Shown here: one piece after another, positions 1 through 47,578 of the stretch
Layout of the letters: each line of letters starts with the position of its first letter
Position numbering within the stretch: position 1 is the stretch's first letter
Assembly: GCA_017881905.1 (NCBI GenBank)
Contig: JADGQI010000063.1
Coordinates: forward strand, 1-47,578
Origin: Chloroflexota bacterium
GTDB lineage: Bacteria; Chloroflexota; Limnocylindria; Limnocylindrales; CSP1-4
Reading direction: 5' to 3'
Length of the DNA stretch: 47,578 bases
The notes under the pieces: model-generated
What the model was told of the DNA's origin: nothing
Databases searched by the model: none
Seen by the model: the letters and a program-made list of their open reading frames with translations, nothing else
Program-made: the position numbers and the translations under genes

Positions 1-514
1 CGCCCTCGATCTGCTCGACGGCAGCGATGTGCATGACCGTCGGGAAGGCGTCGTTCGAGGACTGGCTGAGGTTGACGTCGTCGTTCGGATGGATCGGCCG
101 CTTGCCGCCCCGTCCCGCGCCCGCGAGCTCGTTGGCCCGGCTCGCGACGACCTCGTTGGCGTTCATGTTCGTCTGGGTGCCCGACCCGGTCTGGAACACG
201 ACCAGCGGGAACTCGGTATCGAGCCCGCCGTCGACGACCTCGCGCGCGGCACGCTCGATGAGGTCGGCCTTGTCGGCGGGAAGGTGGCCGAGATCCGCGT
301 TTGCCCGGGCGGCCGACAGCTTGAGGATCCCGAGCGCCCGGATGACGGGACGGCCCCAGGTGAACCGGCCGACACCGATCCGGAAGTTGTCGACGGACCG
401 CTGTGTCTGGGCGCCCCAGTAGCGCTCCGCGGGGACGCGAACGTCACCGAGCGCGTCGTGCTCGGTCCGGTAGGCCGCTGGCTCGATCGCATCGGGCGGC
501 TGGCTGGACGGCAT
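1..514 (-). CDS. fumC: Class II fumarate hydratase, 5' part (runs off window edge)
   Basis: Not in the ORF track. Manual translation from ATG at 514 gives [40 protein letters not shown]...[21 protein letters not shown]...[24 protein letters not shown], which carries fumarase signature motifs. Confidence 0.93.
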
Positions 515-520
515 GTCCCG

Positions 521-538
521 AGTGTACGGCGCTACAAT
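521..538. promoter_or_regulatory. Back-to-back -10 elements for two leaderless divergent genes
   Basis: TACACT on - (521-526) lies 6 nt before the fumC ATG; TACAAT on + (533-538) lies 7 nt before the ATG at 546. Neither gene has an SD. Confidence 0.6.
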
Positions 539-545
539 CCGGCCG

Positions 546-1328
546 ATGTCATCGACCCGCCTGTGGGATCGCGCCGCCAGCCTGCCGGACGGGGTCGACG
601 GCCGGGATCGGCCCGAGCTCGCCAGTCTCCCGGCCGGTCTCCCGAGCGTCGATACCCTGTTCACCTTCGCCCGGGATGCCGAGCTCCGGTTCGAGACGCT
701 CCGGCTGCGGATCGAGGAGCGGACCTGGACCGCCCGGGGCGAACAACTCAGCGTGATCGAGACGGCGCTCCGCCACCCGGGCCACGCTCGGGTCACGACC
801 ACCCAGCCGAGTCTCGGGATCGCCGCGGCGTACGAGACGTGGGTGTCCGACGGCGAGACCGTCCGAACGTACTCCGCGCCCCACCGACTCGGGACCGAGC
901 GTCCCGTCCGCCGGATGGTGGTCGGGCTCGAGGACCGCGATCTGCCCGGGATGTCGACCGTCTATCGGCCGCTCACGGCGCTGCCAAAGGAGACCCTCCC
1001 CGACACGTTCGTGCACCCGGCCGGCTTCTGCCAGAACGTCCTCGCAACGGGCCGTTGCTGGGTGTCCGGGACGGCGTCCGTCGCCGACCGCGAGGCCGTC
1101 GTGGTCGAGTGCGATCACCCACGGACCATCGGCATCGCCGCGGACCGCCCCGACCACCACCTCGAGGTGGCGTTCGACCGTGAGACCGGCGTGATCGTCC
1201 GGTTGACCGAGACCATCGGCGGGGGCACCACGCGTGATGCCGTCGCGGTGGAGCTCGCGCCCGATGCGCCACTTCCGCCCACGGTGTTCGAGTTCAGCTT
1301 CCCGACGGATGCGACCCTGATCTACTGA
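546..1328 (+). CDS. LolA/LppX/RseB-like fold protein, function unknown
   Basis: [11 protein letters not shown] and C-terminal [17 protein letters not shown] resemble LolA-family motifs. Start taken at the second Met (546), after a -10 box. Confidence 0.55.
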
Positions 1329-1695
1329 GCCGTCAGGTCTCGATCGCGAGCGGGACGACCGGCGGGCTCCGGCGTGGGCCCGATCGTACGGCACCACGGC
1401 GATCCCACCGCACCGTACCGTGCCACCCCCTATCCCAGCACCGATGCGAGGAGTATCGTGCCCGCCATCGTTCGCCCGCGAACCTGGCGTCAGCGCCCGG
1501 TTGACGTCCGAAAGGAGGGCCCGCGACCGAGCCCGCGTCCGCGCCCGTCATCGTTCGCACTGCAGCTGCGACCCGACCACACCTGTCCGTGGTCGGCGTC
1601 CGTTCGAGCCGGGGCTCCTTGAGGGAGGAGCCGCCGGTCCCGCGAGCCGGACCCGTTACCGTCCGGCCCGGGTTCGATGGTGAGGGAGAGTATCG

Positions 1696-3375
1696 ATGAC
1701 CCAACAGAAATCACGCGACGAACAGATCGCCCAGGACGTCAAGGATCTCCACGGGCTGGGATACGCCCAGGAGCTCTACCGGACGATGGGCGGGTTCTCG
1801 AACTTCGCGATCAGCTTCTCGATCATCTCCATCCTGACCGGCGCGGTCATCCTGTACGACTACGGACTGGCCTGGGGCGGCACGGCCGCCGTCCTCATCG
1901 GCTGGCCGCTGGTCACCGTGTTCGTCCTGCTCATCGCGGCGTCGATGGCCGAGATCGCCTCGGCCTACCCGACGGCCGGCGGGCTCTATTACTGGGCCAG
2001 CAAGATGAAGAACAAACGATGGGGCTGGTGGACAGCCTGGCTCAACCTGATCGGACAGTTCGCGATCGTAGCCGGGATCGACTTCGCGGCGGCCGCATTC
2101 CTGAACGCCACGATCATCACGCCGCTGCTGGCGAACGCCTCGATCGATTACCAGAACACGACACTGGTCTTCGGGCAAACGTGGCTGACCGGCCAGCTCC
2201 TGACGATGGGCATCCTGTTGCTCATCCAGCTGGCCCTGAATATCGCCGGGATCAACCTGGTCGCAGTGCTGAACCAGGTGAGCGTGTGGTGGCACATCGG
2301 CATCGTCGCGGCCGTCGTCATCCTCATCTTCCTGGCCGGCAAGCCCGACATCAGCGGGCTGACCTTGTTCAAGATCCAGCCGCAAGACGTGGCGGGTTCC
2401 TGGAACAACGACATCGGCCCGATCAGCCTGAAGTACGGGCCCGCCGTGTCGTACCCGCTGGTGCTCGCGTTCTTCTTCTCGCTCCTCCTCGCCAACTGGA
2501 CGTACACCGGCTATGACGCGTCGGCCCACGTCGCCGAGGAGACCGTCGGCGCTCGGATGTCAAGCGCCTGGGGCGTGTTCCTGTCCGTCGCGGTGTCAGC
2601 GGTCGTCGGGTTCATCTTCCTGTTCGCGCTGACGACCCACCTGCCGGCTCTCGGCGCATTGTTCCCGCAGACGCTGGACACGCCCGTCCAGGCGGCCGCC
2701 AGCCAGTACTACTTCGGGGGCGGCGTCGCTGTCATCGCCATCCTCCAATACAACCTCGACAGCATCGTGATCCTCGGCGTCGGGATGGGCGACCTCCTCG
2801 CCGCGGGGATCGCCATCGCGATGTCGTTCTGCGGCCTCGCCTCCGTGGCGGCGGCCGGGCGGATGTTGTTCGCGTTCAGTCGCGATGACGGGATCCCCGG
2901 TTCCGGCTGGCTCAAGAAGGTCTCACACCGGTATCGGACCCCGGCCAACGCGTTGACCGCGATCGTCGTGGTCGCATGGCTGTTTTGCGTCGCGGCCGGG
3001 ATCGTCGGCGGCGGCACGGCGATCGTCATCGTCACGGCGATCAGCACGATCTTCCTGTACGCGGCCTACGGCGTGGTCATCTACCTCGGAGCGACGACGA
3101 CGGACTGGCTCAAGGTCCGTGTCTGGAGCCTCGGTCGATTCTCCAAGCCGGTCGCCTACGTCGCCATCTTCTGGGTCATCGTCCTGATGGTCCTGTTCAG
3201 CTGGCCGACCTCGGGCAACATCTCGTTCCCGTTCATGGTCATCACGGTCCTGCTCCTCCTCATCTACTACTTCGGGTGGGCGAGGACGCGGTTCAAGGGA
3301 CCACAGGTCCAGGGCGCCGAGGCCGACCTGACCGAGCTCGAGCGCGAGTTCGACCAGGCTGCCAGCCAGCTCTGA
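1696..3375 (+). CDS. APC-family amino acid/polyamine permease
   Basis: About 12 hydrophobic segments; GYAQELYR, FSNFAISFSIIS, MAEIASAYPTAGGLYYWA and YTGYDASAHVAEET motifs; SD GAGGGAG. Confidence 0.93.
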   Translation: MTQQKSRDEQIAQDVKDLHGLGYAQELYRTMGGFSNFAISFSIISILTGAVILYDYGLAWGGTAAVLIGWPLVTVFVLLIAASMAEIASAYPTAGGLYYWASKMKNKRWGWWTAWLNLIGQFAIVAGIDFAAAAFLNATIITPLLANASIDYQNTTLVFGQTWLTGQLLTMGILLLIQLALNIAGINLVAVLNQVSVWWHIGIVAAVVILIFLAGKPDISGLTLFKIQPQDVAGSWNNDIGPISLKYGPAVSYPLVLAFFFSLLLANWTYTGYDASAHVAEETVGARMSSAWGVFLSVAVSAVVGFIFLFALTTHLPALGALFPQTLDTPVQAAASQYYFGGGVAVIAILQYNLDSIVILGVGMGDLLAAGIAIAMSFCGLASVAAAGRMLFAFSRDDGIPGSGWLKKVSHRYRTPANALTAIVVVAWLFCVAAGIVGGGTAIVIVTAISTIFLYAAYGVVIYLGATTTDWLKVRVWSLGRFSKPVAYVAIFWVIVLMVLFSWPTSGNISFPFMVITVLLLLIYYFGWARTRFKGPQVQGAEADLTELEREFDQAASQL

Positions 3376-3440
3376 TCCGGACGACGGAGCAAACGGAACG
3401 CGCCATCGCCTCGCGCGGTGACGCCGGGACTCGTAGCATC

Positions 3441-3468
3441 GGAGGGTCGGCCGCTTGGTCGGCCCTCC
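3441..3468 (+). promoter_or_regulatory. 12-bp inverted repeat just downstream of a putative -10 (TAGCAT, 3434-3439)
   Basis: ggagggtcggcc-gctt-ggtcggccctcc pairs with G-U wobbles and sits between the permease and the GS-like gene. Confidence 0.4.
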
Positions 3469-3511
3469 ACTCGCTTCCGCATCTCTCGAGCCCTCGGGCG
3501 AGGAGTCGACC

Positions 3512-4906
3512 ATGAGCAAGGATCACGGCCACGCCAAGCATCCCCGGCTCGAAGAGCTCGAGGCGCAGGTCCGCGACGGGCAGATCGACACCCTGATCGT
3601 CGCGATCACCGACATGCAGGGTCGGCTGATGGGCAAGCGCGTCCAGGCCCAGGCCTTCCTCAACGGGGTGATCGACCACGGCGCGCACTTTTGCACCTAC
3701 CTCCTCGGGACGGACATGGAGATGAACACGCCCGAGGGCTTCCGCCTGATGAACTGGGAGACCGGCTACGGGGACTGGATCGCGTCACCGGTCTGGGACA
3801 CCCTCCGAGTCGTCCCCTGGCTCGAGAAGACCGCCCTTGTCCTGTCCGACACGATCGACGAGGCGACCCACACCGAGATCCCGGTCTCGCCGCGGACGAT
3901 GCTCAAGCGGCAGGTCGCCGCGGCCGCCGACGCCGGCTACGTGATCAAGGCCGGCTCCGAGTTCGAGTACTACGTCCTGCGGACCAGCTGGGAGGATCAG
4001 CACCGGTCGGGCTGGGCGGTGCCCGAGCCGTTCGGGACGTACAACGAGGACTACCACCTCCTCCAGGCGACCAAGGCCGAGCCCCTGCACCGACTTCTTC
4101 GCAACCAGATGACCGAAGCGCGGATCCCGATCGAGTTCAGCAAGGGCGAGGCGGCCCCGGGCCAGCACGAGGTCAACATCCGCTACGACGAAGTCCTCGA
4201 GTCGGCCGATCGGAGCGTCATCTTCAAGCACGGCGCCAAGGAGATCGCCTACCTCAACGGCTGGGGGATCACGTTCATGGCCAAGCCCGACCATCGCTGG
4301 ACGGGCTCGTCGGGCCACCTCCACATGAGCATCTGGAACGACGATGGATCGAAGTCGCTGACCCACGACCCGAAGTCGGACGGGCCGTATGGGATGTCGA
4401 CCACGATGGCCCAGTTCATGGGCGGGATGATGCAGCTCGCCCGCGAGTTGGCGATCTTCTTCGCTCCGAACGTCAACTCGTACAAGCGGTTCGCGGCCCT
4501 GAGCTGGGCGCCGGTCAACGTCGTCTGGGGCCGGGACAACCGCACCACCGGATTCCGCGTCGTCGGCAATGGTCCCGCGCTCCACGTGGAGTGCCGGTTC
4601 CCGGGCGGCGACATGAACGCGTACCTGACCTATGCCGCGTTCGTCGGCGCGGGGCTCTACGGCATCCGCCACAAGGTCGCCCCGCCGGCGGAATACAAGG
4701 GCAACGGCTACGTGGCGACCGGCTGCGACCGGATGCCGCGCGCGCTGTGGGAGGCCACCCAGGCCCTGGAGCGCTCGGAGGCCGCCGTCGAGATCTTCGG
4801 CCAGGATGTCGTCGACCACTACCTCAACGCCGCCCGGGTCGAGCAGAATACCTACGACTCGGTCGTCCATCCCTGGGATCGCGAACGCTATCTCGAGCGG
4901 TCCTGA
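3512..4906 (+). CDS. Glutamine synthetase-like gamma-glutamyl-amine ligase (GlnA4/PuuA type)
   Basis: TDMQGRLMGKR, WETGYGD, EFEYY, KGEAAPGQHE, TFMAKP, GSSGHLHMS, NSYKRF, WGRDNRT, ECRFPGGDMN motifs; SD AGGAG before ATG 3512. Confidence 0.9.
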   Translation: MSKDHGHAKHPRLEELEAQVRDGQIDTLIVAITDMQGRLMGKRVQAQAFLNGVIDHGAHFCTYLLGTDMEMNTPEGFRLMNWETGYGDWIASPVWDTLRVVPWLEKTALVLSDTIDEATHTEIPVSPRTMLKRQVAAAADAGYVIKAGSEFEYYVLRTSWEDQHRSGWAVPEPFGTYNEDYHLLQATKAEPLHRLLRNQMTEARIPIEFSKGEAAPGQHEVNIRYDEVLESADRSVIFKHGAKEIAYLNGWGITFMAKPDHRWTGSSGHLHMSIWNDDGSKSLTHDPKSDGPYGMSTTMAQFMGGMMQLARELAIFFAPNVNSYKRFAALSWAPVNVVWGRDNRTTGFRVVGNGPALHVECRFPGGDMNAYLTYAAFVGAGLYGIRHKVAPPAEYKGNGYVATGCDRMPRALWEATQALERSEAAVEIFGQDVVDHYLNAARVEQNTYDSVVHPWDRERYLERS

Positions 4907-4915
4907 CGGCCATTC

Positions 4916-7900
4916 ATGCCTGACAAGCGCGGGTCCGGCAAGCACAAGCGATCGGCTCCGTCGGCGGCGACGAGCTCGACCAAGGACGCAGCCGCCCTTC
5001 GAGCGCGCATCGCCGAGCTCGAAGCGTTGGAGGCGGATCGCGAACGCGCGCTGAAGATCCAGGACGCGCTCTACCGGATCGCCGATGCCGCGAGCGGCGT
5101 CCATGACATGGCCGAGTTCTACCCGGCGATCCACCGGATCGTCGGCGAGCTCATGGACGCGGACAACTTCTACATCGCGCTCTACGACGACGAGCATCGG
5201 ACGATGGACTACCCGTACGCCGTCGATTCCGTCGACATGGACTTCCCGGCGCCCGGGTCATGGGAGGCGATCGGGACCGGCCAGGCACGTGGCACGACCG
5301 CGTATGTCCTCCGGACCGGTCGACCGGCGCACCTCACCGCCGAACGCTGGGAAGCGCTCATCGCGGAGGGAGAGATCGACCGGCTCGGCGCCCCGGCCGA
5401 GGACTGGCTCGGGGTCCCGCTCGTCGCCGAGGGCCAGCGGCTCGGCGTGCTCGTCGTCCAGACATATCAACCGGGCCAGCGCTATTCCGACGCCGACGTC
5501 GACCTGCTGGCATTCGTCGGCCAGCACGTCGCGACCGCGCTCAGCCGGGCACGGGCGATCGAGGAGACGCGCCAGCGCAACGCCGAGCTGGCGGTGATCA
5601 ACAGCGTCCAGGCCGGCCTTGCCGCCGAGCTCGACATGCAGGCGATGTACGACCTGGTCGGCGACAAGATCGCCGAGATCTTCGACACCCACGTCGTGGA
5701 CATCGCGATCTACGATCCCGACGTCGAGCTGCTGAGCTTCCCGTACGCGATCGAACGCGGCGTCCGGTCGTTCGACGACCCACGCCCACCGTGGGGCTTC
5801 CGGAAGCACGTCCTGAAGACCGGCGAGCCTCTGCTGATCGATGACCTGGGGCGTCAAGCGGCCGAGTACGGAGACCGGCTGACGCCGATGTCCGGGGAGC
5901 CGGCGAAGTCCATCGTCTTCGCCCCATTGGTCTCGAGTGGGAAGCCGATCGGGGTCGTCTCACTCCAGAACCTCGACCGCCAGCGGGCCTTCGATCGGGC
6001 TGACCTGGACCTGCTCGCGACCCTGACGACGAGCCTGAGCGTGGCGCTGGAAAACGTCCGTCTCCTCGACCAGACGCGTCAGCGCAACGCCGAGCTGGCG
6101 GTGATCAACAGCGTCCAGGCGGGCCTGGCAGCCGAGCTGGATATGCAGGCGATGTATGACCTCGTCGGCGACAAGATCGCCGAGATCTTCGACACGCATG
6201 TCGTGGACATCGCAACCTACGACCGGGAGGCGGACCTGCTCCACTTCCCGTACACGATCGAACGGGGTGTCCGGTTCCCGGACGAGCCGGTGGCCCCGTA
6301 CGGGTTCCGACGGCATGTCCTCGGGACCGCGGAGCCGCTCCTGATCGACGAGGTCGCGCGCCAGGCCGCCGAGTACGACAACCCCCTCACCCCGCTGGCG
6401 GGCGAGATGCCGAAGACCGCTGCCTTCGCACCCCTTATCTCCAGTGGCGTGCCGACCGGGATGATCTCGCTCCAGAACCTCGACCGGGAGCATGCCTTCG
6501 GACGGCCGGAACTGGAGCTGCTGAACACGCTGGCGGCCAGCCTGAGCGTCGCCCTCGAGAACGCCCGGCTCATCGATGAGACCCGTCGCCGTGCCGCGGA
6601 GCTCGCGATCGTCAACAGCGTCGGGCAGGCGCTTGCGTCACACCTCGATCTCGACGCGCTGATCGCGCAGCTCGGCGACCAGATGGTCTCTACGTTCGGA
6701 GCTGACCTGGTCTACGTGGCGCTCCACGACACGGAGACCGACCTCATCGAGTTCCCGTACTACTACGAGGGCAGGCAGACCGAGCCCCAGGCACCGCTGC
6801 CGTTCGGCAAGGGCCTGACGTCGAGGATCCTGCAGACCCGCGAACCGCTGCTCCTCAACCAGGCAGCCCAGTTCGAGGCGCTCGAGACCCGCGGGGTCGG
6901 CACCCAGGCGAGTTCGTACCTCGGTGTGCCGATCACCGTCGGCGACACGGCCATCGGCGTCATCAGCGTCCAGAGCCTCCACCACGTCGGCCGGTTCGGC
7001 GAGTCGGATACCCGCTTGCTGACGACGCTCGCCGCCAACGTGGGCGTCGCGATCCAGAACGCCCGCCTGTACCGGGACGCCCAGCGCCGGGTAAGCGAGA
7101 TGGCCGCCCTTGCCGAGGTGGGCGCCGAGATCTCCTCGATGCTCGAGCTCGGTCCGGTCCTCGAGCGGATCGGAGAACGGGCGAAGGCACTCCTGGCGGT
7201 CGACACGAGTGCGGTCTTCCTGGCGGATCCCGACGGGGTGACGTTCCGCCCGATCGTGGTCCTCGGCGAGAACTCCGAGGAGATCCGGAATGACACGGTT
7301 CAGCTCGGTGAAGGGATCATCGGCGACCTCGCCCGGCGGGCAGAGGCCGGAGTCGTCAATGACGTCCTGGCCGACCTGCGGTCCGTGCCGATCCCGGGAG
7401 TGAAGGGCCAGGACGAGGTCGAGGAGCGCCTCATGGCCGCTCCTTTGATCGCTCGAGGCACGGTCATCGGGATGACGGCAGTCTGGCGAGCGGTCCCCGG
7501 GGCATCGTTCAGCCAGGCCGACCTCGACTTTCTCGCCGGCCTGTCTCAGCAGGCGGCCATCGCCATCGAGAACGCCCGCCTGTTCGAAGAGGGTGCAGCG
7601 GCCCAGCAGGCGGCCGAGGACGCCAACCAGGCCAAGAGCACGTTCCTCGCGGCGATGAGCCACGAGATCCGGACGCCGATGAACGCGATCATCGGGATGA
7701 GCGGGCTCCTGCTCGACACGCCGCTCAGCGACGAGCAACGGGATTACGCCGAGACGATCACGACCTCGGGCGAGGCGTTGCTCACGATCATCAACGACAT
7801 CCTCGACTTCTCGAAGATCGAGGCCGGCAAGATCGACCTGGAGTCGTCGCCGTTCGCGCTCGGTGCGTGCATCGAGGGCGCGCTCGACATGATCGCCCCA

Positions 7901-9214
7901 CTCGCGGCGAACAAGGGCGTCGAGCTCGCCTATGCGATCGACCCCGGCCTGCCCGCGGTGGTGGTCGGCGATGGCGGCCGGCTCCGCCAGATCGTGCTCA
8001 ACCTCCTGTCGAACGCCGCCAAGTTCACCGAGCGCGGCGAGATCGTCCTTCGGGTCGCGGGCCGGCGACTCGACACCGGCGCAGCCGGCGGACCGGGACG
8101 CTGGGAGATCACGATCGAGGTCCGGGACACGGGGATCGGGATCCCGGCCGAGCGGATGAACCGCCTGTTCCGGTCGTTCAGCCAGGGTGACCTGTCGATC
8201 TCGCGTCGCTATGGCGGCACCGGGCTCGGCCTCGCGATCAGCCGACGACTGGCGGAGCTCATGGACGGCTCACTCGTCGCGGAGAGCACCGGGATCGACG
8301 GCGAGGGCAGCTTGTTCCGGGTCGCGATCCGGGTGGATGCCGCCTCCGAGCTGGATCTGGCGCCTGATCGCGCCGGACCCCTCCCGGAGCTGGTCGGGCG
8401 GAAGGTGCTCGTGGTCGACGACAACGCCACCAACCGGCAGATCCTCGTCGCGCAGACCGGACGTTGGGGGATCGTCAGCCGGGACACGTCGTCGCCGCAC
8501 GAGGCACTCGGCTGGGTGGAGGGCGGCGAGACCTTCGACGTTGCGCTCCTCGACCTCAACATGCCCGAGCTCGACGGCTACACGCTGGCCGACCGGATCC
8601 ACGCGAGTGAGACCGGCGCCGGGACCCCCATCGTGATCCTGTCGTCGGTCGGCAGCCGGGATCGCGAGGCCCCGTCTATCGCCGCGTTCCTGACCAAGCC
8701 CGTCAAGCCCTCGGCGCTCCACGACACCTTGATGACCGTCCTGCACGGAGCCGAGAAGGCCCCCTCGGTCCGCCTGTCCGAGCGACCGAGCGCAGACCCG
8801 GAGCTCGGACGGCGGCACCCGCTGCGGATCCTCCTGGCCGAGGACAACGCGGTCAACCAGAAGCTGGCCATCCGGCTGCTTGCCCAGATGGGCTACGACG
8901 CCGACATCGCCGGGAACGGCCTCGAGGCGATCGCCGCGCTCGAACAGGTGCCCTACGACGTGATCCTGATGGATGTCCAGATGCCAGAGCTCGACGGTCT
9001 CGGGGCGACACGACGGATCCGAGCCGGCGACGGCCCTCGGCGTGACGTGCGGATCGTCGCGATGACCGCGAACGCCCTGGCGGGCGATCGCGAGGCATGC
9101 CTCGAGGCGGGGATGAACGACTACGTCTCCAAGCCGATCCGGCCCGCCGAGCTCGCAGCCGCGCTCGCCGCGACCCCGACCGCCAGCTCGGATGGACAGG
9201 CCTCCGATGGCTGA
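4916..9214 (+). CDS. Cytoplasmic hybrid histidine kinase: 5 GAF + HisKA + HATPase + 2 REC
   Basis: Repeated GAF modules ending VALENARL-like; H-box [14 protein letters not shown]; N-box [10 protein letters not shown]; G-boxes DTGIG and YGGTGLGL; two receivers (VLVVDDN..LLDLNMP, ILLAEDN..LMDVQMP); no TM segment. Confidence 0.95.
5567..6580 (+). repeat. Intragenic tandem duplication of a GAF module (507-nt period)
   Basis: [47 protein letters not shown] is identical at 5567 and 6074, and the rest of the two modules is similar. Confidence 0.9.
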
Positions 9215-9572
9215 TGAGACGCTGGATCGGACCGCGCTCACGGTGTTGCTGGACACCGTCGGCGACGATCGCGAGTTCCTCAGCGAGCTGATCGAGACGT
9301 ACCTGGCAGACGGTCCAGCCCTGTTCGTCGAGCTCCGCGGCGGCCTGGCCTCCGGGGACGTCACCGCCGTCCGTCGCGCCGCCCACACGCTGAAGTCGAC
9401 CAGTGCCACCTTCGGGGCGATGCGCCTAGCCGGGTTGGCGCGCGAGATCGAGACCGCGGCGGCCGACGACGACCTCGTCGATCTCGGACCGCGGATCGAA
9501 GCGGCCCAGGCCGAGTTCGACCTCGTCGGCGGTCAGCTCCGGGCGGCCGCGGAGCCGGGTGTCGCCTCGTGA
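9207..9572 (+). CDS. Hpt phosphotransfer protein
   Basis: [16 protein letters not shown] Hpt motif; overlaps the kinase stop. Confidence 0.92.
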
Positions 9573-9582
9573 GGGAAGGAAC

Positions 9583-10698
9583 GTGAGCGGAGCGACCGGC
9601 CGGATCCTCGTCGCCGACGACACCGCTCTCAATCGCTCGATCCTCGACCGCGCGCTCCGCGCCCAGGGCCACGAGGTGATCGAGGCGGAGAACGGACGGA
9701 TCGCGCTCGAGATCCTCCGTGCCGCGGGGGACCCGCCGATCGACATCGTCCTGCTGGACATCGAGATGCCCGAGATGGACGGCTACGAGACGCTCCGCCG
9801 GATCAAGGCGGACCCCGACCTGCGGGACCTGCCGGTGATCGTGATCTCGGCGGTCGATGAGCTGGCGAGCGTCGTCCGCTGCATCGAGATGGGGGCGGCC
9901 GACTACCTGCCCAAGCCCTTCGAGGGAGCGATCCTGCGGGCGCGTGTCGAGGCGTCGCTCACGGCCAAGCGTCTGCGCGACGCCGAACGGGGCCTTCTCC
10001 AGACGATCGAACGCCAGCGGACCGAGCTCGCCCGATTCTTGTCGCCGCAGGTCGGGGCGCTCATCTCCAGCCCGGACGGGGAGGCGCTGCTGGCCGGGCA
10101 CCGACGGCCGGTGACGGCGGTCTTCTGCGACCTGCGCGGGTTCACCCCCTTCTCCGAAGGAGCCGCACCGGAGGAGGTCCTCGGCGTGCTGCGCGACTAC
10201 CACCGGGCCATGGGCGAGGAGATCGTCGCCAACGGCGGCACCCTCGAGCACTTCGCCGGCGACGGGATGCTCGTCTTCTTCAACGATCCCATCGAGCAAC
10301 CCGACCACGTCGCCCGTGCCGTGCGGATGGCCGTCGCGATGCGGCGGCGATTCGACGCACTGCGACCGTCGTGGCCGGAGCGTGGCCGAGAACTCGGGTT
10401 CGGGGTGGGCGTCGCCGAGGGTCACGCGACGATGGGCCGGATCGGGTTCGAGGGTCGTTATGACTACGCGGCGGTCGGGACCGTGGTCATCATGGCCTCG
10501 CGCCTGAGCAGCGATGCCGCCTCGGGCCAGATCCTGCTCAACCGGAGGGCCTTCGCGGCGGTCCAGGACCTGGTCGACGGTCGGTCCGTCGGCGATCTCA
10601 GCCTCAAGGGCTTCAGCCGACCGGTCCCGGTCTTCGAGGTCCTGGATCTCGTGGAGCCAGCGACCCGACTCGCCGGTGGCGTACGCTCACACGTATGA
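9583..10698 (+). CDS. Response regulator with class III nucleotide cyclase output domain
   Basis: REC domain (ILVADD, LLDIEMPEMDG, DYLPKP) followed by VTAVFCDLRGFT, FAGDG, ASRL and LKGF cyclase motifs; GTG start after SD GGAAGGA. Confidence 0.9.
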   Translation: MSGATGRILVADDTALNRSILDRALRAQGHEVIEAENGRIALEILRAAGDPPIDIVLLDIEMPEMDGYETLRRIKADPDLRDLPVIVISAVDELASVVRCIEMGAADYLPKPFEGAILRARVEASLTAKRLRDAERGLLQTIERQRTELARFLSPQVGALISSPDGEALLAGHRRPVTAVFCDLRGFTPFSEGAAPEEVLGVLRDYHRAMGEEIVANGGTLEHFAGDGMLVFFNDPIEQPDHVARAVRMAVAMRRRFDALRPSWPERGRELGFGVGVAEGHATMGRIGFEGRYDYAAVGTVVIMASRLSSDAASGQILLNRRAFAAVQDLVDGRSVGDLSLKGFSRPVPVFEVLDLVEPATRLAGGVRSHV

Positions 10699-10747
10699 CA
10701 CGGGATCGGCCGCCTGGGCGGCGACCGCAATCGGAGGACCGGCCACG

Positions 10748-11515
10748 ATGAGGCTCCAGGACAAGGTCGCGATCATCACCGGCGGTGGGAGCGGGATGGG
10801 GCGGACGGCCGCCCTGATCTTCGCCGGTCATGGGGCGAAAGTCGTCGTCGCCGAGTTCAGCGAAGCCGCCGGCCGCGAGACGGTGGATCTGGTCGAGGCC
10901 GCCGGCGGGACCGCTTCGTTCGTCCGGGCCGACGTCTCGAGCGAGGTCGACGCCAAGTCGATGGTCGACCACGCGATCTCGACCTACGGGCGGCTCGACG
11001 TCCTGTACAACAACGCCGGGATCATGCCCGAAGCGGACCACTCGGTGATCGACACGGACGTGGCCGTCTGGGACCAGGTCATGGCGGTCAACGTCCGCGG
11101 GATCTTCCTCGGCTGCAAGTACGCCATCCCGCACATGGCCGAGCAGGGCTCCGGGTCGATCATCAACATCGCCAGCTTCGTCGCCCTGGTCGGCTGCTCG
11201 GTCCCGCAGGATGCCTACACGGCCTCCAAGGGAGCCCTGCTGGCGCTGACCCGGAGCCTGGCCGTGCAGTTCGGGCCGAAGGGGATCCGGACCAACGCGA
11301 TCTGTCCGGGGCCGATCGAGACCCCGATGCTGATGGACTGGCTGCTCAAGGACGAGGCTGCCAAGCAGCTCCGCCTGGCGCGCAATCCCACCGGCCGGTT
11401 CGGCAAGCCCGAGGAGATCGTCAACATGGCCGTCTACCTCGCGTCGGACGAGTCGCGCTTCACCAACGGGGCGCAGCTCGTGGTCGACGGCGGCATCAGC
11501 GTCAACTACTTCTAG
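10748..11515 (+). CDS. Short-chain dehydrogenase/reductase
   Basis: TGGGSGMG, NNAGI, YTASKG and CPGPIETP motifs. Confidence 0.93.
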   Translation: MRLQDKVAIITGGGSGMGRTAALIFAGHGAKVVVAEFSEAAGRETVDLVEAAGGTASFVRADVSSEVDAKSMVDHAISTYGRLDVLYNNAGIMPEADHSVIDTDVAVWDQVMAVNVRGIFLGCKYAIPHMAEQGSGSIINIASFVALVGCSVPQDAYTASKGALLALTRSLAVQFGPKGIRTNAICPGPIETPMLMDWLLKDEAAKQLRLARNPTGRFGKPEEIVNMAVYLASDESRFTNGAQLVVDGGISVNYF

Positions 11516-11525
11516 GGCACGAAGC

Positions 11526-12359
11526 GTGACCGACTGCGCGATCGGCATCGACATCGGCGGGAGCGGGATCAAGGCCGGCGCCGTGGACCTGCGGACCGGC
11601 CAGCTCGTGGGCGAGCGGCTCCGGATGGCGACCCCCATGCCGTCGACCCCACAGGCGGTCGTTTCCGCGGCCAGGCGCCTCGTGGCCCGGATCGCTCGGG
11701 CCGTGCCGGAGGCCGCGGACCCGGCGACGGTCCCGGTCGGGATCGGGATCCCATCGGTCGTCGTCGATGGGATCACGAAGTCGGCCGCGAACATCGATCC
11801 GGGGTGGGTCGACTACGCCGCGACGTTCGAGTTCAGCCGGGCGCTCGCGCGGAATGTCGTCGTCGTCAACGATGCGGATGCGGCCGGCGTCGCCGAGATG
11901 CGATTCGGGGCGGGCGTCGGGCAGCTCGGTTCCGTGTTCATGCTCACGCTCGGCACGGGCCTCGGGTCCGCCCTGTTCTCGGACGGCAAGCTGGTCCCCA
12001 ACACCGAGCTCGGCCACATGGAGATCCGCGGCCGCGACGCCGAACGTCGCTCCGCATCGAGTGCACGGGTCCGGCGCGGCCTGTCGTGGAAGGCGTGGGC
12101 GGCGGATCTCGACGAGCACCTGATCGCGATCGACCGGCTGTTCAGCCCCCGGCTGTTCATCCTCGGCGGCGGGGTCAGCAAGAACCCCGAGAAGTTCGTG
12201 CCGTTCCTGACGGTCAAGGTCCCGATCGTCGCCGCGGAGCTCCGCAACGACGCGGGCATCGTCGGCGCCGCGATGTTCGCGGCCGAGCGAATGGATGCGG
12301 CGCAAGCGGCTCCACTCGAGCCGCCGGGCGCGGAGCGGGCTCCAGACCCGGCGACGTGA
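11526..12359 (+). CDS. ppgK: Polyphosphate/ATP glucokinase (ROK family)
   Basis: [50 protein letters not shown] and [11 protein letters not shown] motifs. Confidence 0.9.
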
Positions 12360-12832
12360 GCGAACCCATCGTCGACCGGGTCGAGATCGCCGGGACCCCC
12401 AGCGCGATCTGGTCGATCCTCGACGATCCGGCGGCGCTCGGCCGGGTGCTGCCGGGCTGCGAGTCGGTCGAGCCGGACGGACCGGACCGACTCCGTCTCG
12501 TGCTCGTCAGCCGGATCCGGATGATGACCGTCAGGACGGATGCCGTCGCGACGTTCAGCGAGCGGCGCCCGCCCACCCACCTCCGCCTCGAGCTCGATGG
12601 GACCGCGCGCGGCATCGGCGGATCCCTCCGGGTGGTCGTCCCGTTCGACCTCGAGCCCGTCGATGGCACCCGGACGCGCGTGACCTACGCGATCGACCTG
12701 ACGGTCTCGGGGACACTGGCGCTGGCCGGGACTCGCGCCATCCGCGACGCGATGCGGACCGAGATCGGAGCGCTCGTCCGCAATGTCGAGCGCGAACTGG
12801 CCGCGCGCGAGGAGCACGGCGACCTGGGCTAG
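12356..12832 (+). CDS. CoxG/SRPBCC family protein
   Basis: [21 protein letters not shown]-terminal CoxG motif; GTGA overlap with the ppgK stop. Confidence 0.8.
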
Positions 12833-12840
12833 GCCACCGG

Positions 12841-13881
12841 TCAGACGCGGGCGCGCAGCTGCTGGAGGGTCTCGGCGCTACCCGACACGATGAGGCTCTC
12901 GCCCGCCACGACCGTTCGCTCGTCGGGCGGATTGGGCACGTACTCATTGGGGTCGCGGACGATCGCCAGGAGGAAGATACCGGCGTCGCGCAACGCGCCG
13001 ACGGTCAACCCCTCGAGCGGTCCTCCAGCGGCGACCTCGACCTCCTCGAGCGAGAACGCGAGCTCCCCATGCGACAGCGCGGCGTCGATGAAGTCGGCCA
13101 CCCGTGGCCGGATCGCGAGTTCCGCGATCCGTCGGCCGGCCATCGAGTACGGCGAGACGACCCGGTCGGCACCGGCCTGCAGGAGCTTGCCCTCCGAACC
13201 TTCCGCGTTGGCCCTCGCGACGATGAACAGCGCCGGGCTGATCGCCCTCGATGACAACGTGACGTAGACGTTGAGGGCATCCGAGTCGATCGAGGTGACC
13301 AGCCCCCGGGCACGTTCCACGCCGGCCCGTCGCAGGGTCTCGTCGTCGGTCGCGTCACCCGCGATGACGAGGTGACCGTCGGCCTGGGCGGTCGCGAGCG
13401 ACTCCGCGCGGACGTCGATGACCACGACGCGCTGGCCCCCGTGGACGAGCTCGCGGGCGACCGTCGACCCGACGCGGCCGTAGCCGCACACGAGGTAGTG
13501 GTCACGGATCTGGTCCACCGCGCCCTGCATCAGCTTGGCCTCCCGCTTGCCGCTCGCCGCATCGGCGACGATCGCCTCCGCCACCAGCCCGATCGTCCCG
13601 AAGATGATCCCCACCGCCGAGATCGCCAGCACCATCGTCCAGACCTGGCCCGCCTCATCGAGCGGATGCACCTCGCGGAACCCGACGGTCGTCAGCGTGA
13701 TCACCGTCATGTACAGCGAATCCTCGACGGTCCAGCCCTCGAGCAGCCCGTAGCCGATCGTGCCGACGATGACGATCGCGACCACCACCACGATCCACAA
13801 CGCCGTGCGTCGTGTCGCCACCGGCAGGCCGATGGCCCAGCCGGACCGGTGCTCGTTCGCTCGTGGCGGGGGCGCGCTCAC
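12841..13881 (-). CDS. Two-TM potassium channel with RCK (TrkA-N/TrkA-C) domains
   Basis: Pore motif [12 protein letters not shown]; [12 protein letters not shown] nucleotide-binding motif; GADRVVSPY. Confidence 0.92.
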
Positions 13882-13888
13882 GTCGTCG

Positions 13889-13939
13889 AGTGTAGCGACG
13901 GTCCGACCCGCAGGACGACCCGCAGGACCGGCGTATCAT
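13889..13939. promoter_or_regulatory. Divergent promoter region with a 12-bp tandem repeat
   Basis: TACACT on - (13889-13894) lies 7 nt from the channel GTG; TATCAT on + (13934-13939); cgacccgcagga x2 at 13904-13927 lies between them. Confidence 0.5.
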
Positions 13940-13995
13940 CGAGGCCTTCCACCCCCACCCGGGGCGATCCGACCGCGCGACCCGAGGATCCACTC

Positions 13996-15486
13996 ATGAC
14001 GACCCAGCCCCAGACCGAGCCGCAGACCACGCCGGACCGGATCGTCGCGAAGATGGTCGTCGGGGGCCGGTCCGTGGATGCCGCCGATGGGCAGACGTTC
14101 GACGTGCTGGAGCCCGCCACCGGCCGGGTGATGGCGTCCGCTCCCCTCGGCGGAAAGGAGGACGTCGACCGCGCCGTCGCCGCCGCCCGGCAAGCGTTCG
14201 ACGACCCGAAGGGCTGGTCGACCTGGTCCGCCAGCAAACGCGGCCGGACCCTCGCCAAGTTCTCAGCGCTGGTCAAGGCCCACCTCGAGGAGCTCGCCCG
14301 CCTCGAGAGTCGCAACGTCGGCAAGCCGATCAGCGGGGCGCGCGGCGAGGCCCTCGGCGCCAGCCTCGTGTTCGAGTACTACGCGGGTGCGGCGAACAAG
14401 ATCTTCGGCGAGACGATCCCGGTCAGCAAGCCCGGTCTCGACTTCACCCTGCGCGAACCGATCGGCGTGGTCGGCCTGATCGTCCCCTGGAACTTCCCGA
14501 TGCTGATGGCCAGCTGGAAGCTCGGACCGGCGCTCGCCGCGGGGAACACCTGCATCCTCAAGCCGGCGAGCTGGACGCCGCTCAGCACGATCCGGCTTGG
14601 CGAGCTCGCGCTCGAGGCGGGCTTCCCCGCCGGCGTCGTCAACATCGTGACCGGGCCGGGCGGGACGGCGGGTGCGGCGATCGCGGGTCACGCCGGGATC
14701 GGGAAGGTCGCGTTCACGGGTGAGACCACGACCGGCCAGGAGATCATGCGTCTGGCCGCGAACAACGTGAAGAAGGTCAGCCTTGAGCTCGGCGGCAAGA
14801 GCCCGAACATCGTGTTCGCCGACGCAGACCTCGAGAAGTTCGCCCGAGAATCGCCCTACAGCGTCTTCGACAATTGCGGTCAGGACTGCTGCGCCCGGAG
14901 CCGGATCCTCGTCGAGCGCTCGGCCCACGACCGGGTCGTCGAGCTGTTCGTCGACGCGACCCGCAAGGTCAAGGTCGGCGATCCCTCGGACGACGCCACC
15001 GAGGTCGGGCCGATGGTCCATCCGCGCCAGCGCGACCGGGTCATGGACTACATCGGGATCGGCCAGGACGAGGGTGCCGAGCTGCTCGTCGGCGGGACGG
15101 CCCCGGAGGATCCGGATCTGGCGGCGGGGACCTACGTCCTCCCAGCGGTCTTCGCTGGTGTTTCGAACGACATGCGGATCGCCCGCGAGGAGATCTTCGG
15201 CCCGGTCGTCTCGATCATCCCGTTCGACACGGAGGAGGAGGCCATCCGACTGGCCAACGCCACGCCGTACGGCCTGTCGGGCTCGATCTGGAGTCGGGAC
15301 ATCGGACGCGCCCTGCGCACGGCCAAGGGTGTCCAGGCCGGCGTCCTGAGCGTGAACTCGAACAGCTCGGTCCACACCGAGGCGCCGTTCGGTGGGTACA
15401 AGATGTCCGGCATCGGACGCGAGCTCGGCCTTCACGCCGTGGAGCTCTACACCGAGACCAAGAACATCTTCGTCGACCTGGACTGA
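13996..15486 (+). CDS. NAD-dependent aldehyde dehydrogenase
   Basis: PWNFP, FTGE, LELGGKSP, NCGQDCCA (catalytic Cys), EEIFGP and PFGGYKMSGIGRE motifs; SD GAGGA. Confidence 0.95.
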   Translation: MTTQPQTEPQTTPDRIVAKMVVGGRSVDAADGQTFDVLEPATGRVMASAPLGGKEDVDRAVAAARQAFDDPKGWSTWSASKRGRTLAKFSALVKAHLEELARLESRNVGKPISGARGEALGASLVFEYYAGAANKIFGETIPVSKPGLDFTLREPIGVVGLIVPWNFPMLMASWKLGPALAAGNTCILKPASWTPLSTIRLGELALEAGFPAGVVNIVTGPGGTAGAAIAGHAGIGKVAFTGETTTGQEIMRLAANNVKKVSLELGGKSPNIVFADADLEKFARESPYSVFDNCGQDCCARSRILVERSAHDRVVELFVDATRKVKVGDPSDDATEVGPMVHPRQRDRVMDYIGIGQDEGAELLVGGTAPEDPDLAAGTYVLPAVFAGVSNDMRIAREEIFGPVVSIIPFDTEEEAIRLANATPYGLSGSIWSRDIGRALRTAKGVQAGVLSVNSNSSVHTEAPFGGYKMSGIGRELGLHAVELYTETKNIFVDLD

Positions 15487-15499
15487 CCGCAGCGCCGTC

Positions 15500-15700
15500 T
15501 CGGTCGGCGGCCTCGTTCGCCGGCCACGTTCCGCGTCTCGTTCCCGGTCCCATCACACGGCCCCGTCACACGGCCCCATCACACATGGCCTCGTCCGCGT
15601 CTCGGTCCCCGGCGCGATCACACGGCCGCGTTCCGGCACGTTCCATGGCCTCGTTGCCTCGTCACCCGGCCTCGCTCCGCGGCCTCGTTCCCGTTCCCCG
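15500..15700. repeat. Degenerate short tandem repeats
   Basis: ccc[a/g]tcacacggc with 13-nt period at 15549-15584, another copy near 15617, and several ggcctcgt units. Confidence 0.6.
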
Positions 15701-15706
15701 GCGCCT

Positions 15707-15879
15707 TACAACGGGCATTCTTGGCCGGCGTCCGGGGAGGCGCCGGCGGGACCCGACCACGCGGTCCACGGGCTCGGATAGCACGACCATTCTTAGACGT
15801 GCCACTTCCCGACCATTCGCGACCGCGATACCGACCCGGACGAGCCGGATCGCGCCTTCGTAAGAATGTCCGTGCTATC
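15707..15879. repeat. Three-copy REP-like cluster (two direct copies, one inverted)
   Basis: tacaacgggcattctt (15707-15722), gatagcacgaccattctta (15777-15795) and inverted taagaatgtccgtgctatc (15861-15879; 17/19 complementary to the second copy). Confidence 0.7.
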
Positions 15880-16014
15880 GCGGCGGCCCGAGGGTATCCC
15901 GACGGTCGTTCCGGTCGACAGCCTCGCATCCGGCACCGACAGCCAGGTCGCCACTCCGACCCATGACGGACGAGGGATTGCCGACAGGACGAACGGCGCC
16001 GCAGACTGCCGGCC

Positions 16015-16539
16015 ATGGATGACCGCCCGACCGCGACCGTCGAACCAGGCCCAGGCCCGGGCCTCGAGCCGGATGACGCCGAACCGACGATCGCCCGCCC
16101 GCCCTCGACGCGGCGCCCACTGTCGATCGATGTCATCTCGGGCATCCTGATCGTCGCCGGCGGCGCCCTCGAGGGCTACGCGGTCGCGCTCACGGCGGGC
16201 GACCCGGCCGGACGCCAGTACGCTCTCGCCTGGGCGCTGCTCGGCGCGGGGCTGGTGGTCACGGCCTGGGCGCTGCGGGGCCGCCGTTGGTGGGGCGGGG
16301 CGGCCGCGATCGCGGTGTCCGTGGTCGGTCTGTTCGCCGGGATGTACGGGGTCTACGGGGTGCTGGTCCTGACCAACTCGCCGACCGATGATCGGGCCAA
16401 CTGGGCGACCACAGTCGGCCTCATCGCGGTCGGCGCCGCCTCGATCGCGGTCATCGGTCTCCTGTCGGGCGCCTGGGGGTGGCTGACCGCCGCGACCCCG
16501 CGCCGATCCACGTTGACGGGTCCGTCACCGACGGTGTGA
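16015..16539 (+). CDS. Hypothetical membrane protein (about 4 TM)
   Basis: Four hydrophobic stretches and GC-rich third codon positions. Confidence 0.7.
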   Translation: MDDRPTATVEPGPGPGLEPDDAEPTIARPPSTRRPLSIDVISGILIVAGGALEGYAVALTAGDPAGRQYALAWALLGAGLVVTAWALRGRRWWGGAAAIAVSVVGLFAGMYGVYGVLVLTNSPTDDRANWATTVGLIAVGAASIAVIGLLSGAWGWLTAATPRRSTLTGPSPTV

Positions 16540-16592
16540 GCGACTCCGGCGGGCCGCGCCGCGACCACCGGCGGACGCCGGGCCCCCCGGGA

Positions 16593-17219
16593 TCAGCCTT
16601 CCCAGCGCCGCCAGGTCGGCGGCGGACCCGGCGACAGGTCCGGACGACGTCGCGCGAGCCAGTCCACGAGCGCGTAGTACGTCGTCTTGAACCCGATCTC
16701 CTCCCAGGGGATCGACTCGGGCGTGAAGGTCTCGACGGCGGTCGCCTCGGGGGTGGGGTGGGCCTCGCCCCCGACGATCCGGGCCTCGAACACCACGACC
16801 ACGACCGTCGCCTCGAGCCGCGAGTACAGGCCCACGATCTCGCCCGGATCGACGATCAGGCCCGTCTCCTCGAGGGTCTCGCGGATGGCCGCCTCATGGA
16901 CGGTCTCGTCGACCTCGAGGAAGCCGCCCGGCTGGGCCCAGGCCCCGATCGCCGGCTCGATGCCGCGACGGATCAGGACGACGTCGCCGGCCGCGGTCAC
17001 GGGCAGGGTGGTCGCGACGAGCCGCGGATTGACGTAGGCGATGTGACCGCAGCGGGGGCAGGCGAGCCGATCCCGATGCTCCCCCTCGAGCGGACCGGAG
17101 ACCAGCTCGGCTCCGCACCGTGAGCAGTGCTTGAGCGTCCCGGCGACCCAGGCCGGTACGCCCGCCCCAGAGGCGATGTCGGTCGACCGTCCGTCGCGCC
17201 CGCGGCCGGATCCGGTCAT
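16593..17219 (-). CDS. NUDIX hydrolase with N-terminal zinc ribbon
   Basis: HCSRCG...ACPRCG..YVNP; Nudix box GGFLEVDETVHEAAIRETLEETG; ATGA overlap with the upstream gene. Confidence 0.92.
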   Translation of the reverse strand: MTGSGRGRDGRSTDIASGAGVPAWVAGTLKHCSRCGAELVSGPLEGEHRDRLACPRCGHIAYVNPRLVATTLPVTAAGDVVLIRRGIEPAIGAWAQPGGFLEVDETVHEAAIRETLEETGLIVDPGEIVGLYSRLEATVVVVVFEARIVGGEAHPTPEATAVETFTPESIPWEEIGFKTTYYALVDWLARRRPDLSPGPPPTWRRWEG

Positions 17220-17638
17220 GCGCTCAGGACCGCCCAGGTCGCGACCGCGAGCACGGCGAGGAGGCTCATCGTCGCCAGGAACCACGCCAGCCGGAACAGG
17301 CCGCGCCCCGGGTTCACGGGCATCCATGCCCAGGCCGACCGCCAGATCCGAAGGGCGGCGTCGGCGGTCGTCAGGAAGAGCACGGGCGCCCCGATGACGA
17401 CACACAGCTTGACCAGCGGGCTGCCGATCGGGACCCCGAGCTCGATCGCGGTGATCGCGACCGCCCCGCAGATCAGCGCGACGACCGACAGACTGATGTA
17501 ATGCCGCTGGAGTGGAGTGGGCCTGAGCTCCGGCACGGATCGCGGCGGGAGACCCTGGAGGCTGGGCGGGAGCGTCGGCGTGCGGACAGCCTGCCGGTCG
17601 AGGACCGGCATCCCCGGCTCGTATCTCGGGTCGTCCAT
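17216..17638 (-). CDS. Hypothetical membrane protein (about 3 TM)
   Basis: Hydrophobic segments; TACGAT -10 box 6 nt before the ATG; translationally coupled to the NUDIX gene. Confidence 0.7.
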   Translation of the reverse strand: MDDPRYEPGMPVLDRQAVRTPTLPPSLQGLPPRSVPELRPTPLQRHYISLSVVALICGAVAITAIELGVPIGSPLVKLCVVIGAPVLFLTTADAALRIWRSAWAWMPVNPGRGLFRLAWFLATMSLLAVLAVATWAVLSA

Positions 17639-17734
17639 GGACCCATCGTAGTCCGAGAGGTCGACCGACGAGTGTCACGGCACCCGGATCGCGGACGTCA
17701 CACGAGTGCTCCAGGTCGAACGGCGGAGGATCCC

Positions 17735-18499
17735 ATGAACGGTCGCGGTCAGACTCGCGGGCGGAGCCGACAGAGTCGATGGATCATCGCGCCGGCGCTC
17801 GCTGCGGCCCTGCTGACGGGCTGCACCGGGACGTCCCCGAGCACGGCACCGGCGATGCCGACCGCCGCCCCGCTCGCGAGCCCGACGGGCGAGTCACCGG
17901 CCGCGTCCACAGCTTCGGCGATACCGTCGGCGACAGCGCCGTCGACCCCTACGCCGACACTCGGCAACGCCGCTTCGCCGACCGCCGTCCCGAGTCCCTC
18001 CGCGACCGCCGCGACCGGCGTCGCCGGCTGTCCGACCCCCCCGGTCGATCTCGCGACGGCGAGGGACCTCGTCCGAGCCGGCAAGGCCGTCACGTGCTTC
18101 GGGCCCAGGGCGCTGACGTTCCGGGCCTACGTCCCGACCACCGAGGGGCTCGGCGGGGCGAGCGCCTGGAAGATGACGCCGGCCTGGCTCGCCGACGACT
18201 GGATGGGCGTGATCCTCCAGCCCGAGCCGCTGACGGAGCAGGACCAGGATGCCTGGCTGATCGCCAGGGTCCCGCCGTCACTCGGGCGCTGCGGGATCAC
18301 GGACGAAGGAGCGCCGGCCTGCCCGTTCGGCCCGCACCTCGACGGCTACGTCGTCGTGACCGGCCATTTCGACGACCCCGCGGCCGCGACCTGCAAGTCG
18401 ACGGCCTGGGAGTCGGGGCAGGATCCAGGCCCATCGAAGGCCAAGATGGTCGCCCGCTGTCGCGCGCGCTTCGTCGTCACAAGGATCGAGGCCGGCTGA
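17735..18499 (+). CDS. Putative lipoprotein with Pro/Ser/Thr linker and Cys-rich domain
   Basis: Basic N-terminus, lipobox LLTGC, PST-rich linker, six further Cys, VVVTGHFDDPAAATC; SD GGAGGA. Confidence 0.75.
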   Translation: MNGRGQTRGRSRQSRWIIAPALAAALLTGCTGTSPSTAPAMPTAAPLASPTGESPAASTASAIPSATAPSTPTPTLGNAASPTAVPSPSATAATGVAGCPTPPVDLATARDLVRAGKAVTCFGPRALTFRAYVPTTEGLGGASAWKMTPAWLADDWMGVILQPEPLTEQDQDAWLIARVPPSLGRCGITDEGAPACPFGPHLDGYVVVTGHFDDPAAATCKSTAWESGQDPGPSKAKMVARCRARFVVTRIEAG

Positions 18500-18508
18500 C
18501 CTCGCGGC

Positions 18509-19003
18509 TCAGCCCTGGTTCGTCTCGTCGTCCAGGACGGCCTGCGTCTGCGCGGCGCGGTAGGCCCGGACGCGCCCAGCAAGCGCGGCGTCGGACAGTG
18601 CCAGGATCTCGGCCGCCAGCAGGGCCGCGTTCTCGGCGTTGCCGATCGCGACGGTGGCAACGGGTACCCCGCGGGGCATCTGGACGATCGACAGGAGCGA
18701 GTCGAGACCGCCGAGGTGCTGGGTCGGGATCGGGACGCCGATCACCGGGAGCATGGTCTTGGCGGCGATCATCCCGGGCAGGTGCGCGGCCCCGCCGGCA
18801 CCGGCCACGATCACCCGGATGCCCCGCCCCGGAGCCTCCTCGGCATAGCGATAGAGCAGGTCCGGGGTGCGATGGGCCGAGACCACCCGGAGCTCGTTGG
18901 GCACGCCGAGCTCGGTCAGCAGGGCGGCCCCCTTCTCCAGGATGGGGAAGTCGGAGCGACTGCCCCCGACGATGCCGACCAGCACGCCGGGTCGGGCCGC
19001 CAT
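18509..19003 (-). CDS. purE: N5-CAIR mutase (class I PurE)
   Basis: [32 protein letters not shown] and [20 protein letters not shown] motifs. Confidence 0.96.
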
Positions 19004-19005
19004 CG

Positions 19006-20478
19006 CTACTGACCCTGCGCCTTCGTGAAGCCGTCGTGGCCGGCGAAGATGTGGAGCTTCTCGATGTGCGTCCAGCCGGGGTGCTGCGCCGCGACTCGGG
19101 CCTGGAGCTCGAGGAGCTCGGCATCGACGGCAACGCCGCGATCGCGCGTGACGAAGCGCGCCCGGAGCAGGCCGACATCGTCGGGCGACAGGCCGGTCGG
19201 CGGGTAGACCTTCGTCCCCCGGCTCGAGATCATCTCGAGCTCGAACGGGGTCCCGCCCGCGATCCGCTCGAGGTCCGGCCCCAGGACGTCGGACCCGATC
19301 TCGGTCGCGATGAAGATGTCCAGCCCGATCGTCCGTCGGTCGATGCCGGCGTAGTGGGCCGGCGAGTAGTCCCAGCCCGGGAGGGCGGTCGGCGGCGATC
19401 CCGTCGGACGCTCGCGCCGACCCCCGCGCGACGGTCGGTGGCCGAGGGCCGCGATGACCGCGTCGGTGAACCCGGACGTCGAGGCGGCCTGCTCGACGTC
19501 CCCGCCGGTCTGGCGGGCGAGGTCCTGGGTCACCGCGGCACCGCTTTCCAGCGTGGCCAGGACGGCATCCTCGATCCGGTCGGCCGCCTTCACCTCGCCG
19601 AGGTGCCGGAGCATCATCACCGAGCTGAGGATGAGCGCGGTCGGGTTGATCACATCCTTGCCGGCGTACTTCGGCGCGGACCCGTGGACCGCCTCGAAGA
19701 TCGCGACGCCGTCGCCGTAGTTGCCCGACGAGGCGAAGCCCAGCCCTCCGACGAGCCCGCTGGCGAGGTCGCTGATGATGTCGCCGTTGAGGTTGGTCGT
19801 GACGATGACGTCGAACTGGGCGGGTGCTTTCGCCAGCTGATGGGCGACGTTGTCGATGATCAGATGCTCGGCGACGATCTCCGGGTATTCCGGTGCGAGC
19901 TCCTCGAAGACCCCTTTGAACAGCCCCTCGGTGAGCTTCATGATGTTGGCCTTGGTCGCGCAGGTCACCTTCTGGCGACCCTCGCGGCGGGCCAGCTCGA
20001 ACGCGTATCGGATGACCTTCTCGGATCCCTTCCGGCTGATGATCTTGAGGCACTGTCCGACGTCCGGGGTCTGCATGTGCTCGATGCCCGCGTACAGGTC
20101 CTCGACGTTCTCGCGGACGATGATCATGTCGACGCCCTCGCCCGCGTAGCGGGTCGGGACGCCCGCCAGCTCGCGCGCCGGCCGGACGTTGGCGTACGTC
20201 TCGAACAGCTTGCGCAGCGTGACGTTGGCGCTCTTCTCACCGAACCCGACCGGCGTCTCGAGCGGTCCCTTGAGGACGACACGGGTCCGCTCGATCGATT
20301 CCCGGGTGGCCGCCGGGACGCCGCTCGTATCGCCGCGCTTGAACACCTCGAGGCCGGCCTCGGCCTCCTCCCAGTCGATCCGGACCCCTTCGGCCTCGAT
20401 GATCCGGACCGCCGAGCGGACGACCTCCGGTCCGACCCCGTCGCCGGGGATCACGGTCACCTGATGGGCCTGGGACAT
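19006..20478 (-). CDS. icd: Isocitrate dehydrogenase with C-terminal extension
   Basis: [71 protein letters not shown]; C-terminal [13 protein letters not shown]...GFTKAQGQ domain; SD GAGGAG. Confidence 0.92.
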
Positions 20479-20614
20479 CGACGGGTCTCCTCGGGGCGGG
20501 TCGGTCGGCAGCCCGCCGATTCTAGTGCGTCGGACCCGATGGGCAGCGGCCGGCCGGCGCAAGGATCCACGGGGCCGTCAGGTCGATGACGAACGGGGTC
20601 GCCGGGCTCGGCGA

Positions 20615-21207
20615 TCAGGGAGCGGCGACCATCATCGCCAGGAGGGTCTGGACCGTGGTGAGGTGCGGGCCGTCGCCCGGACCTCGAGGCGCCGCTCGAG
20701 GAGCGGAGCGAGGATGCTCCGCCCGACCCCGTTCGGCAGGTCGAGATAGGCGACCCGCCCGGCGACCTGGACCTGCTCGGGCGCGGCGTCGACCGCCTGG
20801 AGGGATCGGATCGCCGCCGCCGACGGTGGTCGGGCCAGGAACGCGACGATCAGACGCTTCGGATCGGCCACCGGGAATGGGACATCCGCCACCGTCCGCT
20901 CGAGGTCGTCCCGGCTCCGGACCAACACGTCCACGTCGAGCCCGAGTCGAGCCGTGAGCGCATCGTGGATCCCCGTTCCCAGGCGCGCGTCGCTCGCTCG
21001 GTCGTCGCTCGTTGGGTCGTCGTGGGTCGCTGCGGCGCCGCCAGCGGCCGCCGCCGTGAACACGACGTTGCCGCTTTGGATGTAGGTCGCGACGTCGCCG
21101 TGGCCGAGCGACTCGACGATCTCGCGCAGGTCGACCATCCGGATCCGCGCGTTGCCACCGACGTTGACCCCACGCAGGAGCGCGACGTAGGTGGTTCGGT
21201 CAGCCAT
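20615..21207 (-). pseudogene. DUF1697 family protein with an apparent 1-nt deletion near 20664 (pseudogene or assembly error)
   Basis: YVALLRGVNVGG and TYIQSGNVVF motifs. Adding one A after cgc restores TARNLTTVQTLLAMMVAAP-stop (20615); as assembled the ORF stops at 20632. Confidence 0.7.
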
Positions 21208-22927
21208 CGAGCCAGCGCAGCCGCGCCCGCGCGGCCTTGGCTCGCGAGAGCGCCTCGTCGGGGGTCTCCGCGCCGACCACCGTGACGTGGCCCATCTTCC
21301 GGCGCTCGAACACGCGTCGCTTGTCGTAGACGTGGAGGTGGACGAGCGGGTCAGCGAGGGCAGCCTCGACACCGACCAGGCGCGCCTCCCGGAGCGGGCC
21401 CGTCCCGAGAAGGTTGACCATCGCGGTGGGTCCGTGCGCATCCGAGGATCCGAGGGGGAGCCCGCAGATCGCCCGGATGTGCTGCTCGAACTGGCTGGTC
21501 GCCGCACCTTCGATCGTCCAGTGGCCGCTGTTGTGGACCCGCGGCGCGAGCTCGTTGATGACGATCGATCCGTCCCTGAGCAGGAACAGCTCGACCGTAA
21601 GCGTGCCGACCACGTCGAGCTCCATCGCGATCCGCACGGCCAGCTCCGTCGCCTCGTCGGCGACGGCACCGGTGATCGGGGGCGGCGCAGGTGCGACCGA
21701 CTCGACGAGGATGCCCAGGTCGTGCCGGTTCGCGGCGAGTGGGAACGACACGGCCCGGCCGGCGAGGTCGCGGCCGACGACCACGGAGAACTCGCAGGCG
21801 AAGTCGATCTCTGGTTCGAGAAGCAGGCCGACCCGCTCGGCGACCGGTCCGAGCGCCGCCCAGGCCGCCTCGATCCCCTCCGGGCCGTCGGAGTCCGCGA
21901 TCCGGACCTGACTGCGGCCGTCGTACCCCCCGATCGCGGCCTTCAATCGCAGCGGGTAGCCCAGGGCCAGCGCACCGGCGCGCAGATCATCGAGCGTACG
22001 GACCTCGCGCCAGGGGCCGGTCGGCGCATCGATCGACTCCAGGAATCGGCGCTCGGCGAGGCGATGCTGGGTCGTCCGCAGCGCGAACGCGCCGGGACGG
22101 ACGGGCAGCTGGGCATCGAGCGCATCGGCCAGGGCCGCGGAGACGTGCTCGAGCTCGTAGGTCACCACCGCGCAGCCGCGGGCCAGCTCGAGGCCCGCGT
22201 CGATGTCGTCGTAGGGAGCCTGGACGAGTCGATCCGCGATCGCGGCCGCCGGACAGGCCGGGTCCGGGTCGAGGACAGCCACCCGGTACCCGAGCGCCCG
22301 GGCGGCAGAGCCGAGCATCCGGCCGAGCTGGCCGCCGCCGAGGATCCCGATGGTGGCGCCGATCGGGATCGGCGGCTCGGCCGCCGCGTGGTCGCCCAGG
22401 ACGCTCCGGATGAACGCGGTCTTGGCCATCGAATAGCGTAGGCCGCTGGTGATCCCGGCGTCGACGATCTCATGCTTGAGCGCGGCGTACCGCTCGACGA
22501 GCTCAGCATCGCCCCGCAACGCGTCGCGGAAGACGATCTGGCGAGACCACTCGGCGGCGTCGGGGATGACGTGGAGGTGGATCTGCCGCGGCGCATCGTC
22601 GCCGTCGCCCGGGGCCAGTCCGCCGAGGACGAGCGGCCGCGTGGGTGGGAAGGCGTTCGCGTTGTCCTGCGGCTGGAACCCGAGCTCGAGCAGCAGCTCG
22701 GTGATGGCCGGCACGTGCACGGGGTCCGACGGGTGGATCCCGAGGTCGACCACGCCCTTGCCGGCGAGCCCGGGGACCGCGGTGCTGCCCAAATGCTCCA
22801 CGACGAGGTTGGCCCGACGCTCGGCCACGAGCTCCGCGACCTTCCGGGCGACGTTCGCGCATCCCGGGTCCGGCGGACGGACGGCCAGCGGCAGTCGCGG
22901 GTACGGTCCGATCGGTGACTCCGGCAC
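21200..22927 (-). CDS. purK: N5-CAIR synthetase PurK with a fused N-terminal GrpB (UPF0157) domain
   Basis: EHLGSTAVPGLAGKGVVD...FRDALR...YAALK...KTAFI (GrpB) followed in frame by GILGGGQLGRML, GGYDGRSQ, NELAPRVHNSGH, TSQFEQH and RKMGH (PurK). Confidence 0.92.
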   Translation of the reverse strand: MPESPIGPYPRLPLAVRPPDPGCANVARKVAELVAERRANLVVEHLGSTAVPGLAGKGVVDLGIHPSDPVHVPAITELLLELGFQPQDNANAFPPTRPLVLGGLAPGDGDDAPRQIHLHVIPDAAEWSRQIVFRDALRGDAELVERYAALKHEIVDAGITSGLRYSMAKTAFIRSVLGDHAAAEPPIPIGATIGILGGGQLGRMLGSAARALGYRVAVLDPDPACPAAAIADRLVQAPYDDIDAGLELARGCAVVTYELEHVSAALADALDAQLPVRPGAFALRTTQHRLAERRFLESIDAPTGPWREVRTLDDLRAGALALGYPLRLKAAIGGYDGRSQVRIADSDGPEGIEAAWAALGPVAERVGLLLEPEIDFACEFSVVVGRDLAGRAVSFPLAANRHDLGILVESVAPAPPPITGAVADEATELAVRIAMELDVVGTLTVELFLLRDGSIVINELAPRVHNSGHWTIEGAATSQFEQHIRAICGLPLGSSDAHGPTAMVNLLGTGPLREARLVGVEAALADPLVHLHVYDKRRVFERRKMGHVTVVGAETPDEALSRAKAARARLRWLDG

Positions 22928-22933
22928 GGGTCG

Positions 22934-22943
22934 AGTGTATCCT
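22934..22943. promoter_or_regulatory. Overlapping divergent -10 boxes
   Basis: TACACT on - (22934-22939), 6 nt from the purK GTG; TATCCT on + (22938-22943), 9 nt from the ATG at 22953. Confidence 0.55.
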
Positions 22944-22952
22944 CGGCCGACC

Positions 22953-23591
22953 ATGCGCAGAATGATCGGCCGGCACGTCCTCGAGGTGGACGTCGGCTAA
23001 CTGACCGACCTGACGGCCCGCTTCGAGCGGGTCGAGATCGACGTGGGGACCGGCGACGGTCGGGCGGTGATCCGCGCCGCCGCCCGGCAGCCGACGACCC
23101 TCGTCATCGGGCTCGACGCCGTGGCCGGCGCGATGACCGACGCCTCCCGGCGCTCGGCCCGATCCGTGGCGCGCGGTGGCGTCGACAACGCCCTGTTCTG
23201 CGTCGCCGGCATCGAGGCGCCACCACGCGAGCTCGTCGGTCGCGGCGATCTTGTCACCGTGCGGTTCCCGTGGGGATCGCTGCTCCGGGGCGTGCTCGGC
23301 GTGGACCCGGCGGCACGGGCCGGGCTCGCCTCGCTGGTCGCGCCGGCCGGATCGATCGACGCCCTCGTCTCGATCGAGGGTCGGGATGGACTGCCGGACC
23401 TCCTTCACACGACGGATGACCGGACTCGGCTCGCTGAGGCGTGGCGAGCGGAGGGCTTCGTCGTCGACGACCTGCGGTCCGCCAGTAAGGGGGAGGTGGC
23501 AGCGTCCGGTTCGACCTGGGCCCGACGGCTCGGCGCGACGTCCGCTGAGCGTCGGCGGGTCGTGCGCTTCCGCCTGTCACGGCTCCCGTAG
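22953..23591 (+). pseudogene. KamB/NpmA-family 16S rRNA m1A1408 methyltransferase with in-frame TAA at codon 16
   Basis: MRRMIGRHVLEVDVG*LTDLTARFERVEIDVGTGDG...GLDA...FPWGSLLRGVLG...STWARRL matches the family layout; TAA at 22998-23000. Confidence 0.8.
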
Positions 23592-23644
23592 GATGGTCGG
23601 ATGACCGGTCACCCGCCCTGGCTCCGATCGGCGTAGGCCCATCG

Positions 23645-25036
23645 ATGCCCGCCGGAACGTCACTCCCCGATCGGCCGCCGTTCGTCCTCCGGGCGAGGCT
23701 GCTCACCCCGTTGACCGGAGGCGGGACCGGATACCTCCGGGACGGCGCGCTCGCGGTCGACGCGACGGGTCGGATCGAAGCTGTCACCGACTGGGAGGCC
23801 TGGGCGCGCGCCGCGACGACGGCCGGTCGGCGGTCCGACGCCGAGGCGATGCTGTCGGCCGTCGTCGACCTGCGTCCGCTGGTGGTGCTCCCCGGCCTGG
23901 TCGACCTTCACGTCCACCTGCCGCAGCTGCCGAACGCCGGCGTGGGGGCCGGGCTCGATCTCCTGACCTGGCTCGGACGGTACATCTTCCCGCTCGAGGC
24001 CGAGTTCGACGCGGCGACCGCCGAGCGCGTCGCGCCCGCGGCCTTCCGGGCGATGGCCGCCGCCGGGACGACGACCGCGATGATGTACGGCGCCGTGTTC
24101 GAGCCGAGCCTGGACATCGCGTTCCGGGCGGCCGAGACGCACGGCATCCGGGCGATCATCGGCAAGGTCATGATGGACCGGCTGACCTACGACGACCGGC
24201 TGCCCGCCGATCGGATCCTCGAGCTCAGCCTGCGGCAGTCGGCCGACCTGTGCTCCCGCTGGAACGGTCGCGACGACGGCCGTCTCCAGTACGCCTTCAC
24301 CCCGCGGTTCGCCGTGTCGTGCACGGCAGACATGCTCCGGGAGTCGGCCGCGCTCGCGCGCCAGACCGGCGCGTATTGGCAGACGCACCTGTCCGAGGAC
24401 GTCCACGAGATCCGGGAGGTCGCCCGCCTGTTCCCAGACGCCGTCGACTACGTCGACGTGTATGACCGGGCCGGTGGCCTCGGTCCGCGGACCGTGCTCG
24501 CGCACGCCATCCACCTGTCGGACCGCGAGGTCGCGCGGATCGCCGAGACCGACACGGCCCTGGCGCATTGCCCGGCCTCGAACCTGTTCCTCGCCTCGGG
24601 AGCGATGCCGCTCGCCCGCTATCTGGCGGCCGGGATCCGGGTCGGTCTCGGGTCGGACGTCGCCGCCGGACCCGAGCTGTCGCTCTTCGCCAACATGCGT
24701 GCCGGGGCGTACGTCATGAACGGGCTCCGGGTGCTGGAGGGTGACGATGCCCCGGGCCCGCTCGTCCCGAGCGAGTGGCTCCGGATCGGAACGCTCGATG
24801 GGGCACGAGCCCTCGGGCTGGACGAGCGGATCGGCTCGCTCGAGGTCGGCAAGGAGGCGGACCTGATCGTCATCGATCCGAGGATGGTCGCGCCGATCCC
24901 CGGCATCGACTCGGACGATCCGGACGAGATCGTGTCGCGGCTCGCCTTCCGACCCCACCCGGCGATGGTCCGTGGGGCGTGGGTCCGCGGCCGGCGGCTC
25001 GACGGACCGCCGGGCACCGAGGCCCTCGACGGATGA
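23645..25036 (+). CDS. guaD: Guanine deaminase
   Basis: PGLVDLHVHLPQ, LLTWLGRYIFPLE, FTPRFAVSC, QTHLSE, LAHAIHL, HCPASNLFLASG and GLGSDVAAG motifs. Confidence 0.92.
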   Translation: MPAGTSLPDRPPFVLRARLLTPLTGGGTGYLRDGALAVDATGRIEAVTDWEAWARAATTAGRRSDAEAMLSAVVDLRPLVVLPGLVDLHVHLPQLPNAGVGAGLDLLTWLGRYIFPLEAEFDAATAERVAPAAFRAMAAAGTTTAMMYGAVFEPSLDIAFRAAETHGIRAIIGKVMMDRLTYDDRLPADRILELSLRQSADLCSRWNGRDDGRLQYAFTPRFAVSCTADMLRESAALARQTGAYWQTHLSEDVHEIREVARLFPDAVDYVDVYDRAGGLGPRTVLAHAIHLSDREVARIAETDTALAHCPASNLFLASGAMPLARYLAAGIRVGLGSDVAAGPELSLFANMRAGAYVMNGLRVLEGDDAPGPLVPSEWLRIGTLDGARALGLDERIGSLEVGKEADLIVIDPRMVAPIPGIDSDDPDEIVSRLAFRPHPAMVRGAWVRGRRLDGPPGTEALDG

Positions 25037-25106
25037 CGGCCGGTCTCGAGGCGGCTGACCGATGAGCGGGGGGTGCGTCTCATCGCGGCCGCCGAGATAC
25101 CCCCGA

Positions 25107-25760
25107 TCAGAGGATGACGATGCCGTTCGCTGCGGGCTGCCGCCCGTCACCGAGCGCCGCGAGGATCTCACGAGAATCCAATGGGTAGGTCCCGCGCAAC
25201 GCGTCCCTGCTGAGCGCGAGAGCGCGCCGGTTCGCCCGCGTATCGGCGATCAGGATCACGACCCGATCGACCCGTCCGTCTCGCTGCTTGCGATTGATCC
25301 GTCGCTCCAACGCCTGGACGTCCGCGATGCGCGTCTCGGCTTCGAGCGCCGTCTCGGACCCGACCGGCCCGATCACCACGTCCCAGGCACGCAGGTCGCC
25401 AGGGATCGGAAGGGGCACCTCAACGCGCCATGGGATCGTCGGCGGGAGGCGCCGCCGGAGTCGATCGAGGAGCGTCACCTGGGCCACATCCCGAACGGGA
25501 TCGCCCGACGGATACGCCCGAACGACCAGGTCCAACCCGACGGCGGCACACGTTCTGGCCAGGATCAGGATCGCGACGCCCGGAAGCTCGGCGCGTTCGA
25601 TCCGCCCGATGGTCGTGTGGGATACGCCCACGGCGCCGGCAACCGTGGCTTGGCTCAGCCCCGCACCCAGGCGCGCTCGACGGACCTCCTCGCCGACCGA
25701 GGCGAGCGCACTCCGCGCAAGTCGGGTACCTCGGTCTCGGGATCGCTCGCGGGTCGCCAC
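25107..25760 (-). CDS. XRE-type HTH fused to a PD-(D/E)XK/Vsr-like nuclease-fold domain
   Basis: RRARLGAGLSQATVAGAVGVSHTTIGRIER (HTH); WRVEVPL..RAWDVVI..LEAETRIADVQ (E..D..ExE pattern). Start uncertain (25760 or 25796). Confidence 0.75.
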   Translation of the reverse strand: MATRERSRDRGTRLARSALASVGEEVRRARLGAGLSQATVAGAVGVSHTTIGRIERAELPGVAILILARTCAAVGLDLVVRAYPSGDPVRDVAQVTLLDRLRRRLPPTIPWRVEVPLPIPGDLRAWDVVIGPVGSETALEAETRIADVQALERRINRKQRDGRVDRVVILIADTRANRRALALSRDALRGTYPLDSREILAALGDGRQPAANGIVIL

Positions 25761-25896
25761 CTCCGCAGATCTTCCCCGACCACGCTTATCCCGCACGTAT
25801 TTGGGCGGGATGCCGGGCGTCGGGCTCTAGGTCGACCTCCCGATCAGCCTGATCGAGGTGCAGTCGCCCGCCGCGGCTCGCACCGGTCTGATGACC

Positions 25897-26071
25897 TTGG
25901 TGCGTGGTGCGTTCAAACGAGCGATCAGCGACGCGTCGGGGGCCGGCCGGGTGTCGACCCCGAATTCGTCCCGCACCGATCCGACCGCCGACGGTCCCTG
26001 TTCGAGCGTGCCACGCACGGCGGCGGGTACTCCGACCGCCAGAGCCGCCTGTTGGAGCGTGCCACGCACCA
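25897..26071. repeat. Three-copy REP-like palindromic cluster (one inverted copy, two direct copies with 51-nt period)
   Basis: ggtgcgtggtgcgttcaaac (25899-25918) is inverted relative to gttcgagcgtgccacgcac (26000-26018) and gttggagcgtgccacgcacca (26051-26071); tccgaccgcc precedes both direct copies. Confidence 0.8.
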
Positions 26072-26116
26072 TCCAGGGTCCGAGATCACTGCATCGGCCG
26101 CTCTGAGCGCCGGCCG

Positions 26117-27814
26117 ATGACCGACCAACCGGTCGACCTGCTGATCGTCGGGGGCACGATCGTCGACGGGACTGGCGCGCCGGGGTTCCCCGGGACGGTC
26201 GCCGTGACCGGTGACACGATCCGCGTCCTGCGCGGGCCGGAAGCCGCTCCCGGCACCCGACCGACGTCGGTTGCAGGCACCGGGCCGGCCGCCGCTCCCG
26301 GCACCCCACCGACGTCGGCTGCCGGCGAACCCGGTGCACGTCCGCCCGCCTTGCGCACGATCGACGCGACCGGTCACGTCGTGGCGCCGGGGTTCATCGA
26401 CCTCCACAGCCACGGCGGGCTGGTGATCCTGGCCGAGCCGCGGCACGAGCCCAAGGTCCGCCAGGGCGTCACGACCGAGGTCATCGGCGTCGACGGCAAC
26501 GCCTACGCCCCGTTCCGGACCCAGCACGACCTCGACGACTTCCTGACCCTCAACGCAGGCCTCGACGGCCGCCCGGACCTCGCCTACGACTGGCGCACGG
26601 TCGCGGACTACCTCGCCCGGTACGACGGCAAGGTCGCGGTCAACATCGCCTACCTCGTCGGCAATTCGGCCCTGCGGATCGCGGCCGTCGGGTGGGACGA
26701 CGTCGAGCCGACGAGCGCCCAGATGGCCGACCAGCGCGCGCTCCTCCGCGAGGGGCTGGAGGACGGCGCCTTCGGCCTGTCGACGGGTCTCGACTACCCG
26801 CCCGGCGCCTACGCCACGACCCGCGAGTTGGCCGACCTGCTGGCCGAGGCCACCCGTCTCGGCGGCTTCTACCACACCCACGTCCGGTATCCGCTCGGCG
26901 ACGGGTTCCTCGACCCGTTCCGGGAAGCGATCGAGATCGGTCGGCGGGGCGGTGGACCCGTCCACATCACCCACTTCTACCATCGGGCCACCTTCCCGGG
27001 GTCCCCGGCGGACATGCTCGGACTCGTCGACGACGCCCGGGGCGAGGGCCTCGATGTGAGCTTCGACCTGTATCCGTACGAGTGGGCGAGCACCCGCCTG
27101 CTGATCATGCTTCCGCCGTGGATCCAGGCCGGCGGCGTGACCCGTCTCAGGGAACGGCTGGCGGATCGGGCGATCCGGGGGCGGATCCGGGAAGAGCTCG
27201 CCGCGCGCGGCCGCCTGTTCGCCGGGGTGGGAGCCTGGGCCGATCTTCGGCTCGGCCACTTCCGACGGCCGGACCATCTGCGCTGGGAGGGTCGCACGCT
27301 CGCCGACTACCTCGCCGAGACCGGTCAGGACCCGGTCGACGGGATCTGCGACCTCCTGCTTGCCGAGGATCTCGGCGTCAACCAGGTCTCACCGGGACCG
27401 CATCGCGCCGGGATCCCCCCGTTCCTCGTCCACGATCGGTCGATGATCGGGACCGACAGCGTGCTGATCGGGTCGATGCCGTCGCCACGGACCTACGGCT
27501 CGTTCCCGCGGATCCTGGGCGAGTTCGTCCGTGAGGAGCGGCTGCTGAGCCTCGAGGCGGCCGTCCGGAAGATGACCGGCGTTCCGGCAGCGCGGCTCGG
27601 GCTGACCGACCGCGGGCTCCTGCTCGACGGCCTCAAGGCCGACATCGTCGTGTTCGATCCGGCCGTCGTCCGGTCGCTCGCCACCTACGACGACCCTCGC
27701 CGCTATCCGGCCGGCATCCCCCACGTCATCGTCAACGGTCGGCTCGTCATCGACGGCGGCGAGCACACCGGCGCGCTGCCCGGTCGCGCGCTCCGACGTG
27801 GCCGATCGGTCTGA
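26117..27814 (+). CDS. N-acyl-D-amino-acid deacylase family amidohydrolase
   Basis: GGTIVDGTG, APGFIDLHSH, QGVTTEV, GLSTGLDYPPG, YHTHVR, PRTYGSFPR and ADIVVFDP motifs. Confidence 0.9.
   Translation: MTDQPVDLLIVGGTIVDGTGAPGFPGTVAVTGDTIRVLRGPEAAPGTRPTSVAGTGPAAAPGTPPTSAAGEPGARPPALRTIDATGHVVAPGFIDLHSHGGLVILAEPRHEPKVRQGVTTEVIGVDGNAYAPFRTQHDLDDFLTLNAGLDGRPDLAYDWRTVADYLARYDGKVAVNIAYLVGNSALRIAAVGWDDVEPTSAQMADQRALLREGLEDGAFGLSTGLDYPPGAYATTRELADLLAEATRLGGFYHTHVRYPLGDGFLDPFREAIEIGRRGGGPVHITHFYHRATFPGSPADMLGLVDDARGEGLDVSFDLYPYEWASTRLLIMLPPWIQAGGVTRLRERLADRAIRGRIREELAARGRLFAGVGAWADLRLGHFRRPDHLRWEGRTLADYLAETGQDPVDGICDLLLAEDLGVNQVSPGPHRAGIPPFLVHDRSMIGTDSVLIGSMPSPRTYGSFPRILGEFVREERLLSLEAAVRKMTGVPAARLGLTDRGLLLDGLKADIVVFDPAVVRSLATYDDPRRYPAGIPHVIVNGRLVIDGGEHTGALPGRALRRGRSV
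26233..26328 (+). repeat. In-frame 48-bp tandem duplication
   Basis: gccgctcccggcacccgaccgacgtcggttgcaggc vs gccgctcccggcaccccaccgacgtcggctgccggc; each copy contains the palindrome ccgacgtcgg. Confidence 0.8.
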
Positions 27815-27836
27815 GTCCGGCGCGACCGAGGGTGCG

Positions 27837-28853
27837 ATGATCGTGGCCATGCGCCAGGGCCCTCGTCCGCCGCTCGCCTGTCCGTCGAGGCCCCTGGGCG
27901 GGCTCGACCGTCCGGTATCCCGGATCATCCTGGGGATGTCGGCCGCGACCGACGACCTGCCGCGGCTGTGGGACGCGTTCGTGGAGCTCGGCGGGAACGC
28001 GATCGATTCGGCGCACTCCTACCCGAACGAGGTCTCGCTCGGCCGATGGCTGGCTGGACGACCCGATCGCGACGAGCTGATCATCGTCGGCAAGGCCGGA
28101 CATCCCCATCGACAGGGCGGCCAGCCGCGGATCCGGCCGGCCGACATCGAGCAGGACCTCGTCGAGAGCCTCGACCGGCTGGGACGCGACCGGATCGACC
28201 TGTTCCTCCTCCATCGCGACGACGAGACGATCCCGGTCGGTGAGATCATGAGTGCGCTGGCTGACCATCGCGCCGCCGGTCGGATCCTCGCCACGGGCGC
28301 CTCGAACTGGACGACGGATCGACTCGCCGAGGCGGACGGCTGGGCCAAGGCGCACGGCCTCCCTCCGTTCGACGCATCGAGTCCGAACCTCTCCCTGGCG
28401 GTGCCGATCAGCGCACCGTGGCCGGGCTGCCTGACCGCCGGGGACCCGGTTTCGCTGGCCTGGTACGAGCGCGAGCAGCTGCCGGTCATCTCCTGGTCAC
28501 CGCTGGCTCGCGGCTACTTCGCCGACTCGGACGATGCCGGCGAGCGTGCGCGCCCGTCGGGTCCGGACCAGGAGCTCGAATTCCGGGCGGCGACCCAGGC
28601 GTTCGACACGCCCGACAATCGCTCCCGGCGCGAACGAGCCCGAGCGCTGGCGGCCCAGCTCGGCGTGTCGACCAACGAGATCGCCCTGGCCTGGGTCATG
28701 AACCAGCCGTTCCCGACGTGGGCGACCGTCGGGGCTGTATCCATCTCGCAGATCGCGCAGAGCATCGCGGCCTGCGGCCTGGCCCTCACCGTCGACCAGG
28801 TCCGCTGGCTCGCCGATGGCGGATCCCGGGCCGACCGGACGGACGGCCGATGA
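27837..28853 (+). CDS. Aldo/keto reductase
   Basis: IDSAHSY, ESLDRLG..IDLFLLHRDD, GASNW and SWSPLARG motifs. Start 27837 or 27849. Confidence 0.9.
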   Translation: MIVAMRQGPRPPLACPSRPLGGLDRPVSRIILGMSAATDDLPRLWDAFVELGGNAIDSAHSYPNEVSLGRWLAGRPDRDELIIVGKAGHPHRQGGQPRIRPADIEQDLVESLDRLGRDRIDLFLLHRDDETIPVGEIMSALADHRAAGRILATGASNWTTDRLAEADGWAKAHGLPPFDASSPNLSLAVPISAPWPGCLTAGDPVSLAWYEREQLPVISWSPLARGYFADSDDAGERARPSGPDQELEFRAATQAFDTPDNRSRRERARALAAQLGVSTNEIALAWVMNQPFPTWATVGAVSISQIAQSIAACGLALTVDQVRWLADGGSRADRTDGR

Positions 28854-31120
28854 CGATCGCTGCCCGCCCCGGGCGCGCGGTGGGCGCGCCGCTCCGACGC
28901 GAAGGACCGGCCAAGCTGACCGGCACCGCCCTCTACACCGACGACCTCGTCTTCCCCGGGGGCTGGTACGGGACGACCATCCGCTCCACCGAGCCACGCG
29001 CTCGCCTGGTCGCGATCGACCTCGATCCGGCCTTCGACTGGTCGCGCGTGGCGGTCGTCACGGCCGACGATATCCCCGGCGACAACGTCGTGGCGAGCAT
29101 CGCCGCCGACCAGCCCATCCTCGTCCCGGTCGGCGGTGAGATCCGCCACCAGGCCGAGCCGGTCGCCCTCCTCGCTGCCGCCGATCGGGAGACCCTCCGT
29201 GAGGCGAGGCTGCGCGTCCGTCTTCGGACCGAGGCCCTGCCGCCCGTGTTCGACCCGCTCGCCTCGACCGTCGAGTTCGCTCGGTACGACCTCGCCAAGG
29301 GCGACGTGGATGCGGGCCTGGCCAGCGCGGATCTCGTCGTCCAAGGCACCTACCGGGTCGGCCACCAGGAGCAGCTGTACATCGAGAACAACGCGATGAT
29401 CGCGGTCCCGCGAGCGGGCGGCGGGGTGATCGTCCACGGCAGCCTGCAGTGCCCGTACTACGTCCACAAGGCGCTCAAGCGCGGACTGAGGATCGGGTCG
29501 GAGCAGGCCCAGGTGGTCCAGGCCGAGACCGGTGGCGGGTTCGGGGGCAAGGAGGAGTACCCGTCGATGATCGGACTCCACGCCGCCCTGCTCGCGCTCC
29601 GGACCCAGCGGCCGGTCCGGATGATCTACGACCGCCACGAGGATCTGGCGGCCACCACCAAGCGCCACCCGGCCATCGTTACCCACCGGACCGGCGTGAT
29701 GCGCGACGGCCGGGTCGTGGCCCAGGACATCGACCTGGTGCTGGACGGTGGGGCGTACACGACGCTCACCCCGGTCGTCCTGTCGCGGGCGACGATCCAC
29801 GCCGGCGGCCCGTACGACATCCCGAACGTCCGGATCCGCGGACGGGCGGTGATGACCAATACGCCGCCGAACGGCGCATTCCGGGGATTCGGCGCGCCTC
29901 AGTCCGAATTCGCGGCGGAGACCCAGCTCAACCGCGTCGCCGAGGCGATCGGGATGAGCCCGCTCGATGTCCGGCGGCGGAACGTCTACCGGCTGGGCGG
30001 GATCACGCCGACGCAGCAGGTCCTGCGCGGTGGGGTCGCCGGCGAGGAGGTGCTCGAGCGCGCCGCCGAGGCATCGGAGTTCGACCGGGTCCGGGTGCGG
30101 ACGGCCGAGTCCCGCGGTCGCCGATCGCCCCGGGACCGGACCGCCCGCGGGATCGGCCTCGCGCTCGCCTGGCACGGGGCGGGGTTCACCGGCTCGGGCG
30201 AGGCGAAGATGGGCTCGGTGGTCAGCGTCGAGCTGTCCGGCGACGGCGTCGTCCGGATCCTGACCGCCTCGACCGAGATGGGCCAGGGGACCAAGACGAT
30301 CTTCCCGCAGCTCGTCGCGGCCGAGCTCGGCCTGCCGATCGAGGCAGTCGAGATGGCGCCGCAGGACACCGCCCTGGTGCCCGATTCGGGACCGACCGTG
30401 GCGTCGCGAACGGCGATGGTCGTCGGCGGGATGACCATCCAGGCCGCCCGTCGATTGCGCGAGGCCGTCGAGGGACGGACCGGCCGCCCGTTCGCGACGA
30501 GCTACCGCGACGACGCCGCGGACCATGGGGCGACGCGGATCGACCAGGCCTTCGAGCCGTATCCCGGCGTCGGCTTCGACGACGCCACCTACACCGGCGA
30601 CGCGTACCCGGCGTTCGGCTGGGCCGCCGCGGTCGCCGAGGTCGAGGTCGATCTCGACACCTTCGAGGTCGCGGTCCGGTCGATCGTGGCGGTCGATGAC
30701 GTCGGTCGCGTCATCCACCCGGTCCTGTGCGAGGGACAGGTCGAGGGCGGCACCCTCCAGGCCGTCGGCTACGCGACGATCGAGGAGATCAAGCTGCTCG
30801 ATGGGCGCTACCTGAACGACCGGCTCCAGACCTACCTCATCCCGACCGCGCTCGACGCACCGCGCATCGAGACGATCCTCGTGGAGTCGCCGTTCGCCGG
30901 CGTCCCCCATGGCGCCAAGGGGGTCGGCGAGCTGCCGATGGACGTCGGCGCGCCCGCCGTCGTGGCCGCGATCCACGATGCGACCGGCGCCTGGATCCAC
31001 GACCTGCCGGCGACCCCCGAGCGGATCATGGCCGCGCTCGTCGGGATCGACCCACCCGGCCCGCCCGGGATCTCGACCGTGTCGCCGCGACGCGCCGCCG
31101 ACGGGGACACCGAGCGATGA
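28850..31120 (+). CDS. Xanthine dehydrogenase-family molybdopterin-binding subunit
   Basis: KLTGTALYTDD, HQEQLYIE, GGGFGGKE, AFRGFGAPQ, EMGQGTKT, TVASR, GQVEGG and AKGVGELP motifs. Confidence 0.93.
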   Translation: MTIAARPGRAVGAPLRREGPAKLTGTALYTDDLVFPGGWYGTTIRSTEPRARLVAIDLDPAFDWSRVAVVTADDIPGDNVVASIAADQPILVPVGGEIRHQAEPVALLAAADRETLREARLRVRLRTEALPPVFDPLASTVEFARYDLAKGDVDAGLASADLVVQGTYRVGHQEQLYIENNAMIAVPRAGGGVIVHGSLQCPYYVHKALKRGLRIGSEQAQVVQAETGGGFGGKEEYPSMIGLHAALLALRTQRPVRMIYDRHEDLAATTKRHPAIVTHRTGVMRDGRVVAQDIDLVLDGGAYTTLTPVVLSRATIHAGGPYDIPNVRIRGRAVMTNTPPNGAFRGFGAPQSEFAAETQLNRVAEAIGMSPLDVRRRNVYRLGGITPTQQVLRGGVAGEEVLERAAEASEFDRVRVRTAESRGRRSPRDRTARGIGLALAWHGAGFTGSGEAKMGSVVSVELSGDGVVRILTASTEMGQGTKTIFPQLVAAELGLPIEAVEMAPQDTALVPDSGPTVASRTAMVVGGMTIQAARRLREAVEGRTGRPFATSYRDDAADHGATRIDQAFEPYPGVGFDDATYTGDAYPAFGWAAAVAEVEVDLDTFEVAVRSIVAVDDVGRVIHPVLCEGQVEGGTLQAVGYATIEEIKLLDGRYLNDRLQTYLIPTALDAPRIETILVESPFAGVPHGAKGVGELPMDVGAPAVVAAIHDATGAWIHDLPATPERIMAALVGIDPPGPPGISTVSPRRAADGDTER

Positions 31121-31593
31121 GCTACCACCTGACCGTCAACGGGACCGCGACCGAGGTCGCCGTCCCCGGGATGCGCCGCCTGCTCGACGTCCTGCGCGAG
31201 GATCTCGGCCTGACCGGATCCAAGGAGGGTTGCGGGGAGGGTGAATGCGGCGCATGCACGGTCCTGATCGACGGTGCCGTGGCCGTGAGCTGCCTGGTAC
31301 CCGTCTGCCAGGTCGACGCGGCCGTGATCACGACGGTCGAGGGACTCGCCACGCCGACGACCGGCCTGAGCAGTCTCCAGCAGGCGTTCCTCGAGACAGG
31401 GGGTGCGCAGTGCGGGATCTGCACGCCGGGGATGCTCCTGTCCGGCCAGGCCTTCCTCGACTCGGGGGCCGAGCCCACCGACGACGCGATCCGCGAGGCG
31501 ATCGCCGGGAACTTGTGCCGGTGCACGGGCTACACCAAGATCGTCGAGGCGGTCGCCCTGGCAGCGGGCCGCCGCGACGAGACCGGAGCCTGA
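31117..31593 (+). CDS. Xanthine dehydrogenase-family 2Fe-2S subunit
   Basis: GSKEGCGEGECGACTV, QCGICTPG and GNLCRCTGY motifs. Confidence 0.95.
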   Translation: MSYHLTVNGTATEVAVPGMRRLLDVLREDLGLTGSKEGCGEGECGACTVLIDGAVAVSCLVPVCQVDAAVITTVEGLATPTTGLSSLQQAFLETGGAQCGICTPGMLLSGQAFLDSGAEPTDDAIREAIAGNLCRCTGYTKIVEAVALAAGRRDETGA

Positions 31594-31596
31594 CGG

Positions 31597-32454
31597 ATGG
31601 CGATCGAGCCGGCCGTCGTGTCCCCGGCCACCCTCGCCGAGGCGTACGCGATCGCGGCTCGCGGGGCGCACCGACCGGTCGCCGGCGGCACGGACCTGCT
31701 GGTCCAGATCACCGGCGGGATCGGTCCGCCGCCCGACCGGGTCCTCGACCTGTGGCGACTCGACGAGCTGCGCGGGATCTCGGTCCGCGACGGTGCGCTC
31801 GAGCTCGGGGCGCTGACCACGTTCTCGGAGATCCGCGCATCCGTCGCCTGTCGCGAGGACGCGCCCGCGCTCGTGGAGGCCGCGGCCACGATCGGCGCGG
31901 CGCAGATCCAGAACCGCGGCACGCTCGGTGGAAACGTCATGAACGCCTCGCCGGCCGGCGACACGCTCCCGGTCCTGCTCGCGCTCGATGCCGAGCTGGT
32001 CGTGGGGGGCGAGACCGGCGAGCGCACCATCCCCGCGGCCGCGTTCTGGCCCGCCTACCGCCGGACGGCCATCCGACCCGACGAGCTCCTCGTCCGGATC
32101 CGGTTGCCGCTGGTGGCCGACCGCCGCCAGCGCTTCCGCAAGGTCGGGACGCGCCGCGCCCAGGCGATCTCCAAGGTCGTCATCGCGCTAGCCTGGCGAG
32201 GCGATCCCGGGTCGGGGACCTGGCGCGAGGTCCGCGTCGCGTTGGGTTCGGTGGCGGCAACCCCGATCCGCGCGGCCGCCGCCGAGGCCGCCCTCGAGGG
32301 CGAACGACCGACCGAGTCGACCGCGGAGCGCGCCGTCGCCGCGCTCGTCGGCGAGCTCCGACCGATCGACGACGTCCGGTCGACGGCGGCGTACCGTCGC
32401 GAGGTCGCCGGCCGGGTCCTCCGCCGGCTCGTCCGCGACGAAGGTCGGTGGTAG
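31597..32454 (+). CDS. Xanthine dehydrogenase-family FAD-binding subunit
   Basis: VAGGTDL, QIQNRGTLGGN..NASPAGD and PIDDVRSTAAYR motifs. Confidence 0.94.
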   Translation: MAIEPAVVSPATLAEAYAIAARGAHRPVAGGTDLLVQITGGIGPPPDRVLDLWRLDELRGISVRDGALELGALTTFSEIRASVACREDAPALVEAAATIGAAQIQNRGTLGGNVMNASPAGDTLPVLLALDAELVVGGETGERTIPAAAFWPAYRRTAIRPDELLVRIRLPLVADRRQRFRKVGTRRAQAISKVVIALAWRGDPGSGTWREVRVALGSVAATPIRAAAAEAALEGERPTESTAERAVAALVGELRPIDDVRSTAAYRREVAGRVLRRLVRDEGRW

Positions 32455-32476
32455 CGGCCGTGCCGAAGGGAGTGAC

Positions 32477-33328
32477 GTGATCGAGCTCGGACCCAATCGC
32501 TACGGCAAGGCCGCGATCCGCCTGGTCAAGATCGTCCGCGAGCCGGACCGGAACCGGATCCGGGACCTGACCGTGGCGATCGCGCTCGAGGGTGATTTCG
32601 CGGCGGCCCACACCGAGGGCGACAACGCCAACCTCGTCGCCACGGACACGATGAAGAACACCGTGTACGCCTTCGCCCAGGAGCATCTCAGCGGACCGGT
32701 CGAGGCCTACGCGACCGTGCTCGCCCGACATTTCGCGGCGATGCCGCAGGTCGCGCGGGCGACCGTCTCGATCCGGGAGCACCGCTGGGCGCCGATCCCG
32801 ACCGACGCCGGGCCGTCGCCCGACGCGTTCCTGCGGACGGGCGACTTCACCCGGACCACATCCGTGACCGCGACCGACGACGGCGGCCTGGAGGTCGATG
32901 CCGGCGTCGAGGACCTCACCGTGATGAAGACGGCACGTTCGGCCTTCCGCGGGTTCCCGCGCGACGCCCTGACGACCCTGCCCGAGACCGACGATCGGAT
33001 CATGGCCACGAAGGTCACCGCGACCTGGCACTACGGTCCCACCGATCTGGACTGGGACGCGGTCCACGACGGGATCCTCGGGACCATGCTCGACGTCCTG
33101 GCGGAGCACGCCAGCCTGTCCGTCCAGCACTCGATCTGGATCGTCGGCCGGGCGATGCTCGAGCGCCACGCCGCCCTTGCCGAGGTCAGGATGGTCCTGC
33201 CGAACCTCCACCACTGGCTGGTGGACCTGAGCCCGTTCGGGATGGACAACCCCGGCACGATCTTCACCGCGACGACCGAGCCGCACGGTCTGATCGAGGC
33301 GACCGTCCGCCGATCGGCCGACCGATGA
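32477..33328 (+). CDS. pucL: Urate oxidase (factor-independent uricase)
   Basis: [42 protein letters not shown] and PHGLIEA motifs. Confidence 0.95.
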
Positions 33329-34905
33329 CGGCAGACCTTCCCGCCGGCGTCGAGGTCGTGGGCCCGCCCGTACCCGGCGCGGACGACGTCCTGACCGCAT
33401 CCGCCCTGGCGATCGTCGCCGACCTCCAGCGGCGGTTCGCGCCCGCCCGCGAAGAGCTCCTCGCGGCGCGGGCCGCGCGCGATGAGGCGCTCGCCGAGGG
33501 CCTGCGTCCCGCGTTCCTGCCCGAGACCGCCGAGGTGCGAGCCGCCGACTGGTGGGTCGCACCGGCTCCACCGAACCTCGACGACCGGCGGGTCGAGATC
33601 ACCGGACCGGCCGAGCCGAAGATGATGATCAATGCCCTGAACTCGGGGGCTCGCGTCTTCATGGCCGATCTCGAGGACGCCCTCAGCCCGACCTGGGCGA
33701 ACGTGGTCGGCGGCCAGGGCGCGCTGCGCGCCGCGGTCCGCGGCACGCTCGAGCTGCGGACGCCCGACAAGCAGTACCGGCTCGCCGAGCGCACGGCGAC
33801 GCTCGTCGTCCGACCGCGCGGCTGGCACCTGGTCGAGCGCCACGTCCTCGTCGACGGCGCACCCGTGTCCGCGAGCCTGTTCGACGTCGGGATGTTCCTC
33901 GCCCATAACGGCGTCGAGGCGGTCCGGCGCGGCTCGGGACCGTACCTGTACCTGGCCAAGCTGGAGGGCCATCGCGAGGCACGGCTCTGGAACGACGTGT
34001 TCGTCGCCGGTCAGGCGGTCGTCGGGATCCCGCTGGGCTCGATCCGGGCGACGGTCCTGATCGAGACGATCCTCGCGGCATTCGAGATGGACGAGATCCT
34101 GTACGAGCTGCGCGACCACGCCGCCGGGCTGAATGCAGGTCGCTGGGATTACATCTTCAGCATCATCAAGAAGTTCCGGGATCGTCCGGACTTCGTCCTG
34201 CCCGACCGCGGTCAGGTGACGATGGCGGTCCCGTTCATGCGGGCGTACACCCAGCTGCTCGTCCGGACCTGCCACCGGCGCGGCGCCCACGCGATCGGTG
34301 GGATGTCGGCGTTCATCCCGAACCGACGCGAGCCGGAGGTCACCGCGAACGCGCTCGTGCGCGTCCGCGAGGACAAGGTGCGCGAGGCGGGGGACGGCTT
34401 CGATGGCACCTGGGTGGCCCATCCTGACCTCGTCCCGGTCGCAGCCGAGGTGTTCGACGGCGTGCTCGGCGACCGACCCAACCAGAAGGAGCGGCTGCGC
34501 GAGGACGTCCGGGTCACGCCGGCCGAGCTCCTGGACGTGGCCATCCCCGGCGGAGCGGTCACCGAGGCCGGCATCCGCCAGGACGTCAGCGTCGGGCTGC
34601 GGTACCTCGATGCCTGGCTCCGCGGCAACGGCGCCGCTGCCATCGACGACCTGATGGAGGACGCCGCGACCGCCGAGATCAGCCGCTCCCAGCTGTGGCA
34701 GTGGCGGCGGCACCGGACGACGCTCACCGATGGCCGGTCGATGTCGAGCGAGCTGTACGCGGCGATCCGCGACGAGGAGCTCGCTCGTCACGGCGGGCGC
34801 ACGTCGGGCCGTCTCGGGGACGCCGCCGACCTGCTCGACCGCCTGGTCCTCGACGACTCGTTTGCGGAGTTCCTGACCCTGGACGCCTACCGATTGCTCG
34901 GCTGA
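33325..34905 (+). CDS. aceB: Malate synthase A
   Basis: [63 protein letters not shown] and [18 protein letters not shown] motifs. Confidence 0.96.
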
Positions 34906-34946
34906 CGGGCGCGCCGGTCCAGCGAGTGGGTCGAGGCCGGCTGCGA

Positions 34947-36341
34947 TCAGCCCGCCGCGTCGAGCGAACGCTCGATGAACCGGCCGTGACCGCGGCGGCC
35001 GACGAAGGCCCCGTCACGGACCACGAATGCGCCCCGGACGATCGTCGAGCGGACCGCTCCCTCCACGACGCGACCCTCGTACGGCGTGTAGTCGCTGGTG
35101 TGATGCAGGTCGACGGCTCGGAGGGTCCGTCTGGCGGCGGGATCGAACAGCACCAGGTCCGCGTCGCGCCCTCGCTCGATCGCGCCCTTCGAACCCAGGC
35201 CGAAGAGTCGGGCGGGCGTGGTGGCGACGAGCTCGACCATCCTCTCGAGCCCGATCCGGCCCCGGGAGACCCCCTCCGAGTAGACCAGGCCCAGAAGCGT
35301 CTCGATGCCCGGTCCGCCGTTCGAGATGCGGTCGAACGACTCGCGCCAGGATCGCTTCTCGACCGCGACACGGTCGGGCACGTGGTCCGTCGCGACGAGC
35401 GCAAGATCACCGGCCGCGAGGCCATCCCACAGCGCCTCAGGCTGACCCGGACCGCGGAGCGGTGGCGAGATCACGTACCGGGCGGCGTCCTCCGGCGCGA
35501 GATCGTACCGCTCGTCGGTCAGCGTCAGGTAGTGCGGGCACGTCTCCGCGTGGACCGGCAGACCCTCGGCGCGCGCGGCGCGGACGTGCGCGAGCGCCTC
35601 GGCGCACGACAGGTGGACGACGTACAGCGGCGCCCGAGCCGCGCGCGCGAGCCCGATCGCCCGGGCGGTCGCGTCGGCCTCGACGAACGGCGGTCTGGAG
35701 CTGGCGTGGAAGCGCGGGGCGGTCTCGCCCGCCGCCAGGTGCCGGGCCGTTCGCTCCTCGAGCGCCGACCGGTCCTCGCAGTGGACCTCGAGCATCCCGC
35801 GGTGTCGGCCGGCGACCTCCAGCGCCCGGGAGAGCGTCGCGTCGTCGACGCCGAAGTCGTAGACCATGAACGCCTTGAAGGTCGGCACGCCCGACAAGAT
35901 AGCGTCCGGCACCTCACCGATCGGGTCGTCCTGGGCCGACGTGATCACCAGGCTGAGCGCGACGTCGACCGCCGAATCAGACGCGGTCGCCGCTCGCCAC
36001 TCGCGCATCCCGCCGAGGAGGCTCCGTCCCGCCGCCGACGCACCGGTTCCGGGGTTGTTGAACGACAGGAACGTCGTCGTCCCGCCGAACGCGGCGGCCA
36101 CCGAGTCCTGGAAGAACCGGTCGGGCTCGGCGTCGCTGGCCACCCGCGTATGGGTGTGGACGTCGATCGCACCGGGGAGCACCAGCAGCCCGGTCGCGTC
36201 GACGACCTCCCGCGCGGTCGCGGTCAGGCCACCCAGGTCGGGCTCGACCGCGGAGATCGTCCCGCCGTCGACGGCCACGTCCGCTCGTGACGAGCCGGCC
36301 GCGGTCACGACGGTCCCGCCGCGGACGAGCAGGTCGGTCAC
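34947..36341 (-). CDS. Dihydropyrimidinase/hydantoinase-like cyclic amidohydrolase (allantoinase candidate)
   Basis: IDVHTH, GGTTT, FKAFMVY, VHCED, VVHLS, ETCPHYL, SPPLR, ATDH and DYTPYEG motifs; GTGA overlap with the upstream gene. Confidence 0.88.
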   Translation of the reverse strand: MTDLLVRGGTVVTAAGSSRADVAVDGGTISAVEPDLGGLTATAREVVDATGLLVLPGAIDVHTHTRVASDAEPDRFFQDSVAAAFGGTTTFLSFNNPGTGASAAGRSLLGGMREWRAATASDSAVDVALSLVITSAQDDPIGEVPDAILSGVPTFKAFMVYDFGVDDATLSRALEVAGRHRGMLEVHCEDRSALEERTARHLAAGETAPRFHASSRPPFVEADATARAIGLARAARAPLYVVHLSCAEALAHVRAARAEGLPVHAETCPHYLTLTDERYDLAPEDAARYVISPPLRGPGQPEALWDGLAAGDLALVATDHVPDRVAVEKRSWRESFDRISNGGPGIETLLGLVYSEGVSRGRIGLERMVELVATTPARLFGLGSKGAIERGRDADLVLFDPAARRTLRAVDLHHTSDYTPYEGRVVEGAVRSTIVRGAFVVRDGAFVGRRGHGRFIERSLDAAG

Positions 36342-36763
36342 CCCGTCTCGACGATCTCGATCGACTGCGCTCCATCCCACAGCGCTCGCCGACCGACCTC
36401 GCGCAGGCGGTCCTCCCAACCGTCATCGGACAGGATCGTCGCGAAGTGGTTGGCGGCGAGCTGACCGACCTTCGAGCTCGTCGTGCAGGCACCGTACGGG
36501 AAGAAGATCTCGCACTCGCTGATGCCGCCGGGGTAGATCGCCAGCTGCCCCGGGGCCGGGTGCGAGGTGTGGTTCTCGTAGTCGATCCCGGGCCGGAAGT
36601 CGCCCAGTGGGATCCAGGTCGATTCGCCGCTCCAGCGGCAGTGGATGATCCGACCCTGGATCGGGAGCATCGAGCGGATCGCCTCGATCGTGCGCGGCGC
36701 GGCCGGCTCCCAGCGGGCGCTAAAGTGGAGGTCGCCACCGACTCGGATCGACAGGTCGCTCAT
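36338..36763 (-). CDS. DUF3830 family protein (cyclophilin-like fold)
   Basis: IIHCRWSGE, ENHTSHPAPG, YPGGISE and SKVGQLAANHF motifs; TATCCT 6 nt before the ATG. Confidence 0.85.
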   Translation of the reverse strand: MSDLSIRVGGDLHFSARWEPAAPRTIEAIRSMLPIQGRIIHCRWSGESTWIPLGDFRPGIDYENHTSHPAPGQLAIYPGGISECEIFFPYGACTTSSKVGQLAANHFATILSDDGWEDRLREVGRRALWDGAQSIEIVETG

Positions 36764-36776
36764 CGCCGGAGGATAC

Positions 36777-37109
36777 GTGACCGGGCCTCGTCCGACCATC
36801 TCGACCCACATCCTGGACACCGGCAGCGGGGGTCCGGCAGAGGGTGTCCCGGTCCGGCTGTGGCGCTCCGGGCCGTCCGGCGAACCCGAGCTCCTCGCCG
36901 AGCTGCGGACCGACCGCGACGGCCGGATCCGCGACCTCCTCGATGGAGGACGGCTCGTCGCCGGCCGGTATCGGCTCGAATTCGGTCTCGACGACGGCGG
37001 GTTCTTCACGGGCCTGTCGGTCGATGTCGCGATCGACGATCCGGAGCGGAGCTACCACGTCCCGCTGCTGCGAGCGCCGTACGGGCTGTCGACCTATCGC
37101 GGGTCGTAG
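36777..37109 (+). CDS. uraH: 5-hydroxyisourate hydrolase
   Basis: ISTHILDT..G.PA, TDRDGR, YHVPLL and C-terminal YRGS signature. Confidence 0.95.
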   Translation: MTGPRPTISTHILDTGSGGPAEGVPVRLWRSGPSGEPELLAELRTDRDGRIRDLLDGGRLVAGRYRLEFGLDDGGFFTGLSVDVAIDDPERSYHVPLLRAPYGLSTYRGS

Positions 37110-37111
37110 GC

Positions 37112-37657
37112 GTGCCGCGGGTCGGCCGGTCCATCGCCGAGATCGATGCCCTGGCACCCGACGGCTGTGTCCTGGCGCTCGCGCCGCTGTTCGAGGGAGC
37201 TCCGCGTTTCCTCTCCCGGCTGTGCGCGGCGCGGCCCTTCGCCGACGCCGACGACCTGTTCGACTCAGCGCGGAGGATCGCCCACGCGATGCCGACTGAC
37301 GAGCAGGTCGAGCTGATCGACGCCCATCCGCGGCTCGGCGCCCCAGCGAGATCGATCTCGGCCGCCTCGTTCGTGGAGCAGGGCTACGACCGGTCGGTCG
37401 CCGAGGGGGCAGCAGCCGAAGGGACGGCTATGGCCGAGAGCGCGCGCCTGACCGCAGAGCTCGAGCGGCTGAACACGGCCTACGAGGTGCGATTCGGCTT
37501 CCGCTACTGCGTCTTCGTGGCTGGGCGGTCGCGAGCCGCCTTCTTGCCCGAGTTCGAGGCTGCCCTGTCTGCCGATCCGGCCGACGAGCGGGTCCGGGCC
37601 CTCGATGCGGTCGTCGACATCGCCGCCGACCGCTGGCGAGCTCAGACCGTCACCTGA
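37112..37657 (+). CDS. uraD: OHCU decarboxylase
   Basis: IDAHPRLG, S..EQ, LNTAYEVRFGFRYCVFVAGR and DIAADR motifs; adjacent to uraH. Confidence 0.9.
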   Translation: MPRVGRSIAEIDALAPDGCVLALAPLFEGAPRFLSRLCAARPFADADDLFDSARRIAHAMPTDEQVELIDAHPRLGAPARSISAASFVEQGYDRSVAEGAAAEGTAMAESARLTAELERLNTAYEVRFGFRYCVFVAGRSRAAFLPEFEAALSADPADERVRALDAVVDIAADRWRAQTVT

Positions 37658-37719
37658 CCTGCCGATCAGACCGACCCGGCGCCGCGCCGGGACGAGGCCG
37701 GCTCGGCTAGCATCGGGCG

Positions 37720-38796
37720 ATGACCGCGCCGACCGCCGTCCTCATCGACTGCGACACCGGGATCGACGACAGCCTGGCCCTGTTCTATGCGGTCGCCTCG
37801 GCCGACGCGGAGATCGTCGCCGTCACCTGCTGCACCGGGAACGTCGAGGCCGACCAGGTCGCGGCGAACACCCTGGCGATCCTCGAACTGGCCGGACGGA
37901 CGGACATCGAGGTCGCCGTCGGACGCAAGGTGCCGCTCGTGCGCCCGGTCGAAGTGACCCCGGAGACCCACGGACCCCAGGGCCTGGGCTACGCGACGCT
38001 CCCGCCGCCCCACCGGCCGTTGAGTGAACGTCATGCGGCCGACGTCATCGTCGCTCACGCTCGGAGCCGGCCGGGCGAGCTGACCCTGGTCACCCTCGGC
38101 CCGATGACCAACCTGGCCGTCGCGCTCGAGCGCGAGCCTGAGCTCCCGAACCTCCTTCGCCGGCTCGTGTTCATGGGTGGCGCGTTCCGGGTCCCGGGCA
38201 ACACGACGCCGACGACCGAATGGAACATCCATTGCGACCCGGAGGCCGCGAAGATCGTCGTCGACGCGTTCGCTTCGGCCCCCGTCCTCCCGCTGGGACT
38301 GGGCCTGGACGTGACCGAGAAGGCGAAGGTCCTGCCCGATCACGTCGTCCGGCTCGCCCGACGGGCCGGCAGCCGGCCGGACGACTCGATCGCCCTGAGC
38401 GCCGGGGAGCACCCGCTCGTCGCGACGAGGAGCGTCGCCGGCAACCCCATCGTCCGGTGCATCGCCGATTCGCTCCGCTTCTACATGGAGTTCCACGCCC
38501 GGTACGACGGGTTCTACGGCGCCTTCATCCACGACCCGCTGGCGCTGGCCGCGGCTCTCGATCCGAGCCTGGTCACGACCCAGGCGGTCCATGTCGATGT
38601 CGACACCGCCCACGGGCCGGCCGACGGCCAGACGATCGCCGACTGGCGTCACCTGACCGGCAAGGCCGCCAACGTCGAGGTCGCGGTCGACGCGGACGCC
38701 GAGGAGTTCCTGCGCCGGTTCATCGAACGCGTGGGCGGGCTGGCGGAACGACGAAGCCCGGGACTGGCGGATACCCACCCGGACGTGGCACTCTGA
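37720..38796 (+). CDS. Inosine-uridine-type nucleoside hydrolase
   Basis: DCDTGIDD, HGPQGLG, LGPMTN, MGG, EWNIHCDPEAA, GLDVT and IHDP motifs; TAGCAT 6 nt before the ATG. Confidence 0.94.
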   Translation: MTAPTAVLIDCDTGIDDSLALFYAVASADAEIVAVTCCTGNVEADQVAANTLAILELAGRTDIEVAVGRKVPLVRPVEVTPETHGPQGLGYATLPPPHRPLSERHAADVIVAHARSRPGELTLVTLGPMTNLAVALEREPELPNLLRRLVFMGGAFRVPGNTTPTTEWNIHCDPEAAKIVVDAFASAPVLPLGLGLDVTEKAKVLPDHVVRLARRAGSRPDDSIALSAGEHPLVATRSVAGNPIVRCIADSLRFYMEFHARYDGFYGAFIHDPLALAAALDPSLVTTQAVHVDVDTAHGPADGQTIADWRHLTGKAANVEVAVDADAEEFLRRFIERVGGLAERRSPGLADTHPDVAL

Positions 38797-38866
38797 CGAA
38801 CGAGGGAGTGGTCGTTCGGGATCCGCGATCCACGGGCGACCGAAGGGTTCGAGGAGGATGCGGCTG

Positions 38867-40072
38867 ATGAGCTTGTCCTGGCTGACGGTCTGCGCCCAGG
38901 GTCAGACGACCGACTGCATCCCGACGATCCAGCTGGCGTACCTCGCCGGGATCGTGGTCGCGGTCATCCTCCTGGCCGTCGTCGCCGTCCGGTCGCGCGA
39001 CTTCTCGACCGCGACGCTGGCCCTGATCCCGGTCGCCATCGCGATCAATCTCGCGGTCGGCTCGCTGATCGTGACGCTCCGACTCCCGATCTACCTCGAC
39101 TCGATCGGGACGGTGCTCGTCGGAGCCCTGGCCGGTCCGTGGGCCGGCGCCCTGACCGGCATCCTCGCCAACCTCATCTGGTCGCTCCTGCCGGTGCCCG
39201 GAGGGGCCGGCCCCGTCGCGGCGTTCTTCGCCCCGGTGGCCGGCGTCATCGGGTTGATGGCCGGCTTCTGGGCGGCGCGCGGTGTGTTCAACCTCCGGAC
39301 CGACGACGCCCGGGTGGGCGGCTTCCTCGCCCTCGCGGCGGGGATCGTCGGCGCCGCGATCTCCTTCCTGGTGATCCAGGCCACCGTCGGGATCCCACAG
39401 CTCGGTGCCGACGCGACCGCGGACGACCAGAACCGATTCGTCCTCACGGGCATCGTGATCATCGTCATCGCGATCGCCGTCGCCTGGGTCAGCCGGCGGA
39501 CCGTCTTCTCGTTCCATGCCGACGACCCGCGGATCCGGACCTACCTGACCGGCGCGACCGCCCTGTTCGCCTTCGCGCTCGTGTTCGCCTTGGCGCGCCT
39601 GCTGTTCGGCCCGACGGGCTGGTTCTCGACGATCAACGGCTCGGACACGACGTTCCTCGGCGGACTCAACCTGAGCAGCCTGGCCCTGACCGATCCGCTC
39701 GGCCTGATCGTGGAGGCCGGGGTCGCCCTGCTCGTCGCCGCCGGCGCCGTGGCCTGGGCGCGGCGCGGCGACAACGCCCGCTTCTTCCCGGTCTGGATCG
39801 GCGGCCTGACGACCGGCCTGGTGGCCGCGGCGATCTCGGCACCGATCGCGGCAGGGGTCTTCGGCGGCGTGACCGGCGGCGGGACCGATGCGCTCATCGC
39901 GCTGTTCCGGACGCTCGGACTCGGCGTCTTCCAGTCGGCGTTCGCCCAGGGGCTGACCAGCGATCCGCTCGACAAGACGATCAGCTACACGGTCGTCTTC
40001 CTGATCCTCGGCGCGCTCCCGCTCACCGTCAGGTCGATGTTCAGCCGCGGTGAGGCGACCATCGCCGACTAG
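38867..40072 (+). CDS. ECF transporter S component with a large internal membrane insertion
   Basis: LIPVAIAIN..LPIYLDSIGTVLVGALAGPWAG and SAPIAAGVFGGVTGGG..DPLDK motifs; SD GAGGAGG spacing favours ATG 38867. Confidence 0.82.
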   Translation: MSLSWLTVCAQGQTTDCIPTIQLAYLAGIVVAVILLAVVAVRSRDFSTATLALIPVAIAINLAVGSLIVTLRLPIYLDSIGTVLVGALAGPWAGALTGILANLIWSLLPVPGGAGPVAAFFAPVAGVIGLMAGFWAARGVFNLRTDDARVGGFLALAAGIVGAAISFLVIQATVGIPQLGADATADDQNRFVLTGIVIIVIAIAVAWVSRRTVFSFHADDPRIRTYLTGATALFAFALVFALARLLFGPTGWFSTINGSDTTFLGGLNLSSLALTDPLGLIVEAGVALLVAAGAVAWARRGDNARFFPVWIGGLTTGLVAAAISAPIAAGVFGGVTGGGTDALIALFRTLGLGVFQSAFAQGLTSDPLDKTISYTVVFLILGALPLTVRSMFSRGEATIAD

Positions 40073-40107
40073 CGGCGACACCCCGGCGACCGTCAACACG
40101 AGGCACG

Positions 40108-40896
40108 ATGTCCACCGCGACGGGGTACTACCAGGCCGGCGACAGCTGGCTGCATCGGCGCAATCCGATGACCAAGCTGCTCGGCGTGGCCCTCGCCCTG
40201 ATCGCGACGTTCATCCTCCCGCCGCTCGTCCTGCCGGTCATCGCGCTGATCGTCGTCGCGATCGCCTGGTCGACCGGGCTCGGCCGGCAGATCATCCGGG
40301 CGCTCCGGATCCCGGCGCTGCTGCTGGCCTCGATCGTGGTCGTCAACGCGCTGTTCTTCCCCGGTGCGACGGACCGGCTGGTCAGCCTCGGCCCGTTGTC
40401 GATCACGCGTGAGGGACTGAGCTTCGGGCTGATCTCCGCGGGACGGGTCCTGGTCTCCTTCCTCGTGCTGGTGACGTTCCTGTTCACCACCCTCGCGGAC
40501 GACCTGCTCGAGTCCCTCGTCTCGCGCGGGGCGAGCCACCGGATCGCGTTCGTCGTCCTGTCGGCCGTCCAGATGGTGCCCCGGATGCAGGAGCGGGCCG
40601 GCTCCATCCTCGACGCCCAGCAGGCGCGCGGCCTGGTCGTCAGCGGGTCGGTCCGTCAGCGGGCCAGGGCGCTCGTCCCGCTGATCGGCCCGGTCCTGCT
40701 CGGCTCGCTCATCGACGTCCGCGAGCGGACGTTCGCGCTCGAGGCGCGGGGCTTCGGCGCCCGGCCCGGTCGGAGCGCGTATCGGATCGTCGCCGACCCG
40801 CCGGCCGATCGCTGGCTGCGGCTGGCGATCCTGCTCGGGATCGTGGCCGTGGTCGCGCTCGCCCTGTCGGGCGTGCTGACCGGTCGGGCGCACTGA
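40108..40896 (+). CDS. ECF transporter T component
   Basis: SWLHRRNPMTK and the two Ala-Arg-Gly motifs AQQARG and ALEARGF. Confidence 0.92.
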   Translation: MSTATGYYQAGDSWLHRRNPMTKLLGVALALIATFILPPLVLPVIALIVVAIAWSTGLGRQIIRALRIPALLLASIVVVNALFFPGATDRLVSLGPLSITREGLSFGLISAGRVLVSFLVLVTFLFTTLADDLLESLVSRGASHRIAFVVLSAVQMVPRMQERAGSILDAQQARGLVVSGSVRQRARALVPLIGPVLLGSLIDVRERTFALEARGFGARPGRSAYRIVADPPADRWLRLAILLGIVAVVALALSGVLTGRAH

Positions 40897-40900
40897 CCCG

Positions 40901-42625
40901 GTGACGGAGGACGGCCGAGCTTCCATCACGCTCGAGGGCGTCTCGGTCCGCTATCCCGGCCGCCGCGAGCCGGCACTGCACGACATCGATCTGACCGTCG
41001 CGCCGGGTGAGCGACTCGGGATCGCCGGCCGGACCGGGGCCGGGAAGTCCACGCTGTCGCTCGTGGCCGCCGGGTTCGTCCCGCGGGTCGTACGGGCCAG
41101 GCTGACCGGGACGGCGGCGTTCGGCGACATCCCGCTGACCGGGCCGACCGGCGGGGCGCTGCTGGGCAAGACGGGGATCGTCTTCTCGACGCCGGCCAAC
41201 CAGCTGTCGGCGTCGAAGCTCACGGTCCGGGAGGAGCTGGCGTTCGGCCTCGAGAACCTCGGCGTTCCCCGGGAGGAGATGGACGGGCGCATCGATGCGG
41301 TCCTGGCGCGCCTCGAGATCGGGCACCTCGCCGATCGGGAGCCGTTCGCCCTGTCGGGCGGCGAGCAACAGCGGGTCGCGATCGCCAGCATCGTCGCCAT
41401 GGGGACCTCCGTCCTGGTCCTCGACGAGCCGACCGCCCAGCTCGACCCGGTCGGGACGGCGACCGTCGGGCGCCTGTTGGCCGAGCTGGCCGCCGACGGC
41501 ACCACGATCCTGTGCGCCGAGCACGATCCCACCATCCTCGGCGGGGTCGACCGGTGCCTCGTGCTCGAGGCCGGGGCCGCCCTGGCTGTCGACCTTCCCG
41601 GACGCGCCCTGGGCGGAGCGACGCTCGACCCGATCGGCCTGCTGCCGCCGACGCTCGTCCGGCTCGCCGAGGCGGCCGGCGTGGACCCGGCGCAGGCGTT
41701 CGACGAGGCCGCGGTGGCCGCCGGACTGGCCCAGGCACGGCGGTCGCTCGGAACGCTCGATGCGTCGAGCTGGACCCCATCGGGCACGACCCCGGCCTGG
41801 CAGCCCCGCGAGGGCGGTCGCGGCGTCCGGATCGTCGTCGACCAGCTCACCCACCGCTACCCGACGGGCGTCGAGGCACTGCGTGGCGTGTCCCTCACGA
41901 TCGATGCGGGCGAGTCGGTCGCGATCGTCGGGCAGAACGGGTCGGGCAAGACCACGTTGGTCAAGCACCTGGACGGGCTGCTTCGTCCGACCGGCGGGCG
42001 GATCCTGCTCGACGGCGAGGACACCTCGGCCGTGCCGGTCCACACGCTCGCCGCCACGATCGGGTTCGTGTTCCAGAACCCCGACGACCAGCTGTTCGAT
42101 CGGAGCGTCGGGCGCGAGGTGTCCTTCGGGCCGCGCAACCTCGGCCGCTCGACCGAAGAGGTCGCTCGGGCCGTGACGGACGGGCTCGCCGCGGTGGGTC
42201 TCGAAGCCTCGCGAGCCACCAACCCGTATGACCTCGACCTGTCCCTCCGCAAGCTCGTCGCGCTCGCGAGCGTACTGGCGATGGACCCGGCGGCGCTCGT
42301 CCTCGACGAGCCGACGACGGGGCAGGACGGCCCGGGTGTCCGACGCGTGGGCGCGATCGTCGACGGCTGGGTCGCGGCGGGACGGACCGCGGTCGCGATC
42401 ACCCACGACATGGAGTTCGCGGCGGAGCACTTCCGGCGGATCGTGGTCATGCGTGGCGGCCTGGTCGTGGCGGACGGTACCCCGGCCGAGGTCTTCGCCC
42501 CGGACAACAGGGAGCTCCTGGCCAGCGCCGGCCTCGAACCGCCGCCGTCCGCGCGGATCGGGGCCCGGCTCGGGCTCGGGTCGACGCCCACCGTCGCGGC
42601 CCTCCTGGCGGCGCTCAGCTCGTGA
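40901..42625 (+). CDS. ECF transporter fused double ATPase
   Basis: GRTGAGKST, LSGGEQQR, LDEP; second cassette GQNGSGKTT, VFQNPDDQ, LDEPTTGQD, ITHD. Confidence 0.93.
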   Translation: MTEDGRASITLEGVSVRYPGRREPALHDIDLTVAPGERLGIAGRTGAGKSTLSLVAAGFVPRVVRARLTGTAAFGDIPLTGPTGGALLGKTGIVFSTPANQLSASKLTVREELAFGLENLGVPREEMDGRIDAVLARLEIGHLADREPFALSGGEQQRVAIASIVAMGTSVLVLDEPTAQLDPVGTATVGRLLAELAADGTTILCAEHDPTILGGVDRCLVLEAGAALAVDLPGRALGGATLDPIGLLPPTLVRLAEAAGVDPAQAFDEAAVAAGLAQARRSLGTLDASSWTPSGTTPAWQPREGGRGVRIVVDQLTHRYPTGVEALRGVSLTIDAGESVAIVGQNGSGKTTLVKHLDGLLRPTGGRILLDGEDTSAVPVHTLAATIGFVFQNPDDQLFDRSVGREVSFGPRNLGRSTEEVARAVTDGLAAVGLEASRATNPYDLDLSLRKLVALASVLAMDPAALVLDEPTTGQDGPGVRRVGAIVDGWVAAGRTAVAITHDMEFAAEHFRRIVVMRGGLVVADGTPAEVFAPDNRELLASAGLEPPPSARIGARLGLGSTPTVAALLAALSS

Positions 42626-43070
42626 GCGCCACCTCGAACACGTTCCCATCGACGATCCGCCACGCTCGGACCCCGGGCAGGCCCGTGACCGGATCGGTCT
42701 CGGTCTCGGCGAGCGACACGAGGACGTACAGCGCGTCCGGGTAGAACGCCAGTCCGATGTCCGTCGGCGACGGCCGGGCGGGCGACCGGACGTGCGAGTG
42801 GACGATCGCCCAGAACGCCTCATCGGCGTCGTCCGCCGCGAGCGTCAGCCGGAGCAAGTCCCCCGAGTCGATCTCGTAGCGCAACGGGGACGCGGCGCCG
42901 TTCCGGGTCGGCGCGAATCGAAGCGCTCGGCCGCCCTCGGCGGCCGCAGCGGTCCCGATCACGATGCCGCAGGCCTCGTTCGGGTACTCGGCGCGAGCAT
43001 GGGCGACGATCGCCGTGCGCACAGCCTCGGGCAGTGCGACCTCACGCGGCCCGGGATGATCGTCGGTCAC
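42615..43070 (-). CDS. mec: JAMM/M67 metallopeptidase (CysO-Cys peptidase-like)
   Basis: PNEACG and HSHVRSPARPSPTD JAMM motif; GTGA overlap with cysM. Confidence 0.9.
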   Translation of the reverse strand: MTDDHPGPREVALPEAVRTAIVAHARAEYPNEACGIVIGTAAAAEGGRALRFAPTRNGAASPLRYEIDSGDLLRLTLAADDADEAFWAIVHSHVRSPARPSPTDIGLAFYPDALYVLVSLAETETDPVTGLPGVRAWRIVDGNVFEVALTS

Positions 43071-44008
43071 CACCAGTTCACGCCACCTTCGAGATCGCCC
43101 TCCATCTCGTCGAGGTCGCGCGAGTACGCACCGGCCGACAGGTACTTCCACCCGCCGTCGGGCAGGAGGGCGACGATCGTGCCCCGCTCCATCGACGAGG
43201 CGACCCGGACAGCCGCGACGAGGACGGCGCCGCTCGACGGCCCGGCGAAGATCCCCTCGCGGACCACGAGCTCGCGCAGGGACGCGACGGCATCCCGGTT
43301 CGACACGAGGAACTTCCCGTCGAGCAGGCCCGGGTCGAAGATCTCCGGCACGAACCCCTCGTCGAGCGAGCGCAGGCCCTGGACCGCGTCACCCGGGAGC
43401 GGCTCGGCGGCGAAGATCCGCACCCCGGGCTTCGCCCGGCGGAAGAAGCGAGCGACGCCCATCAGCGTGCCGCCCGTCCCGAGCCCCGCCACGAAGGCGT
43501 CGACGTCGGGGCAGTCGGCCAGGATCTCCGGCCCCGTCGTTTCCTCGTGCACGCGGGGGTTCGCGTCGTTGCCGTACTGGTAGGGCATGACGTAGCGGGG
43601 ATCGCCCGCGGCGAGCTCCCTGGCCAGGGCGATCGCCCCGTTCGATCCCAGCGCTCCAGGTGAGTCGATCACCTCGGCTCCGAACAGGGCCGCCATCTGA
43701 CGCCGCTCGGTGGTGATGTTGTCGGGCATGACCAGCGTGACCCGGTAGCCCTTGCGGCGGCCGATCATCGCCAGTGCGATCCCGGTATTGCCCGAGGTGG
43801 GCTCGAGGATCACCGAGTCGGGCGCGAGCCGGCCGGACCGCTCCAGATCCTCGATCAGCGCCTTGGCGACACGGTCCTTGACCGAGCCGGTCGGGTTGGC
43901 CATCTCGAGCTTGGCGAACAGGCGGACCGCCGGGTTCGGTGACATCCGGGGGATCTCGACCAGGGGAGTGTGGCCGATGGCATCGACGATGCTGGGGAAG
44001 ACGCTCAC
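43067..44008 (-). CDS. cysM: PLP-dependent cysteine synthase, sulfur-carrier-dependent CysM type
   Basis: NPTGSVKDR, EPTSGNTG, QYGN, GLGTGGT, VQGLRSLDEGFVP and DGGWKYLS motifs; clustered with cysO and mec. Confidence 0.9.
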   Translation of the reverse strand: MSVFPSIVDAIGHTPLVEIPRMSPNPAVRLFAKLEMANPTGSVKDRVAKALIEDLERSGRLAPDSVILEPTSGNTGIALAMIGRRKGYRVTLVMPDNITTERRQMAALFGAEVIDSPGALGSNGAIALARELAAGDPRYVMPYQYGNDANPRVHEETTGPEILADCPDVDAFVAGLGTGGTLMGVARFFRRAKPGVRIFAAEPLPGDAVQGLRSLDEGFVPEIFDPGLLDGKFLVSNRDAVASLRELVVREGIFAGPSSGAVLVAAVRVASSMERGTIVALLPDGGWKYLSAGAYSRDLDEMEGDLEGGVNWW

Positions 44009-44280
44009 GCGCCCCCGGCCATCGCGGGCAGGATGACCAGCTCGTCACGCGGATCGACCGGCGTGGCGACGCCGTCGAGGTAACGGACGTCCTGGCCGTC
44101 GAGGTAGACGTTGACGAACCGGTTCAGCTCGCCGTCGGGCGTGAACAGCTGGTCGCGCAAGCCGGGATGCGCCTCGACCAGCCCGTCGAGGAGCTCGCCG
44201 ACGGTCGCGCCGGAGACGTCGACCTGCTTCGCCCCGCCGACGTTCGCCCGCAGGACGGGCGGGATCCGGACGGCGCTCAC
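44005..44280 (-). CDS. cysO: MoaD/ThiS-family sulfur carrier (CysO-like) ending GG-A
   Basis: VRIPPVLR, LNRFVNVY..DVRYLDG and ILPAMAGGA-stop; GTGA overlaps at both ends. Confidence 0.88.
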   Translation of the reverse strand: MSAVRIPPVLRANVGGAKQVDVSGATVGELLDGLVEAHPGLRDQLFTPDGELNRFVNVYLDGQDVRYLDGVATPVDPRDELVILPAMAGGA

Positions 44281-45494
44281 GAGGCCCCGCCGAGCACGCC
44301 CAGACCGGGGCCGCCCAGCGTGAACGTCCCATCGCCGACCCCGGCGACCGCCATCGGACGTCCAGCGGCGCGGGCCTCGACGGCCGCGTCCGAGCACGTC
44401 GGGCAGGCCGGATCGCGACGCAGCTTGAGCTCGTTGAACGACGCGTCAAGGGCGTCGAACAGGAGGAGCCGGCCGGCCAGCGTGTCGCCGATGCCCAGCA
44501 GGAGCTTGATCGCCTCGTTCGCCTGGAGGAGTCCCATGATCCCCGGCACGACGCCGAGGACCCCGGCGACCGAGCAGCCCGGGGCGAGCTCGGGCGGCGG
44601 CGGGGTCGGATAGAGGCAGCGGTAGCACGGACCGTCGAACGGCTTGAACACCGTCAGCTGGCCCTCGAACCGGAGGACGCTGGCGTGGACGACGGGGATC
44701 CCGGCCGCGACGGCCGCGTCGTTGAGCAGGTAGCGCGTCTCGAACGTATCGGTCCCGTCGACGATGACGTCGTACCCGGCGATCAGCCGATCGACGTTGT
44801 CGGCGACGAGCATCTCCTCGTGGGCGACGACCTTCACGTCCGGGTTGAGCCCCTGGATCGTGATGCGCGCCGACTCGACCTTCTTCTCGCCGATCCGGGC
44901 GTTGGTGTGGATGATCTGGCGCTGGAGGTTGGACAGGTCGACGACGTCGAAGTCGACGATCCCGATCGTGCCGACGCCCGCCGCCGCGAGGTAGAGCATG
45001 GCCGGCGAGCCGAGCCCCCCAGCCCCGATGAACAGCACCTTCGATTCGAGCAACCGCGTCTGACCCTGGATGCCGACCTCGGGGATGAGCAGGTGACGGC
45101 TGTAGCGCTGCTTCTGCTCGGCGGTCAGGACCGGCGGGATGGTCCAGTCGAGACCCTTGGTCTTCCAGCCCTGGAACCCGCTCTTCATCGAGGTCAGGTC
45201 CGTATACCCCATATCGCGCAGGGTCTGGGCGGCGAACAGCGATCGGACGCCACCCGCGCAGTACAGGACCACCGGACGGTCGCGATCCGGGACCGCGGCC
45301 TCGATGTCCTGCTCGAGATAGCTCTTGCTGATGTGGATCGCGCCGGGGATGTGGCCCTGCTCCCACTCGGAGGCTTCGCGGACGTCGACGAGGACCGCCT
45401 CGCCACGGCTGCGCAGGGCGTCGACCTCGAGCGCGTCCGCCTCGTGGACGGTCGAGCGGGCTTCGCGGAGGAGATCGGCGTAGGACTTCGGCAT
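44277..45494 (-). CDS. Rhodanese-MoeB/ThiF fusion (MoeZ-like sulfur-carrier activator)
   Basis: N-terminal rhodanese (DVRE..EW..GHIPGA, YCAGGVRS) followed by RYSRH, GAGGLGS, SNLQRQ, PCYRC and CPTC. Confidence 0.93.
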   Translation of the reverse strand: MPKSYADLLREARSTVHEADALEVDALRSRGEAVLVDVREASEWEQGHIPGAIHISKSYLEQDIEAAVPDRDRPVVLYCAGGVRSLFAAQTLRDMGYTDLTSMKSGFQGWKTKGLDWTIPPVLTAEQKQRYSRHLLIPEVGIQGQTRLLESKVLFIGAGGLGSPAMLYLAAAGVGTIGIVDFDVVDLSNLQRQIIHTNARIGEKKVESARITIQGLNPDVKVVAHEEMLVADNVDRLIAGYDVIVDGTDTFETRYLLNDAAVAAGIPVVHASVLRFEGQLTVFKPFDGPCYRCLYPTPPPPELAPGCSVAGVLGVVPGIMGLLQANEAIKLLLGIGDTLAGRLLLFDALDASFNELKLRRDPACPTCSDAAVEARAAGRPMAVAGVGDGTFTLGGPGLGVLGGAS

Positions 45495-45518
45495 GTGGTT
45501 CAGGACTCCGGATCGGGG

Positions 45519-45617
45519 CTGCCGACGGGCGGCAGAGGAGGAGGGACGGGAAGGTCGGAGAGGGTGCCGGTCAGGCCGGCCAGCGACACGCGCATCGGAC
45601 GCCGTTCGATCCCGGGG

Positions 45618-45621
<4 letters not shown>
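45519..45621 (-). promoter_or_regulatory. Candidate Cys-responsive leader-peptide attenuator
   Basis: sORF 45621-45571 (M)TPGSNGVRCACRWPA, then a pyrimidine-rich tract (45564-45534) and the hairpin ctgccg-n5-cggcag (45519-45535) before the moeZ-like SD. Confidence 0.45.
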
Positions 45622-46028
<407 letters not shown>

Positions 46029-46039
46029 GGCCGACAGCG

Positions 46040-46082
46040 AGTGTACCGCCTTGGCCCAATTCCGACCAGCCGGGTCGGATAT
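46040..46082 (-). promoter_or_regulatory. Internal promoter for sufU with a candidate Rrf2-family operator
   Basis: TACACT (46040-46045); 25-bp ATATCCGACCCGGCTGGTCGGAATT (46082-46058) with TCCGACC/GGTCGGA dyad covering the -35 position. Confidence 0.55.
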
Positions 46083-46116
46083 GAGCGGGTCCCCGGTGAC
46101 CGCGACCCGCCGCGGG

Positions 46117-47406
46117 TCAGCCTCGGAAGATGCGCTCCACCTCGACCAGGCCGGCCGCCAGGGCGTCGATGTCGGCGTTCGTCGAGAAGACGCTGAAGCT
46201 CGCCCGGGCCGTCGCGGCCAGGTCGAGCCGCTCATGGAGCGGCATCGTGCAGTGGTGACCGGCGCGCACGGCGATCCCGTAGCGGTCGAGGATCTGGGCG
46301 ACGTCGTGGGGATGGATGTCCGGCAGGTTGAACGGGATGACGCCGCCGCGGAGGTCGAGGTCCATCGGACCGTACACGGCGATATCCGGCACGGCGCGCG
46401 GCAACGCCTCGAGCGCGTACGCCACCAGTTCCCGTTCATGTGCACGGACGGCGTCCATCCCCAGGGCGGTGAGGTAGTCCGCGGCGACCCCCAGCCCGAT
46501 GGCATCGCCGACCGCCGGCGTGCCCGCCTCGAACTTCCACGGGATGTCGTTCCAGTCGCTCCGGCGGAGATGGACCTCGCGGATCATCTCGCCGCCGGCA
46601 AGGAACGGGGGCATGGCCTCGAGCAGCTCCCGCCGCGCCCAGAGCGCGCCGGAGCCCATCGGGGCGAGCATCTTGTGCCCGCTGAACGCGTAGAAGTCGA
46701 CCCCGAGCGCCTCGATGTCGACGGGCACATGCGGGACCGCCTGGGCGCCATCGACCAGGACGAGCGCCCCGGCGGCGTGGGCCATGTCGGCGATCTGGCG
46801 GACCGGGTTGATCGTGCCCAAGGTGTTCGACACGTGGGTGAACGCGACGAGCTTGGGCTTCAGGTGCAGGAGGACCTCGAAGACCTCCAGCCGCAGCAGG
46901 CCATCGTCCGAGATGGGCACGAACTCCAGGTCGCCGTCCTTCTCCTGGACAAGGAGCTGCCACGGCACGAGGTTGGCGTGGTGCTCCATCTCGGTCAGGA
47001 CGATGGCGTCGCCGCGGTCGATGTTGGCGCGGCCCCACGAGTAGGCGACGAGGTTGATCGCCTCCGTCGCGTTCCGGGTGAAGACGATCTCGTGGCTGTC
47101 GGGAGCGTTGATGAAGCGGGCCACCCGGGCGCGCGCCCCCTCGTACTCGGCCGTGGCCTTCTCGCCGATCGTGTAGATGCCGCGATGGACGTTCGCGTTG
47201 TACTCGCGGTAGTAGGCACTCACGGCGTCGATCACGACGTTCGGCTTCTGGCTGGTCGAGGCCGAGTCGAGGTAGACCAGCCGATGGCCGTTGACCTCCT
47301 GGTCGAGGATCGGGAAGTCAGCGCGGAGTGCCGCGGCATCGAGGGCGCCACGCGGCGCGGCCCCGCCGGTCGTGCCGGACGCCTTCGGCTGCTCGACGAT
47401 CGTCAT
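46117..47406 (-). CDS. sufS: Cysteine desulfurase (group II)
   Basis: YLDSASTSQKP, NANVHRG, MEHHAN, DGAQ, SGHKM, FEAGTP and RAGHHCTMPL motifs. Confidence 0.96.
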   Translation of the reverse strand: MTIVEQPKASGTTGGAAPRGALDAAALRADFPILDQEVNGHRLVYLDSASTSQKPNVVIDAVSAYYREYNANVHRGIYTIGEKATAEYEGARARVARFINAPDSHEIVFTRNATEAINLVAYSWGRANIDRGDAIVLTEMEHHANLVPWQLLVQEKDGDLEFVPISDDGLLRLEVFEVLLHLKPKLVAFTHVSNTLGTINPVRQIADMAHAAGALVLVDGAQAVPHVPVDIEALGVDFYAFSGHKMLAPMGSGALWARRELLEAMPPFLAGGEMIREVHLRRSDWNDIPWKFEAGTPAVGDAIGLGVAADYLTALGMDAVRAHERELVAYALEALPRAVPDIAVYGPMDLDLRGGVIPFNLPDIHPHDVAQILDRYGIAVRAGHHCTMPLHERLDLAATARASFSVFSTNADIDALAAGLVEVERIFRG

Positions 47407-47420
47407 CGCGGTCAGCCCGC

Positions 47421-47578
47421 CTAGCGGGCGGCCTCCACCGGCTCGAGATCGAGCTCCGGGCCCTTGGGCACGAGGAGCGCCTCGTCGGGCACGTCGGGCG
47501 ACAACCCCGCCTCGCGCAGGATCGGGCCGTAGCCCTCGTCCTCGAGACGCAGGGCGAGGTCCTTGCCGCCACTCTTGA
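47421..47578 (-). CDS. sufC: Fe-S assembly ATPase SufC, 3' end (runs off window edge)
   Basis: Manual translation KSGGKDLALRLEDEGYGPILRE...AAR-stop matches the SufC C-terminal motif; lies directly upstream of sufS. Confidence 0.82.
   Translation of the reverse strand, partial: KSGGKDLALRLEDEGYGPILREAGLSPDVPDEALLVPKGPELDLEPVEAAR

Follow-up and report, generated by a model that had tools for sequence, protein, structure and literature searches.

How does a short intergenic repeat come to keep company with one particular gene, and what might the gene have to do with it? The closest known partnership is that of RAYT genes and REPINs: in the part of the published account on which we draw, RAYT genes are single-copy, vertically inherited and flanked by their own inverted short repeats, these repeats are dispersed in intergenic DNA, and different paralogues go with different repeat families (PMC3337134). 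XRE repressors and the controller (C) proteins of restriction–modification (R-M) systems offer another precedent, that of a dimeric regulator with repeated, partly palindromic sites upstream. Mycobacterial MIRU/VNTR loci and enterobacterial BIMEs offer a third, with intergenic tandem units of ~50–70 nt that occur at many loci and vary in copy number.

In this paper, we have focused on one gene and the repeats beside it, within a stretch of 47,578 nucleotides from a Chloroflexota bacterium (contig JADGQI010000063.1; hereafter, the window). A first-pass annotation, made from the letters alone, had seen there the makings of a REP-like system run by a nuclease. We argue that the gene and its element are probably a regulator with its binding sites and that a new repeat-spreading system is less likely. 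The literature that we searched holds no description of the protein family or of the repeats, and the accessible part of a paper on the Limnocylindria (PMC13212565) mentions neither tandem repeats nor XRE proteins nor nucleases.

A lone, stable gene

The minus-strand reading frame 25107-25796 stands alone between plus-strand guaD-like (23645-25036) and D-aminoacylase-like (26117-27814) genes, and the ORF list and the strands of the neighbors agree with the earlier description of a single antisense gene inside a guaD/deacylase run. Its excess of A/T-ending codons is equally real (GC3 of 0.78 vs. 0.91 and 0.89 in the neighbors). Both neighbors are amidohydrolases by Pfam, and no methyltransferase or other defense gene lies immediately next to it. 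Although the open frame reaches an upstream GTG at 25796, giving 229 aa, the GTG at 25760 is probably the start codon, because family members open with MATRER and are typically 217 aa long. The region just upstream of that codon is a short island conserved among orthologous spacers and holds the only A/T-rich stretch of the spacer (Table 1); a sigma-70 promoter scan returned 0 sites, with no consensus match in the island, and an intrinsic terminator scan returned 0 sites.

Table 1. Positions of the features discussed, numbered from the first letter of the window
Feature	Position	Strand	Basis or remark
guaD/HTH-gene convergent spacer with imperfect long hairpin (interleaved dyads)	25037..25106	.	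Fold vs. shuffles
XRE-HTH/PD-(D/E)XK-fold gene, 217 aa (probable start)	25107..25760	-	ORF list; stop codon counted in
PD-(D/E)XK (restriction-endonuclease-like) domain, as modeled	25110..25499	-	aa 100-229; predicted model and structural neighbors
XRE-type HTH domain	25518..25694	-	Pfam HTH_31; aa 35-93 of the 229-aa frame
Leader of the HTH-nuclease gene, with putative promoter	25761..25830	-	Conserved columns at gene-proximal end of spacer alignment
Left (gene-proximal) arm, core GTTTGAACG-CACCA-CGCAC read on the minus strand	25900..25918	-	Conserved island in the spacers of G017 and G008
Right-arm unit 1, 51 nt; core GTTCGAGCG-TGCCA-CGCAC at 26000-26018	25980..26030	+	Repeat comparison
Right-arm unit 2, 51 nt; core GTTGGAGCG-TGCCA-CGCAC at 26051-26069	26031..26081	+	Repeat comparison

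There is one full-length copy in its own genome (78% complete). The order guaD, gene, D-aminoacylase is kept in 9 of the 11 best relatives' loci, and the synteny holds across the genus and into another genus. With a dN/dS of 0.15–0.24, against 0.14–0.15 for the neighboring genes, the gene is, as judged from these sequence comparisons, under purifying selection and vertically inherited. The protein had no tblastn match on plasmids or phages, and no relative was confirmed among IMG/VR viral contigs; taken with the single copy, the synteny and the selection, this disposes of a recent or mobile insertion. The family was found in two families of one Chloroflexota class only, at 1–11 copies per genome, and its paralogues sit between unrelated housekeeping genes.

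A helix–turn–helix tied to a restriction fold

The protein had been read by eye as an XRE helix–turn–helix (HTH) joined to a nuclease-like domain with an E..D..ExE pattern, and Pfam, residue conservation, the predicted model and structural neighbors all bear out that reading. Residues 35–93 pass the Pfam gathering scores of HTH_31 (35.4 bits; cut-off, 27) and HTH_3 (27.5 bits; cut-off, 23), which places the domain in the XRE family; its recognition helix is SHTTIGRIER, and its VIA matches (Z of 10–10.6) are XRE regulators and R-M controller proteins, C.BclI (Z 10.3) and C.AhdI (Z 10.1) among the best. A homodimer through the HTH region (interface residues 19–41 and 72–99) is predicted with an ipSAE of 0.77, against 0.00 for the best of three controls, from a custom alignment and for a class of proteins whose dimers are already solved, so that the pass may reflect likeness. 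Of 30 solved homodimers, 20 pass the mark applied, as does 1 of 23 single chains; the runs share at least 65% of contacts, with a partner pLDDT of at least 80.

The C-terminal domain was modeled at a pLDDT of 92.1 and a pTM of 0.86, with helices at 8–20 and 64–78 and strands at 27–32, 41–46, 53–58 and 82–87, which make up a core of the a-bbb-a-b type. The structure search that the first-pass annotation had proposed came out as a nuclease fold by both methods: the leading VIA matches were 2okf (Z 8.8), 1y88 (Z 8.4) and 2vld (Z 8.0), nearly all of the 50 VIA matches listed were nuclease folds, mostly PD-(D/E)XK, and the best Foldseek rows were OkrAI (E 0.017) and BamHI (E 0.084). As modeled, then, the domain is a PD-(D/E)XK fold with that fold's core. 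Among 31 sequences, D139 and E154 never change, E126 and E152 are conserved in at least 90%, and all four hardly vary even in paralogues as low as 28% identity. The third motif is ExE-T-R and has no lysine; BamHI has the same ExE variant. The earlier remark that the protein lacks an HUH motif stands, since Pfam and NCBIfam match the HTH only. No model in Pfam, NCBIfam, PADLOC or PHROGs covers the C-domain, PADLOC and PHROGs also matching only the HTH (PADLOC weakly, as "control protein" and capH, E 0.0025–0.012). No solved chain matched the domain by sequence (the best PDB profile hit, at E 0.21, was an unrelated enzyme), and its ESM Atlas matches were unnamed clusters only, mostly from Chloroflexota.

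Is this, then, simply a piece of a restriction system gone astray? One may picture a domesticated or orphan module in which a controller-like HTH has been fused to a BamHI/OkrAI-like domain, the repeats being irrelevant and the role being defense, addiction or that of a rare-cutting nuclease. The C.BclI and C.AhdI neighbors, the weak PADLOC matches, the Foldseek rows, the shared ExE motif and the scattering of paralogues among unrelated housekeeping genes all speak for such a module. We nevertheless hold it to be quite improbable: there is no methyltransferase or defense gene adjacent, only the two amidohydrolases; the structural scores are all weak and common to many nuclease families; and the gene is stable in position and vertically inherited, with 1–11 paralogues per genome and no relative found on plasmids, phages or viral contigs.

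Architecture of the upstream element

Upstream of the gene, the one inverted and two direct copies with a 51-nt period that had been described are there. The direct copies (25980-26018 and 26031-26069) are 82% identical at a 51-nt spacing, and the inverted copy (25898-25923) is 77% complementary to 26046-26071. By sequence, these repeats are one element with outward-facing arms and a common 19-nt core, GTTCGAGCG-N5-CGCAC; in each arm, G(A/T)GCG-N5-CGCAC, which follows GTTC, is partly dyad-symmetric. The gene-proximal arm points to the HTH-nuclease gene and the distal arm to the divergent D-aminoacylase gene, the core of the second right-arm unit stopping 47 nt short of that gene's ATG (26117); the right arm is present in two copies with a 51-nt period, about five helical turns. 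The architecture recurs elsewhere: in 15 of 17 loci with both orientations, the minus-oriented copies all precede the plus-oriented ones; 15 of 25 same-strand neighbor pairs are spaced 50–53 nt; and the inner arms lie 141–143 nt or 99–100 nt apart in 10 of the 17.

The central 5 nt of the core vary freely and are often non-complementary between arms, a pattern easier to reconcile with a bipartite protein site than with a hairpin in RNA or DNA. It had been suggested that the inverted copy departs from the first direct copy only by transitions, so that pairing would be kept; the four changes are indeed all transitions, but four are too few to inform an argument about G-U pairs. Likewise, the pair tgcagt (25859)/actgca (26088) exists, but a shuffled spacer gives 33 +/- 8 such 6-mer inverted pairs. 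A structured RNA was considered and set aside: Rfam 15 gave no relevant match at E up to 1 in 24500-26700, none window-wide at gathering score and none on the elements of four other loci (L122, L102, L103 and L110), the single-sequence fold scores (z -2.1/-2.05) are largely due to the inverted arms, and the centers of sister elements are non-complementary. A small minus-strand frame across the element (25827-26072), with 17-aa repeats, was judged non-coding: its GC by codon position is 0.70/0.60/0.81, the frame is lost in G006 (tblastn pieces in different frames), and array periods across loci show no bias to multiples of 3.

Two further candidates fell away. The interleaved dyads downstream of the gene are present, but their spacer folds no better than shuffles (-40.4 and -35.2 kcal/mol; z -1.2 and -0.9); it has no terminator-like T-run and no copy of the motif, was rejected as a part of the element and probably lies outside it. 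Nor does 15707-15879, proposed as an orphan relative, contain a copy of the motif at up to two mismatches.

Kept at home, scattered abroad

All five close orthologous loci (the window, G006, G017, G005 and G008) have the motif upstream of the gene, and it also lies beside the pseudogene in G015, even though dS among the motif-bearing orthologues is 1.1–1.6 and the remaining spacer is barely alignable. In G017, the relaxed pattern has two matches in 3.2 Mb (against three for the reversed-pattern control), and these, an inverted pair, lie upstream of the orthologue at distances of 103 and 253 nt. Exact cores number 15 in G005, 13 in G008 and 9 in G006, against 0–1 for the reversed-pattern control. 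The first-pass reading is supported in that the cluster is a real, structured element whose family is dispersed in several congeners; in its own genome the motif is rare (seven relaxed matches, at three places).

In several congeners, 5–10 further places between genes, mostly divergent ones, carry the same type of element; a manual tally from crude gene calls and Pfam names puts 8 of the 12 distinct sites that could be classified between divergent ORFs, 3 between co-oriented and 1 between convergent ones. The dispersed copies are flanked by unrelated housekeeping genes (gcvT, rpsB, DAHP synthase and arsC), and most adjoin no family gene. They are found at orthologous sites in several species, so most of them are old. 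The number of units differs between species, two here vs. five in G006.

At the same site in five more distant orthologues (L015-L019), the motif is absent from all five, and their spacers share no 10-mer in at least three of five, such as a co-varying operator might have left. In the recognition helix, the residue that follows SH is T in the five orthologues with the motif (S in G008), whereas the five without it have A or V. Since the contrast is one between two clades, it is no more than suggestive; motif presence and orthologue type are confounded by phylogeny, and in G010 the element family is present with an orthologue of the other clade.

Does each paralogue serve its own repeats?

The first-pass annotation had imagined a system analogous to REP, run by a PD-(D/E)XK protein. 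Spelled out, an HTH-tethered nuclease would nick or cut its cognate inverted-arm element, the cutting would drive amplification of 51-nt units and occasional spread to new intergenic sites, and the gene would stay single-copy and vertical while each paralogue served its own repeat family. The fold, the conserved acidic residues of catalytic type and an element whose type is dispersed in congeners all agree with this, and RAYTs are equally single-copy, repeat-flanked and type-specific (the part of PMC3337134 cited above). Other paralogues in the genus also adjoin tandem arrays. One at the TypA site lies 79 nt from an array of TTGGTTCG-N5-CGAACCAA with a 72-nt period, a different family that is dispersed at 50 sites in G003 and 11 in G002 (control, 0) and that did not turn up in G005 or G006, neither of which has a paralogue listed at that site; the array family of another paralogue, G010:C4, flanks it on both sides and recurs at four or more other loci. 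Across twenty 20-kb windows of genus g1, 20 of the 28 arrays lie no farther than 800 nt from a family gene, in 8% of the sequence, and after normalizing by non-coding length, 19 of 24 do so vs. 20% expected, both figures coming from the same loci where the enrichment was first noticed. In 400 kb of G006, 3 of 12 arrays adjoin the two family genes.

Much else goes the other way. Of six paralogue-adjacent arrays tested, three belong to dispersed families and three are local only. In an independent set (family f3 and G322, 24 genes), 1 of 10 arrays is near and 0 of 4 intergenic arrays are adjacent, and the association does not extend to this sister family; the same dyad near paralogues was found at background level only. 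No sign of transposition emerged, copy numbers are tens at most, the dispersed copies are mostly old, and the bias toward divergent promoters is the opposite of usual REP placement. We regard a repeat-cutting system of this kind as unlikely, and we are just as doubtful of its most ambitious form, in which, within a class-specific family of HTH-tethered restriction folds, every paralogue would recognize a phased, inverted-arm minisatellite of its own and would seed or amplify it both near the paralogue's gene and at divergent promoter regions elsewhere, a non-HUH, PD-(D/E)XK-based counterpart of RAYT-REPIN that also wires a lineage-specific regulon.

Might the adjacency mean nothing at all? Intergenic minisatellites and REP-like families could pile up in long, weakly constrained spacers, where the low-GC3 HTH-nuclease genes would lie by chance, while the protein attends to an unrelated job. 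Spacers beside family genes are indeed longer (median 379 nt vs. 198 nt), unrelated repeat families exist in these genomes too (e.g., GATGCGRCTCGSCGCATCG, found 28 times over 11 contigs of the window's own genome), most copies of the element lie far from any family gene, and family f3 has no array association. Against this, the core is kept at the locus across a dS >1, the only pair in G017 is the one at the gene, the enrichment survives normalization and the two paralogues just described adjoin dispersed families of their own. Coincidence, too, seems to us improbable.

A proposed regulator and its operators

What we favor, with a probability of roughly 45%, is that the predicted dimer binds the repeat cores as operators. 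The product would be a lineage-specific, sequence-specific DNA-binding XRE dimer carrying two restriction-endonuclease-like domains, and the upstream arms would be its own binding sites; it might sit on them, perhaps bridging them, and so control its own promoter, the D-aminoacylase promoter or both. Some congeners would have gained extra copies of the element at other promoter regions, most of them divergent, so that it would now form a small repeat family resembling a regulon. A homodimer through the HTH fits the dyad core, and operators account no worse than a REP-type system for the bias toward divergent promoters and for the element that G017 retains as its sole copy; a bona fide XRE HTH, a fixed architecture, a motif kept while its spacer diverged and a gene inherited vertically under constraint all count on the same side.

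On the other side, sites 100–300 nt from the start codon are far for simple autorepression, and tandem amplification to five units (G006) and spread to loci flanked by housekeeping genes would be unusual for operators. The distant orthologues that lack the motif, the clade mismatch in G010 and the phylogenetic confounding weigh against operators as well, and a pure regulator leaves the near-invariant E126, D139, E152 and E154 unexplained: the acidic site may serve cleavage, nicking or only metal-dependent binding. The earlier note had said that an ordinary regulator would be single-copy and syntenic, with homologues lacking repeats and a C-domain of some other fold; the gene is indeed single-copy and syntenic, but the close orthologues keep their repeats and the C-domain, as modeled, is a nuclease fold.

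If the protein does bind the cores, it would represent an uncharacterized restriction-fold and XRE family confined to one Chloroflexota class and a bacterial case in which regulatory sites travel on repeats from promoter to promoter. If instead the nuclease site acts on the repeats, the RAYT-REPIN relationship would have been reached a second time by an unrelated mechanism, and there would be an explanation for species-specific, phased intergenic minisatellite families. If neither, there is still a new PD-(D/E)XK family, without a profile in the four collections searched, and a catalog of new repeat families useful for typing uncultured lineages.

Comparison with known systems

Like a RAYT, the gene is single-copy and vertical, with a cognate repeat, in two inverted arms, beside it (one full-length copy of the gene in its own genome; the repeat upstream in 5 of 5 close loci); the same type of element is dispersed intergenically, and paralogues sit beside different families. 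For dispersal as hairpin-forming inverted doublets, the picture is mixed: inverted doublets are usual (15 of 17 loci) and cores are scattered in G005, G008 and G006, but matches are few in the window's own genome and in G017, the centers are often non-complementary, and the fold z is only -2.1. Unlike in RAYT/REPIN, the protein is an XRE HTH with a PD-(D/E)XK fold and has no HUH or Y1 transposase domain, copies number 2–50 rather than hundreds, units are tandemly amplified with a constant phase of 51 or 72 nt, the arms stand 99–143 nt apart around non-complementary centers, and the sites favor divergent promoter regions.

With XRE repressors and C proteins (C.AhdI, C.BclI and C.Esp1396I), the locus shares an HTH fold (VIA Z 10.1–10.3), a predicted dimer and repeated, partly palindromic sites upstream in a divergent spacer. 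In contrast to C proteins, the HTH is fused to a nuclease-fold domain and not encoded beside a nuclease gene, its immediate neighbors include no methyltransferase of the kind that an R-M system with a controller would have, and its sites lie 100–300 nt upstream, tandemly amplified and, in congeners, dispersed. The C-domain shares the a-bbb-a-b core with 2okf (XisH-like), AF1548 (1y88), NucS (2vld), Card1/Can2 and BamHI/OkrAI (93–110 aligned residues, Z 7.5–8.8, identity 7–13%), as it shares with PD-(D/E)XK nucleases the acidic residues on strands 1–3; it differs from these in its lysine-free third motif.

Finally, the arrays resemble MIRU/VNTR loci and BIMEs in being short intergenic tandem units whose number varies between relatives. 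They are unlike them in their fixed, inverted two-arm architecture, in their conserved 19-nt core and in that one cluster always lies beside the HTH-nuclease gene of the matching clade.

A nuclease-type gene at a long-held locus

The first-pass annotation saw a lone antisense gene, richer in A/T-ending codons than its neighbors, in a run of amidohydrolase genes, and both observations stand: the neighbors lie on the opposite strand, and GC3 is 0.78 vs. 0.91 and 0.89. The GTG at 25760 is the probable start codon, because family members begin MATRER and are typically 217 aa long.

Is this HTH-nuclease gene a newcomer? It is single-copy in its own genome (where the only other match is one HTH-only gene on contig C86), a 78%-complete assembly in 172 contigs, of the fragmented kind that often loses repeats. 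The order guaD, antisense HTH gene, D-aminoacylase is kept in 9 of the 11 best relatives' loci, one in another genus, the exceptions being a 1.9-kb contig and a paralogue located elsewhere; dN/dS comes to 0.24 with the closest relative and to 0.15-0.22 with three others (neighbor genes, 0.14-0.15); and plasmid, phage, and IMG/VR collections yielded no relative. Single copy, synteny, selection, and absence from mobile-element collections together tell us that the gene is no recent insertion.

In 301 sampled Chloroflexota genomes, one representative per species, the C-domain profile has matches in 29, at 1-11 copies per genome, confined to two families of one class (f1, 14 of 15; f3, 14 of 15; none elsewhere); homologues' source names lead to Candidatus Limnocylindrales. 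Paralogues in relatives sit among unrelated housekeeping genes (tyrS/fusA, typA, rpoD, recO, and Nramp genes), and one alone among 20 examined has a transposase neighbor.

Pfam recognizes an XRE-type HTH only (HTH_31 at aa 35-93, scoring 35.4 bits where the cut-off is 27); NCBIfam, PADLOC, and PHROGs match the HTH alone and not the C-terminal half, for which no sequence-level match to solved chains was found. AlphaFold (pLDDT 89.9 for the whole protein; 92.1, with pTM 0.86, for aa 97-229) gives this half an alpha-beta-beta-beta-alpha-beta topology. A search independent of Foldseek, over 48,161 chains, returned structural neighbors that are nearly all PD-(D/E)XK proteins: XisH-like 2okf (Z 8.8, rmsd 3.2, 103 residues aligned), AF1548 (Z 8.4), NucS (Z 8.0), and further Card1, Can2, Bax1, Vsr, Hjc, and several restriction enzymes. 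Foldseek itself put OkrAI (E 0.017) and BamHI (E 0.084) on top. Such scores assign the C-domain to the PD-(D/E)XK superfamily and to no particular family. The structure search that had been called for returned a nuclease fold, and the proposed E..D..ExE set is conserved: all 31 orthologues and paralogues compared (identity down to 28%) share D103, D139, and E154, and conservation of E126, E152, R136, Q161, and K170 is at least 90%. The E..D..ExE set resembles that of BamHI. With restriction enzymes among the neighbors, one might think of an orphan restriction or controller-type module; we regard that as a long shot.

A homodimer is predicted via the HTH region (residues 19-41 and 72-99; ipSAE 0.77, best of three controls 0.00; at least 65% contact agreement between runs, pLDDT at least 80). 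Among solved homodimers, 20 of 30 attained that ipSAE mark, and among single chains 1 of 23 did; because XRE dimers have already been solved, the pass may reflect likeness to known dimers.

Coordinates of features in the window and of loci elsewhere
Feature	Coordinates	Strand	Remark
Tandem-repeat spacer	15499-15693		past a gene end; dense 13- and 23-nt repeats
15-mer AATGTCCGTGCTATC	15865-15879		unrelated to element motif; exact in 72-nt array on C27, one mismatch on C11 and C154, same genome
guaD-like amidohydrolase gene	23645-25036	+	neighbor of HTH-nuclease gene
Open frame of HTH-nuclease gene	25107-25796	-	lies between the amidohydrolase genes
Inverted copy	25898-25923
Direct copies	25980-26018, 26031-26069		51-nt spacing, 82% identity
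D-aminoacylase-like amidohydrolase gene	26117-27814	+	neighbor on other side
48-nt tandem duplication	26233-26326		N-terminal part of D-aminoacylase-like gene; 2.0 copies, 89% match; repeated 16-aa stretch rich in Pro/Ala/Gly/Thr
GATGCGRCTCGSCGCATCG cluster	C86:6367-7000 (L123 1868-2500)		three copies at 59-nt steps downstream of short XRE-only gene, at least two inverted copies upstream
XRE-only gene	C86:6543-6734	-
Inverted-arm elements	C104:10195-10425, 11275-11540 (L122 ~2195-2425, ~3275-3540)		near-alike, same core family; central hairpin CATCCCG...CGGGATG, then GATGCG palindrome; flank small minus-strand ORF
72-nt minisatellites	G003 C10:324520-324756, C7:236788-237094, C8:163236-163619		examples
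Broken orthologue	G015:C7:136421-137091		one TGA and one TAG in match, three pieces; core copy at 136200 still adjoins
Transposase-adjacent paralogue	L025 (G023:C9:1033214-1038873) 1097-2395		immediately downstream of Mutator-family gene (Transposase_mut, E 7.6e-124)

An element with conserved arms

The repeats upstream of the gene are as first described, two direct copies and an inverted one. Across orthologous loci, the spacer between the HTH and D-aminoacylase genes runs from 121 to 789 nt, and a 19-nt core, GTTCG(A/T/G)GCG-N5-CGCAC, lies in it at all five of the closest loci: one inverted core with two direct cores in the window, five in G006 (steps exactly 51 nt), three in G008, and one in G017, and a 196-nt duplication of the inverted-plus-direct pair in G005. 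The arm nearer the HTH gene faces that gene, and the distal arm or arms face the D-aminoacylase gene, the last core ending ~47 nt before its ATG in the window and G006. A three-species alignment finds conservation essentially restricted to the two arms and the region by the gene start, despite a dS of 1.1-1.6 between the HTH-nuclease genes of these loci. In the whole 3.2-Mb assembly of G017, the relaxed pattern GTTSGAGC-N6-CGCAC occurs only twice, both times as the locus pair.

Other claims of the first-pass annotation did less well. The tgcagt/actgca pair of the supposed fold-back is present, but shuffling the spacer already yields 33 ± 8 inverted 6-mer pairs of this sort; folding of the downstream dyads is no stronger than that of shuffled sequences (z -1.2 and -0.9); all four changes that separate the inverted copy from the first direct copy are transitions, as stated, but are too few for the pairing argument; and 15707-15879, offered as an orphan relative, holds no copy of the motif.

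Dispersal of the element

The strict core occurs in excess in several congeners, with 15 copies in G005, 13 in G008, 9 in G006, 4 in G015, and 3 in G010 (reversed-pattern control, 0-1 in four of these congeners and 2 in G015); ten further genomes of the genus have 0-1. The additional copies are grouped, 2-8 cores to a cluster, in the same fixed architecture: minus-oriented cores all precede plus-oriented ones in 15 of 17 loci with both orientations, neighbors on one strand are spaced 50-53 nt apart in 15 of 25 pairs, and the inner inverted cores are 141-143 nt apart in six loci and 99-100 nt in four. Arm centers are often non-complementary, and interiors form subfamilies. Clusters occupy orthologous intergenic sites across species (gcvT/amine oxidase, arsC/DUF5612, and upstream of rpsB), and at 12 classifiable sites, the ORFs, crudely called by a simple GC3 rule, are divergent in 8, co-oriented in 3, and convergent in 1. 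The window's own genome gives seven relaxed matches: two in the window, four on C104 (two inverted-pair elements of ~200 nt), and a singleton. Contig C2 of G006 carries two inverted pairs with the C104 core variants, separated by ~1.1 kb, in what may be the orthologous locus.

Away from the HTH-gene locus, no dispersed element site adjoins a family gene. Incidental adjacency of gene and repeats, which this count favors and the retention of the core at the HTH-gene locus speaks against, seems to us unlikely.

Arrays beside other paralogues

Tandem arrays with a period of at least 15 and a TRF score of at least 100 number 28 in twenty 20-kb windows of g1, the genus of the window's genome, and 20 of them fall within 800 nt of a family gene, a zone of 8% of the sequence; after normalization by non-coding length 19 of 24 do, vs. 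20% expected, an association tested on the same loci that prompted the idea. Over 400 kb of G006 there are 12 arrays, of which 3 adjoin the two family genes. In an independent set of 24 genes (family f3 and G322), 1 of 10 arrays was close to a family gene, and of 4 intergenic arrays none was adjacent.

Does each paralogue have its own repeat family, as the first-pass annotation asked? Dispersal was tested for six gene-adjacent arrays, and three proved to belong to dispersed families: the 51-nt family at the window's HTH-nuclease gene locus; a family with palindromic core TTGGTTCG-N5-CGAACCAA and 72-nt period, one array of which stands upstream of the TypA-site paralogue at a distance of 79 nt (50 sites in G003, 11 in G002, 0 in G005 and G006; control, 0); and the G010:C4 array, on both flanks of a paralogue and at at least four other loci. 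The other three are local only, and the f3/G322 set gives no association. The commonest dispersed palindrome of the window's genome is GATGCGRCTCGSCGCATCG (28 copies with at most two mismatches, 11 contigs).

Operator or RAYT-like pair?

The cores fit a putative protein-binding site under selection, with the neighboring HTH protein its natural candidate, because the core is retained at the locus through saturating divergence and found nowhere else in G017, its half-sites are conserved around a variable center, a dimer is predicted, the element prefers divergent promoters, and the 51- and 72-nt spacings would, we infer, be integral numbers of helical turns. That the HTH protein is a regulator with the cores as its operators we hold tentatively, at about 0.45; phylogenetic confounding limits all co-occurrence arguments.

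A plain repressor leaves unexplained the conserved nuclease-type residues, the tandem amplification of units, the spread of the element to unrelated loci, and the recurrence of gene plus own repeat at two more paralogues; on these grounds a gene and repeat paired in the manner of RAYTs and REPINs stays a candidate. RAYTs are described as single-copy, REPIN-flanked, and type-specific (PMC3337134). That system, however, is defined by its HUH/Y1 enzyme, whereas the HTH-nuclease protein is without one, so the gene with its repeats is not a member of RAYT/REPIN; a RAYT-like reading seems to us unlikely.
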